Below, one piece after another: positions 1 through 64,000 of a stretch of DNA of 64,000 bases. The stretch spans positions 121,086,001-121,150,000 of the forward strand of contig OX597817.1 in assembly GCA_951406725.2 (NCBI GenBank). Direction: 5' to 3'. Numbering within the stretch: the first letter of the stretch is position 1; every line of letters begins with the position of its first letter. The notes beneath the pieces were generated by a model that saw only the letters and a program-made list of their open reading frames with translations, made no database searches and was not told the DNA's origin. The translations under genes were made by a program, and so were the position numbers. This DNA comes from Octopus vulgaris. Its lineage: Eukaryota.

Positions 1-1298
1 ATGAGTTGGTAAATATGGTGACAACTTTGGATGTCATAGGCTTAGGCCTCCTCAGTGAAGCATAATTCATTACCCACCCTTATCATACCTTAGATGGTTA
101 AGAGGAGTAAATAAGACCAAGAGATGTCTGGAGCTGTCCTTACACCTACTGAAGATAAGATTTATTCTTCTCTATAAGCCCTCATTCACTTTTGATTAAT
201 TGAAATTTTGGAGTTGCCTCTTCTACCTTTCTTGTATAGAATTAATAATTAAGCTAATAGCTTTATTTTTCTACTCTCATCAGTTGTGATCCTAATTAAT
301 TAAAAATTTTCAGCTCACTTCATTGTGTTACCACACACACTTAACTGTTTGTTCTTCATGCAGAATGCCTTCCTGAGTAATTTTTCTTGATAATTCTTTA
401 GCAAACAGACTAAAATGTCTTGCTCAGCAGCACACCACAAAAGATGTACCAAGGTTTAGGCAGAGTCAGTAGATTATCAGATAAAAGACCATGTGATTAT
501 TTTGTCATATTCTGAGTTTGAATTTCACCATGCCTTTCATTTTTCTAGGTCCAATAAAATAAGTATCAATCAAGTATTGTGGTTGATTTAATTGACATTT
601 CTTTCTCCCTGAATTTGTGACCTCTTGTGATAGAAGTCGTTGTATCTTATTTTATCTGGTATATTTCTACTCACATTCTGTCCATGGAAACATGTCACAT
701 GTATTTTTAGTTAGGTGACAACATTTCATAGTTATATGTTTTCGAAATTTAATAATGAAGGAAAAAAAAATTCTCTATTCAGAAAGCATGTTTTTATTGC
801 TAAGCAAGGCATATAATAAAAAAAAAATCTAGATTTTGATCTTAACCAATTGATTGGCTGCCAAGCAGAAGTAAAAAAATAAGTTTGTCACTGAGAGAGT
901 AAGTACAAAATGAACTTAGTTCAGTGTAGAAAATAAATCTCATGTTAAGTTATTTCATCCACTGTCAATTATGTTAAATAAATAAATAGTTAAATAAATA
1001 AATAGATAAATAAATAAACCTATTTTAAAATTCAAATTTTGTCTGAAATACTGGAGTATGAAAAAAGTGTCTACTGATCAAAGTCGTTTGCTTATAGTGG
1101 CAGAAAAGTTGCTTGCTCTGACATGGCTATGTATATAATATGTGAGAGCTAAAATTTAGTGAATCACTGCTGGGAGGCATCTGAGATAAAAGAAAGAAAG
1201 CATAAACCAAAGACTTGATAACAAAGAGTTATATAAAATCTAAAATATGCTATGACCATACAAGATAATAAGATGATGCTGGGATAATATGGAATTAA

Positions 1299-1510
1299 CC
1301 CTTTAGAATTTAGATTATCCTGTCAAGTGTAATACTCATTTATTCACATCGATGTGAATTAGTCATGCATTATTTTGTAGCTTTAAAATTTCAATGACAT
1401 GAGTGTTTATTTTTAGAATAATATTGTAAGGTAAGTGTGAGAGGCCAGATCTAACTAGTTTGAACATAAAACAGGTAGAATATTTTGGTTGGCATAAATG
1501 GGCTAAAGGG
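1299..1510. mobile_element. piggyBac-type MITE
   Basis: Termini ccctttag ... ctaaaggg flanked by ttaa (1295-1298) and ttga (1511-1514); a related copy lies in reverse orientation at ~8232-8452. Confidence 0.75.
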
Positions 1511-1582
1511 TTGAACTTAATAGCAACTGCATGTCCAATGTCCCCTGTTCTCTCAAAGATTCCTTGTCTTTCGAAGTCATTT

Positions 1583-1886
1583 GGTGACACTGCCAGTACT
1601 AGTGCTTCTTAAAAAGCATCTAGTCCACACTGTAAAGTGGTTGGCATTTAGAAGACATCCTACTGTAAAAACTAAGCCAAAACTGACCTCACCAGTGCTG
1701 GTGCCACGTAAGAAGCACTCAGTCCACTCTGTGGGGTGGTTAGTGTTAGGAAGGGCATCTGACCATAAAAACTGTGCCAAAACAGACACAGAAGCATGGT
1801 GCAAGCTTCTGCTTGGCCAGTTCCTGTCAAACCATCCAACCCATGCCAACATGGAAGGAGGACATTAAACAGTGATGATGATGATG
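1583..1886 (+). mobile_element. LINE 3'-UTR fragment (RTE-like family) with internal duplication and (GAT)n tail
   Basis: gtggttggcattaggaagggcatc...tcaaaccatccaacccatgccaacatggaa...ttaaac+(gat)n; same tail as the LINE end at 44408-45133. Confidence 0.75.
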
Positions 1887-2524
1887 TGAGATAGAAATCC
1901 TGAGATAGAACAAATAAATAAACTTTAATGAAATGACTATTTTCTTATTTTTGTTTGCCACCCTCCCTCCGTAGTCAACTCTGATCAAGCAAAATACTAA
2001 TAATGGCGTTTCAGTTGTGACTATTCCATCATTTTGTTTTTATAAGATGATACTGATAACATTGACAGGGTACTCTTCTTTTTGTTAAGAAAACAGTGTG
2101 TGATTTAAAAGTTCTTTGACTGATATTTCTAGCATACCTTATGAGTGCATAGAAGTTCCTTACCACTTTTGCAATGATTAAGCAAAGCCTCTTTGAAATT
2201 ATTTCTGTTGAAAATACTGAGCTAAATAAAAGTTTAGATTGATTTTGCACACGGTTTCCCTCCTAAAACTGAATAGGTTATAACATGTGCACATCTAAAG
2301 CATGCACACACAGACATCCATATGTGTATTCACACATACACACACAGACATCTAACATAGACATATACACTTGTTAAAGTTATTGATTGATATCATAAAT
2401 CTCTTCAATTATATTAAAATTGCTGTTGTATCGAAACTTAGCTTATGTAACAATACAATCAATTATATGTGAACATCATTTTATACAATAAGGACAATGA
2501 CAACTATACTTACGTGAATATTTT

Positions 2525-2696
2525 CATACACACACACACACACATATATATATATACACACACACACATGTATACATATATGTATTCATGCATACACCCT
2601 TGCATACATATGTACAAACATACACCCATGCAGACATACATACATGCATGCGTACATACATACATACATACATACATACATACATACATACATACA

Positions 2697-2726
<30 letters not shown>
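2525..2726. repeat. (CA)n/(CATA)n microsatellite
   Basis: Direct reading. Confidence 0.95.
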
Positions 2727-2727
<1 letters not shown>

Positions 2728-3087
2728 TGTAGGTACAGAATAAATGAATGGTTGATTCACAATCATGAGGTACCAGTTTCAATTCCACTGTGTGGTGTTT
2801 TGGGCAGGTGTTTTTCTGTCATTAAGTTGACTAAAACATTGAGAGTGAAACCGGGTAGATACCCATCGTATGGAAGTCAATCTGAAGGATTGAATCAGTT
2901 ATGTTACAGCTTCCCACAACCCTTTTCTTATAAAGATACCTGGAATCCACTTGATAATTGAATGAAGTTACCTCTATATGTGCACTATATTGCCTATTAC
3001 TTGCTAATACAATGAATCTGGATTCGCATGTAAGAATTCTCAGTTGAATACTCACAATCAGAAATTATGACCATGATCCATGTTATT

Positions 3088-4022
<935 letters not shown>

Positions 4023-4110
4023 AGTTGGAATTTACCAAAAATCAACAGCTAAAGACAGGCATATAAACAACAAGCAGGTGTATTAGTTTAATGCTCTGGA
4101 AGGTGAGAAA

Positions 4111-4149
4111 GTCTTTTATGTTTCGAGCCTATGCTCATCAACAGAAAGG
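4111..4149 (-). ncRNA. Degenerate minimal hammerhead-like motif in a (TA)n-abutting element (~4023-4240)
   Basis: Minus strand reads ctttctg-TTGATGA-gcataggctc-GAAA-cat-aaaag; core has C>T and stems are weak. Confidence 0.35.
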
Positions 4150-5500
4150 AACACGAGAAAATATATAAAGTGAGAATAAAAAAAAGTTTTAGAGGTAGTG
4201 AGACAGGAGAGGTAGGAAGAATGGGAGGTAACAATGTATTGGTGATCCCAAAACGAAAGTGTGCGTGCATGTGTGTGCGAGAGTGTGTGTGTGTGCATGT
4301 GGATATGGGCTGGTGAGCTTGATGTGTGGATGTGTATGAGTGTAAGTGTGTGTGTGTGTATATATGTATATATATGTATGTATGTATAAATTATACAGAA
4401 GGTTTGTATGTTTATATATTACATGTGTTAAAATAAGATCTAGAAATAAGAATGCTTGGTTGGTGATTTGGCATTTGGGAGTTGAAGTTCCAATTTGTAA
4501 AAAAATGAGGCTGAAGTTTTATTAGTAAATTCATAACTTGTAAATACCAACTTGTGAAATTTGTTTCATGCAACTGATATTTACAAAACATAAGTCCAAA
4601 TTACTTTATAAAACAAGATAATAGATTTATAACGGGATTTAGAGAGTTTATCGCTATTAAAGGTTAACTGACTCAAAGTTCTAAAACTCATTGTAATAAT
4701 AGGTAATTATTGTGATATAGAAATCACAAAATAAAGCAGATTATTATTGGAATAATAGTAAAAGAGAAAATAAAAAGATTTTGAATTCTCCCTGTGCTTT
4801 ATGTTTGTTATTTTGGTTTCCATCAGGTTTGGAGTTAACATTTACCATAATTTAGATAGCAATTACCTCTAACAGAATTAAATGAAATCTATGCAGGTAT
4901 ATAAGAGTGTGAGTGCATATATATATATGTGTGTGTGTGTGTGTGTTTAAAAAAGGTATGTGTGTTTAGAATTAGTCCTTTTGAAATATACAAAATGACC
5001 TTTGGATACATATCCTGTGTGGGGTCATGACCTACTCGTATTTATGTATATATTTGTGTATTTGTGTTTATATTCATTTTCCAATTTCTTTTGGTTCCAA
5101 TCAATATGTTAACTAACAATTAACTGACTCCTCTTTTATAAATAATCTCTTACTTTCTTGTCCCTCTCTCTTGTGCTCTCATTCTCACTATCCATTCTTA
5201 TCTCTCTCTCTTCCTATATCACTCGGGCATATTTATTTATTTATTTCACTTGCTTTGTCATGTTTATATATTTTTTGTCTATCCCTTTTATGGTTGTCCG
5301 ACTTAATTTTCCCTTGTTTTCTTTCCTTCTACTTTTGTCCTTTTTCTCTCTCTTCATTCTCACTCTTGCTATCTGTCTCACTTTCCCCTGTCTATAAGAC
5401 AGCTTATCTTTCTCTACCAATAGCTTTATTTCAACTAACCTCTCAAAATACTTCTCAAAATGCCCTGCCATCTACCCAGTTCACTGTAACATAATGCAAT

Positions 5501-5608
5501 AAAGTGTTTCTTGATGAGCTGTTGTGGCTAACCATTCAATTGCAGTTGCAAGATTCAATGCAGTGTTCCAAACAACCACATTGGTGAAACGTACATAGGA
5601 ATAACTTT
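5501..5608 (+). ncRNA. Decayed type I hammerhead ribozyme
   Basis: Stem I aaagtgtttc/ggaat(a)acttt; core TTGATGA (C>T); stem II gctg-t-tgtgg...ccaca-t-tggt; GAAA-CGTACATA (one change from palindromic ACGTACGT-A). Confidence 0.6.
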
Positions 5609-8231
5609 TGTTGCTTTTGCAACCTTGTCAATGGATGTTGACTCTGTCCCTTAAGAACATACATTTACCATTATGTATGTCTGTATGAATGTTTAAGTGT
5701 ATGTGTGGACGTGCATGCATGCATGTATGTATGTGTTCTGTTGGATTTTTAATTATTTGAAGTCTTCTTGTAAGAAAGGAGCTGGTTTCTAACAAATACA
5801 CAAAATACCATCATTGGAATGCAGACAACTAAAACCACCGTCACATTTTGCACTTGAGGAAAGTCTTGTATATTTTTATTGTTCTGCTTACAGATTGTAA
5901 TGTGCATATTAGCTGGTTGATCCCTTTTTATGAAAACCATCACTTATGCTGATTGTCACTTTGGCATCTACTCACAAACCAAATGCACCAATTATTATGG
6001 ATATAATGTGAATTTATAATCTGGGTATAGAAACTGAAGGCTTTGCAGTAATTGTCAACAGTTATCTTCTTTCTCTTTGATTTTTGAAGAAATATCCATT
6101 TGAGAATGTGTGTGTGTGTGCTTTGTGAATGTGTGTAAAGTAATTACTTTATACACAGGAGAAGTTTTACTTTAAAATATACATACAAGTTTTAGGCTAG
6201 TTTTGCATTGTTTGTTATGTATAATAATACGTAACATGGATTGCAAATTGCAAATGATATGAATCGTCATGCATAAATAAACTGAATTTTTAATAATGTA
6301 TAATTTATATAAATTGCAAAATGAGAGATGAATTTTATTTTACGCATAAATTTAAAGTTAAAAGCACCACATAATTTCACGTATTTAATTCACTTGTACG
6401 TCATTTCTATTCTTCTTTTTTCTAGAAGTAAACTCTTCTATAATCTCATCTTTTAACAAGCCACTTTGATTCAATTGCATCAATACATGTTTTCAATAGA
6501 GAATAAACTGAAGTTTTGTTATCCAAGGAAGCAGGTATTTATTTGTTTCAAAGCAGAAAATGTACATTCTGCTGAATCAGTGTTGCTAGGTACAATCAGA
6601 ATAAACTCAACTACCCACAATACTTCTTTGAAGCAATAGAATAAAACTCCTTCCACCACCAACTCAATTAGTCTATGCACATTTTAGCATGAAAACTCAG
6701 GGTGTACATGCAGCATAAGACATCTTATTGTTCAAGCAAATGTAATCAAAGAGAGAACCATAGATATCCTTCAGCTTATTTATAAAATTTTCAAGGAATT
6801 TTTTTTTGTACTTTTTATATTTCTCATTCCAAAGCAACTGGAAAATCGCCGGCTTTGAAAGAGGAAAGTACCTACAATTTATCTGCATGTTTGAGCTATT
6901 GGTTATACTCTGGTTCACTCCATGAAATTAGATTTTTTCTTTTTTCTTTTTCATTTTCTGTTTTATGTTCTGCTAACCTAAGCCCTTCTGAACACAGCAG
7001 AAGCCTAAAGGGCTTTAATTTCATATTCTTTATCATACGTAAGTTGTTGAATCATATCTATCTTCTTGCAATAGAATGGAACACCAGACACTTTGATTTG
7101 TAGCAAATTTTAAAGAGAATTTACATGACCACATCATAATACAAGCCCCATCCTAAATTTGTCCAATAATCTACATCCACTGAGATAAATGTTACAAGGT
7201 TGAACAAAATTACTTTTGAACCCCAGGAGGGGAGCTCAAAATTCAATTGGTGCTGTGAGGTTTTATAAAAAAAAAATTTGTTTTTACTTTTGGGGCTGGC
7301 CTATCAGATATTCATGGGCCCCTTCTTTGGCTCTCCAAGTTCTGGACCAATGTCCCATTTGAACACTTATATACCCTACAATCAACTTATTTTGAACATC
7401 AAACTTCTCCATCATCTTTATAACATCAACAAAATGTCAGAAGTCAGATCAGCACTAACATCTGTAAATCCAATATATCTTTCATATACTTTTTTATTTG
7501 TTTCAGATGTTGGACTGTGTCCATACTGGAGCACAACCTTGTAGGATTAGACAAAGAAATGAACTTCTACTAATTCTAAGTCTACTTATTTGGTAGAACA
7601 TTTTTGCAGAACCTCTAAGTTTCAGGGACATAAACAAACTGACACTGGTTGCCAAGCAGTGGGGAGACAAACACAAACACACATATGCACATACACAAAT
7701 ACATACAAACACACACATATGTGTATATGACAAAGTTTCCATCTACCAAATTCACTGACAAGACTTTGGTCAGCCCAGAGCTATTGTAGAAGTCACTAGC
7801 CTAAGGTAACCTCAAACTCTATGGTTACAAAGGAACTTCTTAACAACTTGGCAATATTTATTTTACTTTACTTTGACCTTATGAACAAAATACCAAATTG
7901 TTTTGAGAGATGATTTTGACATGACATTTGACATGTCATCAGATATGATTGCAACAAAGAGGACTGAACTTATCTCCTTCTTTATATCACACTATCATCA
8001 ATGATGCCATTTTTCACAAATTATGAAGCTCCTTGAAACACAGTTAAAATAGATAAATGAGTATTCAAGAAAGAATCATACTCTGAGTGAAGTATTCAAT
8101 TTATTGGTTGTAGAACTGGACTCACCATGACCTCACAGTATGAACAGTTATTTTGATAGAAAACACATTGTATTCATGCTCCTCTTCAAAGTTTCCCATT
8201 TTTACTTTTTACTTTCCTAATGTCTGTATAT

Positions 8232-8452
8232 CCATTTAGCATTTAAACCGGTCATATCCAGCCCAAATATTCTTCCTTATTTTACATTCAAACCAGTCAG
8301 ATCCAACTTCTGACATCTATCCTATAATGTTGTTCTAAAAATAAGCTATCACATTATCAAAATCTCAAAGCTGTGAGATAATACATGATTAATTCAACAC
8401 AATGTGAATAAATAGGCACTACATTTAACAGAATAATCTGAATGCTAAAGGG
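8232..8452. mobile_element. piggyBac-type MITE, reverse copy of the 1299-1510 family
   Basis: ccatttagcatt ... aatgctaaaggg termini; interior similar to the reverse complement of 1299-1510. Confidence 0.65.
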
Positions 8453-9451
8453 ATATAGTTCAGCCATCAACTGTCAATTAAAGGATCAATACTCTGCTGG
8501 TCAAACATTTTGTAATCCAAGAATGCTTGAACATGAGCTTGAGATCATTCATATAAAGGTATAGACTACTTCTGGTCTAAGTATGATAATTGAAAGTAAT
8601 AAAACAACACATGTTCTACCAAAGGTTATGAAAGTACAGGTTTGAAAACTGATAGTAATTCATGCGTAGACAATTAACAAGTTTCAATATACAACATTAA
8701 TAAAAGCAATGTTTGCATAAATGTGTTGTAGAAAACACTTATACATATGTTCATGTTTGTTAAGTCAAATGTGTAATTCAATGTTGCAGAAAATGGCGGT
8801 GAATAAAATTTCATTTGACTGTTAGATGTTCTGCCAGTGGATAATACTTTGGAGTAGACAGAAAAGAAAATAACAGGTTTTTGTAACCTAGTGAATTAGA
8901 GATTACGGAAAATTGATTTCTCATCTGGTTAAAGGTGTCTAATATCTTAGACCAGTTGAAAAGAAAGTCAATTCTGTTGTGTGTTGCTTTCACAATGTCT
9001 TGGCTGGAAATAGGATGAAATAGTATAAGTTCTGTCTGTATATAACCAAAATGGTTGTTCAACTACTGGTCTGTGATTGGTTCTAATAAAACTGTTGAAA
9101 CACAGAAACTTTTCCTGTTGCATGAGAGATTTACTCCAATCATGACGACAGAACTTTTCTACTGTATGAATTACAGTAATAAAATATATGCTTAATAAAA
9201 CTATATTTCATTGTAACTGTTTAGTATTTCAGATCAATGTTAATGTATTCTGGTTTATAAAATGCACAAAAATCATAAGAAAAATCATGAAACTGAGCAA
9301 GCATATCAACACAAGTTACTGGGAAAAACTGTTCCAATCAACTACTATAAACAACAGTTAATATTATAAATGTCAACAGTTCTAGACTTCAACTAGACAA
9401 AACTTTGCATTTGATAGTGTTTATTCAATTTGAAAACAATTATGATGAGGT

Positions 9452-9580
9452 TATATCATTATACTACAAGAACAGAATTGTTATCATTATCATGATATAT
9501 ATCATATATCATTATACTACAAGGACAGACTTGTAATCATTATCATGATATATATCATATACCATTAGACTGCTAGGAGA
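9452..9580. repeat. 53-bp tandem repeat, ~2.5 copies
   Basis: tatatcattatactacaag...catgatatatatca recurs at 9452, 9505 and partially at 9558. Confidence 0.85.
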
Positions 9581-12063
9581 GATTTCAGTGTAAAGAAAAT
9601 TAGTTTCACTTTACAAATTTTCAACAAATCCATACATAGTCATTATGGAAACAAACATTGTATTTGTGCTTATGAAATGTCACTCATCCTTTGGTTCTTA
9701 ATTTCGCCACACTCTCATTATACTGCTATTAATTATATATATATATATATCCTCCTGATGCAACTAACTGTGAGTGCACAGTGTTTCCTCAGAACAAGTA
9801 TCAACCATCTTTCATATAGGGAACAAAACAATTAGGTTCCTGTTAAGCTCCATGGCTATATTTTTGAGTGAATATAATAATGATTAGTAATAATTTAACC
9901 TCATTCTTGGATGTGCAGCACACCTAGAATATACATATCTGATGTGTGTTTATAAATGTGTGTCAAAATAAAAACCTGATTCAGACATCACATAGGGCAG
10001 TTTCTAGTGCTTATGGCAGAATAAAATGCATTCAATACATTCTGTTAAATAGTTGGTGGTAGAAAGGATATAAGCTGTAAAAAATCCTGCCGGAATGAAA
10101 CATATCAGTGAGACATTGACACTACTAGCAACATCATATGGTACCTAACTACAATGTATTAATTATGAATATAAAATGGTACAAGGTATAAGAGATGCAT
10201 TAGTTCTTTTAGCATAGAACAAACATTATAGTGTTGGTGATATGATAGAATGGCTCCAGTACTCAATCAAAAGCATCTGCAACACCAAAGTTGGCCAGTT
10301 CTTTATTGCTCCATGTATAAAATGGTGCAGACCATGATGACCTGTTCAAACTATGCCAGGATGGAAAAACTAACCTAGATTAATAAAGATCATAATCTTG
10401 ATAATGATGATGATGATGATGATAATGATGAACAGTTATTTTGTGGAAGAGTTATCTTAATTGTTTAAGAATACCAAATTCACTTGTAAGGCATTCATCA
10501 GCCTGGAGCTATAGTAGAATCCAGGGTGCCTTGTTCTAAGACTGAACTTGAAACCACGTGGTTGTAGAGTGAACTACAAAAACACAGAGCTATGCTTGTG
10601 TTTATCTGAAACTTATCACTTTAATAGCTATTGCTGTATTTTAAAAGAGCCAGGTTACCAATAATATATGCATATACAGTTATTGTGGTTGTTATGCACT
10701 TCTAAATTAATTAGATAATTGATAATTTGCGTGTGTTTTTGTTTATTTATTTAATTATTATTTCATTTTTTTTTTTTTGTTTTATAATATCAATGTGTTA
10801 TATCACACTTCAGAGACTTGTTCTCTGAATTCACTGCTTTAGTGTAGGGAAAATACTTTGATATCAATAACAAAGCAAAATAATTAACAAATAAATAAAT
10901 TAATTAATTAAGAAATGAATAATAACCACAGTTATTGCATGTGTTTAGTATTCACAAAGATGGCTTTTCAAAAACATATGTTTATACTTTTTTGTTGTTA
11001 TTATATTTGTTACTCATTCAGTCATTAGACAGCGACCTTGCTGGAGCAATGCCTGCTAGTGACGGATGGAATGCAAAATAAACCAGGGTGAGATACAATA
11101 AGTAACTAAGTGCTTCAATGTGTGATGAATGTATGCATGTGTAAATCTGGTTCTCATTGTATTGGTCTCTTTTGCTGAACTGCTAAGTTACTAGAAGTTA
11201 CTTGATTGTAAAGAAACCAATGCTGATTGTCAAGTATAAGAAGCACAAATAAAATCACAAAAACATGTGCAAATGCACATGAGCAAACACACACACACAC
11301 ACACATACATATATATATGTATGCGTTTATTAAAGTGTAACCTGTCACATAATGTATAACATTAGAAGTATATTTTTTTGCCACTGTAGGTAATATCAGG
11401 TGACATGGCATACGTACAATAATCAAACTTTTATCAAATTTCTTGGCGCTTAAATGAAATAATGAAATGAATATTAATTTTCAAAGGAAAAGTATTATTA
11501 GCTTAAAATAAAATTAAATAATACAAATTTCTCATTTATATATTAGCAATGAATATAAGTCATTATTTTTTTAAAAAAATTTTATCAATATAATTGCAAA
11601 GTAATCTATTGATAACTTATCTCTGCAAAATTTCATTTGCAAAATATTTTTCAGAACTTATAAGACCTTAATCCTGCACCTCCTATGTTAACTCCCTTTG
11701 CATCTCCCATTTACTCTCTTCGTCCCCTCTCTTTTTCTATACAGTCTAGAATGTGACTGGAGAAATTAACTAAGCAACCAACAAACCAACCAACCAATGA
11801 ACAATTATACAAAAGTGTAAAGTCAAGCAGTATGAGATGTGAATATAGCTTTATTAAACCATGTGACTTCCTTGGGATGACAGCTGTTTCACAATCTTCT
11901 TCTTATGGCATTAATTTCAGTATGCGGGAAATCATATCCGCAAGTTTGCATTAATGTTGTATAATGCTAAGCATTATACAAAACAAGTGTATGCTCCTAA
12001 ATCAGATTAATGCAAACATACATATATATACATATTGTTATAATGTCTTCTTATTGAGATGGG

Positions 12064-12165
12064 TTCTCTTTCTTTCCTGATGAGAAGATTACATTATTTT
12101 ACACCGTTTATTCCTTTGGAATAAAACCAATATTGTCTTTGAAACATATGTTGAAAATAAAAGAA
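12064..12165 (+). ncRNA. Type I hammerhead ribozyme with intact core, in an element ending at (TA)n ~12311
   Basis: tttc-CTGATGA(12077-12083)-gaagat...gtcttt-GAAA(12141-12144)-C-ATAT-GTT-gaaa; stems I, II and III can all pair. Confidence 0.8.
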
Positions 12166-12526
12166 TTTGAATAACATCTGCGTTCAACTCCATTTATTTA
12201 CTTATACTATACAAATTACTATACATTACTTGCATGAATTTTGCTACCCTGGTAACTGTTTATTGAATTTTCTGTATTAACTGTAAACAAAGGATAATTC
12301 ATTCATCCATTATATATATATACACACATACATATATATGTATATATATATATATATATACATACATATATATGTGTGTGTATATATATGTATGTATATA
12401 TAATTATGTATATATATATATGTGTATATATATGTATATAAATGTGTGTGTATATATATATATACACACACACACATACACAGTTATGTATATGTGTATA
12501 TTTATATACATATGTATGTATGGGTG

Positions 12527-12890
12527 AAGGCACATGGCTCAGTGGTTAGAGTGTCAAGCTCCCACTTATGAGATTGTGAGTTTGATTCCTGGACTGGGCT
12601 GCTTGTTGTGTTCTTGAGCAAGAGACATTGCTTCATGTTGCTCCAGTTCACTCAGCTGTAGAAATGAGTTGTGACATCACTGGTGCCAAGCTGTATCAGC
12701 ATTTGCCTTTCCCTTGGATAACATCGGTGCCGTGGAGAGGGGAGGGTGGTATCATGGGCAACTGCTGGTCTTCCATAAAAACAACCCTAGGTTGTGTGTT
12801 CATCAGTGCGTATAAGTCCACCCAAACTTATACTCTGGAGGGGAACCTGTTAGGTGCACCCATAGTCATTTGTGACAGACAGAGTTGAGT
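12527..12890 (+). mobile_element. tRNA-derived SINE (family B)
   Basis: A box tggctcagtggttag, B-box-like gagtttgattcct, central gtgttcttgagcaag...gttgctccagttcactcagctg motif. Confidence 0.8.
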
Positions 12891-13634
12891 TTTTTTATAT
12901 ACATACATGTGTATGCATACACACACACACACGCACATATATATATATACATGTATCTATCTATCGATATATATATATAACCCATGCAAGCATGGAAAAG
13001 TAAATGTTTAAATAACAAAGATGACAGACTTCCAGCCACTTTCACCAGTTTCTTTTAACCAAATCCACTCACAAGTCATTAGTCAACCTGGGGCTATAGA
13101 AGAAGAGACTTGCCTAATGTGCCATGCCTTATTATTTTTTAATTTGAAATCATTGAAGACAATCAGTGAAGTTATGGGTTGAACTAGTGTTGATATAATG
13201 GAAATGACGGAGATATAATTGAAAACCCATTTAATCCATTTGACAGAAATACCATATAACTTTGCCGATTCCTGATATGATTGAATGGCATCATTTTGAA
13301 TTATAAATCAATAAGAGCAGCACTACTTCCTTTAGTCACAGTCTAGACTGGTGCTGGTGAAATTTTAGCAAAACTGTTATCTTTGGATATACTCCTCACA
13401 CATCATGTTAATAAATAGATAGTTAGATAAATATATGTATGTATGTGTATATCTATTGAAAAATAGATTGCTAGATAGATAAATGCATGCATTCATATGC
13501 ATATGCACATATATATACATATATATATATGTAGTATGAGTGTGTGTGTATGCATGTGTATTAAGTAATATGCTGCAATGTGCATACACATATGTGTATG
13601 TGTGGATATACATAGATACATATGTGTATATATA

Positions 13635-13666
<32 letters not shown>

Positions 13667-13745
13667 CACATACATATATATATTCACACATACATCAGTA
13701 TGTATGCATACTGATATGTATATATGTGGTTATGTGTTTCTGTAC

Positions 13746-13776
<31 letters not shown>

Positions 13777-14387
13777 CATGTGTATGTGTATATACGTATA
13801 CACACACACACATGCATGCAGAAATACATAATCACATATATACATATGCGTATGCTTATATACACATATGTGGGTGGATGGGTGAGTGTGTGTGTATGTG
13901 TAGTTGTATGTACATATGTGTGAATGTATGCTTGTATGTTTGCTTGTAATGTTCACTAAATCATCAATATCGATGAGATTGGTCAGTTCCAAACATACAA
14001 TACTATACAGCCAATGTTGGCAACTAGAACACTGATAAAATCATCTTGCTAAAACAAATGCCTTTTACAAAAATATCTCGGCTCCATTTACTGCTTGTCT
14101 AACCAAAATAAGATTATGTTCATTCACTCCAAGTAAATCTGTCGCAATAATGGATGGCACTGAAGCGGTAGGTAAAGAGAAAATTTGTTTTATTACTTAA
14201 TATTGTCTCCTTATATTCTGTGTTCAAAACCAGTCATGGTCAGGTCAAAGACAGTTTTTTTTTTTTTTATTGTTATCCTGTTGAAGAACATTGAAGTAGT
14301 TAACTGCTGCTCATCTTCATTAGCACTAGGATCAACTTTGAATGAGCAATACATGAATTAAAACTTGCCATATATGACCATTTATAA

Positions 14388-14620
14388 GGTGGCGAGCTGG
14401 CAGAACCGTTAGTACGTCGGGTGAAATGCTTAGTGGTATTTCGTCTGCCGTTATGTTCTGAGTTCAAATTCCGCTGAGGTCGACTTTGCCTTTCATCCCT
14501 TCGGGGTCGATAAATTAAGTACCAGTTAGGCACTGGGGCCAACATAATCGACTTAATCCCTTTGTCTGTCCTTGTTTGTCCCCTCTATGTTTAGCTCCTT
14601 GTGGGCAATAAAGAAATAAG
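14388..14620 (+). mobile_element. Full-length tRNA-derived SINE (family A, Deu/Nin-like central domain) with 14-bp TSD
   Basis: A box tggcagaaccgttag, B box gagttcaaattcc, gcctttcatcccttcggggtcgataaattaagtacc core; TSD atatgaccat(t/c)tat at 14372-14385 and 14621-14634. Confidence 0.9.
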
Positions 14621-14951
14621 ATATGACCATCTATCTTTATGTAGATATTTTGAACTTCATTATCTAATGTATCCTTTCACTATTTAAGATGACTGAGTGA
14701 GATTTGAGGGAAATTTGTTTATTGTTCTTTGCATGTTGAATAATGAAATAAAGACGAAACTGTTGGGTAAATACCAGTAATACACAACATCATAATGTAC
14801 ACCACCAACACCATCTTCCACCACCTCATGAAAATACATCACAACAACCATGATCAACAGTTGGAGAGCTGTTGCTGCTGCTAACCCAAACACTAAGCAG
14901 TTTAAAATAAAATAATGAAATTGAGTTAAATTTACATTTCTTGGACTTTTT

Positions 14952-14989
14952 CTTTCTGAAGATAGGTCTTTGCACCCGAAATATAAAGG
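14952..14989 (+). ncRNA. Possible minimal hammerhead-like motif
   Basis: cttt-CTGAAGA-taggtctttgcaccc-GAAA-tata-aagg; short imperfect stems. Confidence 0.3.
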
Positions 14990-15114
14990 TTTTCTTTGTA
15001 AAATTTTCTGCATTGTTAGAAGCTTTCTTTATCTCCGTTTAGTTTCATTTTCTACTTCTGGACTACAATGCTTCAAGTGAAAAAGGCACTACCTTATATT
15101 TTGGTGTATATCAA

Positions 15115-15337
15115 CCCTTTTGTTACCATGTTTCTGTTGAAATACATGACCTTCCTTTCAATAAATTTTGAAAATAACGAAGAATTCATTAAAATAACTT
15201 TCTGATTATTAAACTGGTCTTTGGAATGTAAATCGGCATGAAATTTTGATAGAAGCTATTAATTTAATTTACCTTGAAACTGAGAGTTAGTATCATAGAT
15301 GTTGGGGCAGTTTCAAGCAGGTTGGTATCAAATGAGG
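15115..15337. mobile_element. piggyBac-type MITE (second family)
   Basis: tcaa|cccttttgttacc ... ggtatcaaatgagg|ttaa imperfect TIRs with TTAA-like flanks. Confidence 0.6.
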
Positions 15338-16110
15338 TTAAATAAGGTTTGGTAATGTGTACCATGCTTTCACTAATTGTTTTAGGTGCCTGTGAAATCA
15401 TGAACAAATATAGACATGCTCTCAGGCCTCTCATCTTGCACTCAGCAGTACATCCAGGGAGAGAGAGAGCTGCATCAGCCCTCAACTAGTACCTTATTAC
15501 AGTTAGGCAGAGTGGAACAATGTGAAATGAAATACTTAGCTCAAGGATGTAATGCACAACCTAGTTCAGGAATTGAGTCCTTGAATTCATGATCATCATC
15601 AGAACATCTGAACCACTAAGCCACAAACTTTCAGGTTGGTTATATTACCTTATAACTTAGTGACAGATATAATTCTATTGATTTCAAATTTTGACATAAA
15701 GCCATTAATTTCAGGGGAGGAGATATGTCGATTACATCGACCCCCAGTACTCAACTGGTACTTATTTTATTGACCCAGAAGATTCAAAGGCAAAGTAGAC
15801 TTTGGTGGAATTTGAACTCAGAATGTAATGACAGACTAAATGCTTCAAAACATTTTGCTCGGCAAAAGAGCATGTCTATATTTGTTCATGATTTCACAGG
15901 CACCTAAAACAATTAGTGAAAGCATGGTACACATTACCAAACCATATTTAACCTCATTTGATACCAACCTGCTTGAAACTGCCCCTACATCTATGATACT
16001 AACTCTTAGTTTAAAGGTAAATTAAATTAATAACTTCTATCAATATTCCATGCTGATTTACATTCCAAAGACCAGTTTAATAATCAGAAAGTTATTTTAA
16101 TGAATTCTTC
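15179..16110. repeat. Inverted duplication: 244-bp arms at 15179-15422 and 15867-16110
   Basis: Arms are reverse complements with about 8 mismatches by manual count; also visible as near-identical ORF translations on opposite strands. Confidence 0.95.
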
Positions 16111-16149
16111 ATTCAATTTTAATGAATTCTTCTGCCAGCTTGCCACCTT
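15682..16149 (-). mobile_element. Family A SINE split by the inverted insertion (parts ~15682-15866 and ~16130-16149)
   Basis: SINE runs to cattttgctcggca and resumes as ttctgccagcttgccacctt after the insert. Confidence 0.8.
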
Positions 16150-16157
16150 CAATGGTA

Positions 16158-16645
16158 CACTGTGTAACAAAGTTATTAGTTTTTAGTTTGTTTTTTTTGT
16201 CTTTGGTCAGTAAGTATTTTATTTCCTATTCACTTCTATCTAGAAATCAAAGAAAATGACTTCTCCCTTCAAAATTCGCTGTTGTGCCCTGGACATCAAT
16301 ATTTTGAAACTGATCTATTTTCCATTACATTTTAGACAGATCCATCACTGAACTGCTGAAACAAAAATATTGTTATAGCAAATATTCTGCTCTATACCAC
16401 AGATTTGCTTTTCAGTTGCTTAACCTTAACCACTTGAGCTTATCCCTTAGTAGCTGACAATATATGCATCACTAACCAAGAACAGGAGTAGTAGGGGAGC
16501 ACCATAGCCATATGTTGAAAGGGATTCTTTGGAGTTTGAATAACAAAAGCATAGGTTGAAGGAAACAGCCATTTATCATAGTTTCTAGGGATAAGCAAAT
16601 AGGAAATAAGTTGCAACCCAAGGACAAAAATTGTATTACACAGTG
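16158..16645. mobile_element. Non-autonomous TIR DNA element (CACTGTGTAACA ends)
   Basis: cactgtgtaaca ... tattacacagtg; collinear second copy at 39213-39725. Confidence 0.75.
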
Positions 16646-17030
16646 TTGTTGGAATATTACCATACAGGTATATTATGGACTCTCCTGTTACAGAAGACGG
16701 ATGAGGGTTCTGAGAATTTTTCCTGAACAACCTGCACAGCTGATTTGTTTATAGTGATCAAATGTCTGTGCTGCACATAAGCTCACACTCTCCATCAAAT
16801 TGACATTACCTGTACAGGTGTATGGTATGCCACATGTCGGATGTCAGAGTGGTTGCAGAGCAACATGAGATGAAGTATTTTGTTCAAAAACACAACACAC
16901 TGTAACACACCACCTGGTCGGGAAGTTGAACCCGTGATCTTGTGATTGTGAGTGCAACACTGTAACCACTATGCCCTCACACCATACAGGGTATATACAG
17001 TAATATACACCATATTGTATATACCATGAA

Positions 17031-17351
17031 TGCACATGACTTAGTGGTTAGAGTATTTGGCTTACGATCGTAAACTCATGAGTTCAATTCCCAGTAATGT
17101 GTTGTGTCCTTGAGCAAGACACTTTATTTCATGTTGCTCCAGTCCACTCAGCTGGCAAAAATGAGATGTACCTATAATTAAAAATGACCAGCCTTGTCAC
17201 ATTCTGTGTCATGCTGAATCTCTTTGAGAACTACGTTAAGTGTACACATGTCTGTGGAGCACTCAGCCACTTGCACATTAATTTCATGAGTAGTCTGTTC
17301 TGTTGGTCGGATCATCTGGAACCCTTGTCCTCATAACCAATGAAATGCCAG
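17031..17351 (+). mobile_element. tRNA-derived SINE (family B)
   Basis: tgacttagtggttag A box, gagttcaattccc B box, gtccttgagcaagacact core; homologous minus copies at ~27025-27357 and ~32415-32735. Confidence 0.85.
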
Positions 17352-17633
17352 TGTATATACCATACAGGCATATACAGTCATAAGAAGTAGCCATTGACTC
17401 AAGTTACATTAATGTTATTGTTGTTGTTTATCACAGGTTTACCCTGATTGAATGACTATGACCAAAAACTGTGACCATTCCATTTATGAACTTTGTGCAG
17501 GAAACCTAGAACCATACTGCGTAATAAGATGTCCTTCTTTAAGATGGCAGAGTTTGATTTGTGGGAAATTTGGTAGATATTTCTTGCAAGCTAGGAAATT
17601 ATGGTAGACAGTAGAGACTTCCTCTACAGTAGA

Positions 17634-17866
17634 GGTGGCGAGCTGCCAGAAACATTATCACGTTTGGTGAAATGCTTTGTGGTATTTCGTCCGCCACTAC
17701 GTTCTGAGTTCAAATTCCACCGAGGTCAACTTTGCCTTTTGTCCTTTTGGGGTTGATAAATTAAGTACCAGTTACGCACTGGGGTCGATATAATTGACTT
17801 AATACATTTGTCTGTCCTTGTTTGTCCCCTCTATATTTAGCCATTTGTAGGCAATGAAGAAATAAG
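17634..17866 (+). mobile_element. Full-length family A SINE
   Basis: Collinear with 14388-14620; decayed flanking duplication gtagagacttcctctacagt / gtagaggcattctctatggt. Confidence 0.9.
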
Positions 17867-18159
17867 TAGAGGCATTCTCTATGGTTTGATTCCAGAGCCA
17901 CAAACTCAGTGTGGAACTATATTCTGAATGGTGTATAAATTGTTTTACCAAACTTACCGAAGACACAGTACTTATTTATGGTCAAGTTTTCTCCAGAAAT
18001 TTCAGATCACACATGAACACAATGTAAAGTGGTTGGCATTAGGAAGGGCATCTAGCTGTAGAAACCAAGTCAAATCCAACTGGAACATGGTGCAACTCTC
18101 CAGCTTGTTAGCTCTGGTCAAATTGTCCAACCCATGTCAGCATAGGAAATGGACGTTAA

Positions 18160-18570
18160 GTGATGATGATGATGATGATGATAAAGATGATGATGATCAG
18201 GGGAGGGAGTATGTGATGACATCAGTTCCAATGATGATGACAATGATGATGATGACATCAGTTCCAGTTCAAGCCATTTTGTCACTTTAACTGGAATTTT
18301 TATGGAGGCAACAACGATCACCATAGCAACACAACTACAACCATGCTAACAACGACTGCTACAACAACTATCACAAAAACAATAATTGCAGTAACATCAC
18401 CAACAACTACAGCAATACCAATCAAAATGATAACAGCAACAACAGCAGCAACGATGACGACGTCAACAACAACAACAAGTGGTGATGACATCAGAAGGAC
18501 AGAGATGTGAATTTGCAGTTATCATAGTATATGGGATTCTGAAGTTTGAGTTTAACTGTTGAGAATGAGC

Positions 18571-18601
<31 letters not shown>

Positions 18602-18633
18602 GGGTGGTAGTAGTAGCAGCAGCGGCAGCAGCG

Positions 18634-18709
<76 letters not shown>

Positions 18710-18712
18710 CAA

Positions 18713-18774
<62 letters not shown>

Positions 18775-19562
18775 ATGATAAAAGTGATAATATTTGGAGT
18801 AGCAAGAATGATGAGGATAATGGTGAATATGATGATAGTGATGACGGTAGTGCTAGTAGTGGTAATGTTGATGATGGTGATGATGATGATGATGATTGTA
18901 TTGGAGAGGTATTTGGGGAGTTTGGAGTTGAGTATCAAGGGTAGTACCAGCAGTGGCAGCAGCAATAATGATGGTAATAGTGGTAGTGGTGGTAGTGGTG
19001 GTGGTGGTAGTGATTATGCTGGCAATGGTGGTTACACTTATGGGGATGGTGGCGATTGTTGTGATGGTGGTGGTGGTGGTGGTGGTTGTGGTGGTGGTAG
19101 TGGTGGTGGTGGTGGTGGTGATTATGCTGGCAATGGTGGTTACGCTTATGGGGATGGTGGTGATTGTTGTGATGGTGGTGGTGATGGTGGTGGTGGTTGT
19201 GGTGGTGGTAGTGGTGGTGGTGGTGGTGGTGGTGGTAGTGGTGGTGGTGGTGGTAGTGGTGGTGGTGGTGGTGGTGGTTATGCTGGCAGTGGTGGTTACA
19301 CTTATGGGGATGGTGGTGATTGTTGTGATGGTGGTGGCAGGAGTGATAGCAAAGGTATTGATAAAGGCAGCAATGGTTTTGGTAATAGCAGTGGTAATGA
19401 TATTGATGATGGTGGTGGTGGTGGCGGTGAAATAGTGATTGTCATGGTGGTAATGATTAAGGTGGAATTAGTTACGATGACGACGACGACACTGATGATG
19501 ATGATGATGATGATTGTGATTGTGATGATTCGATGACGACAATGGTGATGATGGTGGTGGGT
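18160..19562. repeat. Compound trinucleotide low-complexity region (GAT/CAA/AGT/AGC/GGT) containing three copies of a ~60-bp unit
   Basis: Direct reading; the unit ttatgctggcaatggtggttacacttatggggatggtggcgattgttgtgat occurs near 19012, 19120 and 19277. Confidence 0.9.
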
Positions 19563-20233
19563 TCAGCATTGTGCATCCCTTGCCTGAAAGCTTACTGATG
19601 GGCATTAAACAGGTTATGCATCTCAAGGGGATTGACAATAGCTCAGATTTCATCATCTTTCCCTATATGGCTTTGTAAATCGTGTAAGAGGAACCAGGCG
19701 ACAATTTTAATTTTATTTATTTTTTTTTTTCACTGTGTGGGGTGTAGTTTTGGGTTGGTGAAAGCAATGTTTGAGGCTTTGTAGGTATTATGTTATCTCT
19801 CTCTCTATTAAATATTTATTTCTATTGCAATGATGCAAATTATGCTATTTGATAAAGGCCTATCTGCTTAGGGAATATATACATAATGCACACATACACA
19901 CACACACACAATCATTCACACATGCATGCATGTGAGCACACACATTTAAGCGTATGCATACAAAGCTATATCTGTCTCTCTACCTCTCTCTCTTTCTCTT
20001 TCTATATACATACATATATATATATATATATATATGTATATGTGTATATATATATGTATGTATGTATGTGTATGTGTGTATACGCACATACACATACATG
20101 CACACATGTGTACATTAACATAGTTTCATACATGTATGCCTACATTCACCAAGCACACACATATGCTTATATATGTGTGTATGTGTGTATGCGAGTGTAT
20201 ATATATATATATGTATATGTGTGCATGTATGTG

Positions 20234-20288
<55 letters not shown>

Positions 20289-21721
20289 GTATATGTGTGT
20301 ATATGTATGTTTATTAGTGTGTGTATGCATATAGGCATATGTGTGTATATATGTATGTGTGTGTATATATATGTATGTATGTATATGTGTGTGTGTGGGT
20401 GGGTGCGCATGTGTGAACAACCACATAAGAGTTTGATTGTATGCATCAAGTGACCAGAACTGTGCTTATTCCATAACAATGACAAGTGACTCTCAAATGA
20501 CTCAGTCTGCTATCTGTAAATAGGTACCACATTTTCGAAACAACTCTCTACTGCAAACTGCAATAACAATGTTATTGTGACATTTATTTGCTAGCATTGT
20601 TTGAGCTCCATTCATGTTTGGGAGCCAAGAGAAAGCAATTTGAAAGATAAGAGTCATTTGTATTTAATCACAGACCAGAATTGGCTAGTCTTCCTGGTTC
20701 TTCTTGATCCACCATGCAGTTTCGATAAGGACCCTATTTTTCTTTATGAGTTGTTGCCATTGTTGTTATTGCTGTTGTTGTTGTTGCTCCTGCTGTTGTT
20801 TAACCCTTGGTAAACTCTAATCAAGCAGAAAATAGACCAATGCAAAAGCAATGTAGCCATGATCGTCTTATATTTCTAGACATAATAAGGATTGTAATAT
20901 CTAATGTGCCTTTTATTTTTTACATTTAAGACACTAGAGTGTGATTTGAGGGAAATGTAGCTGCTATTTTTAGCGGTCCATTTAGCTATATAGAGGCTTT
21001 CTTATACAGTTTCTTATTTGCCATCTTTTTTTTATTTCTATCTTTCAAGACTTCATTGTTTTATTTTGTTGATTCAAGTTTTCTATGTTCTATGGTTTTT
21101 ATCCCTAAGGGTCATCATGTTTTATGTTTGTAAATCCTGTAAGAATGGCATATTGTCCATTGTTAAACACTGGCTGGATCATTGGCAGAGGACACTGACA
21201 ATACTGCTCTAGAACCTAACCCAAAGACACCAAGAGCCATGGAATGAAGTGAAGTGAAATAAGCATGGGCCTGGGAGCAGTGGGTGCAGGGTTACAATTG
21301 CACCCCCTGGAATTTTTGTGAGGTGCAAAATCAAAATTTTCATCCCTGCTTACTTTTCTCAGGTTTAGAAAACAGTGAATAAAAAGTGATCAGTAAAATG
21401 TAGCACAAAGTCAGGTTTCTTTACAAAGAACAAGGAGCAAAAATAAAATTAAAAAAACACAAGACCTTGATTCTAAAAATTTTTGGACCTGGGTTTGTAC
21501 TCCCTAAGCAAATTTCATTCTTGAGTCAGTGGAAATAAGTGCTAAGATATTGGTTGCTTAATAATGATTCTTACACAATAGAATAACTACCTGACTTAAA
21601 TATAAGTACTAGGGTCAATATGTTCAACTAAATCCTTATAGGTGGTGTACCAGCATGGCCAGAGTCCAATGACCAAAACAGGTAAAAAAAAAAAAGATAA
21701 AGAAATTTTGGTCTCTAGATA

Positions 21722-22120
21722 ATCCTTTCTACGATGGGCACAAGGCCTAAAATTTGGGGGGAGGTGGCACAGTCGATTAGATTGACCCCAGTATGCAACT
21801 GATACTTAATTTATTGACCTTGCAAAGATGAAAGGCAAAGTCGACCTTGGTGGAATTTAAACTCAGAACATAGTGGCAGACGAAATACTTATTTCTTTAC
21901 TACTCACAAGAGGCTAAACACAGAAGGGACAAAGAAGGACAGACAAATGGATTAAGTTGATTATATCGACCCCAGTGCATAATTGGTACTTATTTAATCG
22001 ACCCCGAAAGGATGAAAGGCAAAGTCGACCCTGAAAGGAATTTTAACTCAGAACATAGTGGCAGACGAAATACTGCTAAGTATTTTGCCTGGTTTGCTAA
22101 CGTTTCTGCCAGCTCATCGC
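21722..22120 (-). mobile_element. Two adjacent family A SINE copies with different 3' tails
   Basis: The ggcaaagtcgacc...ggaatttaaactcagaacatagtggcagacgaaatact core occurs twice; the tails differ. Confidence 0.85.
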
Positions 22121-24939
22121 TTTTGGGAACCTATTTGTAGTTGCTTGACCTGACCTGAATAGCTGCAAAATTTCACTCAAATCACACCCTATTGCTTTCG
22201 GGGGGAAAAGGCAGGATGCATTGGATAATGTAGAATTAGACATACTCATCATCATTATTTAACATCTATTTTCCATGCTGGCATGGGTTGGACAGTTTTG
22301 ACAGGAGCTGGTCAGTAGGTGAGCTTCCAGGGCTCTGTGTTTGCTTTGGTATGATTTCTATGGCTAGATGCCCTTCCTAATGCCAATCACTTTACAGAGT
22401 GTACCTGGGTGGCTGCTTTTCATGTGGCACCTTTATGGCTGCTTATTATGTGACACTGGGACAGAGGCTTTTTAATATGTGACACTGGCACCTGTGAGCC
22501 TGCAAGATTAGGAATGCTCAGGTGAAAAGGGATACTGGTGACATACCTGTATGCAAGGACAACCACTTATTTACTTAGCTTGATGTGACATCTCTGTGCT
22601 ATATCCCAATATGTCTATATTATATCTGAGTGATAAAAGTTGGGACGATCATGGCTGGAATGCTGTAGGTCATATGTCTTAAATGGTCTGAGTTGAACTG
22701 GTGCAAAAGAATTACAACGGCAATAACAACTACAGCGTTCTATGAAAGAGAGAAACATGAGAGTGGTTTATCGTGACCTTCTCCAGATAGACATGAAATA
22801 TAAAATTCTGAGAGGGGAGAGTAAGAGTTAATGGATGTTTCAATGTTCATACCTTACCCCCAAAGGTATTAAGCAAATCTATCTGACACTAACACCACCG
22901 ATGGATTCAGACAGGAAATTGAAACTTTATCATCATCTGGAAGAAAGGAAAAAAGAAGACACACAGACGAACTCAGATGAACAGGAACACACACACACAC
23001 CCACAATGTGTGCATGTACACACACACAGTATGTATATGTTGCTTTGAGGTAAAATCATGCCGATTTCCTTTATATTGTGTATCAGAAGTTAACTCTTTA
23101 TGATTATTCTTCCACTGTGTAGACATATGCTGTAGCCACAAATAATTCAAAATTCATATGAACATTTTTAAAAATACATTTCTTAAACTAATTATCATGT
23201 ACCCTGTGGTGAGCGTATGCATGTGTAAGTGTTTGTGACCACACACACACACACACTCTTTCCCTCTTCCTATCAACTATATAATACATAGGCATGTGTA
23301 TATATGTGTATATATATGTGTGCATGTGTGTGTGTGTCTGCACACACACACAGATACACACACGCACATGCACACACACACATACAGATACACATGCACA
23401 CACACAGACATGCATGCACATGCACACACACACAGACATGAACTCACATTCATACCCAAGTATGGAAAGAAATAATGATAGACAGCCAGATAGACAGATA
23501 CATAGATATGTTATATAAGGAGAAAATAGCAAATTTCCTAAGGGTTAAAAAAAATAATAAATAGATATAATAACATAATACAAAAAGAAAAAAAGAAAGG
23601 AAAATAGAAAATATTAATGAATTTAAAAAGAAACAAAGAAATATATAAAAATGAAGAGATAACAAAAGAAAATTTTAATAATAATTGAAAATAAATCAGT
23701 GAAAAATAGCGAAAGGAGGAAGTGAAGTATTGGAAGAAGAGTCATAAAGATGAGAAAATAAGCTATTATCACCTAATTATGCTGAGGTGCTGAGTTACAG
23801 GTGATATATATATATATCCAGTTTCATTACTTTATTTATTTGTGAAATACTTAGGAAGAATTTCATTCGTTGTGGGAGAGAAAAATGTTTGCGTTAAAGG
23901 CGGCAACAGTTGTTTCCCTTGCATTCTTCATCACGGCTTTACTTGCATTGGTGAAAACGAAAAGAAGAAATAGGCACGACACTTTTCATTAAAATCTATA
24001 TGTGCTTGTTGCATCGCGCAGTAAATTTACCTAATAAAAATCTCCTCTTATTAAATCCATTCAGCTTGACATCGCGACAGAATCATATCTCTAAACAGCT
24101 TCAGCATTTAATAAAATGTGACTCATTTGTTAAACTATTAAACATTGCATATCATAGCTCCAATTTCAAGCTCTGCCTGGATCTATTTACACCTCTCAAC
24201 CACTCGGGGAAACAATACAGAAAAATCTAACAAAAGCTATAATATGATACTGAGTTAAGCAATCAAATTCATGAGATATGAATGAAGCACTTCCTAACCC
24301 TACCGTGAATTCTCTTCCTCTATTTTCCAAATGACCCTTTTTATTTTGCATTGCATTATTTATTTATAAGGTAGTGAGATGGCAGAAGCATTAACATAGC
24401 AGGTAAAATGCTTAGCGGAATTTCATCTTTTTTTATGTTGTAATTCAAATTCTGCCAAGGTCAACGTTGTCACTCATCATTTTTGGTTTATAAAAGATGT
24501 ACCAGTCAAGTACTGAGGGTGGGTGGGTGATTTGATTAATGTACCCCTACCCCAAAATTTCAAGGTTTGTACCTATAATAGAAAGAATTATTTATATTAT
24601 ATTATTTATTTTTTAACATTTTACCCTTAGTTGAAATAAGATTCAACTATAGCTATCTCTCTTGAGGAATGCTATAGGAATTCTATAACTGGATTGATAA
24701 GAAGCCAGTGAACTGGCAAAATCGATAAGGCATCAGACGAAATAGCTTGTGGTACCTAGTTATGGCCCTTTATATTCTCAGTTCAAATTCCATCAAAGCC
24801 ACATTTACCATTCTTCCTTCTGATACTGATTAAATAAAGTCAGTCAATTGATTTATCATAACCGCTCATGTATAAGTCACACTGTTTTTATCTTTGATTC
24901 TGACTGGGAAAGCTTTGTGGACCATTCTATATATCTCCC

Positions 24940-24998
24940 TATATATACATACATACATATATATATATATATGCATACATACATACATATCTATCTAT

Positions 24999-25041
<43 letters not shown>

Positions 25042-25072
25042 TATATGCATACATACATACATATCTATCTAT

Positions 25073-25111
<39 letters not shown>

Positions 25112-25262
25112 CATACATATCTATCTATATACATACATACATATATATATACATACATACATATCTATCTATATACATACATATATATATACATACATAC
25201 ATATCTATCTATATACATATATATATACATACATATCTATCTATATACATACATATATATAT

Positions 25263-25298
<36 letters not shown>

Positions 25299-25347
25299 GC
25301 ATATATATATATATATACATATATGTATACATACATATATATATATA

Positions 25348-25405
<58 letters not shown>
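24940..25405. repeat. (TA)n/(CATA)n microsatellite, left flank of the large palindrome
   Basis: Direct reading. Confidence 0.95.
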
Positions 25406-25409
<4 letters not shown>

Positions 25410-25688
25410 ATTAATTAATAAGGGTGAGAGAATTAGATACTAATTTAATAGTATATCTATTCAACACCAAGTGGCCTAGTGCTCCGAGAAACCTGGATTA
25501 TTATAATATTTTATAATATATTATAATATTTTTACAAAATAAATATAAGAGAGTGGTCACTATATGGCTCACTCTAGCACTAGTTAATCCAAAGGTTTCA
25601 ACCACAAAAATACATGTTTCCCATGAAAGTCAGTACGATTGTTAGCTCACACGGACAGGGCAAATAAAAAATAACAAAAATATAGATT

Positions 25689-25772
25689 ATTTTGGGACAA
25701 TTGTTTCGCTATTAATGAATTAAATGTAATTTTACTTACAAAAAAATCCACTTGTAGCTCGTCAGCCAAAAC
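25689..25772 (-). ncRNA. Type I hammerhead ribozyme (intact)
   Basis: Reverse complement of 26581-26664. Confidence 0.9.
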
Positions 25773-26580
25773 TATCTGGATGAAATCCACTCAATCACAC
25801 GCCAGATTTTACCATAACGATAAATACACGTGTGGTTCAATTGATTACATCCGACGTTATAATTCAAATGCCCCAACTAACAGCGCGCCAAACTTTCACG
25901 GAAAACAAATACTGCATTTAGAAATAAATGCAGTTTAATTATAATTAATTAATAAGGGTGAGAGAATTAGATACTAATTTAATAGTATATCTATTCAACA
26001 CCAAGTGGCCTAGTGCTCGAGAAACCTAGATTATTATAATATTTTATAATATATTATAATATTTTTACAAAATAAATATAAGAGAGTGGTCACTATATGG
26101 CTCACTCTAGCACTGGTTAATCCAAAAGGTTTCAACCACAAAAATACATGTTTCCCATGAAAGTCAGTACGGCTAACAATCGTACTGACTTTCATGGGAA
26201 ACATGTATTTTTGTGGTTGAAACCTTTTGGATTAACTAGTGCTAGAGTGAGCCATATAGTGACCACTCTCTTATATTTATTTTGTAAAAATATTATAATA
26301 TATTATAAAATATTATAATAATCCAGGTTTCTCAGAGCACTAGGCCACTTGGTGTTGAATAGATACACTATTATATTAGTATCTAATTCTCTCACCCTTA
26401 TTAATTAATTATAATTATGCTGCATTTATTTCTAAATGCAGTATTTGTTTTCCGTGAAAGTTTGGCGCGCTGTTAGTTGGGGCATTTGAATTATAAGGTC
26501 GGATGTAATCAATTGAACCACACGTGTATTTATCGTTATGGTAAAATCTGGCGTGTGATTGAGTGGATTTCATCCAGATA

Positions 26581-26664
26581 GTTTTGGCTGACGAGCTACA
26601 AGTGGATTTTTTTGTAAGTAAAATTACATTTAATTCATTAATAGCGAAACAATTGTCCCAAAAT
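26581..26664 (+). ncRNA. Type I hammerhead ribozyme (intact)
   Basis: Stem I ttttgg/ccaaaa; core CTGACGA (26588-26594); stem II gcta/tagc extended by agtggatt/aattcatt and tgtaa/ttaca; GAAA (26646-26649); stem III AC-AATT-GT; GUC site with predicted cleavage after 26657. Confidence 0.9.
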
Positions 26665-26816
26665 AATCTGTATTTTTGTTATTTTTATTTGCCCTGTCCG
26701 TGTGAGCTAACAATCGTACTGACTTTCATGGGAAACATGTATTTTTGTGGTTGAAACCTTTTGGATTAACTAGTGCTAGAGTGAGCCATATAGTGACCAC
26801 TCTCTTATATTTATTA

Positions 26817-26871
<55 letters not shown>

Positions 26872-27373
26872 GTATATATATATATATGTATATATGTATA
26901 TATATGTGTATATATATATATATATATATACACATATATATATATACATATATATATATATATGTATACATATATATATATACATACATACATGTGTGTC
27001 TGTGTGTGTATGTATGTAAGCACACTACTGGCACTCCATCAGTCATGACAAAGGTTCCAACGGATCTGATCAACAGAACTAACTCTGAACGGATGAAAGT
27101 TAAAGTGCAAGAGGCTGAGTACTCGACAGACATGTGTACTCTTATTGTAGTTTCTCAGGTAGATTCAGCATGACACAGAGTGTGACAAGGCTAGCCCTTT
27201 GAAATACAGCTACTACTCATTTTTGCTGCCAGCTGAGTGGACTGGAGCAACGTGAAATAAAGTGTCTTGCTGAAGGACACAACACATCACTGAGGATTGA
27301 ACTCGTGACCTTACGATCGTCAACTGAATACCTTAACCACTAAGTCATGTGCCTTCATATATATATATGTGTG

Positions 27374-27435
<62 letters not shown>

Positions 27436-27744
27436 GTGGGTTACACTCATAACCCCTATCTCACTTTATATATATATATATAGGTTGCAAATTCCGGCAC
27501 AAGACTAGCAATAAAAGAATATGTGTGTAGGCTGCGCTGGAGTAAACTGATTGATCATGTTGACATCAGTGCACAATTTGTAATTATTTTACTAACTCTG
27601 AACGGATGAAAGTTAAAGTGCACCTTGGTGGAATTTGAAAACGGAATATAAATATAGATAGAATGCTGCTAAAAAAATTTTCCTGGTGCTTTAATGATTC
27701 TACCAGTTCACCTCCATTGTATATATGTGTGTGTGTGTGTATGT

Positions 27745-28062
27745 GGGCATTTTCTATCATAGCTTTGGGCTGGGCAAAGCCTTGTGAGTGGATTTTGTAG
27801 ATGGAAACTGAAAGAAGCCTGTCATATATATATATGTGTGTGCATGTTTGTGTGTCTGTGTTTGTCCCCCTCACCATCACTTGGCAACTGATGTTAGTGT
27901 GTTTATATCCCCGTAACTTAGCAGTTCAGCAGAAGAGACCGATAGAATAAGTGCTAGGCTTACAAAGAATAAGTCCTGGGGTTGATTTGTTAGACTAAAA
28001 GTGGTGAATTCCACCATTCCAACTATGGAATTCCTAGTCTAATGACTGAAACAAGTAGAAGA
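27745..28062 (+). mobile_element. Family C SINE, 5'-truncated
   Basis: Matches the reverse complement of 47816-48216 (aaagccttgtgagtggattt...gaaactgaaagaagcctgtc...aatgactgaaacaagta). Confidence 0.8.
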
Positions 28063-28683
28063 TGATATATAAATATATATAAAGAGAGAGAGAAAGAGAA
28101 ATGTAGATGAGGGGGGAATATAGAGAGAAATATAATATAATGAATGTTATTCCCTATATAGGTAAAACAAAGATATGAAGTAAATAAAGGACTCAATGCA
28201 TAATATACAAAGTATTATTAATTTTGGCAGGAAAAATATTGAATAGTGTCTTTGAAATTAGCTTCGTCAGCTTTCCAAACTGAACAATTTGTTAAGTCAA
28301 TGAAAGTGAAACTTGAAAGTCGTTATCACTTTTTGTTATCTTATATGTGTGTGTGTCGATATATACGTACACACACAAACATACATGCACACACACACAC
28401 ACACACTCAGAGTTTATATCGATTTAAAAGAAGAAATGAAAATGGATATAATGTAAGTTAATAATTATTATTAACAAAAAGGTCATCTTCAAGACAACCA
28501 ATTTGTTAATAATAAACACTTATTAACTTCCTTATCTTCATTTTCTTTTCTTCTTTTAAATGGATATAAACTACATGCTTAATATATACCTATTGTTTTA
28601 AGGGAATTTCATTCCCCCAAAATATCAGTTATTGAACCTTGGATGCAACCATCCCTTCATGAGGTTACATATCCTCTAATTAA

Positions 28684-28716
<33 letters not shown>

Positions 28717-28877
28717 TATGCATATATATGCATATATATTGGCCTGCTCGCTTAGCCAGCGGGGTGGCGTCATTCGAAGGCTAAAACAATGCGAACGCAT
28801 TGTGACCAGCGATGTGTAACAACATCTGCAAAGTTATCACAAAACTATTACAGTCAGTTGTAATGAATAACATTAAT

Positions 28878-28925
28878 CAAAACTGTCTGATGAATGGGCA
28901 CATGAAACTCTGAATAACAGTTTTG
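28878..28925 (+). ncRNA. Minimal type I hammerhead ribozyme
   Basis: 9-bp stem I caaaactgt/acagttttg; CTGATGA; stem II atg-ggca-cat; GAAA-CTCTGAATA (one mismatch versus ACTC-T-GAGT-A). Confidence 0.75.
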
Positions 28926-29202
28926 TGATAATTTTGAAGCTTTAATATGTATATACATATATGGACCAGGTGGTGTCTTGTGTTCTTGAGCAAAATATTT
29001 CACCTCTCATCGCTTTGTGATCACTTTGATCTGACATATGGTACACTATGCACCTGTTCAAGTAATGTCAATTTAATGAAGGGAGTGAGTTAGTGTACAG
29101 CTGAAACATTTGATCACTATAAACAAATTTAAAATAAATCATTTGTGTATTGTCGTGCTGCAAGAAATTGCAGAAGTGACTTTCTTGTACTAAGAGAGAC
29201 GA

Positions 29203-29285
<83 letters not shown>

Positions 29286-29286
29286 G

Positions 29287-29730
29287 TGGTTAGGGTAGTG
29301 GACTCGCGTTCGTAGGATCGCAGTTTCGATTCCCAGACAGGGTATTGTGAGTGTTTATTGAGCAAAAACACCTAAAGCTCCACGAGGCTCCAGCAAGGAG
29401 TGGTGGTGAACCCTGCTGTACTCTTTCACCACAAATTTCTCACTCTTTCTTCCTGTTTCTGTTGTACCTGTATTTCAAAGGGCCAGCTTTGTCACACTCT
29501 GTGTCACACTAAATTTCCCCGAGAACTACGTAAAGGGTACACGTGTCTGTGGAATGCTCAGCCACTTGCACATTAATGAATGAGCTGCGACATCACTGGT
29601 GCCAAGCTGTATTGGATACCATCGGTGGCGCGGTGCTGGTCTTCCATAAACAACCTTGCCCAGACTTGCGCGTCGGAGGGTGGCTTTCTAGGTGCAATCC
29701 CATAGTCAGTCATACCGAAGGGGGTCGCAA
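29287..29730 (+). mobile_element. Composite tRNA-derived SINE
   Basis: Head resembles 51547-51845, middle resembles 17170-17281, tail resembles 12663-12885. Confidence 0.75.
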
Positions 29731-29734
29731 CAAA

Positions 29735-30446
<712 letters not shown>

Positions 30447-32079
30447 CACGTACACGTGGACATTAACACATACACACGTATGCATATATGCATGTAAAAT
30501 GAGAAAGAAAAATTTTTTAAAACTGCATTTGGGGACTAAATCATGAATGGACATATGTAACTTACGGGCAGGAACTTTGCAGAACAATGGCACTAGATTA
30601 TTGAAAAAAAATCGGGTTACACATCCCACCAGGTATTTCACATATTCATGTATGCTTCATGAGCTTACGACTTTTGGCACGTGTGCAAGCGTATAAACAC
30701 TACTGACGTCTTTGAAAGCACTTGGAACCAAGTCAAAACGACAACATTGAAAGCATCTAGGGAGAGGGCGGCAAACAAACGAATAGATATGAAAGAAAAA
30801 GACACAAATAAGCAGGATTTTCATAAATAATTCTTTATAATATAATAAGGGAAGAGAACCAAAACATAAATTTCCTCCTCACTTTTATTTATTTATTTAT
30901 TTATTTATTTATGTATTTATTTATCTATATTCTGTACAGGGCGACTGTGTGGTAGCGGAGAGAGAGAGAGAGAAAAAAAGAGAGAGAGAGAGAAAAAAAA
31001 AAGAGAGAGAGAGAAAAAAAAGAGAGAGAAAAAAAAAAGAGAGAGAGAGAGAGAGTGTAAGCTTTCATGTAAAGTGCACATTTCATGAATGAGATTTTTT
31101 TCCTTCGTCTTCAATTTTTTGTCTTTTCATGTTGTCATATTCACATGGTGGGTGTTTTAATCGATGAAGACCAGATATGGGTACTATTAGAATTTTATTA
31201 TGAATGAGTAAAGTCAGGAAAACATAGGTAAGCTGTCGCAAAACCATTAAAGTTGATATCACAATATACAAAAGAAAACAATAACCAGAAAAATATTCAA
31301 AGCATAATATGGAGGGAGTAAACATTAAAATGACATTACATTAGTTTTTGGTTGTCTAAAAGTTCTTCATTCTTTATATTCTCTTGAATATTTGGAGATT
31401 TGGATGTATAGGATATAAAAGATATTTACAACATTAAAATCATCACGTAGCTGCCTATCATCACTTCCTCACTCTCTTTTCTCTCATGCTTCTATTCCAG
31501 TCACTCTGGTACGTCTCCTTTTATCCCTCTGTTATCCTCTTTTTCTTTTTATATCTGGCTCTCTTCTCTCATAGTTTTGTGAGAAGGTGAGGAACAGACA
31601 TAGAGACGACACAAGGAAGAAGAGAGTACACTTTTTAGTTTTGTCAGGAACAAGGTAACCCACCAGTGCTGGTTGTCATAAAGTGCAGTGTAAAAAATTT
31701 AGTCTTGTTAGAAACATGATGTGTTGAATGGAATGGTAATGGTTACACATATAATATACATCATCATCATTTAACGTCCATTGTCCATGCTGGCATGGGT
31801 TGGACGGTTTGACTGAGCTGGCACACTAGAAGGCTGCACCAGACTCCAGTCTCATTTGACATAGTTTTCTATGGCTGGATGCCCTTCCTAACATCAACCA
31901 CTCTGAGAGTGTAATGGGTGCTTTTACATTCCACAAGCACAGGTGCCATTTGTGTGACACTAGATTGCTTTTATATGCCACCAGCATAGGTGCCATTTGC
32001 ATAATACTGATATCTGTCATGACTGCAAATTTGCTTGGCTACATATATATATATATACACATATACATATGTATATACG

Positions 32080-32257
<178 letters not shown>

Positions 32258-32264
32258 CATATAA

Positions 32265-32380
<116 letters not shown>

Positions 32381-32886
32381 ATATATATATGTATGTATAT
32401 ATATTTATAATTTTAGCACTCCATTCCTTGCAACAATTAGGGCTCCTGTTGGTCTGATCAATGGAACAGTCTGCATGTGAAATTAACCCGCATGTAGCTG
32501 AGCACTCCACAGACATGCATACCCTTAATGTAGTTCTCAGAGAAATTTCAGCATGAGATAGAATGTGACAAAGGTTGGCCCTTTGAAATACAGATACTCC
32601 TCATTTTTGCCAGCTGAGTGGACTGGAACAATGTGAAATAAACCATCTTGCCCAATGATGTAATGCATCACCAGGAGTGGAACTCCTGACCTTGCAATCA
32701 TAAGCTAAATACTCTAACCACTAAGCCACATGCCTTTATTATATATATGTATATCTATATCACACACATAATATCACATGACCGACCTGACCATCAGATG
32801 TTGCTACACATCACTGGTCACAATGTGCTTCGAATGACGCCACCCCACTGGCTAAGCGAGCAGGCCAGTATATCTATATATATATA

Positions 32887-33150
32887 CTTTATTTAAAAGC
32901 AGCAGAGATTCAACAAAACCTGTTACTCTGAGTTTCACGTTCTCGTTCGTTGGACACTTTTTGTTAAAAAAAATTTTTTTTTGTATTTTTTTTAACAAAA
33001 ACTGTCCGACGAACGGGAATGTGAAACTCAGAGTAACAGGTTTTGTTGAATTTCTGCTGCTTTTAAATAAAGCATATTACTCTACCCCTGGTATTTGAGT
33101 ACTCTTTTTTCCACCTTGTTTCACATTTATGTGTTTACTCTGGTATCTAT
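32887..33150 (+). mobile_element. Fold-back hammerhead element (arms ~32887-32972 and ~32987-33072, plus 3' extension) between TA tracts
   Basis: ctttatttaaaagcagcagagattcaacaaaacctgttactctgagtttcac is the reverse complement of 33021-33072 with one mismatch; same family as 28878-28925. Confidence 0.8.
33002..33039 (+). ncRNA. Minimal hammerhead variant (CCGACGA core); inverted copy at 32920-32957 on the minus strand
   Basis: ctgt-CCGACGA-acg-ggaa-tgt-GAAA-CTC-A-GAG-TA-acag. Confidence 0.65.
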
Positions 33151-33707
33151 ATATATATATTTTTTTTTTTCTTATTGCATTTGATTAAAGTTCCTTTTTC
33201 CCATGCCAGCATGGGTTGCAGTGAATGGGAAATGTTTTTTTTTAATGTATGAGTTTCTGACTGGATGCCGTTCCAGTCATAAACCCATATTTCACATATT
33301 TTTCCAATCACAGAATAACTAGTCATAACATCAACAAGGAGTGTAAATATCAGTCACCATTTTGCTGAAGCGAAGGCGTTGAATGTCAACACACAAACAT
33401 ACACACATATCTATACAGATATGACTACTTTCTTACAGTTTCTGTCAACAAATTTCTTTAAAAAAAAGCTCAGGGCAGGTGCTAATAGAAGACTCTTGCC
33501 TAAGGCCCTACACAGTGTGGTTGAACTTGAAACCATGTGGTTGTGATAGTAAACATCTTAAATACACAACTATAATTTCATCTGTATGTGTGTGGGTGTA
33601 TATGTTAATATAAATATGCATATATATATATATATATACACACATGCACTCACAAACATATATACACAAATACACTCACACACACATACATACTTACATA
33701 TATACAT

Positions 33708-33740
<33 letters not shown>

Positions 33741-33741
33741 C

Positions 33742-33773
<32 letters not shown>

Positions 33774-34740
33774 GTATGTATGTATATCTCATGCACACAC
33801 GGACACATACATATGTATATGTGTGTATGGATGTTAAATGATGATGATGATACACACACACACACACACACACCAATCATGGTTTTTCTGTACTTTGATG
33901 TAATTTCAGTTCTACCTGTTTTACAATTTGTGTTATAGCGTATTATTTTTCATATATTTTATGTTCTGTTTACCGGAGGCAATGAACAAAGTCATCATCA
34001 TCCACATCACATTTACCATCATCACCATCACCTTTACCATTATCATTCTGCTCATCATCATCTGTATTATTTTTATCATTGTTATCATCTTCATTATTTC
34101 ACTCATTATTATAAAAAAACAAGAACGAAAACAAAAATCGTAAGAAAAAAGCAAGCAAGGCCGAATGAGAAGTTATCTTAGCTTCTAGCATTTTCTGAAT
34201 AAATTGGAATTTTAAGATATTTCAAAAAGTATATAGTTCCTTGCTATGATGAATTGCTGTCAAAAAAATTTGATTCAGTTTGTTCAAAAGAGGTTAATTG
34301 TTTTTGCTGGTTCTTTGCAACTCTTCTGTGAGCAGAGGAAAACTCACAATGCTTCAGTTAACATCAAACTTTTCCTTTCAAACGAGATAATTCATAATTC
34401 ATACATATGTATATGTTTATATATACATATATATATGCATGTATTTATGTAAGTATGTATGTATATATGTATACATGTATGTATGTTTGTGTGTGTGTGT
34501 GTATGTGTTTGTGAATATGCATATATTTATATATATATATATATATACACACACATACATATATGAACATATACATATATGTGCAAATATGTGTGTGTGT
34601 GTATATATATATATGTATGTATGTGTGCGTGTGTGTGGATATATGTATATGATATATATAGATAAAAACTTACTTGGAAGAGGATGCGTGGCATTCAGTC
34701 ATGTAATAATATAAATAATACATATATATATATATATATA

Positions 34741-34881
34741 AATTTATTAATAAGGATAATATCGATATTATCAAGTTGCCAACATGGGAAACATACCATA
34801 CAAAGGTAATAATTTTTTACAACTAAAAATAAGGGTGTCCAGGCACACCCTTATTTTTAGTTGTAAAAAATTATTACCTTT
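34741..34881. repeat. Short fold-back insert in (TA)n with a perfect 37-bp stem (34802-34838 / 34845-34881)
   Basis: aaaggtaataattttttacaactaaaaataagggtgt-ccaggc-exact reverse complement. Confidence 0.9.
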
Positions 34882-35232
34882 ATATATATATGCCTATATA
34901 CATATGTATATGCATATGTGGGCACAGGACATCATGAAATGTGTACAACAAAAAATACGAAGTACGAGTACATGGAATATGAACAATTTTCCACAGATGG
35001 AAAATGAGACAAACAGCATACAGAACGATCCTTCATCAGTTGTTGGCTGTTTTTCTACTCTCGTATTTCAAGCATTTAACAACAGTATACACTTTCGATA
35101 AACCAGTTGCTCCCGCAAAGCAAATTAAATCAAATTTGGTGTTTTGTGGATGGTCAAAATTGGTTAAATTTTCTTATTGTTAAACAAAATTCCATCACGC
35201 TATCTGTTATTTATGACTTTGTGTGTGTGTGT

Positions 35233-35563
35233 TTGTTGCTGAATGGCACGAGGAATATTCTAGTGAAGTTGAACATCTTATCTGGCTACCTCAGTCTCAA
35301 GATCTCAATATTATTGAACATTTATAGTGCATTTTAATAAAAAAAGGTAAGGAGCCGATATCCTCCACCATCATCACTGCAAGAACTGGAGACTGTTTCA
35401 GCTGAAGAATGAACGAAAATTTCTTTGGAAACAATTCAAGCTTTGTACAAGTCCATACCTCATAGATTTCAAACTCTAATTACTGCCAAAGGTGATCCTA
35501 CCCCATATTAAAATAAATTTGTTTGAAATTTTAAGGTGTTTCCATTATTTTGTCCAACCCATG
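35233..35563 (+). mobile_element. Tc1-family transposon 3' end (transposase pseudogene fragment plus TIR)
   Basis: Translates as EVEHLIWLPQSQDLNIIEHL*...KVRSRYPPPSSLQELE...SIPHRFQTLITAKGDPTPY*, matching the Tc1 WPxxSPDLNxIE motif and C-terminus; ends ttttgtccaacccatg|TA. Confidence 0.9.
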
Positions 35564-35667
35564 TATATATTGTGTGTGCATGTGTGTATGTGTGTGTGCA
35601 TATGTGTGTACATGAAAGACAATATTTCAAGAACTGCACTTAGATTACAGATTTGGTTTGCCAAAAG

Positions 35668-35921
35668 CAGTGATTCTCATTCAGGGTCCATTTGACCCTT
35701 AGGGTTCCATAAAAGATTTTGCTGTTATGGGTTGTGTGCAATAAATTGCTTATACTCCTAAAATACACAAAACATTAAAAATATTTTTTTTATATAATTC
35801 TTAATAATATTTAACTATATAAATATAGGATTTTTTAAACATGAAATGGCTGTGAGGGTCTATCTGACGAAAACTGAAAAAATAAAGGGGTCCATTGACA
35901 AAAAATGGTTGAGAAATGCTG
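35668..35921. mobile_element. hAT-type MITE
   Basis: cagtgattctca ... tgagaaatgctg TIRs; 8-bp flanks gccaaaag / acctaaag. Confidence 0.7.
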
Positions 35922-36864
35922 ACCTAAAGCATACCACTATTTCTCCATAGCCTTCAAAAGACTTCCCTTCTACCTTTTGCGAAATACTGCAAAATCCCTG
36001 TCATCATCATCGTCATCACTACCACCATTATTCACCATCCATATTCCTTGCTGGCATGTTGGATGCCCTTCCTAATACTTATCACTTTACAGCATGCACT
36101 CAATGCTTTGTTTCATGTCACTAGCACTAAATAAAGCTGTAATGTAGGTGGGGGGGTGCAACTTTATGCTAGAAGATAAGGGGCAAAAAATGGCTACAAT
36201 TAAAAATGGAAGCATGAGCGTAACGAAGAGAGGAGCAGAAAATGTAGGAGATGGCTGATAATGCTGAGCAGCAGAATGATAAAGACAAAATCACTTTTAA
36301 AAAAAGTCATAGTTTAATTTCTGTTTGGAATCTTCAAAACTTTAGTCAATAATTTTATCATTTACAATAACTTCTATGATTGTTGCAAAAGCTGTATCAG
36401 TTTCGAAGATAATAGCGGAGACAATGACCACTGTCTAAGAAAGAAAAGCAAAACATGACATGATTAAAGTAATAGTTTGGTACCCGTATATTGACATTGT
36501 ATGTAGTGTTTCTCATATTTTTCATTGAAACCATTCATTTATTGATTTATGGTTTTGGAATGTTTATTATAAAAGCACACAAGATGTTATATCAATACAA
36601 TCTACTAATGGCTAAAGAGTGGTTTAGAGGTAGAATGCTGCATAATGAAGTTTACAGCTCAGAGTTCTTTTTGTCTCTCTGTCTGTCTGGTAGATTTTAA
36701 AATTTCTTATTTGCAAGATTCCACCTCCACCATCACCACTATTATCATCATCATCATTTCTTTATGAATTGGTTATCCAGAGAGCAAAGAGCTTTCATTG
36801 TTGGTCAGGGTGATAGGGTACTCAATAATCAGATGAAAGGTTGTTATTATTAAGGTTGTTATTG

Positions 36865-37090
36865 TTGTTGGTATTGTTGCTAACTTCCAGAGTCAGTTCT
36901 CATCAAGCAGACATACCATAAAAGGCATTCCAGCTATGATCATCCAATCTCTTTTTCAGATTAAGTGTATGTATGACCATACTCTCTGATGTGCTCTCCC
37001 ATTTTATAAAAAAAACAATAGGATGAGATATGAAAGAAATTTGGCTGCTGTTTCTAGCAGATCAAACTATCATGTAGATGTTCCTTCATT
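36865..37090. repeat. Old interspersed repeat (family E, probable SINE with (AAC)n tail on the minus strand)
   Basis: atcaagcagac...aaaggcattccagctatga...atttggctgctgtttctagcag; related copies near 17430, 20800, 52735, 53490 and inverted near 22140, 22640, 43650, 47250. Confidence 0.65.
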
Positions 37091-39212
37091 GCTTCAAGCT
37101 GTGAGATTGGTGATTTGCATTCTTTCATCATCAAACAAGTGATGTTAAACTGGAGTCCTTATTTATTTTCTGAAAGTGGCTAATATTTCTGCTATATAAG
37201 TATATTTTGATTTAGACAAGGTTGTGTGAATGTTGAGTTCCCTTGGTAAGCACATGGATCTTTCCTAATGTCGGGTATATTGGGCAAGTTTTTTCTACTA
37301 TAGCACCTAGGGTGGCTGAATATCTTGCAAGTGGAATTGGAAGCTTGTTAATTTTATAGGTGTGGCTGTGTGGTAAGAAACTTGTTTTCCAACCCCATGG
37401 TTGTGGGTTCAGTCCCACTGCGTGGCACCTTGGGGCAAGTGTTTTCTACTATAGCCTTGGGTCAACCAAAGCCTTATGAATGGATTTGGTAAATGGAAAC
37501 TGAGTGTGTGTGTGGGGGAGTGTTTGTGTGTGTGTGTGTATGTGTCTCTCTCTCTCTCTATGCATGAATGCTATCATTTCCTGTCATTGCATGATACCGT
37601 CAGAATAAAACAGTGATGTCGTGTTTATATACTCTATGAGATAATACATTCTATCTCTCTGTGCTATCAAAGACCAGTGGAATAAAATGATTCCTAACTT
37701 GAAAAACAGGTAAGAGTTGATGACATGAAGGTCATCCCTCATAAAATATTAACATAAATATATTCCCATTCAACTTATGCCAGCATGAATAAAAAAAAAT
37801 GAGCGCCAAAATTTGGCAGTAAAAACGAGTGCACGAAGAAGAATGAACATTAGTTGTTTGAGCAAAAATCCTTACTGATGAAGAAAAATTAGTATTTAAA
37901 TATGATAGAAATATTTTTGTTAAAATTTCTGTTGCTAATTTACAAAATTAGTTGCATTCCAAGTAGAATATTTCTAAATTAACAAGTATTAGAAGTCATT
38001 ATAAGTAGGTGCAGTTTAAATTTCCATTAGTTGCTTCATTGTATTTTTTAAATACATTAAGAATACAATTGTTGCATAAACATCTTCATGTACTTTTTCA
38101 TGAACATCTAATACTCTAAAAGTAAGAATAAGTTGAATATTCCAAAAGAGGAAAATCTAGCCAGAAGACATACATATATATGTATGTATGTATGTATGTA
38201 CATATGTTTGTGTATGTATGTATTTATGTATGCACATACATATGTAGATATGCTGAGAGAATTTTTCAAATAGAAAAAGGTAGTTTTCATAATGGATAGT
38301 TCATATTTGAATGTAATAAAAATGCTTCTTGGAATACTAAAACTCAGACAATTAGTTCTTGAACAAAGAAGGGGAAAGACTGCAACATTATTTTAATGGA
38401 AGAAAGGTAACAGCTGGGTTAGTTTTTAAAAAAGATGAGTTTGTTGCTGCTGCTGTTGTTGTTGTTGTTGTCGTCTTTGGATTTAAGATAGGTAGATGAC
38501 ATGTAATAGAAGACACAATGATCATTTTTTTCTCAAACTACTTAGTATGTAGTTTGAGGCATTGGGTTTTGTATATCAACAGCAACTGTAGTCATAGAAA
38601 ATCTTAATGCATTTCTCTCAGTTTCTGTTTTATAGCGGACAAATCTTATCTGAAAGTATTTTCATGACCGTAATATGCTTATTGCTACAAGGTTATGGAA
38701 AATATAAGGTATATTTGAAAATACTACACTATTTTGTACAAACCCATGTTCTTTTATTATGTGCTCAGCATGATCAAATGATTAAAAAGTTTGCTTTTCT
38801 TTTCATCCTTCTAAAAATGAAGAAATACATATTGGGATTGGAGTAATCAGCTAATAACTATTTGGCCACTCCCAAATATGACCACAGTTTAAAGACTGAA
38901 ACCAGGAAAAGACGAGAAAATAACAAAGTATAGAATTGTTAAGATGCCCGAAAACTGTATATTTATATATTCTGTGAACTTCTAAATCTTAAAAGAATCA
39001 ATTTTCTTCATGTATATATTTCCAGTCAAATGAAAAATGTCCTTCCTGTATTCAACATGCAAGATTCTTGCTGTGAACCTGTATGTTGAAATATATATTT
39101 TCAGGGTGGGTCACTATGCCAATAAACATACACACACCAGTTTTATTTTACTTTATTATTCACATTTGGTTGTCTATTTAACAAATGAACTAATAAATTA
39201 TTTGATTGATTA

Positions 39213-39725
39213 CACTGTGTAACAAAATTTTAATTTTAATTATTTTTTTGTCTTTGTACAGTAAGTGTTATTTCCTATTTGCTTCTATCTAGAAATCCGC
39301 CCCCTCCCCCACCCCAAAAAATTACTACTTCTCCCTTCAAAATTTGCTTTTGTGACCTGGAAATCAATGTTTTGAAACTGACCTATTTTCCATTACATTT
39401 CAGGCAAATTCATGTCTGAGTTACTGAAACAGAATTATTGATATAGCAAATATTCTGCTCAATACTACAGATTGGCTTGTAGGTTGCTTAACCTTAACCA
39501 CTTGAACTTATCCCTTAGTGGCTGACAATATGTGCAACTCTAATCAAGTACAGAAGTGAGTAGTGGGGAAGCATCATAGCTGAGAGGGATTCTTTGGGAT
39601 TTGAATAAATATTGCAGCAAAAGCAAAGTTTGAAGGAAATATTGGCCATTTATCATAGTTTCTAGTGGGTAAGCAAATGGGAAATCACAGTTGCTACCCA
39701 AGGACAAAAATCATGTTACACAGTG
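39213..39725. mobile_element. Non-autonomous TIR DNA element, second copy
   Basis: cactgtgtaaca ... tgttacacagtg perfect 12-bp TIR; collinear with 16158-16645. Confidence 0.8.
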
Positions 39726-40958
39726 CTATACAGTTAATTAATCAATCAGTTATTTTTGTTGAAGTCCTTTCGTTGTCACTTGTGGTCTCTTCATTATCAT
39801 ACTCCCAAGGTCAGCTTCAGGTCTATAAAATTCTTAGTATAAAAAAAGAGTTAAACCCTGCTCCCACCTCCAAAACACAGCATCAACAAAAGATCCTGTT
39901 AGAAATGAAGGTCTCTTTTTATAACTTCACAACTGGGATCTTGCAATTTGTTTAGTGTGGTGGACTTGAAAACATCTGTGTCTATTTCTATTTTATTACT
40001 ATTTCTATTTATGCTACCATCTGTTCTTTCACCTTTGTTGACTTCCATGACTTTGGATTTTGTTACAAGTTATTCTAGCAATTCCTTTATATTAAGATTT
40101 ATTATTATTATTTTATCACTTTTTATGTAATTAAATAATGCAAGGTTTCTATCTATTTCAAAACTGAGATAGTAACTGAAGAAATCATTGAAGTCAAATG
40201 AAAAAGAAGTGAAATATAGATAAACAATTGCTGGTGGGTGTATTTAAAGGCTTTTTTAATCATAACTCTTCCCAAATAAGATATTCTAAAAACTGTATAT
40301 TCTAAAAACATTAGATAAAGAATTCTTTTCCAAGTTTGCCTGTTTACAGCAATAGCTTGTTTGCAAAATGGACCTTCTACCCTCACTGAAAATAAACAAA
40401 AACAAAAAAACAAACAAAAAGACAGTTACTCATTTTATCCAGTGCTGATTAATTACAGTGATCTGATAGTAATTAGTGATGTTTTTCAGTGCTGACAGGT
40501 CTACTAAAGGTAGTTGAACTGAGAAATGTAAAAATTTAATTTGGAAATATTTTTCCATTTGTAATATTAACAAATATAAGGATGGTGCATTGGCAGAATT
40601 ATTAGAGTGTTGGACAAACCATGTTACAGTATTTAGTTATCACATATTTCTTTCAAATCATATCAAGGGCAGCTTTGTTTTTCGTGGTTCTGGAGTAGGT
40701 TGATAAAATAAAGAACTAAACTAATAATTTATCAGTTTAATACTTCACTAACTCTATACTCTTCACCTATGTGTGGCCTTGTACCAATGTCAGAAATCAA
40801 GGCCCATAAAAAGTAATAATAGTAGTGTTACGCCATTGAAAACTATGTTTGGATTTCAATGTATCTTATCCTGGTTAAATACCAAATGATATTATTCACT
40901 GTAGTTATGTGCCGTTGGTTGTTTAAAAAGTAGAAATTTTATAATAAATCATTATTCG

Positions 40959-41347
40959 CATCATCATCATCATTGTTCGACTGTGGTCGAGACAATGGAA
41001 TTTACTATGCTACGCCAGACTTCACGGTCCATCATGGCATTACGGAGGTCCTGTTGCTGGATGCCTGTATCCCTGGAGATTACATCAGGGTAGGAGAGTG
41101 TGCGCCCTCTGGTACTGCGAGTAGATGGCTTCCAGAAGAGAAGAGTAGAAATTATCTCTTTTTCAGCTCTACAACAATGTCCAGCAAACTGGACTCTCCT
41201 ACCTTTCACAAGAGATGACACAGGTGGTAGTTTCCCATATATTTGCATTTTGGTTGGATGGCGCTTCCACGAGAGATTTTGAGCTCTCATAAGGAGGCGA
41301 GTGTAGGTTCCATCCAACTGCCTCTCAAGCTTCTTTGATAACGTCCA
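40959..41347 (-). mobile_element. 5'-truncated RTE/RTE-X-like LINE 3' end with uninterrupted ORF C-terminus
   Basis: WTLSKKLERQLDGTYTRLLMRAQNLSW...RRVQFAGHCCR...AMMDREVWR is typical post-RT sequence of RTE-clade ORFs; the stop runs into a (TGA)n tail. Confidence 0.9.
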
Positions 41348-41577
41348 GTTGACTGCATTCAAATGCAAATAAGTTTACCACTGTTGTGTATGTCACAAGA
41401 GAAGTAGTTCTCTTTTTACAACGGCTTGTGTGTCTTGTCTTTGCTGAACTTATAAAAGAATACTCCCAGCTCTTGTTTAAACTCAAAGGTCCAGGAGTGC
41501 TTTTGGCTGATGAGACACGATATTGAAATTCTAATGTGTGAGAATCCCTTACACCAATCAGTTGACTGCATTAAAAA

Positions 41578-41850
41578 CATATTGTTGTTATACAGGGGGA
41601 AATTGTCCTCCTGTTCCTATGACATAGACAACAGCTATCAGCATGTCTGCTTTCAAATCTGCCAGAATGTATTAAGTATAAATATGCATGTCACCATTCG
41701 AATATTTATTGTGTGTTACGAACACATTGTCATTGTAAAGGGAGAAATTGTCCTCCTGTGACATACACAACAGTGATCAGCATATTTGCATTTAAATCTA
41801 CCTGAATATATAAATAATAAATATGCAAGTCATCATTAGAATATTTATTC
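41578..41850. repeat. Diverged ~145-bp tandem duplication
   Basis: gaaattgtcctcctgt...tgacata(g/c)acaacag...aaatatgca(t/a)gtca(c/t)catt(c/a)gaatatttatt occurs twice. Confidence 0.85.
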
Positions 41851-42539
41851 TATCTCAGAATATGATGGAAACATCGAAAGAAAGAATTGTCAGCTACCTC
41901 AAGTGAAAGAAGAAAAAAATCTTGTCATATTTAATTCAATTACAACTCTTTATGTTCTGTGTTCAAATGTGGTTGAGGTCAACTTTGCTTTTCATCCTAC
42001 TGGGGTTGATTGAATACAGTAACTATAAAGTACTTGACTTAATTTAATTGACTTACCTTCTAAAGATGTGTGCAGTCTTGTGCCTATATCATAAATAAAT
42101 ATTACTGTTGCATGACCAATTAGAGAAAGATACTTGACTACACTGAAAGGACAACCATGGTAAATATTCTTTGGTATATGACTATAAGAATGGTTCTCAT
42201 GACATTGTTATGAACTACGCATACAAAACAATTGTTTCTAAACAATGATACTGCAATTACAAAATATATTTCAAATTACTTTTGGGAGAAATATTTTCCT
42301 ACAATATTTAGTAGCAACAAGCAAAGAAAATAAACAATTATTCCTATTTGCTTAACAGTTATAAATTTATTCTTTCTCTTATAACTTCTGCAATGTAATA
42401 GGACGAGAACAGAAGAAAATGTATGTTGTGAACAACTTTTAATATTCTGCAATTTAAAACTGCTGCAGACATGTATCTGTTTAAAAATTTTTTTTTTCAA
42501 CAGAATTTATTGAATTACTCTATTCTGTTTAGAAATGGA

Positions 42540-42688
<149 letters not shown>

Positions 42689-43970
42689 ATAGCTAAATAT
42701 TGTATAAGTATGATAATAAGCAACAAAAGTATAACCTGACTATAATTTTTCTTTTATGGAATTTCATGAAAATGAAGTCCCTCTAACTTTTAAACTAAAA
42801 ACCTCTCAGCATTTAGTTACAAATTTAAATTATAGATACAAGTATTTTATATTTGAAATTGCTATCTGAATCAATTATATTATCTTTTAAAATTTTCTTT
42901 TTAATGTGATTTTTATAGCCTTATAAGGATATTTCAATAAACAGGTTGCAAAAGTATAATCAAGAATGATTTGAGAAAAACTTTTGAAGATTTATTTGCC
43001 TGCATTCTTTCAAATTTTATTTGATAAATCTATCAAGACACCCTGAACCCCTTTCTTAGAATCAATATTCCAATTCAAACTACAGGCTTTCAATTTTCTA
43101 TTTCTCTTTGTACAAAATAAGATTCTAGAGTATTTAGAATGTCATTTTATTTAATGATTTTAGTTAAGTGTTGCTCACAGAAAGCAGAGCCATTCATATG
43201 ATGATGATAAAGATGATGAGAGGGAGAAGGATGATACGACGATGATGATGATAATGATATCAATAACAAGAATTATAACAGTAGTTTCAGCAGCAGCAGC
43301 AGCAGCAAGAACAACAATAATAGCAGCTATAATAATTTTTATAATGACATGTGTTTATATATGTAACTGAAACTGTATCAGCCCTTCCTCACATCATCTA
43401 TCACGCCCTCCTTATGTAATTTCTACCTCACACCACTTCTTTCATCAACCATCTCTGTAAAGAAAGGGAACAGGGAGAAAAAGAGAGAAAAAATAAAGAG
43501 AGGGGGAAAAGTAAGGAAATAGAGAAAGGGAAAATTCAGGAAGAGAGGGAGAGAGAAGGGAAGTAAACGATTAAGGTGATGTCAAGGTATACTAGTGGGT
43601 CCCAGTTTTCAGCAAGATAACTTTTACATACTTGCTTGGTCTACTAGAGCTGTAGCTAAATATTTTTCCAAATCACGGCATATTGTCTTAAATAAAGATA
43701 CTAAACAATGTAGTTTCTGATATACAAGAACAACAGGATGGTCACACCTGCAATGCCTTTCATCACAGATCAGTTCGATCAGACCTGATCTGAAGCTAAG
43801 TTTATTCCAAATCAACAGGATAATGCCTCCATGTAGTTAATAAACTTGCTAGAAATGGCAGCTAAATAACACCTGTCCCCAACTTACTGACTTAGATTAA
43901 GAAAGAACACACCAAACAATCTGGTACTATAAGCACAAAGAGAGGAAATTATATATATATATATATATAT

Positions 43971-44325
43971 AATACAGATAAAGGGTGAAATATAATTAAT
44001 TTAATAAAATCAATAAATTTCACCTAGTAGTATTTCAGTATGGAAAGGACCATATTCAGTAAAAATTTATATAATTATAATAAAGGGTTTTTTGCAACAA
44101 GTTGCTTAAACCCCATACTGAAAATATTAGAAATAGCAGTCAAAGGGCTACTATTACTACAAAAATAAGTCTCCACAAACAACAGTATTTGTAACTCATA
44201 TATGGTAAAAGAAGAAAGGAAACAACGAAACCACACCGTCGACTGTGGTTTTGTTGTTTCCTTTCTTCTTTTACCATATATGAGTTACAAATACTGTTGT
44301 TTGTGGAGACTTATTTTTGTAGTAA
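43971..44325. mobile_element. Fold-back insert in (TA)n; ~86-bp palindrome arms spanning 44154-44325, centred on gtcgac
   Basis: ttactacaaaaataagtctccacaaac...ccaca-cc-gtc|gac-tgtgg...gtttgtggagacttatttttgtagtaa; left terminus taaagggtgaa resembles taagggtgag at 25419. Confidence 0.8.
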
Positions 44326-44357
44326 ATATATATATATATATATATGCATACAAACAT

Positions 44358-44407
<50 letters not shown>

Positions 44408-44412
<5 letters not shown>

Positions 44413-45133
44413 GTGGTGAAGCATGACTTTCGAACTTTGGGCCTCACAGAGGCGATGACAAGAGACCAAGATCTCTGGAGATATGCTGTGATTGAGAAGA
44501 CCTGCCAAGTAAGATCACACCTGTAGCTTATACCAGTGTTGCATAATCAGCCCATTTAAAAAGTACCTTTGAATTGTCGGGCAACAAGCAGTGTTTGAGG
44601 AGACATATTGAATCAAGTAAAATCAAAAATCAAAATCAAAATCACAATCAGAATCTCAATCAAATCGAGATCAAAAATGTAAATTGTAGTTGTGGCTAAT
44701 GCCAGTACCATCTGACTGGCTCCCATGCTGGTGGCACACAATAAGCACCATTCATGTGTGGGTCATTGCCAGTACTGCCTAACTGGATCCCCGCTGCTGG
44801 TGGCGTGTAAAAAGCACCATCCGAATGTGGTCAATGCCACCCCCCACCCCACCACCACCACCATACCGACTGGCTCCTGTGCTGATAGTATGTACAAAGC
44901 ACCATCTGAACATGGCCAATTCCAGTGCCACCTGACTGGCTCCTGTGCCAGTGAGATGTAAAAAGCACCCACTACACTCTTGGAGTGGTTGGTGTTAGGG
45001 AGGGAAGCCAGCTGTAGAAACATTGCCAGATTAGATTGGAGCCTGGTGCAGCCTCCTGGCTTGCCAGTCCCCAGTCAAACCATCAAACCCATGCCAGAAT
45101 GGAAAACAGACTTTAAACGATGATGATGATGAT
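44408..45133 (+). mobile_element. LINE 3' end (RTE-like ORF tail, 3' UTR with internal tandem repeats, (GAT)n tail)
   Basis: EVVKHDFRTLGLTEAMTRDQDLWR resembles the DRxxWR C-terminal motif; gactggctcc...aaagcacc unit repeated ~4 times; tail shared with many short copies. Confidence 0.8.
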
Positions 45134-47815
45134 TATATATTTATATATGAAATAAGAGAAAAATGTTCAGAGGACTGCTTCTTCTAGTAATGATAATTAT
45201 TGTTTCTAGCAGAAAGCCTAAAATTTTGGAGAAGGTGTTAGTCAATCCAACTGATGTCAGTACTTCAGTGGTACTTATTTTATCAACTCTGAAAAGCTGA
45301 AATATGAAGTTGATTTTGGCTGGATTCGAACTCAGAACATGAAATGCAGCCCCAAACAGCACTAAGTATTTTTCATGATGCTCTACTCATTCTACCAATC
45401 CATTTCCCCTAATAAATTGTTCCCAATAGGCACAAAGTGAGGCGTTTTAAAGGACGAATTAGTTAATTAAAGTAAACTTGGTACTTTACTAGTATTTTAT
45501 TATTCTTTCTCTTACAGGCAGAAAGCATGAAATTTCACTGAGCAGCCAGTCAATTCCATTGACCCCATTGCTCAAATGGTACTTATTTTATGAACAGCAA
45601 AAAAATGGAAGCTAAAGTTGAACGTAGAACATAAAGCCAGAATAAATGTAGTTAAACATTTTGTCCAGTATGTTAATGATTCTGTGAGTTTGCTGCCTTC
45701 ACTCGTACTTTAATATATTAACCCTGAAAAATAGAAGACCAAGCTGACCTTTCTGAGATTTGAGCTGAAAATGTTAAAATATGGTGATATTGTAAGGCAA
45801 TTTGTTCAATACAATACTTACTCAACCAGTTTACCATTTGTATAATTGTTTCTGATATAATTACAAACACAAGAATTTGGTAGGAGGATAACAGTTGTAT
45901 ATATCTACCCATGTAATTGATTGATATTTTTCCTTTTTTCGCCACAGAAGGATGAATTTTGAATTTCATAGGCATATTGCCTGAAATTTAGGGAAAGGAG
46001 TTTAAATAAATCTACCCTTGTACTTGATATTTTATTTTATCAACCCCCAGAGGACGAAAGTAAATCTTGACCCATGAGATTTGAATTCAGAATGCAAAGA
46101 GCTGGAACAAATCTTGCATTTACCAAAGTTATTAATTCAGTATTCACAATTACACAAACAAATCACCAAAATATTTTCATTTTCCAGTAAATAGCTTATA
46201 TAATAATTGAATTAGTTCTTAATGTATTTGCTTGATAATTCATATATTTATATTTTTAAAATACCAATTTTGATTAATGATTAAAAGTAATTTCATAAAC
46301 TTCAAAATAAAAAGAGGAAACTATTGCAATTATTATTTTCGAGAAAACATTCTTGAAAGTATATTAACTATTTATTTTTCTTTACAGAACTTATCTTACT
46401 CTATAGAATCCTTTTAATGTTTGAAGTTGTTGTTGTTTAGTTTCAGTTTAGCACTGATCACATACTTATGATCAAATGTATTTCAACTGTGATCATACCA
46501 TCTTCTTGGACCATAATTATTTTGAGTTATTGGGAGTTTTAGCCAGGTTTGCTATGATTGCTTTATATATACTGAAAATAGTTGATGTATCCTAAATTAA
46601 ACAAAAATGAAATTCAAAAAAGATCTTTGAACTACACTGGTTACTCTGGTCTCAGCTGTAAATGTCCACCTGTTGTATAGTCATGGAAATTATATGTTGC
46701 TATAATTCTTAAGAACTGACTCAGGCTATGAGTATCCATTCAACCCATGCCAGCATGGAATGTGGATATACCATATTTTCTGGCTTACAAGTCAAGTTCA
46801 TCAGACCAAAATTTACAGCTAAAAGGAAAAAAAAAAAGCTCAGACTTAAACATCGACTTTGGAGGACCAAAATTTCCATGTGAAATGCAGCAGAATTTAG
46901 AAAGACAGGGAAGATATTTTGAATGTTTACATTCTGTGTTTGCCTTGTATATGATATCAACTTGTGCACCACAAAATGGTGTGAAATAATTCTGCAACAA
47001 CCTTCAAATATTATGATTGCTTGCATCCAACAATGCTGCTTAAATAGAAAGAATACTTAGAGTTTGTCTATTATTTCAATTTTCCTGTTTTCTTCCTATT
47101 AGAGCACAGTAGTTGATGCATCAAAAACTATTAACAAACGTTGTATGGGGTTAAATGAACACAGCGAGGTGTTTAATTCAATATTATTATTTATGCCATC
47201 CACAAACCTTCTACTACCTGCATATTAATAGATGCCAAGAAGGAAGCTTTTATGTAGTTACTCAAACTACAAGAATATAGCAACTAAATTTTATTCAAAT
47301 CACACCTACTACTTTCAAAAGGGAAGGTCATATTGGATAGAATATAGTTCTGGTTGCATTATGTCTTGAAGGAAAAAAGAACAAAATTACTAGAAATTGA
47401 AATAGGAACAGTTGTTATTTTCTTCATATACTGGTTTCAAATTTTGGCACAAGACTAGTAATTTGAGGGGAGGGTATAATTTGATTACATCGACTCCAGT
47501 TCTTAAATGGTACTTGACTTGTTGGCCCTGAAAGGATGAAAGGCAAAGAAGACCTTGGCAGAATGTGAAAATGGATGGAATGCCAATAAATTATTTTGTC
47601 TGACATGCTAATGATTTTGTCAGCTTGACACCTTATCTTCATGTATTAAAATCTATTTTTCCAAGCACCTTACCCCCACACACACATACACACACATATA
47701 TACAAACATACATACATTCATATATACATGTATGTATAGTATAATAAAAGGGATTAAAATCTGATCTGTGTCCTCAGGAAGCATTTCTACAAAATCTTGG
47801 CTATCAATTGTATAC

Positions 47816-48013
47816 TCTTTTTCTTTTACTTGCTTCAGTCATTTGACTGCGGCCATGCTGGAGCACCGCCTTTAGTCGAGCAAGTCGACCCCAGGACTTA
47901 TTCTTTGTAAGCCCAGTACTTATTCAATCGGTCTCTTTTGCCGAACCGCTAAGTGACGGGGACGTAAACACACCAGCATCGGTTGTCAAGCAATGCTAGG
48001 GGGACAAACACAG

Positions 48014-48044
<31 letters not shown>

Positions 48045-48216
48045 CATATATACGACAGGCTTCTTTCAGTTTCTGTCTACCAAATCCACTCACAAGGCAT
48101 TGGTCGGCCCGGGGCTATAGCAGAAGACACTTCCCCAAGATGCCACGCAGTGGGACTGAACCTGGAACCATGTGGTTGGTTAGCAAGCTACTTACCACAC
48201 AGCCACTCCTGCGCCT
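47816..48216 (-). mobile_element. Full-length young family C SINE (tRNA head, CORE-like motif, internal (TA)/(TG))
   Basis: Minus strand ggcgcaggagtggctgtgtggtaag (A box)...gggttcagtccc-like B box...ggcatcttgggg; CpGs retained. Confidence 0.9.
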
Positions 48217-48286
48217 ATATATGTAGATGGTCTATCTTTAAGAATAAAACTATCCATACAAGTTCAAATTCCTGGTCAAGTATATT

Positions 48287-48472
48287 CTTTTCTACTCAAG
48301 GCACAAGGCCTGAAATTTGGGGGGAGGGGGCGAGTCGATTAGATTGACCCCAGTACGCAACTGTTACTTAATTTATTGACCCCCACAATAAGATGAAGGG
48401 CAAAGTCGGCATTGATGGAATTTGAACTCAAACGTAAAGATAGACGAAATTCCACTAAGCAAGCTCACCACC
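48287..48472 (-). mobile_element. Family A SINE with perfect 18-bp TSD
   Basis: ttcctggtcaagtatatt at 48269-48286 and 48473-48490. Confidence 0.9.
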
Positions 48473-49070
48473 TTCCTGGTCAAGTATATTAGTCATAAAA
48501 TATGGATTGTATTGGAACAACTGCAACTACTGAATTCAAAATAATACCATAAATTATAGTCTTTGTTTCAATATACGTATCTTTTACTTGTTTCAGTCAT
48601 TTGATGTAGCCATACTGAGGCACAACTTTGAAGGGTTTCTAAGTAAAAAAAATTGACCCTAGGACTTATTTTTTTAATGCCTAGTACTTATTCTATTAGA
48701 CTCTTTTGTTGAACTACTAAGTTGCAGGGATGTAAACACTGGTTGTCAAGTACTGATGGGGACAATACAGACATAAAGACACACATAAATACATGCTCTC
48801 TCTCTCTCTCTCTCTCTCACGCACACAAACATATCTATATAAATAAATATAAGAATGATACTATTTCTAAAAATGATATCGTTAGTAGCCGTAAGCATAC
48901 AGCCGTATAGGCAAATTAATAAATTATATATAAAATATATAAATATATTTATATATACTAGGGTATTACATAAGCACCTGCTTCACTAAAAATAGAAGTC
49001 AAAATATTTCCAAACCACAGAAGATATGTATATGTATATACACATATACATATCTTCCTGTTACAACCTG

Positions 49071-49112
49071 GGACCTTGAAGACTGCTTAAATGCAAGAAA
49101 GTATACTAGTCC
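49071..49112 (+). ncRNA. Minimal type I hammerhead, slightly decayed, in a TA-flanked element (~48836-49290)
   Basis: ggac-C(T)TGAAGA-ctgc-ttaaat-gcaa-GAAA-GTATAC-TA-gtcc; stem I ggac/gtcc; palindromic stem III AGTATACT. Confidence 0.65.
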
Positions 49113-49299
49113 TTTAATATTTGGTATTCAATATTTCATCTATTCAATAAGACAATCGATACTTCATTTCATTTTACTATATATACTATTTATACTATAT
49201 CCTACATTAATATTATAAGACTATAAATAAAACATAAAAAACAGAGTTGGAATTCCTTTGAATTATATATTCCTCTATACACAATCATACAAACACCTT

Positions 49300-49370
<71 letters not shown>

Positions 49371-50147
49371 GTGAAGGTGCATAGCTTAGTGGTTAGGGTG
49401 TTGTGCTCACAGTTATGAAGTCGTGGTTTCGATTTCTAGACTGAGCACTGATTTGTTGTTCTTGAGCAAAACACTTCATTTCATGTTGCTCTGCAATGAC
49501 TTTTAATCATCTGACTTGTGGCATATGGTGCACCTGTACAGGTAATGTTGATTTGATGGAGTGAGTGAGCTTATGTGAGCACAAATATTTGATCACTATA
49601 AACAAATCATATGTGTGGTTGTTTGGCAAGAAATTGCCGACTCCTCATACATCGTCTAATGACAAGAGAGTCCATTATGTATACACACACACACACACAT
49701 ACACATACGCAATGAGCTTCTTTCAGTTTCTATCTACCAAATCTATTCACAAGGATTTGGTTGGCCTGAGGTTACAGTAGAAGACACTTGCACAAGATGA
49801 CATACACTGGTACTGAACCCAGAACCATGTAGTTAGGAAGCAAACTTCTTACCACACAGCAATGGCCATGCTCATCACACGGTACATACCACTTTTGTCA
49901 CTGCTACTTCCCCTCTTATTCGAGGGTGTTTTTCTTGCTAGTTACTTGGTAACCTCACTGGTGCTGGTGTCATATACAAAGCTCCCAGCACACTCTACAT
50001 TGGTTGAAAACAGGAAGGACATCCAGCTGCAGAAACTAAACCAAAGCAGACAAAGCTTGGTACATTCCTTCGGCCTATCAGCTCCTGTCAAACTGCCCAA
50101 CCAATGCCAACATGGATAATGGATGTTAAATGGTGGTGACGAAGATA

Positions 50148-50495
50148 TCTTTATATATAAAAGTCAAGTTGTGTTTCCTAAATCTCCTACGATTTAGATT
50201 CCTAACTACTCCCACATTTTGCGATGCAGTTTAACCAAAACCGGGTATCTTATAGTTGTGCTTCATATCGAGCCCTTCTGGGTATTAGCGCGCGTCTACG
50301 ATGAGTCTACGATTTAAAAAAAAAATTACCATCATTTTTTTCCATTTTAATGAATTTTTTCGCTATTATATAAGGGAAGTAACTCTCTAAAAATGTCTAT
50401 TTTTAATGCATTTTTTTGCTATTTTTTGGCTCTCTAAAAATGCTTATATAGTTATTTCCCTTACAAACCCGAGCAACGCTGGGCGATACTGCTAG
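50148..50495 (+). mobile_element. Non-autonomous Helitron
   Basis: A|TC start (tctttatatataaaa), subterminal GC hairpin cccgagcaacgctggg (50468-50483), CTAG|T end, no TSD. Confidence 0.85.
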
Positions 50496-51546
50496 TATAT
50501 ATATATATTCAAATTCTGCCAAGGTTGACTTTGCCTTTCATCCTTTTGGAGTCAATAAATTAAGTACCAGTTGCATACTGGGGTCGATCTAATCGACTGC
50601 CCCCCACCTCCACTTAAATTTCGGGCCTTATGCCTAGAGTAGAAAAGATATATGTATATATACATATATAGAATTATTAATGCAATATATTTTTATCTCC
50701 TCTTTTCTTTCATAGTCACAAACAATCGCTGCTTCTTATAGAATAAAAAAGGAAATTTCAATTAATTAATATTAATTGAAATTTTTTGCATTCAGTACAC
50801 AGCCTATTAATTAAATAATCCACATTCCTGTCATTAGCTCATTTGAGCTATTTCTCTTGGTTCGTTTTATTTTCATACCCATGATGTATAGATGCGTTTT
50901 ACTTATATCACTTCTAATGTTCAACATCATAAAATACACATAGAAACATGTTGTTGCAACGTAATGTATTTATCTATCTATTTCTCCCACACTCTTTTAG
51001 AAATATATAGTGTATGATTTATAGGCATGTTAATTGATTTTGAGACAGGGCAAGTAAGTGAAACCACTAAAACAGCAGAAGATCACATATGAGTTTAGAG
51101 AGTATGGTAATGGCGTCGATGGTTATAATGGGGATGAATGAGGTGGTAACGGTGATGGTGGTTGAAGATAATGAAATTGATGCATTTATATATTTTACAA
51201 ACAGTATTTCAGCTGTTCAAATATTTTTCTGTAAGTAGCTACCATTAAGAATAACAAGTGATGTCAAATGGTTTTTTTCTTAATTTTCTTTTTCACTTTT
51301 ACCTCATTTTTATGAGACTCTCCGCTTTTGACCAACATTTTCATATATATATATCTTGCTCTTCACATTTCTACAAACAACTCATCATCATCATATCGTT
51401 ATCCTCCTCTTCTTCTTCATCATCATCATCGTCATCATTTAACTGCAATAACATAAATCCTCCTTTAACCATTACAGCTTTCACAATCAGTTGCAGTACT
51501 GTGATCGCACAATTAATTACTCCTGGTTGTTCATGGAACTTGAATT

Positions 51547-51845
51547 GTGGAGGCACATGGCCTAGTTGTTAGAGCAGCAGACTCGCAATTGAGGGATTGT
51601 GGATTCGAATCTCAGACCAGGCGATGTGTGTGTTTATGAGCGAAACACCTAAGCTCCATGCAGCTCCGGCAGAAGGTAATGGCGAACTTCTGCTTACTCT
51701 TTCGCCACAACTTTCTCTCACTCTTTCCTCCTGCATCTTGCAGCTCACATGCAACGGACCGGTGTCACATCCAGGTGGGAAAGCTATACACCAAGGAAAC
51801 CAGCCCTTATGAGCCAGGTGTGGACGAGAAGAAACAAACAAAAAA
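51547..51845 (+). mobile_element. tRNA-derived SINE with perfect 14-bp TSD
   Basis: atggaacttgaatt at 51533-51546 and 51846-51859; A box tggcctagttgttag, B box ggattcgaatctc. Confidence 0.9.
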
Positions 51846-52042
51846 ATGGAACTTGAATTCCTAATTGGAATTTGAACTCAAAATGCAGTGCACTAAAACA
51901 GATACCTCAAGGCAACCCAGCAACCCTTTTAACAATTTTGCCAATCCACCATACTGGAATAGAACGTTATTCTTTGACTCCAAAATGCCAAGTCAGTTTT
52001 GGTAGGATTTACACTCAGAAATTTACAAGAAATATCACGAGA

Positions 52043-52228
52043 CTGCATTTCTTAACCATTTTTCACTTGTGCTACACTTATATTCTTTTCAAAATTCAGC
52101 AGCACACCTGGGCTAAAAATGTGACTAAAATCATAGGGGAAGAATTATATTCAGGTTACACTGTGACACACCTAGCATCATCTTGTGGCACATCAGTGTG
52201 CCATGGCATACCAGTTGCAGAACACTGG
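52043..52228. mobile_element. hAT-like MITE (related copy ~62246-62416)
   Basis: Shared cacttgtg(c/g)tacacttatatt...ttacactg...acctagcatcatct...ggcatac; ends gttgcagaacactg. Confidence 0.6.
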
Positions 52229-54107
52229 TCTGGACATCATGCAATGACTGTAAATGAGCAGAGCAATTCCTGTCATACAAGTGAGGTTGTTTGTTGCCTG
52301 CCTTCCATGATAAACATATCTTGCTATGGTAAGATGTTACCTTATTTGGAAACAGGTAAGGATTGAAGACAAAAAGGGCATCCAGCTGTCAAAATCTTCC
52401 ACTACAAATTCTGTTTGCCCTATGCAAACAGGCAGAAAGTGGATGTTAAATGATGATGGTTATGTGAACTACCATGTTGCATAATGCTCTCTCCTTATTG
52501 CCTAAGCCAATCTGATATACTCATCTCTCCTTCATTCACATTCCCTACATTGTCTCACCTATTACTCCAAAATTTTTTACCAATTACACTTTTCCCAGAC
52601 TTCCTACCTGTCCAGAGATATATCTCTCTGGAACTTGATTCCTGTCCATGTAGTTGTTATTGTTGTTTAGCCCCCACCCCACCCCACCCCACCCCCATCT
52701 CCACCCTCACCCCACCCCCATCTCCACCCTCACCCCAAGTCAGTCATGACTGAGTCAACTAATTATCAAAGATGTTCCACTTGTGACCATCCTGAAGTTT
52801 TGCATATTCAAGACAACATTATCCTGTTTTCTTTTTGAAGATAGTAGCATCTGATTTGAGAGAGATTTGGCAGAAATGTCTGGAGATCTAGCAACTGTTT
52901 AAAGATGACCTCACATTTGACCCAGTCATGAAAATTCAAAATTTTAAAGAATGTTATATGCAAGCCTTTATATTCAACAAAATGGTTTCAAGCTTTCATA
53001 ATTTCAGCGTTGTCTATCGGTTCCATGTGATATTAATTACAATACTTGTTCATTAGCTGTATATTTCTTAATAAACATATCTAATATATTTGTAGCTATT
53101 TGTACATTATTGTGTGTATCCATATACTAGAACCTTGACACACACTGTTTTTATTTTGGTGGGGAAATGATCATACCATTTTTTGTAGACAAGAATCTGA
53201 TAAGGCTTAGAAATTGTAAACTGAGGACACCGACTAATTAGTTGGTCATGCCTGTGTAATTAATCACTGTTAGATACGCTAGGACATCTTGCAAATACAA
53301 GATTGATCACTCTATTAAATTTTCAAGAAATGACATCTCCTCCTCCACTTCCTGCGCCTCCTCCTCTACTGCCTCCTCTGCTTCTTCTTCCTCTGTCTTC
53401 TCCTCCTCTCCTCCTTTTCCTCCTCCTTATGTTTGTTTAAGACCTAACAGATTGGGTTGTTTATCTCAAGGTCAAGTACCATCCTATAACAAACCCATGA
53501 TCAGAGGCATTCCAGTTACGACCTTCCCTTCCACACACTCCACCACTGTCACCTCCACTACCTGATGCAGCATCTCAAGATTAATTTATATTATTATCCA
53601 GTGTGCAATATATTCCTTTCCCATTTTCAAGATAGTACAACATAATTTGATGAAGACTATTTACTGTTTGCTATTTCTAGCAGGTCATGGAACCATGTAG
53701 AGACTTTCCTGTGATTGTTTGTCAGATTGGATTAGATTGGAATGGTTTATTCAGCTGTTGGCTATGAATAACAAGAGTCCAGAATAACAAGACACAAGTA
53801 AAGAAAGTAAATTCATTCGCTCAGAAATTCATTTCCTGTAGTAAACCCTTCAACAGTTGCATAACACTTTGCATGTAAAAATTATGAATAAAATATTAAA
53901 CAAACAGAAAAACACCAGAGTTGAAATCTTATAATTTAAAGTGCAACTACTAAAATTCTATTTAAATATTTTTTTAAGGAATTTGTGGGCGGTTGTTAGG
54001 ATTTGTTTCTGTGTTGTTTTTATGGGGGTTTTGTTGTGAGGAGTCATAAATTGGCTTGATAAAGATGGAGTATAACAATTAAAATTTAATGGAGTTAACA
54101 TTTTAGT

Positions 54108-54595
54108 TCAGGAAGAGAGAGAGAGAGAGAATGGAGTAGAAAGAAAGAGAGAGAAAGTATATGTGTATGTGTCTATGTTTGTGTGTATGTGTGAACACAG
54201 AGATGGAGAGAGAGAAAGAGGGAAAGGTAAAAAGAGAAAGGAAGAGAGAGAGAGAGAGGAAAAGAAAGAGAAAGAAAAAGAGTGTGCAGAGAGAAAAGAA
54301 GAAAGAGAAAGTATGGATATGTAAGAGAAGAGTTGTGTGCTTGTGAAAAAGAAAGAGCTTATATCTGTATGTGTGAACAAAGAGAGAGAGAGAGAGAGAA
54401 TGAGAGGAAAATAGAGAGAGGGAGAAGATAGAAAGACAGAAAGTGACAGGGAGAGAAAGAGAAAGTGAGAGAAAAGAGAGGGAGAGAATGGCAGTGTAAA
54501 ACAAGAGTTGTGTTTTGATGAAGAAAGATTATATATCTATGTGTGCAAAGAAAGAGAGAGAGAGAGAGACAGAGAGACAGAGGATTAGAGAGAAG
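54108..54595. repeat. GA-rich low-complexity tract
   Basis: Direct reading. Confidence 0.9.
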
Positions 54596-55609
54596 CAGTG
54601 TGTTGCTACTTGCTGATGAATTACATTATTAGTTACATCTCTGCAGGTTGTAATTCTTCTGCTAAGGCTAAACCACCTGAGACAAAAACAGTTTTGATGT
54701 ATTCACATTCAAATTTAAACCTTCCATTACAATTTTATGAAAGAACCTTTTGTTAAATATTGTTCCAGCCATCAGCTTAATAAGGAAGAGTCAGTTGTTT
54801 TACTAAATAACCTCCAAATTCTGGAATTATTGTCAAAATAAATTCTGACATGTAGAAATTGTGTTTCAATAGAAACATGATCTTTGAAAGGTTAAAGACA
54901 TGTTTTGTTGTTTTTGTTTTCCATGTCAGAAGAGGAAAGGTGCTGTTTATAATCCTTTGCTGAACTACCACATCAGGTGGTAAGGGCAGATCAAAATGTG
55001 TTAATCTTTAATCCAACATCCAGCCTTATCTTGCCTATCAAGCAGCTAGGTTGTGGCGTTATACCAGGTGATGGATTAAATTAGTGGTTCCCAAAGAGGG
55101 TGGTATAGCTCCTCTTAGGGGCAATAGAAAAATCAAGGGGCAGTGGGTATTGAAAAAAAGTGGGGTGACCAAAAGACAGTGATAGGTGTAAAAAAAAACC
55201 TGAAATAATGTTACCAGAAATATAGGATCCTCACTTTTGAGACATTTTTTGTTATATCTGCTCAATCAGCACTGATCTGGTGCAAAACAACAACAATAAC
55301 AACAACAACAACAACTATATTTCCTGTTTGCTGCTCTATTAATACATATAAGGCAGCCAGCCAATTGACAGAGTCTTTGGAGTGTTAGACAGATTGCTTT
55401 GTATTAATGTTCCAACTCTCTGTGTTCTGAGTTTAAAACCTCATGATGTCAAATTGCCTGTTCTGAGAGATGTTGAATCTTTTCTTTCTCTCACTCTTTA
55501 TTCATGCCCTTGTCTCTTTTTATAGAAACAATTTTAAATGGCTGACAGACCTGGAGAGGGATGGGCTTCACCTAAAATTAAAAGGACATCAAATATATGA
55601 TGTTATATC

Positions 55610-55826
55610 TGAGGGTTTGCTGCAAAGTTCCTAGCTTTAGGTAAAAAAAATTACAGGAGAATCAGTTAATTATGATTTTATTCAACATATTCCCATCTCA
55701 GATTCACATGCTTATTGCAATGGTCCTTCAGTTTTTCTAAGCCCTGTAAATGAATTCAGAAGGTTGGGCCTCCAACCAGACCCTATGCAACACCCTTAAA
55801 TCCAGGAACTTTTCAGCACTCCTTCA
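55610..55826. mobile_element. mariner-type MITE
   Basis: ~29-bp imperfect TIRs gagggtttgctgcaaagttcctagcttta / taaatccaggaacttttcagcactccttc. Confidence 0.75.
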
Positions 55827-57885
55827 AATGTCATGACAATGCACCTAATATTCCACAAAAGAGTTGAGAGTCTAAGACAAGGAAAATACACAAACACACA
55901 CAAATGCATTATATGACTTGACACCTTTCCACTATCCTCTACCCTTTTCCAAATGGGGCTGCCCTGTATTTCATGTTTTCTGTTGCACAATCCACACTCT
56001 AACCTCTCATCACCTGGTACAAAGCCACCTCTCTTAATACCTCTCCCACTGCTTTTGAGGGATTTTGTCTTGTGAGTTACTTGGTAACCTCACTTGATAA
56101 CAGTGTGACATATCAAAAGCATCCGGTACACTGTGTAATGTGGTTGACTACAGGAAGGGCATCCACCCAAAGAAACCATGCTCAAACAGACATTGGTGCT
56201 CAGCTACAATTTTTTGGCTTGTTGGTTCCTGTCAAACAGTCCAACTTATGCCAGCATGAAAAACTGATATAAATGGTATGCAGGGTAGATGAAACAGGGA
56301 CAACTGAAGAAGGGGAATATTCCTTATGTTGTATGTCTTGTTCTTCTGTTTGTTTCTATGTTTTTGTTTTTATGTTTTCGTTTTTCATTGTGTTCAACGT
56401 TTTTTTTTGATGTCCTGTACCCATATATGCATGTATGTATATACATATATATGTAGGTATGTACATATATGTATGTATATATGCACATATTTATATAGTA
56501 TTTATATTATTTTTTATTTATATATATATATATGTGTGTGTGTGCGTGTGTGTGTATGAGAAGGAGAGAGCTGTATAGATAAATAGAGATATTATCATCA
56601 CCACACTATCATTATCTATATACATACATACATATATATAGTTTGTACGTTTTATGTTGAAATGGAGGGTTATTACAGAATATGGCATTGTAGAAAGAGC
56701 AGAAAAATAGCTCATTAGTGAGAATTGACAAAGTATTTAATGTATATATATATATATATACATACACACACATATATATATATATTTTTATACATGTACA
56801 TATATATAAGAATGTATGTATATACACATACTGTGTCTTCGTATTTGAAAGACAGTTAGTTACCTGTAATTGCCCATTGTCCATCTGCCTAATGTTATTT
56901 CAAGCTTGAGGTTTGAGATGAATTAACTAGAGATAGTTAAAAGTTTATTGAGGTAGTTAAATCAATGACTTGAGAAAGAGCAGCTGTATAGAATCTCCTT
57001 CAACTTAGGGAGTATAGTTGGATGCCAATTAATAGCGGTTTCTTATTTTTAATAAATTTCTCATTTTAGTGCTTAGAGTATTTCAAGTGACAAAATCTTC
57101 AAAAATCCATGAAATGAAGGAAAGAGTTTTTTTTTAATTTTTTCATTTTAATTTTTATTACTTTTTTTTTTTTTATGATGTTCTTTCTCTTCAGAATCAC
57201 AAACTAGATTTCTAGATTTGTTTTTATCTGAAAGCAAATTACAAACAGAATTTCTAAAAGACATTAATTATAAAATATTTCTCCAGAAGTATTCAATGTT
57301 AGCTTGTCAGAATGTTGTCATGATTTTCAATACTCTACTACAAAAGGTTTAGGGATATTTTAAGCAACTAAACTTCTCTTATCTCAGTCTCTTTATTTAA
57401 CACATTATTATTATTATTATTTTTATTTTTATTATTTGTGGATGTGAATATGCATTGTTTGGGTTGTATATCTCTGTAATCATCTTGCGATGTTGTCATC
57501 TGAAAATTAACTATTTGAATATTCCTTACAACAAGTATGTTCTTCCAAACAGCATAAGTTTGCTCAGGAGGTAAAGAAGAGTTAATTGTAAAGAATATTA
57601 AACGAGGTCACACCAAACCCCTTTGCCCTGATTTAATATTTTTAACCCTGTTGATATTAGACCAAATAAAATGCATATATTACCAAATTCATGCTACATA
57701 CTTTAAACGTTTATGGGTGTAACATAATAATGATGATAATAATAATAATAATAATAATAATAGAAATAGTGAAAGCAAGAACAACAACTGTGTATACACA
57801 CACATATTTACACACACATACTCATATATAAATACATATATACATATATATATGTATATATACATATATATATATGTATATATAC

Positions 57886-57944
<59 letters not shown>

Positions 57945-58212
57945 TACACATATATATATACATATATATATATATACATATATACATATACATATATACA
58001 CATATATATATATACATATATACATATACATATATACATATATATATATACATATATATATATATACAAATATATACATACACACACATATATGCATGCA
58101 AACTGTGCACATGTGAACATTTGTGTGAATGTGTGTGTACAGTATATGCATGTATGTGTATGCATATTATTATATATATGTATGTATATCTATATATGTG
58201 TGTGTGTGTGAT

Positions 58213-58246
<34 letters not shown>

Positions 58247-59229
58247 TGTATATTTATATACAATATCTGCATATATATCGTACATATGAATGTGCACATT
58301 TGATTACAGAGAAAATCTTAGATAACTGCCACCTCACAGGAGTTCACAAGCAATAAGCATTCATATAGAGCCAAAAATGTATTCAAAATACAAGGCCTTA
58401 GAAGAAGCATTTCTTTATTGACGAGTGATTTGGCCTCTAACTTATTGATATATTGATGGAATTAGCCTTTACAGTAAAAGGGGAATGAGAAATAATATTA
58501 TACATTGGTAAAAGTTCTTCAGAGAAGCATTGATGAAAAATACTAATAATTAAAAGGATGATACATGGAAATTACACAATAATCAATAGAGTTTAAAAGT
58601 ATCAATGCAAAATCGATGCTGAAGCAATATTTGATCAGATATTTCTGCATTTTAATAATTATGTAGAAAATCTTGAGGCTACACGTTCCTGGTTTCTTTT
58701 ACAACAATTTCATTTAATATAAAGGGGTTGTGATTGGATTAGAAGAAAAAAAAATCAATAAAAAACAGTAAGGCTGTTTAAATATGTTTGGCTTGAGTAG
58801 GTTCTTTTCTAAGACTTTGCTGAGAATATCAACTAATTGAATCCATCTGTTGCCAAACTCTCCTGCTAGCTTTTGTTTACCAAACACTGGGAGATTTTCT
58901 ACAATCATAATCTTTTCATCCTCAGATAGTTCTATGTTCTATAAATATAGATGCTAATGATTGAATATCAAATGTTTCTTCCTTTCAGTTTACATAACGA
59001 GTGATATATTGTGCTTGTAGATGTGTGTATGTGTGTGTGTGAACACATATGAGTGTGCATTGTGCGAGTATGTCCAGTTTATGTGTGTGTGTGCGTATTG
59101 TTTGTGTTTACGACCCAGTGTATGTGTGGGTGTGAATGTGCGTTGTTTGTGTTATGTATTTCTGTAGTTTTCAAACTTTACTGAAATCTATGCATAATTC
59201 TTAATAATAATAATAATAATGATACTGTG

Positions 59230-60670
59230 TTAAATAAAGAAAGCGAGATAAGAGAATTACAACAAACACAGGCATATAAATATTTAAGAATCAATGGACT
59301 AGACAATGTATAGGACACAGAAATGAAAGAAGAGATGAAGAAGAAATATTATAGGTACATTAGATAAATACTAAAAATAAAGTAAATAGGCATGATACTC
59401 AAGCTGTTCCCATCATAAATTATACTTGTAATATTTTCAATTTGAAAAAGAACTAGAGAGAGAGAAAGAGAAGAAAAGTAGCTAAATTTTGAATATACCA
59501 TTCATCCAGCACACAGGTTACACACAGATTAAATTTATCCAGGAGAGAAGGAGTTAGTTGTGTCATGCAACTAGATGAATATTATGAAATGTCATCATAG
59601 AAATACATGCACACCTAATAAAAAAACACTGAAAATCTAACATAAATAATTTGAAAATACAAACAAAATCAAGAATCTATTTTCTGCTTTGAAGGAAGCC
59701 AAGAGATACTAAAGCAGCGATTGAAATAGCAATCAGTTATGAGGAAAAAGGAGAAGCCAAAACAGAAATTGTGGCAAAAGCTGAAAGTGAAGCTAAATGT
59801 GGTGCTACAAAATACAATGCTAAAGTGATTGTGAGAGAAACCCCAACATGGCAAACACCTTAAAAGTGTGAAACTCAACAAAGAAGATTTTGCAGAACTA
59901 ACTAAGAGCACAGAATTCAAAGATGGCAGCGAGGAATTTTTTATTGCAGTACAGGATAAGATAAGCGCCATCCTGCTGAAACCACCAAAAGCATGTAATG
60001 AAGCAAAATATATTAGTAACAACAGAATATAGAGGTTAGGAAGAAAAATTAACTATACTATCATTGGCTGCCTGGACTGAGCCAAGCAAAAATAATCCAT
60101 AAGTATAACAGAATCAATTTTAATTCTAGCATTATAAAATACCAACTGATAAAATTTGGTATAAACATACATGAGAAAATGTCATGAGGAGTAACAAAGT
60201 AACCATACTCTTTGAGACATCTATCAATGCAAACAGAGGAATCATGACCTATCTGTCAGATAATATCATCAAGGTCTGCCAGAAAAAAGAAGTGTCTACT
60301 AATCAATGTACCAATCCCAAAACGATGATGATTCAAGCTCGAAGAAACAGAGAAATTATTCAGATACCAATATTTGGAAATGGATGAAATGAATGTGAGG
60401 AATGAAAGCAGAAACAGTCCAAATATTGGTTTCAGATTTTAGCACATGACCAGTAAATTTAGGGGTGTGAGTAAGTCAATTACAACGTCCTCAGTACTCA
60501 ACTGGTACTTATTTCATTGGACCCCAAAAAGATGAAAAGCAAAGTCAACATTAGGGGAATTCGAACTCATAAATGCTGCTAAACATTTTGCCTGACATAC
60601 TAACAATTCTTCCAGTTCACCACCTTAAAACAATCCAAATATTAATAGTTTTCTTGGGAATGTTCAAAAC
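59230..60670 (+). pseudogene. Heavily decayed R4/Dong-like non-LTR retrotransposon (RT C-terminus to RLE endonuclease)
   Basis: Translations IRELQQTQAYKYLRI (YKYLG-like), RLNLSRREGVSCVMQL (RLYLPRKEGGRGL-like), KPQHGK, EFFIAVQD, VTILFETSINANRGIMTYLSDNIIK (ILWD...NRPDIII-like); many stops and frameshifts; (TAA)n immediately upstream. Confidence 0.8.
60428..60627 (-). mobile_element. Family A SINE inserted in the R4-like LINE, 16-bp TSD
   Basis: aaaca(g/a)tccaaatatt at 60412-60427 and 60628-60643. Confidence 0.85.
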
Positions 60671-60915
60671 ACTAAGCAGTGGCATGGTTGTGTGATTAAG
60701 GAGCTTGCTTCCCATCCAAGTTGTTTTGGGTTCAGTACCAATGTGTGACTCTTTGGCCAAGTGTCTTCTACTATAGCCATGATTTGACTGAAACTTTGAT
60801 GAGTGGATTTAGTAAACAGAAACTGAGAGAAGCCTGTTGTATGTCTGTGTATGTATGCTTGTATATATATATATATATATATAATTTTTAATTTGTGTGG
60901 ATGCATATAGAATAA

Positions 60916-61273
60916 TATATCAGTTGAATAAAGTTAAAACACGGTCTGGTTTTCACATTTTTTATTATGGAATTTTAACATTAAAAAAATTATTTTGTAA
61001 TGCTTATATAGTGAAACTAACACTTTCATACATAGTGTACTCACCAGATTTCAAATGTGTTTAACTGATAGTTGAGTTCTTGACAACTTTAGTTCTAATA
61101 GGTACTAAATTTGTGAAGAACTCAACTGTCAGTTAAACACATTTGAAATCTGATAAGTACACCATATACGTAAGCACTAATTTAAGTTTATGAGCATTAC
61201 AAAATAATTTTTTTAATGTTAAAATACCATAATAAAAAACATGCAAACCAGACCATGTTTTAACTTTATTCAA

Positions 61274-61281
<8 letters not shown>
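60916..61281. mobile_element. Fold-back element with ~175-bp arms, each carrying a decayed hammerhead (61013-61052 minus; 61145-61184 plus)
   Basis: atatcagttgaataaagttaaaac ... gttttaactttattcaactgatat; arm consensus gaaat-CTGATGA-gtac-acyat-gtac-GAAA-GCGC-TA-rtttc. Confidence 0.8.
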
Positions 61282-61330
<49 letters not shown>

Positions 61331-61727
61331 GAAAATCCAAATGTAGGGAATGGAGTTGGCAAAATCCTGACTGCATATGAATATAAATATATGACAAATA
61401 CTCAATGAGGGGTACTCTGCTGGGCTACTGCTCAGGCCTAAGATCTCTTAGTCAAATGAAGTTTACATTGTCATCAAGGTGTCCCCTGTTAACGTGCAGG
61501 AGATTTTATTTGCATTCATGACGACTCCAGTTGCTAACTGTAAACTATAGAACAACTTTTCAGTTTCTCGAACTTCAATATGGGAAAAATTTATTTACAG
61601 CCTTTTACGTCAATAAGTCACTGTTGTTCATGAAAGTTGCTTTTTTATACTTTCTATGGACTGCTTGACGCTTACTAGCTTCCTACAACTGGATCCTTGA
61701 ATCTTACCTCTACAGATATATATATAT

Positions 61728-61965
61728 CATCATCATCATCATCATCGTTTAGCGTCCATTTTCCATGCTAGCATGGGCTGGACGGTTCAACTGGGGTCTG
61801 TGAAGCCGGGAGGCTTCATCAGGCCTAGTCAGATCTGGCAGTGTTTCTACGGCTGGATGCCCTTCCTAATGCCAACCACTCCGTGAGTGTAGTGGGTGCT
61901 TTTTACGTGCCACCCGCACAAGTGCCAGACAGAGCTGGCAAACGGCCACAAACGGATGGTGCTTT
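61728..61965 (-). mobile_element. Young LINE 3'-UTR fragment (same family as 44408-45133)
   Basis: (cat)n-cgtttagcgtccattttccatgctagcatggg...ggatgcccttcctaatgccaaccactcc. Confidence 0.85.
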
Positions 61966-63057
61966 ATATATATATATATACATAAGCATATATGTAAGCA
62001 TGTCTGTGTGAATATCTGTATGTGTTTGTGTGTGCTCTTGCCTAGACAACATGTGATGGTTGTAAATGAGCATCATTTTCATACAACCAATGTTGTTTCT
62101 TTCCAGGTAAAAGCTGGTAACAGGAAGGGCATCTGGCCACAGAAAATCTGCCTCAACAAATTCTGTCTGAGCCATAAGTGTACTGCAACCGAAAAGAAAG
62201 TTTGTGGAGGATTGATCTACATCATCATCATCATCATAATTTAACACCAGCTTTTCAACCTTTTTTATCACTTGTGGTACACTTATATTGTTTTCAAAAG
62301 TTGGTGGCAGATCTGAGCTAAAAATATAACTAAAAGTATTGGGAAAAATTATACTTAAGTTACACTGCGGTAAACCTAGCATCATCTATATGGCATACTG
62401 GTCATGGAGTACTGATGTAGATAAATATGCAACCACAATGCTTGGACATATAATTACGCACAACACAGAGAAAATAGCACTATTAGGCTCTGCATTTATA
62501 TTATGTTAACACTTTCAGTACACTAGAAAATACAAATACTAAACCAAACACTGCATGCTTCTTAAGCACACAGAATTGCACACAGTAGTGTAATGAAAAC
62601 CTACAATGAAAAGAAGAGTAATAATTGTTTCTAATTTAGGAATAAGGCCTGAGATTTGAGGGCATTCAGGTTTAATTGTTCCCAGTATTTGGATGGTATT
62701 TTATTTCAATGAATCACAGCAGGATGAAATGCATCGTTGACCTCAGTTGAATTTGAACTCAGAATACACTGAGTTATAAGAAATATTGCAATGCATTATG
62801 TTTGATAGTCTACTATTTCTGTGAAACCACTGCTCTTATAACAACAACAACAACAACAACTCTGTTACACATGTAAATTTTTTCTCTTTTTCATTTTCTC
62901 TTTTTTTCCTTATAATTTTACTTTGTAAATGAACAATCTGGTGTGTTTATTTTACGGCCCTATTAATCTATACAGTGAGTTTCTTTGCACTGGGTATCAG
63001 GAAGACACTTGGCAAGAAATGGAAACAAAACTGAAAGAAGAAAAACTAATAATGATG

Positions 63058-63133
<76 letters not shown>

Positions 63134-63271
63134 CAACAACAACAACAATGGTTTCAAATTCAGCCACTAGAGCAACTGGTACTTATTTTGTCGACCCTGA
63201 AAGGATGAAAGTTAAAATCAATCTCATCGGAATTTGAACTCATAATGTAGTGGCAGATGAATGCCACTTTA

Positions 63272-63312
<41 letters not shown>

Positions 63313-63321
63313 TAATAATAA

Positions 63322-63866
63322 TACCAGGCAGTGGTTCTCATGGCTTCTGATCTTAACTGATTGGAAGTGTTATCATGTACATTGTTTTGTCTTGGTATAA
63401 AAGATGGGCTACAGCAAATATTCTGCACAGTACCACAGAGTTGCTTGTCAGTTGTTTGATCTTAACCAGTTGAGCATGTTTCTTAGTGGCTGATGATATG
63501 TGCATCCCTGATCACAAGCTGATGTTGTGGGGGAGCATCATGACCATGTGTTGAGAGGAAGTCTTTGGGGTTTTGGATAATTAACCTTTGGAGATATGGG
63601 TGTTTCATTGAACATCCTTAAACAACTCTTATTCAGGGACCTTTTGAGTGGGATGGGCTACTCAACCTGAAGAAAATTCTAACTGGGCCCCACTGCAACG
63701 TCATGCACTGCCTATCTTGATATGAGATCGCCATGTCACGCACATATGGCTGTGATGCATGTGCCTGTTGTACCCTTATCAGAATGGGTAGTCATGATAG
63801 GTATATTGGGTTTCATATATTTTACTCCAGGGTCACTCTGATGGCATGCACTGCCCTCTCACTCGA
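63322..63866. mobile_element. ~545-bp interspersed element embedded in (TAA)n
   Basis: Complex sequence bounded by (TAA)n on both sides; 63410-63580 is homologous to the interiors of 16158-16645 and 39213-39725. Confidence 0.7.
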
Positions 63867-63965
63867 TAATAATAATAATAATAAAAATAATAATAATAAT
63901 ATTAATAATAATAATGATAAAAATAATAATAACAACAACAATAATATTAATAATAATAATAAATC

Positions 63966-63998
<33 letters not shown>

Positions 63999-64000
63999 GT

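Follow-up and report, generated by a model that had tools for sequence, protein, structure and literature searches.

The 534-nt hammerhead-bearing repeat at positions 25406-26815 of the window (the whole stretch of 64,000 nt of Octopus vulgaris DNA that was analysed) belongs to a young, abundant, genome-wide and non-coding family, whose insertions end at two fixed sites, one per arm, have random inner ends, contain one sequence type per locus and read through the ribozyme site. By every feature testable here, the locus is classified from its sequence as a non-LTR retrozyme. We regard its mobilisation by a Penelope-like element as almost certain, priming from both broken target ends as highly likely, and a circular RNA template as probable. 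The whole reading that we favour, and consider reasonably likely to be right, is that of a retrozyme with a borrowed Penelope-like enzyme, which primes at both ends of one (TA)n cut and probably copies a circular RNA.

Structure of the locus

Unit positions were numbered m1-534, corresponding to window positions 26172-26705. The unit is 534 nt long with 32% GC, below the 45% used as a criterion for retrozymes, and forms two head-to-head arms of 766 and 644 nt, which are embedded in (TA)n. The features are as follows (window coordinates, strand, description).

24940..25405, no strand: left (TA)n/(TACA)n microsatellite, the insertion target; 247/251 family ends enter TA-rich sequence
25406..26171, minus: left arm, m10-534 + m1-242, 766 nt, 1.43 units; its outer end is the downstream fixed site T2 (m242)
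25406..25535, minus: 130-nt 'tail' (m113-242), lying between both fixed end sites, at the left outer end only
25690..25771, minus: hammerhead (type I) in the left arm, with cleavage predicted after the C at 25696
26171..26172, no strand: blunt head-to-head inversion junction m10 / m1, common to no other locus examined
26172..26705, plus: one full 534-nt unit, with internal fixed-site copies at ~26283 (m112) and ~26413 (m242)
26172..26815, plus: right arm, m1-534 + m1-110, 644 nt, 1.21 units; its outer end is the upstream fixed site T1 (m109-112)
26582..26663, plus: type I hammerhead of the right arm, with 6-bp stem I, long stem II and palindromic stem III ACAATTGT; predicted cut after C26657
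26642..26692, plus: ~50 nt that match, at 76-80% identity, the pseudo-LTR found in Hydra-clade Penelope-like elements of the same genome
26816..26990, no strand: right (TA)n microsatellite

An earlier note on this DNA had described a unit without a meaningful reading frame, repeated about 1.4 times leftward and 1.2 times rightward, in a palindrome with near-identical arms of about 635 bp inside (TA)n. Indeed, we measured 1.43 and 1.21 units, the mirrored part was 635/634 nt with 8 substitutions and 3 single-base gaps (11 differences), and both ends entered (TA)n. No coding frame was found in the unit, where the longest stop-to-stop frame had 87 aa, and no reverse transcriptase plus GIY-YIG frame was found in the unit or attached to it at the sampled loci. 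The high identity of the arms, which the note had taken as a sign of recent activity, is to be expected from birth, because both arms copy one template; with an arm divergence of 1.3%, mostly at private positions, the window locus is among the more diverged loci compared. Beyond the right microsatellite, two identical 32-nt pieces lie 513 nt apart (27078-27109 and 27591-27622), which are probably copies of a common short repeat near microsatellites.

Distribution of the family in the genome

The assembly examined comprises 2.8 Gb in 227 contigs. Searching it with the unit gave 1,212 candidate places, and the 40 that were scored had full-length matches at 97-100% identity. The exact 25-nt cut-site pattern gave 2,399 matches and its reversed control 0, so the genome holds at least 2,399 units. 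At many loci the units were lined up head-to-tail in arrays of as many as ~15, and no coding sequence was attached to the arrays in the loci examined. These arrays, the absent coding sequence and the two-start-site ends described below support the proposal of a retrozyme or non-autonomous Penelope-like element.

One family insertion lies within a segment of at least 3.4 kb, which is present three times on contig C1 (L065, L164 and L166) together with other mobile-element remnants. The shared flank was considered as a longer parent element and this was rejected, as there is a single insertion inside a duplicated segment. Among the literature titles and abstract openings searched, which include few subscription journals, none dealt with the family, with strict one-site-per-arm pairing or with single-template evidence; the family may already be annotated somewhere.

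Two fixed ends, one on each arm

In the ribozyme sense, the arms end at m109-112 (T1) or at m236-242 (T2), two fixed sites 130 nt apart. The exact end patterns occurred genome-wide 793 times for T2 (m242 followed by TA) and 558 times for T1 (m112 followed by TAT), while the reversed-pattern controls gave 0, and 247 of 251 fixed ends (two duplicated loci counted in) entered TA-rich sequence. When 100 T2 and 65 T1 places were listed on contig C1 and the first 101 Mb of contig C2, each of the 33 neighbouring end pairs no more than 12 kb apart combined a T1 with a T2 end in head-to-head orientation (p = 2.5e-11 under independence).

For the locus set, the first 135 distinct sites (132 complete, 3 cut by the stretch edge) were enlarged by 22 stretches, 20 of them picked as long arrays, and reduced by 2 duplicates of one segment to 152 complete sites: 100 two-armed, 51 one-armed (29 T2, 22 T1) and 1 of another form. 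The two-armed sites consisted of 93 T1+T2, 6 T2+other and 1 T1+other, with 0 T1+T1 and 0 T2+T2, that is, one site per arm in 93/93 insertions with both ends at fixed sites. The sample is non-random, many loci having been found via one end pattern or by length, and the second arm's choice of site is unbiased by that. This two-site end rule is the signature of the Penelope 'tail'. A flanking duplication, for which more than 4 bp is the retrozyme criterion when one is present, was visible in 1 of 154 sites, because the flanks are (TA)n; the one site, L043, has a flanking duplication of 27 nt including the TA run, possibly a target-site duplication.

Read-through and inversion junctions

The inner ends were analysed in 231 arms, with 12 complex or duplicate loci excluded, and the arm starts were evenly spread over the unit in a flat distribution. 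The ribozyme site was crossed 466 times against 3 stops, and 4 arms started near m487 where 3.9 were expected. Among 486 units spanning the site, 463 were exact and 16 had a substitution, with 0 indels in these 479, and 7 were unmatched by the pattern. Therefore, a cut linear monomer, whose 5' ends should pile up at the ribozyme site, was rejected as the template. A slight excess of starts near m1 (8 vs 3.9 expected) may be an alignment-boundary effect.

The inversion junctions of 89 two-armed loci showed overlaps of 1-4 nt in 37, longer overlaps in 5, a blunt joint in 18 and extra bases in 29; 69 of the 89 joined positions more than 25 nt apart, and none of 103 junctions recurred outside one duplicated segment. 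T2 arms extended past the T1 site in 74/89 loci, neither arm was contained in the other in 14/89, and the arms shared fewer than 10 positions in 9/89, where this near-zero overlap rules out a simple fold-back. With arms that end at different fixed sites and, in those nine loci, have almost no sequence in common, fold-back, the earlier note's word for the arrangement, is wrong as the general mechanism. Inner ends lay within 25 nt of each other in 20/89 loci, several at short palindromes, against 8.2 by permutation (p = 0.0002). If two same-sense cDNAs paired through a palindrome, this excess would be accounted for, and the antisense-template self-priming proposed by Arkhipova et al. 2013 (PMC3846280) would not be needed.

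Sequence identity within insertions

Substitutions amounted to 0.24% within an arm, 0.28% between the arms of one locus and 2.65% between loci (749 pieces of 149 loci, the between-locus figure from a 10% sample of pairs), and in the first locus set alone to 0.30%, 0.32% and 2.92%, respectively. Zero substitutions were found in 5 of 30 loci with at least 4 full units, including arrays of 10, 11 and 15 units. Moreover, 329 non-majority variants were fixed across both arms of their own locus, 9 of them private to the locus. This near-identity within loci therefore indicates that both arms were copied from a single RNA, or else from RNAs that were identical and had one source; assembly polishing could overstate the identity within arrays.

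The arrays of L121 and L122 interleave two haplotypes that are present family-wide, and 13 within-locus variants, in 9/57 loci, were common to both arms. Such mixed arrays are not predicted by a pure monomer circle and need multimeric templates or later gene conversion. In L121, L122, L126 and L206, variants stood at an apparent spacing of 2, 3 or 4 units, and L121 repeated four haplotypes twice in order; by permutation, neither a period of 3-4 units (lowest p = 0.05 and 0.08 in 10 arms) nor a variant order common to both arms (p = 0.16-0.23) reached significance.

Predicted hammerhead ribozyme

The type I hammerhead reported for each arm was found again with its core and stems, and the two copies of the window locus were identical: stem I TTTTGG/CCAAAA, core CTGACGA, a 50-nt stem II arm, GAA, and ACAATTGT. 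RNAfold predicted hammerhead stems I and II to form (z = -5.1; 0/200 shuffles equally stable) and left stem III, an 8-nt palindrome, open in the monomer. In dimer folding, the lowest-energy prediction was a stem-I-swapped structure without an intermolecular stem III duplex, and the 8-bp stem III duplex taken alone had -6.4 kcal/mol. The circular fold of the 534-nt unit was predicted to be highly paired (-148 kcal/mol, z = -7.6, 40 shuffles). The Rfam scan that the earlier note had suggested as a check gave no hammerhead match in the window, at the gathering threshold or at E<=5, where only microRNA-type matches due to the palindrome and TA runs appeared; Rfam probably misses the motif because stem II is 50 nt long. 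A second hammerhead-like motif of a different family (CTGATGA, long stem II, GAAACATATGT) lies at window position 12077 on the plus strand and resembles one in L332.

Across loci, variation in the core was confined to N7, and no shared variant was seen in GAAA, stem III or C17. A C-A mismatch in stem I marks a common subfamily (45/122 loci); 412C was unpaired in 45 loci, and 491G in stem I was found only alongside 412C (4 loci). A looser pattern gave 2,545 matches altogether, with sister hammerheads among them, and covariation of the stems was seen among these sister families. In the comparison of 34 stem signatures that were seen in at least 2 loci (out of 69), pair 3 of stem I was T-A in 20, C-G in 9 and T-G in 3, pairs 2 and 3 of stem II alternated among C-G, T-A, A-T and G-C across sister families, and the stem III palindrome switched jointly from A/T to G/C in 7 signatures, counts which are not independent because the core and outer stem III pairs are fixed by the pattern and the rows are related. 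Overall, the ribozyme seems to have been maintained. Dimerisation improves cleavage by amphibian retrozyme hammerheads that have a palindromic loop (PMC7229834), and a motif that cuts in multimers and is quiet in the monomer circle would suit the cycle proposed below.

Candidate helper elements in the same genome

The genome contains several Penelope-like families with long open frames, which were sampled in part (150 of 6,136 and 140 of 11,494 candidates scored). Sister hammerheads sit in families with open frames of 842 and 980-1091 aa that have DKT and CxCx5C, the diagnostics of the Hydra clade (PMC8557442); RWK/RWR was found in two of three of these Hydra-type candidate helpers. Pfam gave no relevant domain match on three full-length frames, and the families are termed Hydra-type on the motifs, a weak similarity to the 781-aa reverse transcriptase described below and a sub-threshold GIY-YIG match in a related copy. 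The copies L321, L324, L326, L329, L330 and L339 have asparagine-rich linkers, long-stem-II hammerheads and open frames of 842-1091 aa. Like the Hydra-clade elements described (PMC8557442), these candidates combine canonical hammerheads, (TA)n insertion, DKT and CxCx5C; their tails are ~80-124 nt, and 11/12 of their two-armed copies are T1+T2. The short two-armed Hydra-type insertions L189:55-567 and L224:1394-2425 lie directly in the (TA)n tail of another Penelope-like family.

The unit and the Hydra-type candidates have in common a long-stem-II hammerhead, long tails and the one-per-arm rule. The unit is the pseudo-LTR of no sampled Hydra-type family: among the sampled families, ~50 nt were alignable at 76-80% identity, and, going on from the cut site, the fixed ends are reached after 160 and 290 nt in the unit vs ~35-45 and ~125-160 nt in the autonomous Hydra-type elements. 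One insertion, L022, has a T1 arm and a second, chimeric arm (L022:2053-2343), in which m292-503 is joined to the 76-nt tail of the 842-aa family and then to TA; a search of the genome for further chimeras with a Hydra-type tail found this single copy only, and it could be a nested insertion. Since the Hydra-clade elements share the ribozyme type, the long tails and the pairing rule, we presume that the helper is probably an element of this clade.

Another young Penelope-like family has two overlapping frames of 479 aa and then 781 aa (reverse transcriptase + GIY-YIG) with DKG and CX2-5CxxC. It keeps the two-end pattern in its two two-armed copies, its tail is 41 nt long, and it shares no nucleotide similarity with the 534-nt unit, so it appears a less likely helper than the Hydra clade. 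Its 479-aa frame matched no Pfam family above threshold. In this family (L225:1981-6772, L238, L228 and L224), the frames are open in many copies, insertion is into (TA)n, and a hammerhead-like motif has a U3-A8 core.

Proposed mechanism and alternative explanations

We predict the following cycle. A tandem array would be transcribed, the hammerheads would cut the transcript, likely in pairs formed through the palindrome of stem III, and monomers, or sometimes multimers, would be circularised by a host ligase. A dimeric Penelope-like RT/GIY-YIG protein, most likely of the Hydra clade, would then cut both strands of (TA)n and prime with one 3' end at m~112 and with the other at m242; each enzyme would travel round the circle for a random length, and the two cDNA ends would be joined bluntly or via short or palindromic microhomology. 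One-armed copies would be events without cDNA from one side. More speculatively, each subunit of a dimeric Hydra-clade enzyme may have one start site and one DNA end, both copying a single ribozyme-made circle in rolling-circle fashion, a refinement that we put forward tentatively.

The circle has one competitor of some weight, an uncut linear multimer, produced by transcription of a tandem source array, which the same enzyme would copy from the same two sites; the hammerhead would then be largely a passenger. It predicts scar-free read-through equally, its heterogeneous transcript fits the mixed arrays with family-wide haplotypes, and an anole Penelope-like protein preferred uncut RNA in vitro and could dispense with its own hammerhead (PMC11167929); uncut RNA being the dominant substrate there counts against a circle. 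However, on such a template arrays could only shrink in each round, yet mutation-free arrays of 10-15 units are found at unrelated loci, the median arm on contig C1 is 348 nt (142 arms) and only 2 arms there exceed 4.3 kb. Moreover, no fixed 5' start was observed in 231 arms, a source junction was copied to another locus in 0/103, and the hammerhead core and stems are conserved, which makes the linear multimer unlikely in our view. A 565-nt contig whose ends overlap by 30 nt, forming a closed 535-nt cycle in one presumed RNA run, was not counted as evidence of circles, because tandem DNA gives an identical graph.

The remaining alternatives concern how the arms acquired their form. Short insertions might later have been lengthened and homogenised by unequal crossing-over and gene conversion, as in a satellite; recurrent variants inside arrays would fit, and local amplification is discussed in a 2026 preprint (10.64898/2026.07.22.740005), but both arms are often multi-unit and mutually identical (L125 with 0 differences over 18,446 between-arm positions), short two-armed copies without a tandem unit already match between arms, and the end rule is left unexplained, so that we hold this improbable. 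Slightly less probable still is a scheme near that of PMC3846280, with one arm made first and the second by fold-back or self-priming, an endonuclease cut setting the second end. The excess of near-perfect palindromes (20/89 vs 8.2) and the identity of the arms to each other agree with it; the loci in which neither arm lies within the other (14/89) or the arms barely overlap (9/89), and the 69/89 junctions more than 25 nt apart, refute it as a general rule, and it could hold for the palindromic minority, the window locus included. That the palindrome is a fold-back read or an assembly artefact is hardly credible: among the sequencing runs examined no contig or read spans the whole locus, but the arms differ at 11 places and have different family-wide end sites and different flanks, 100 two-armed sites including the window locus follow the same rule, and many different inversion joints, as well as TA loose ends at m242, were also present in a sequencing run of a different type.

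Comparison with known systems

Non-LTR retrozymes of animals are already in the literature, together with the Penelope elements proposed as their helpers (Cervera and de la Pena 2020, PMC7229834; Li, Clavereau and Pollet 2026, 10.64898/2026.07.22.740005). The family resembles them in that its tandem units are non-coding, low in GC and furnished with a single type I hammerhead, and in the proposed route from circular RNA to tandem cDNA by Penelope-like enzymes. The unit of 534 nt is longer than the 170-400 nt RNAs of the former paper and lies inside the 51-972 bp of the latter, and it differs further in its 50-nt stem II and in a motif that Rfam misses; as far as the available text of both papers goes, insertion ends, inverted arms and tails are described in neither.

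These ends are those of endonuclease-bearing Penelope-like insertions, which show tandems truncated at their 5' end, an inverted copy truncated likewise, a tail on one side only, two start sites of reverse transcription, AT-rich or (TA)n targets and junction palindromes (PMC3846280, PMC8557442, PMC11167929). In the description of Craig et al. 2021 (PMC8557442), tandems are partial, a 5'-truncated copy lies inverted, and a tail of 30-40 bp is often present at one end. Frangieh et al. 2024 (PMC11167929) found in vitro that cleavage and extension take place on both target strands and that the tail corresponds to the sequence from one internal start site to the other; the strands did not differ in their start site in that study, and a dimer was predicted. 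Unlike these elements, the unit has no coding frame and its tail is 130 nt instead of 30-40; the Penelope papers describe the tail as optional or often at one end, whereas the unit family has one site per arm in 93/93, and its single-template evidence argues against self-priming.

In LINE-1 twin priming, cDNA synthesis likewise starts from both ends of the target, and microhomology joins the products head-to-head, the second primer site being variable and the two pieces non-overlapping. In contrast, both sites of the unit family are fixed, and 74/89 T2 arms pass T1. Non-autonomous Chlamys elements such as MRC1 are likewise non-autonomous, Penelope-like and multicopy in head-to-tail insertions (PMC8557442), but hammerheads of the canonical kind are absent from the Chlamys clade as described there, and at the 3' end its non-autonomous members are similar to their helpers.

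The class is already known, and what differs from the described cases is the full Penelope insertion anatomy on a retrozyme, the 130-nt tail and the strict end rule. The origin of tandem and inverted Penelope-like insertions has been described as unresolved (PMC8557442), and the return of retrozymes to the genome as a hypothesis (PMC7229834). The family is young and large and serves as a natural data set in which the rule is sharp: each arm uses one start site, and each insertion one template. With a 534-nt RNA, a protein of roughly 900 aa and open-frame candidate helpers in the same genome, both questions are directly testable in vitro. If true, the subunit-assigned rolling-circle model would unite the Penelope tail, the inverted ends and the tandem arrays and would name the retrozyme's helper. 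Further, an enzyme able to insert a small circular RNA into (TA)n in concatemeric form would be of interest to builders of RNA-templated insertion tools.
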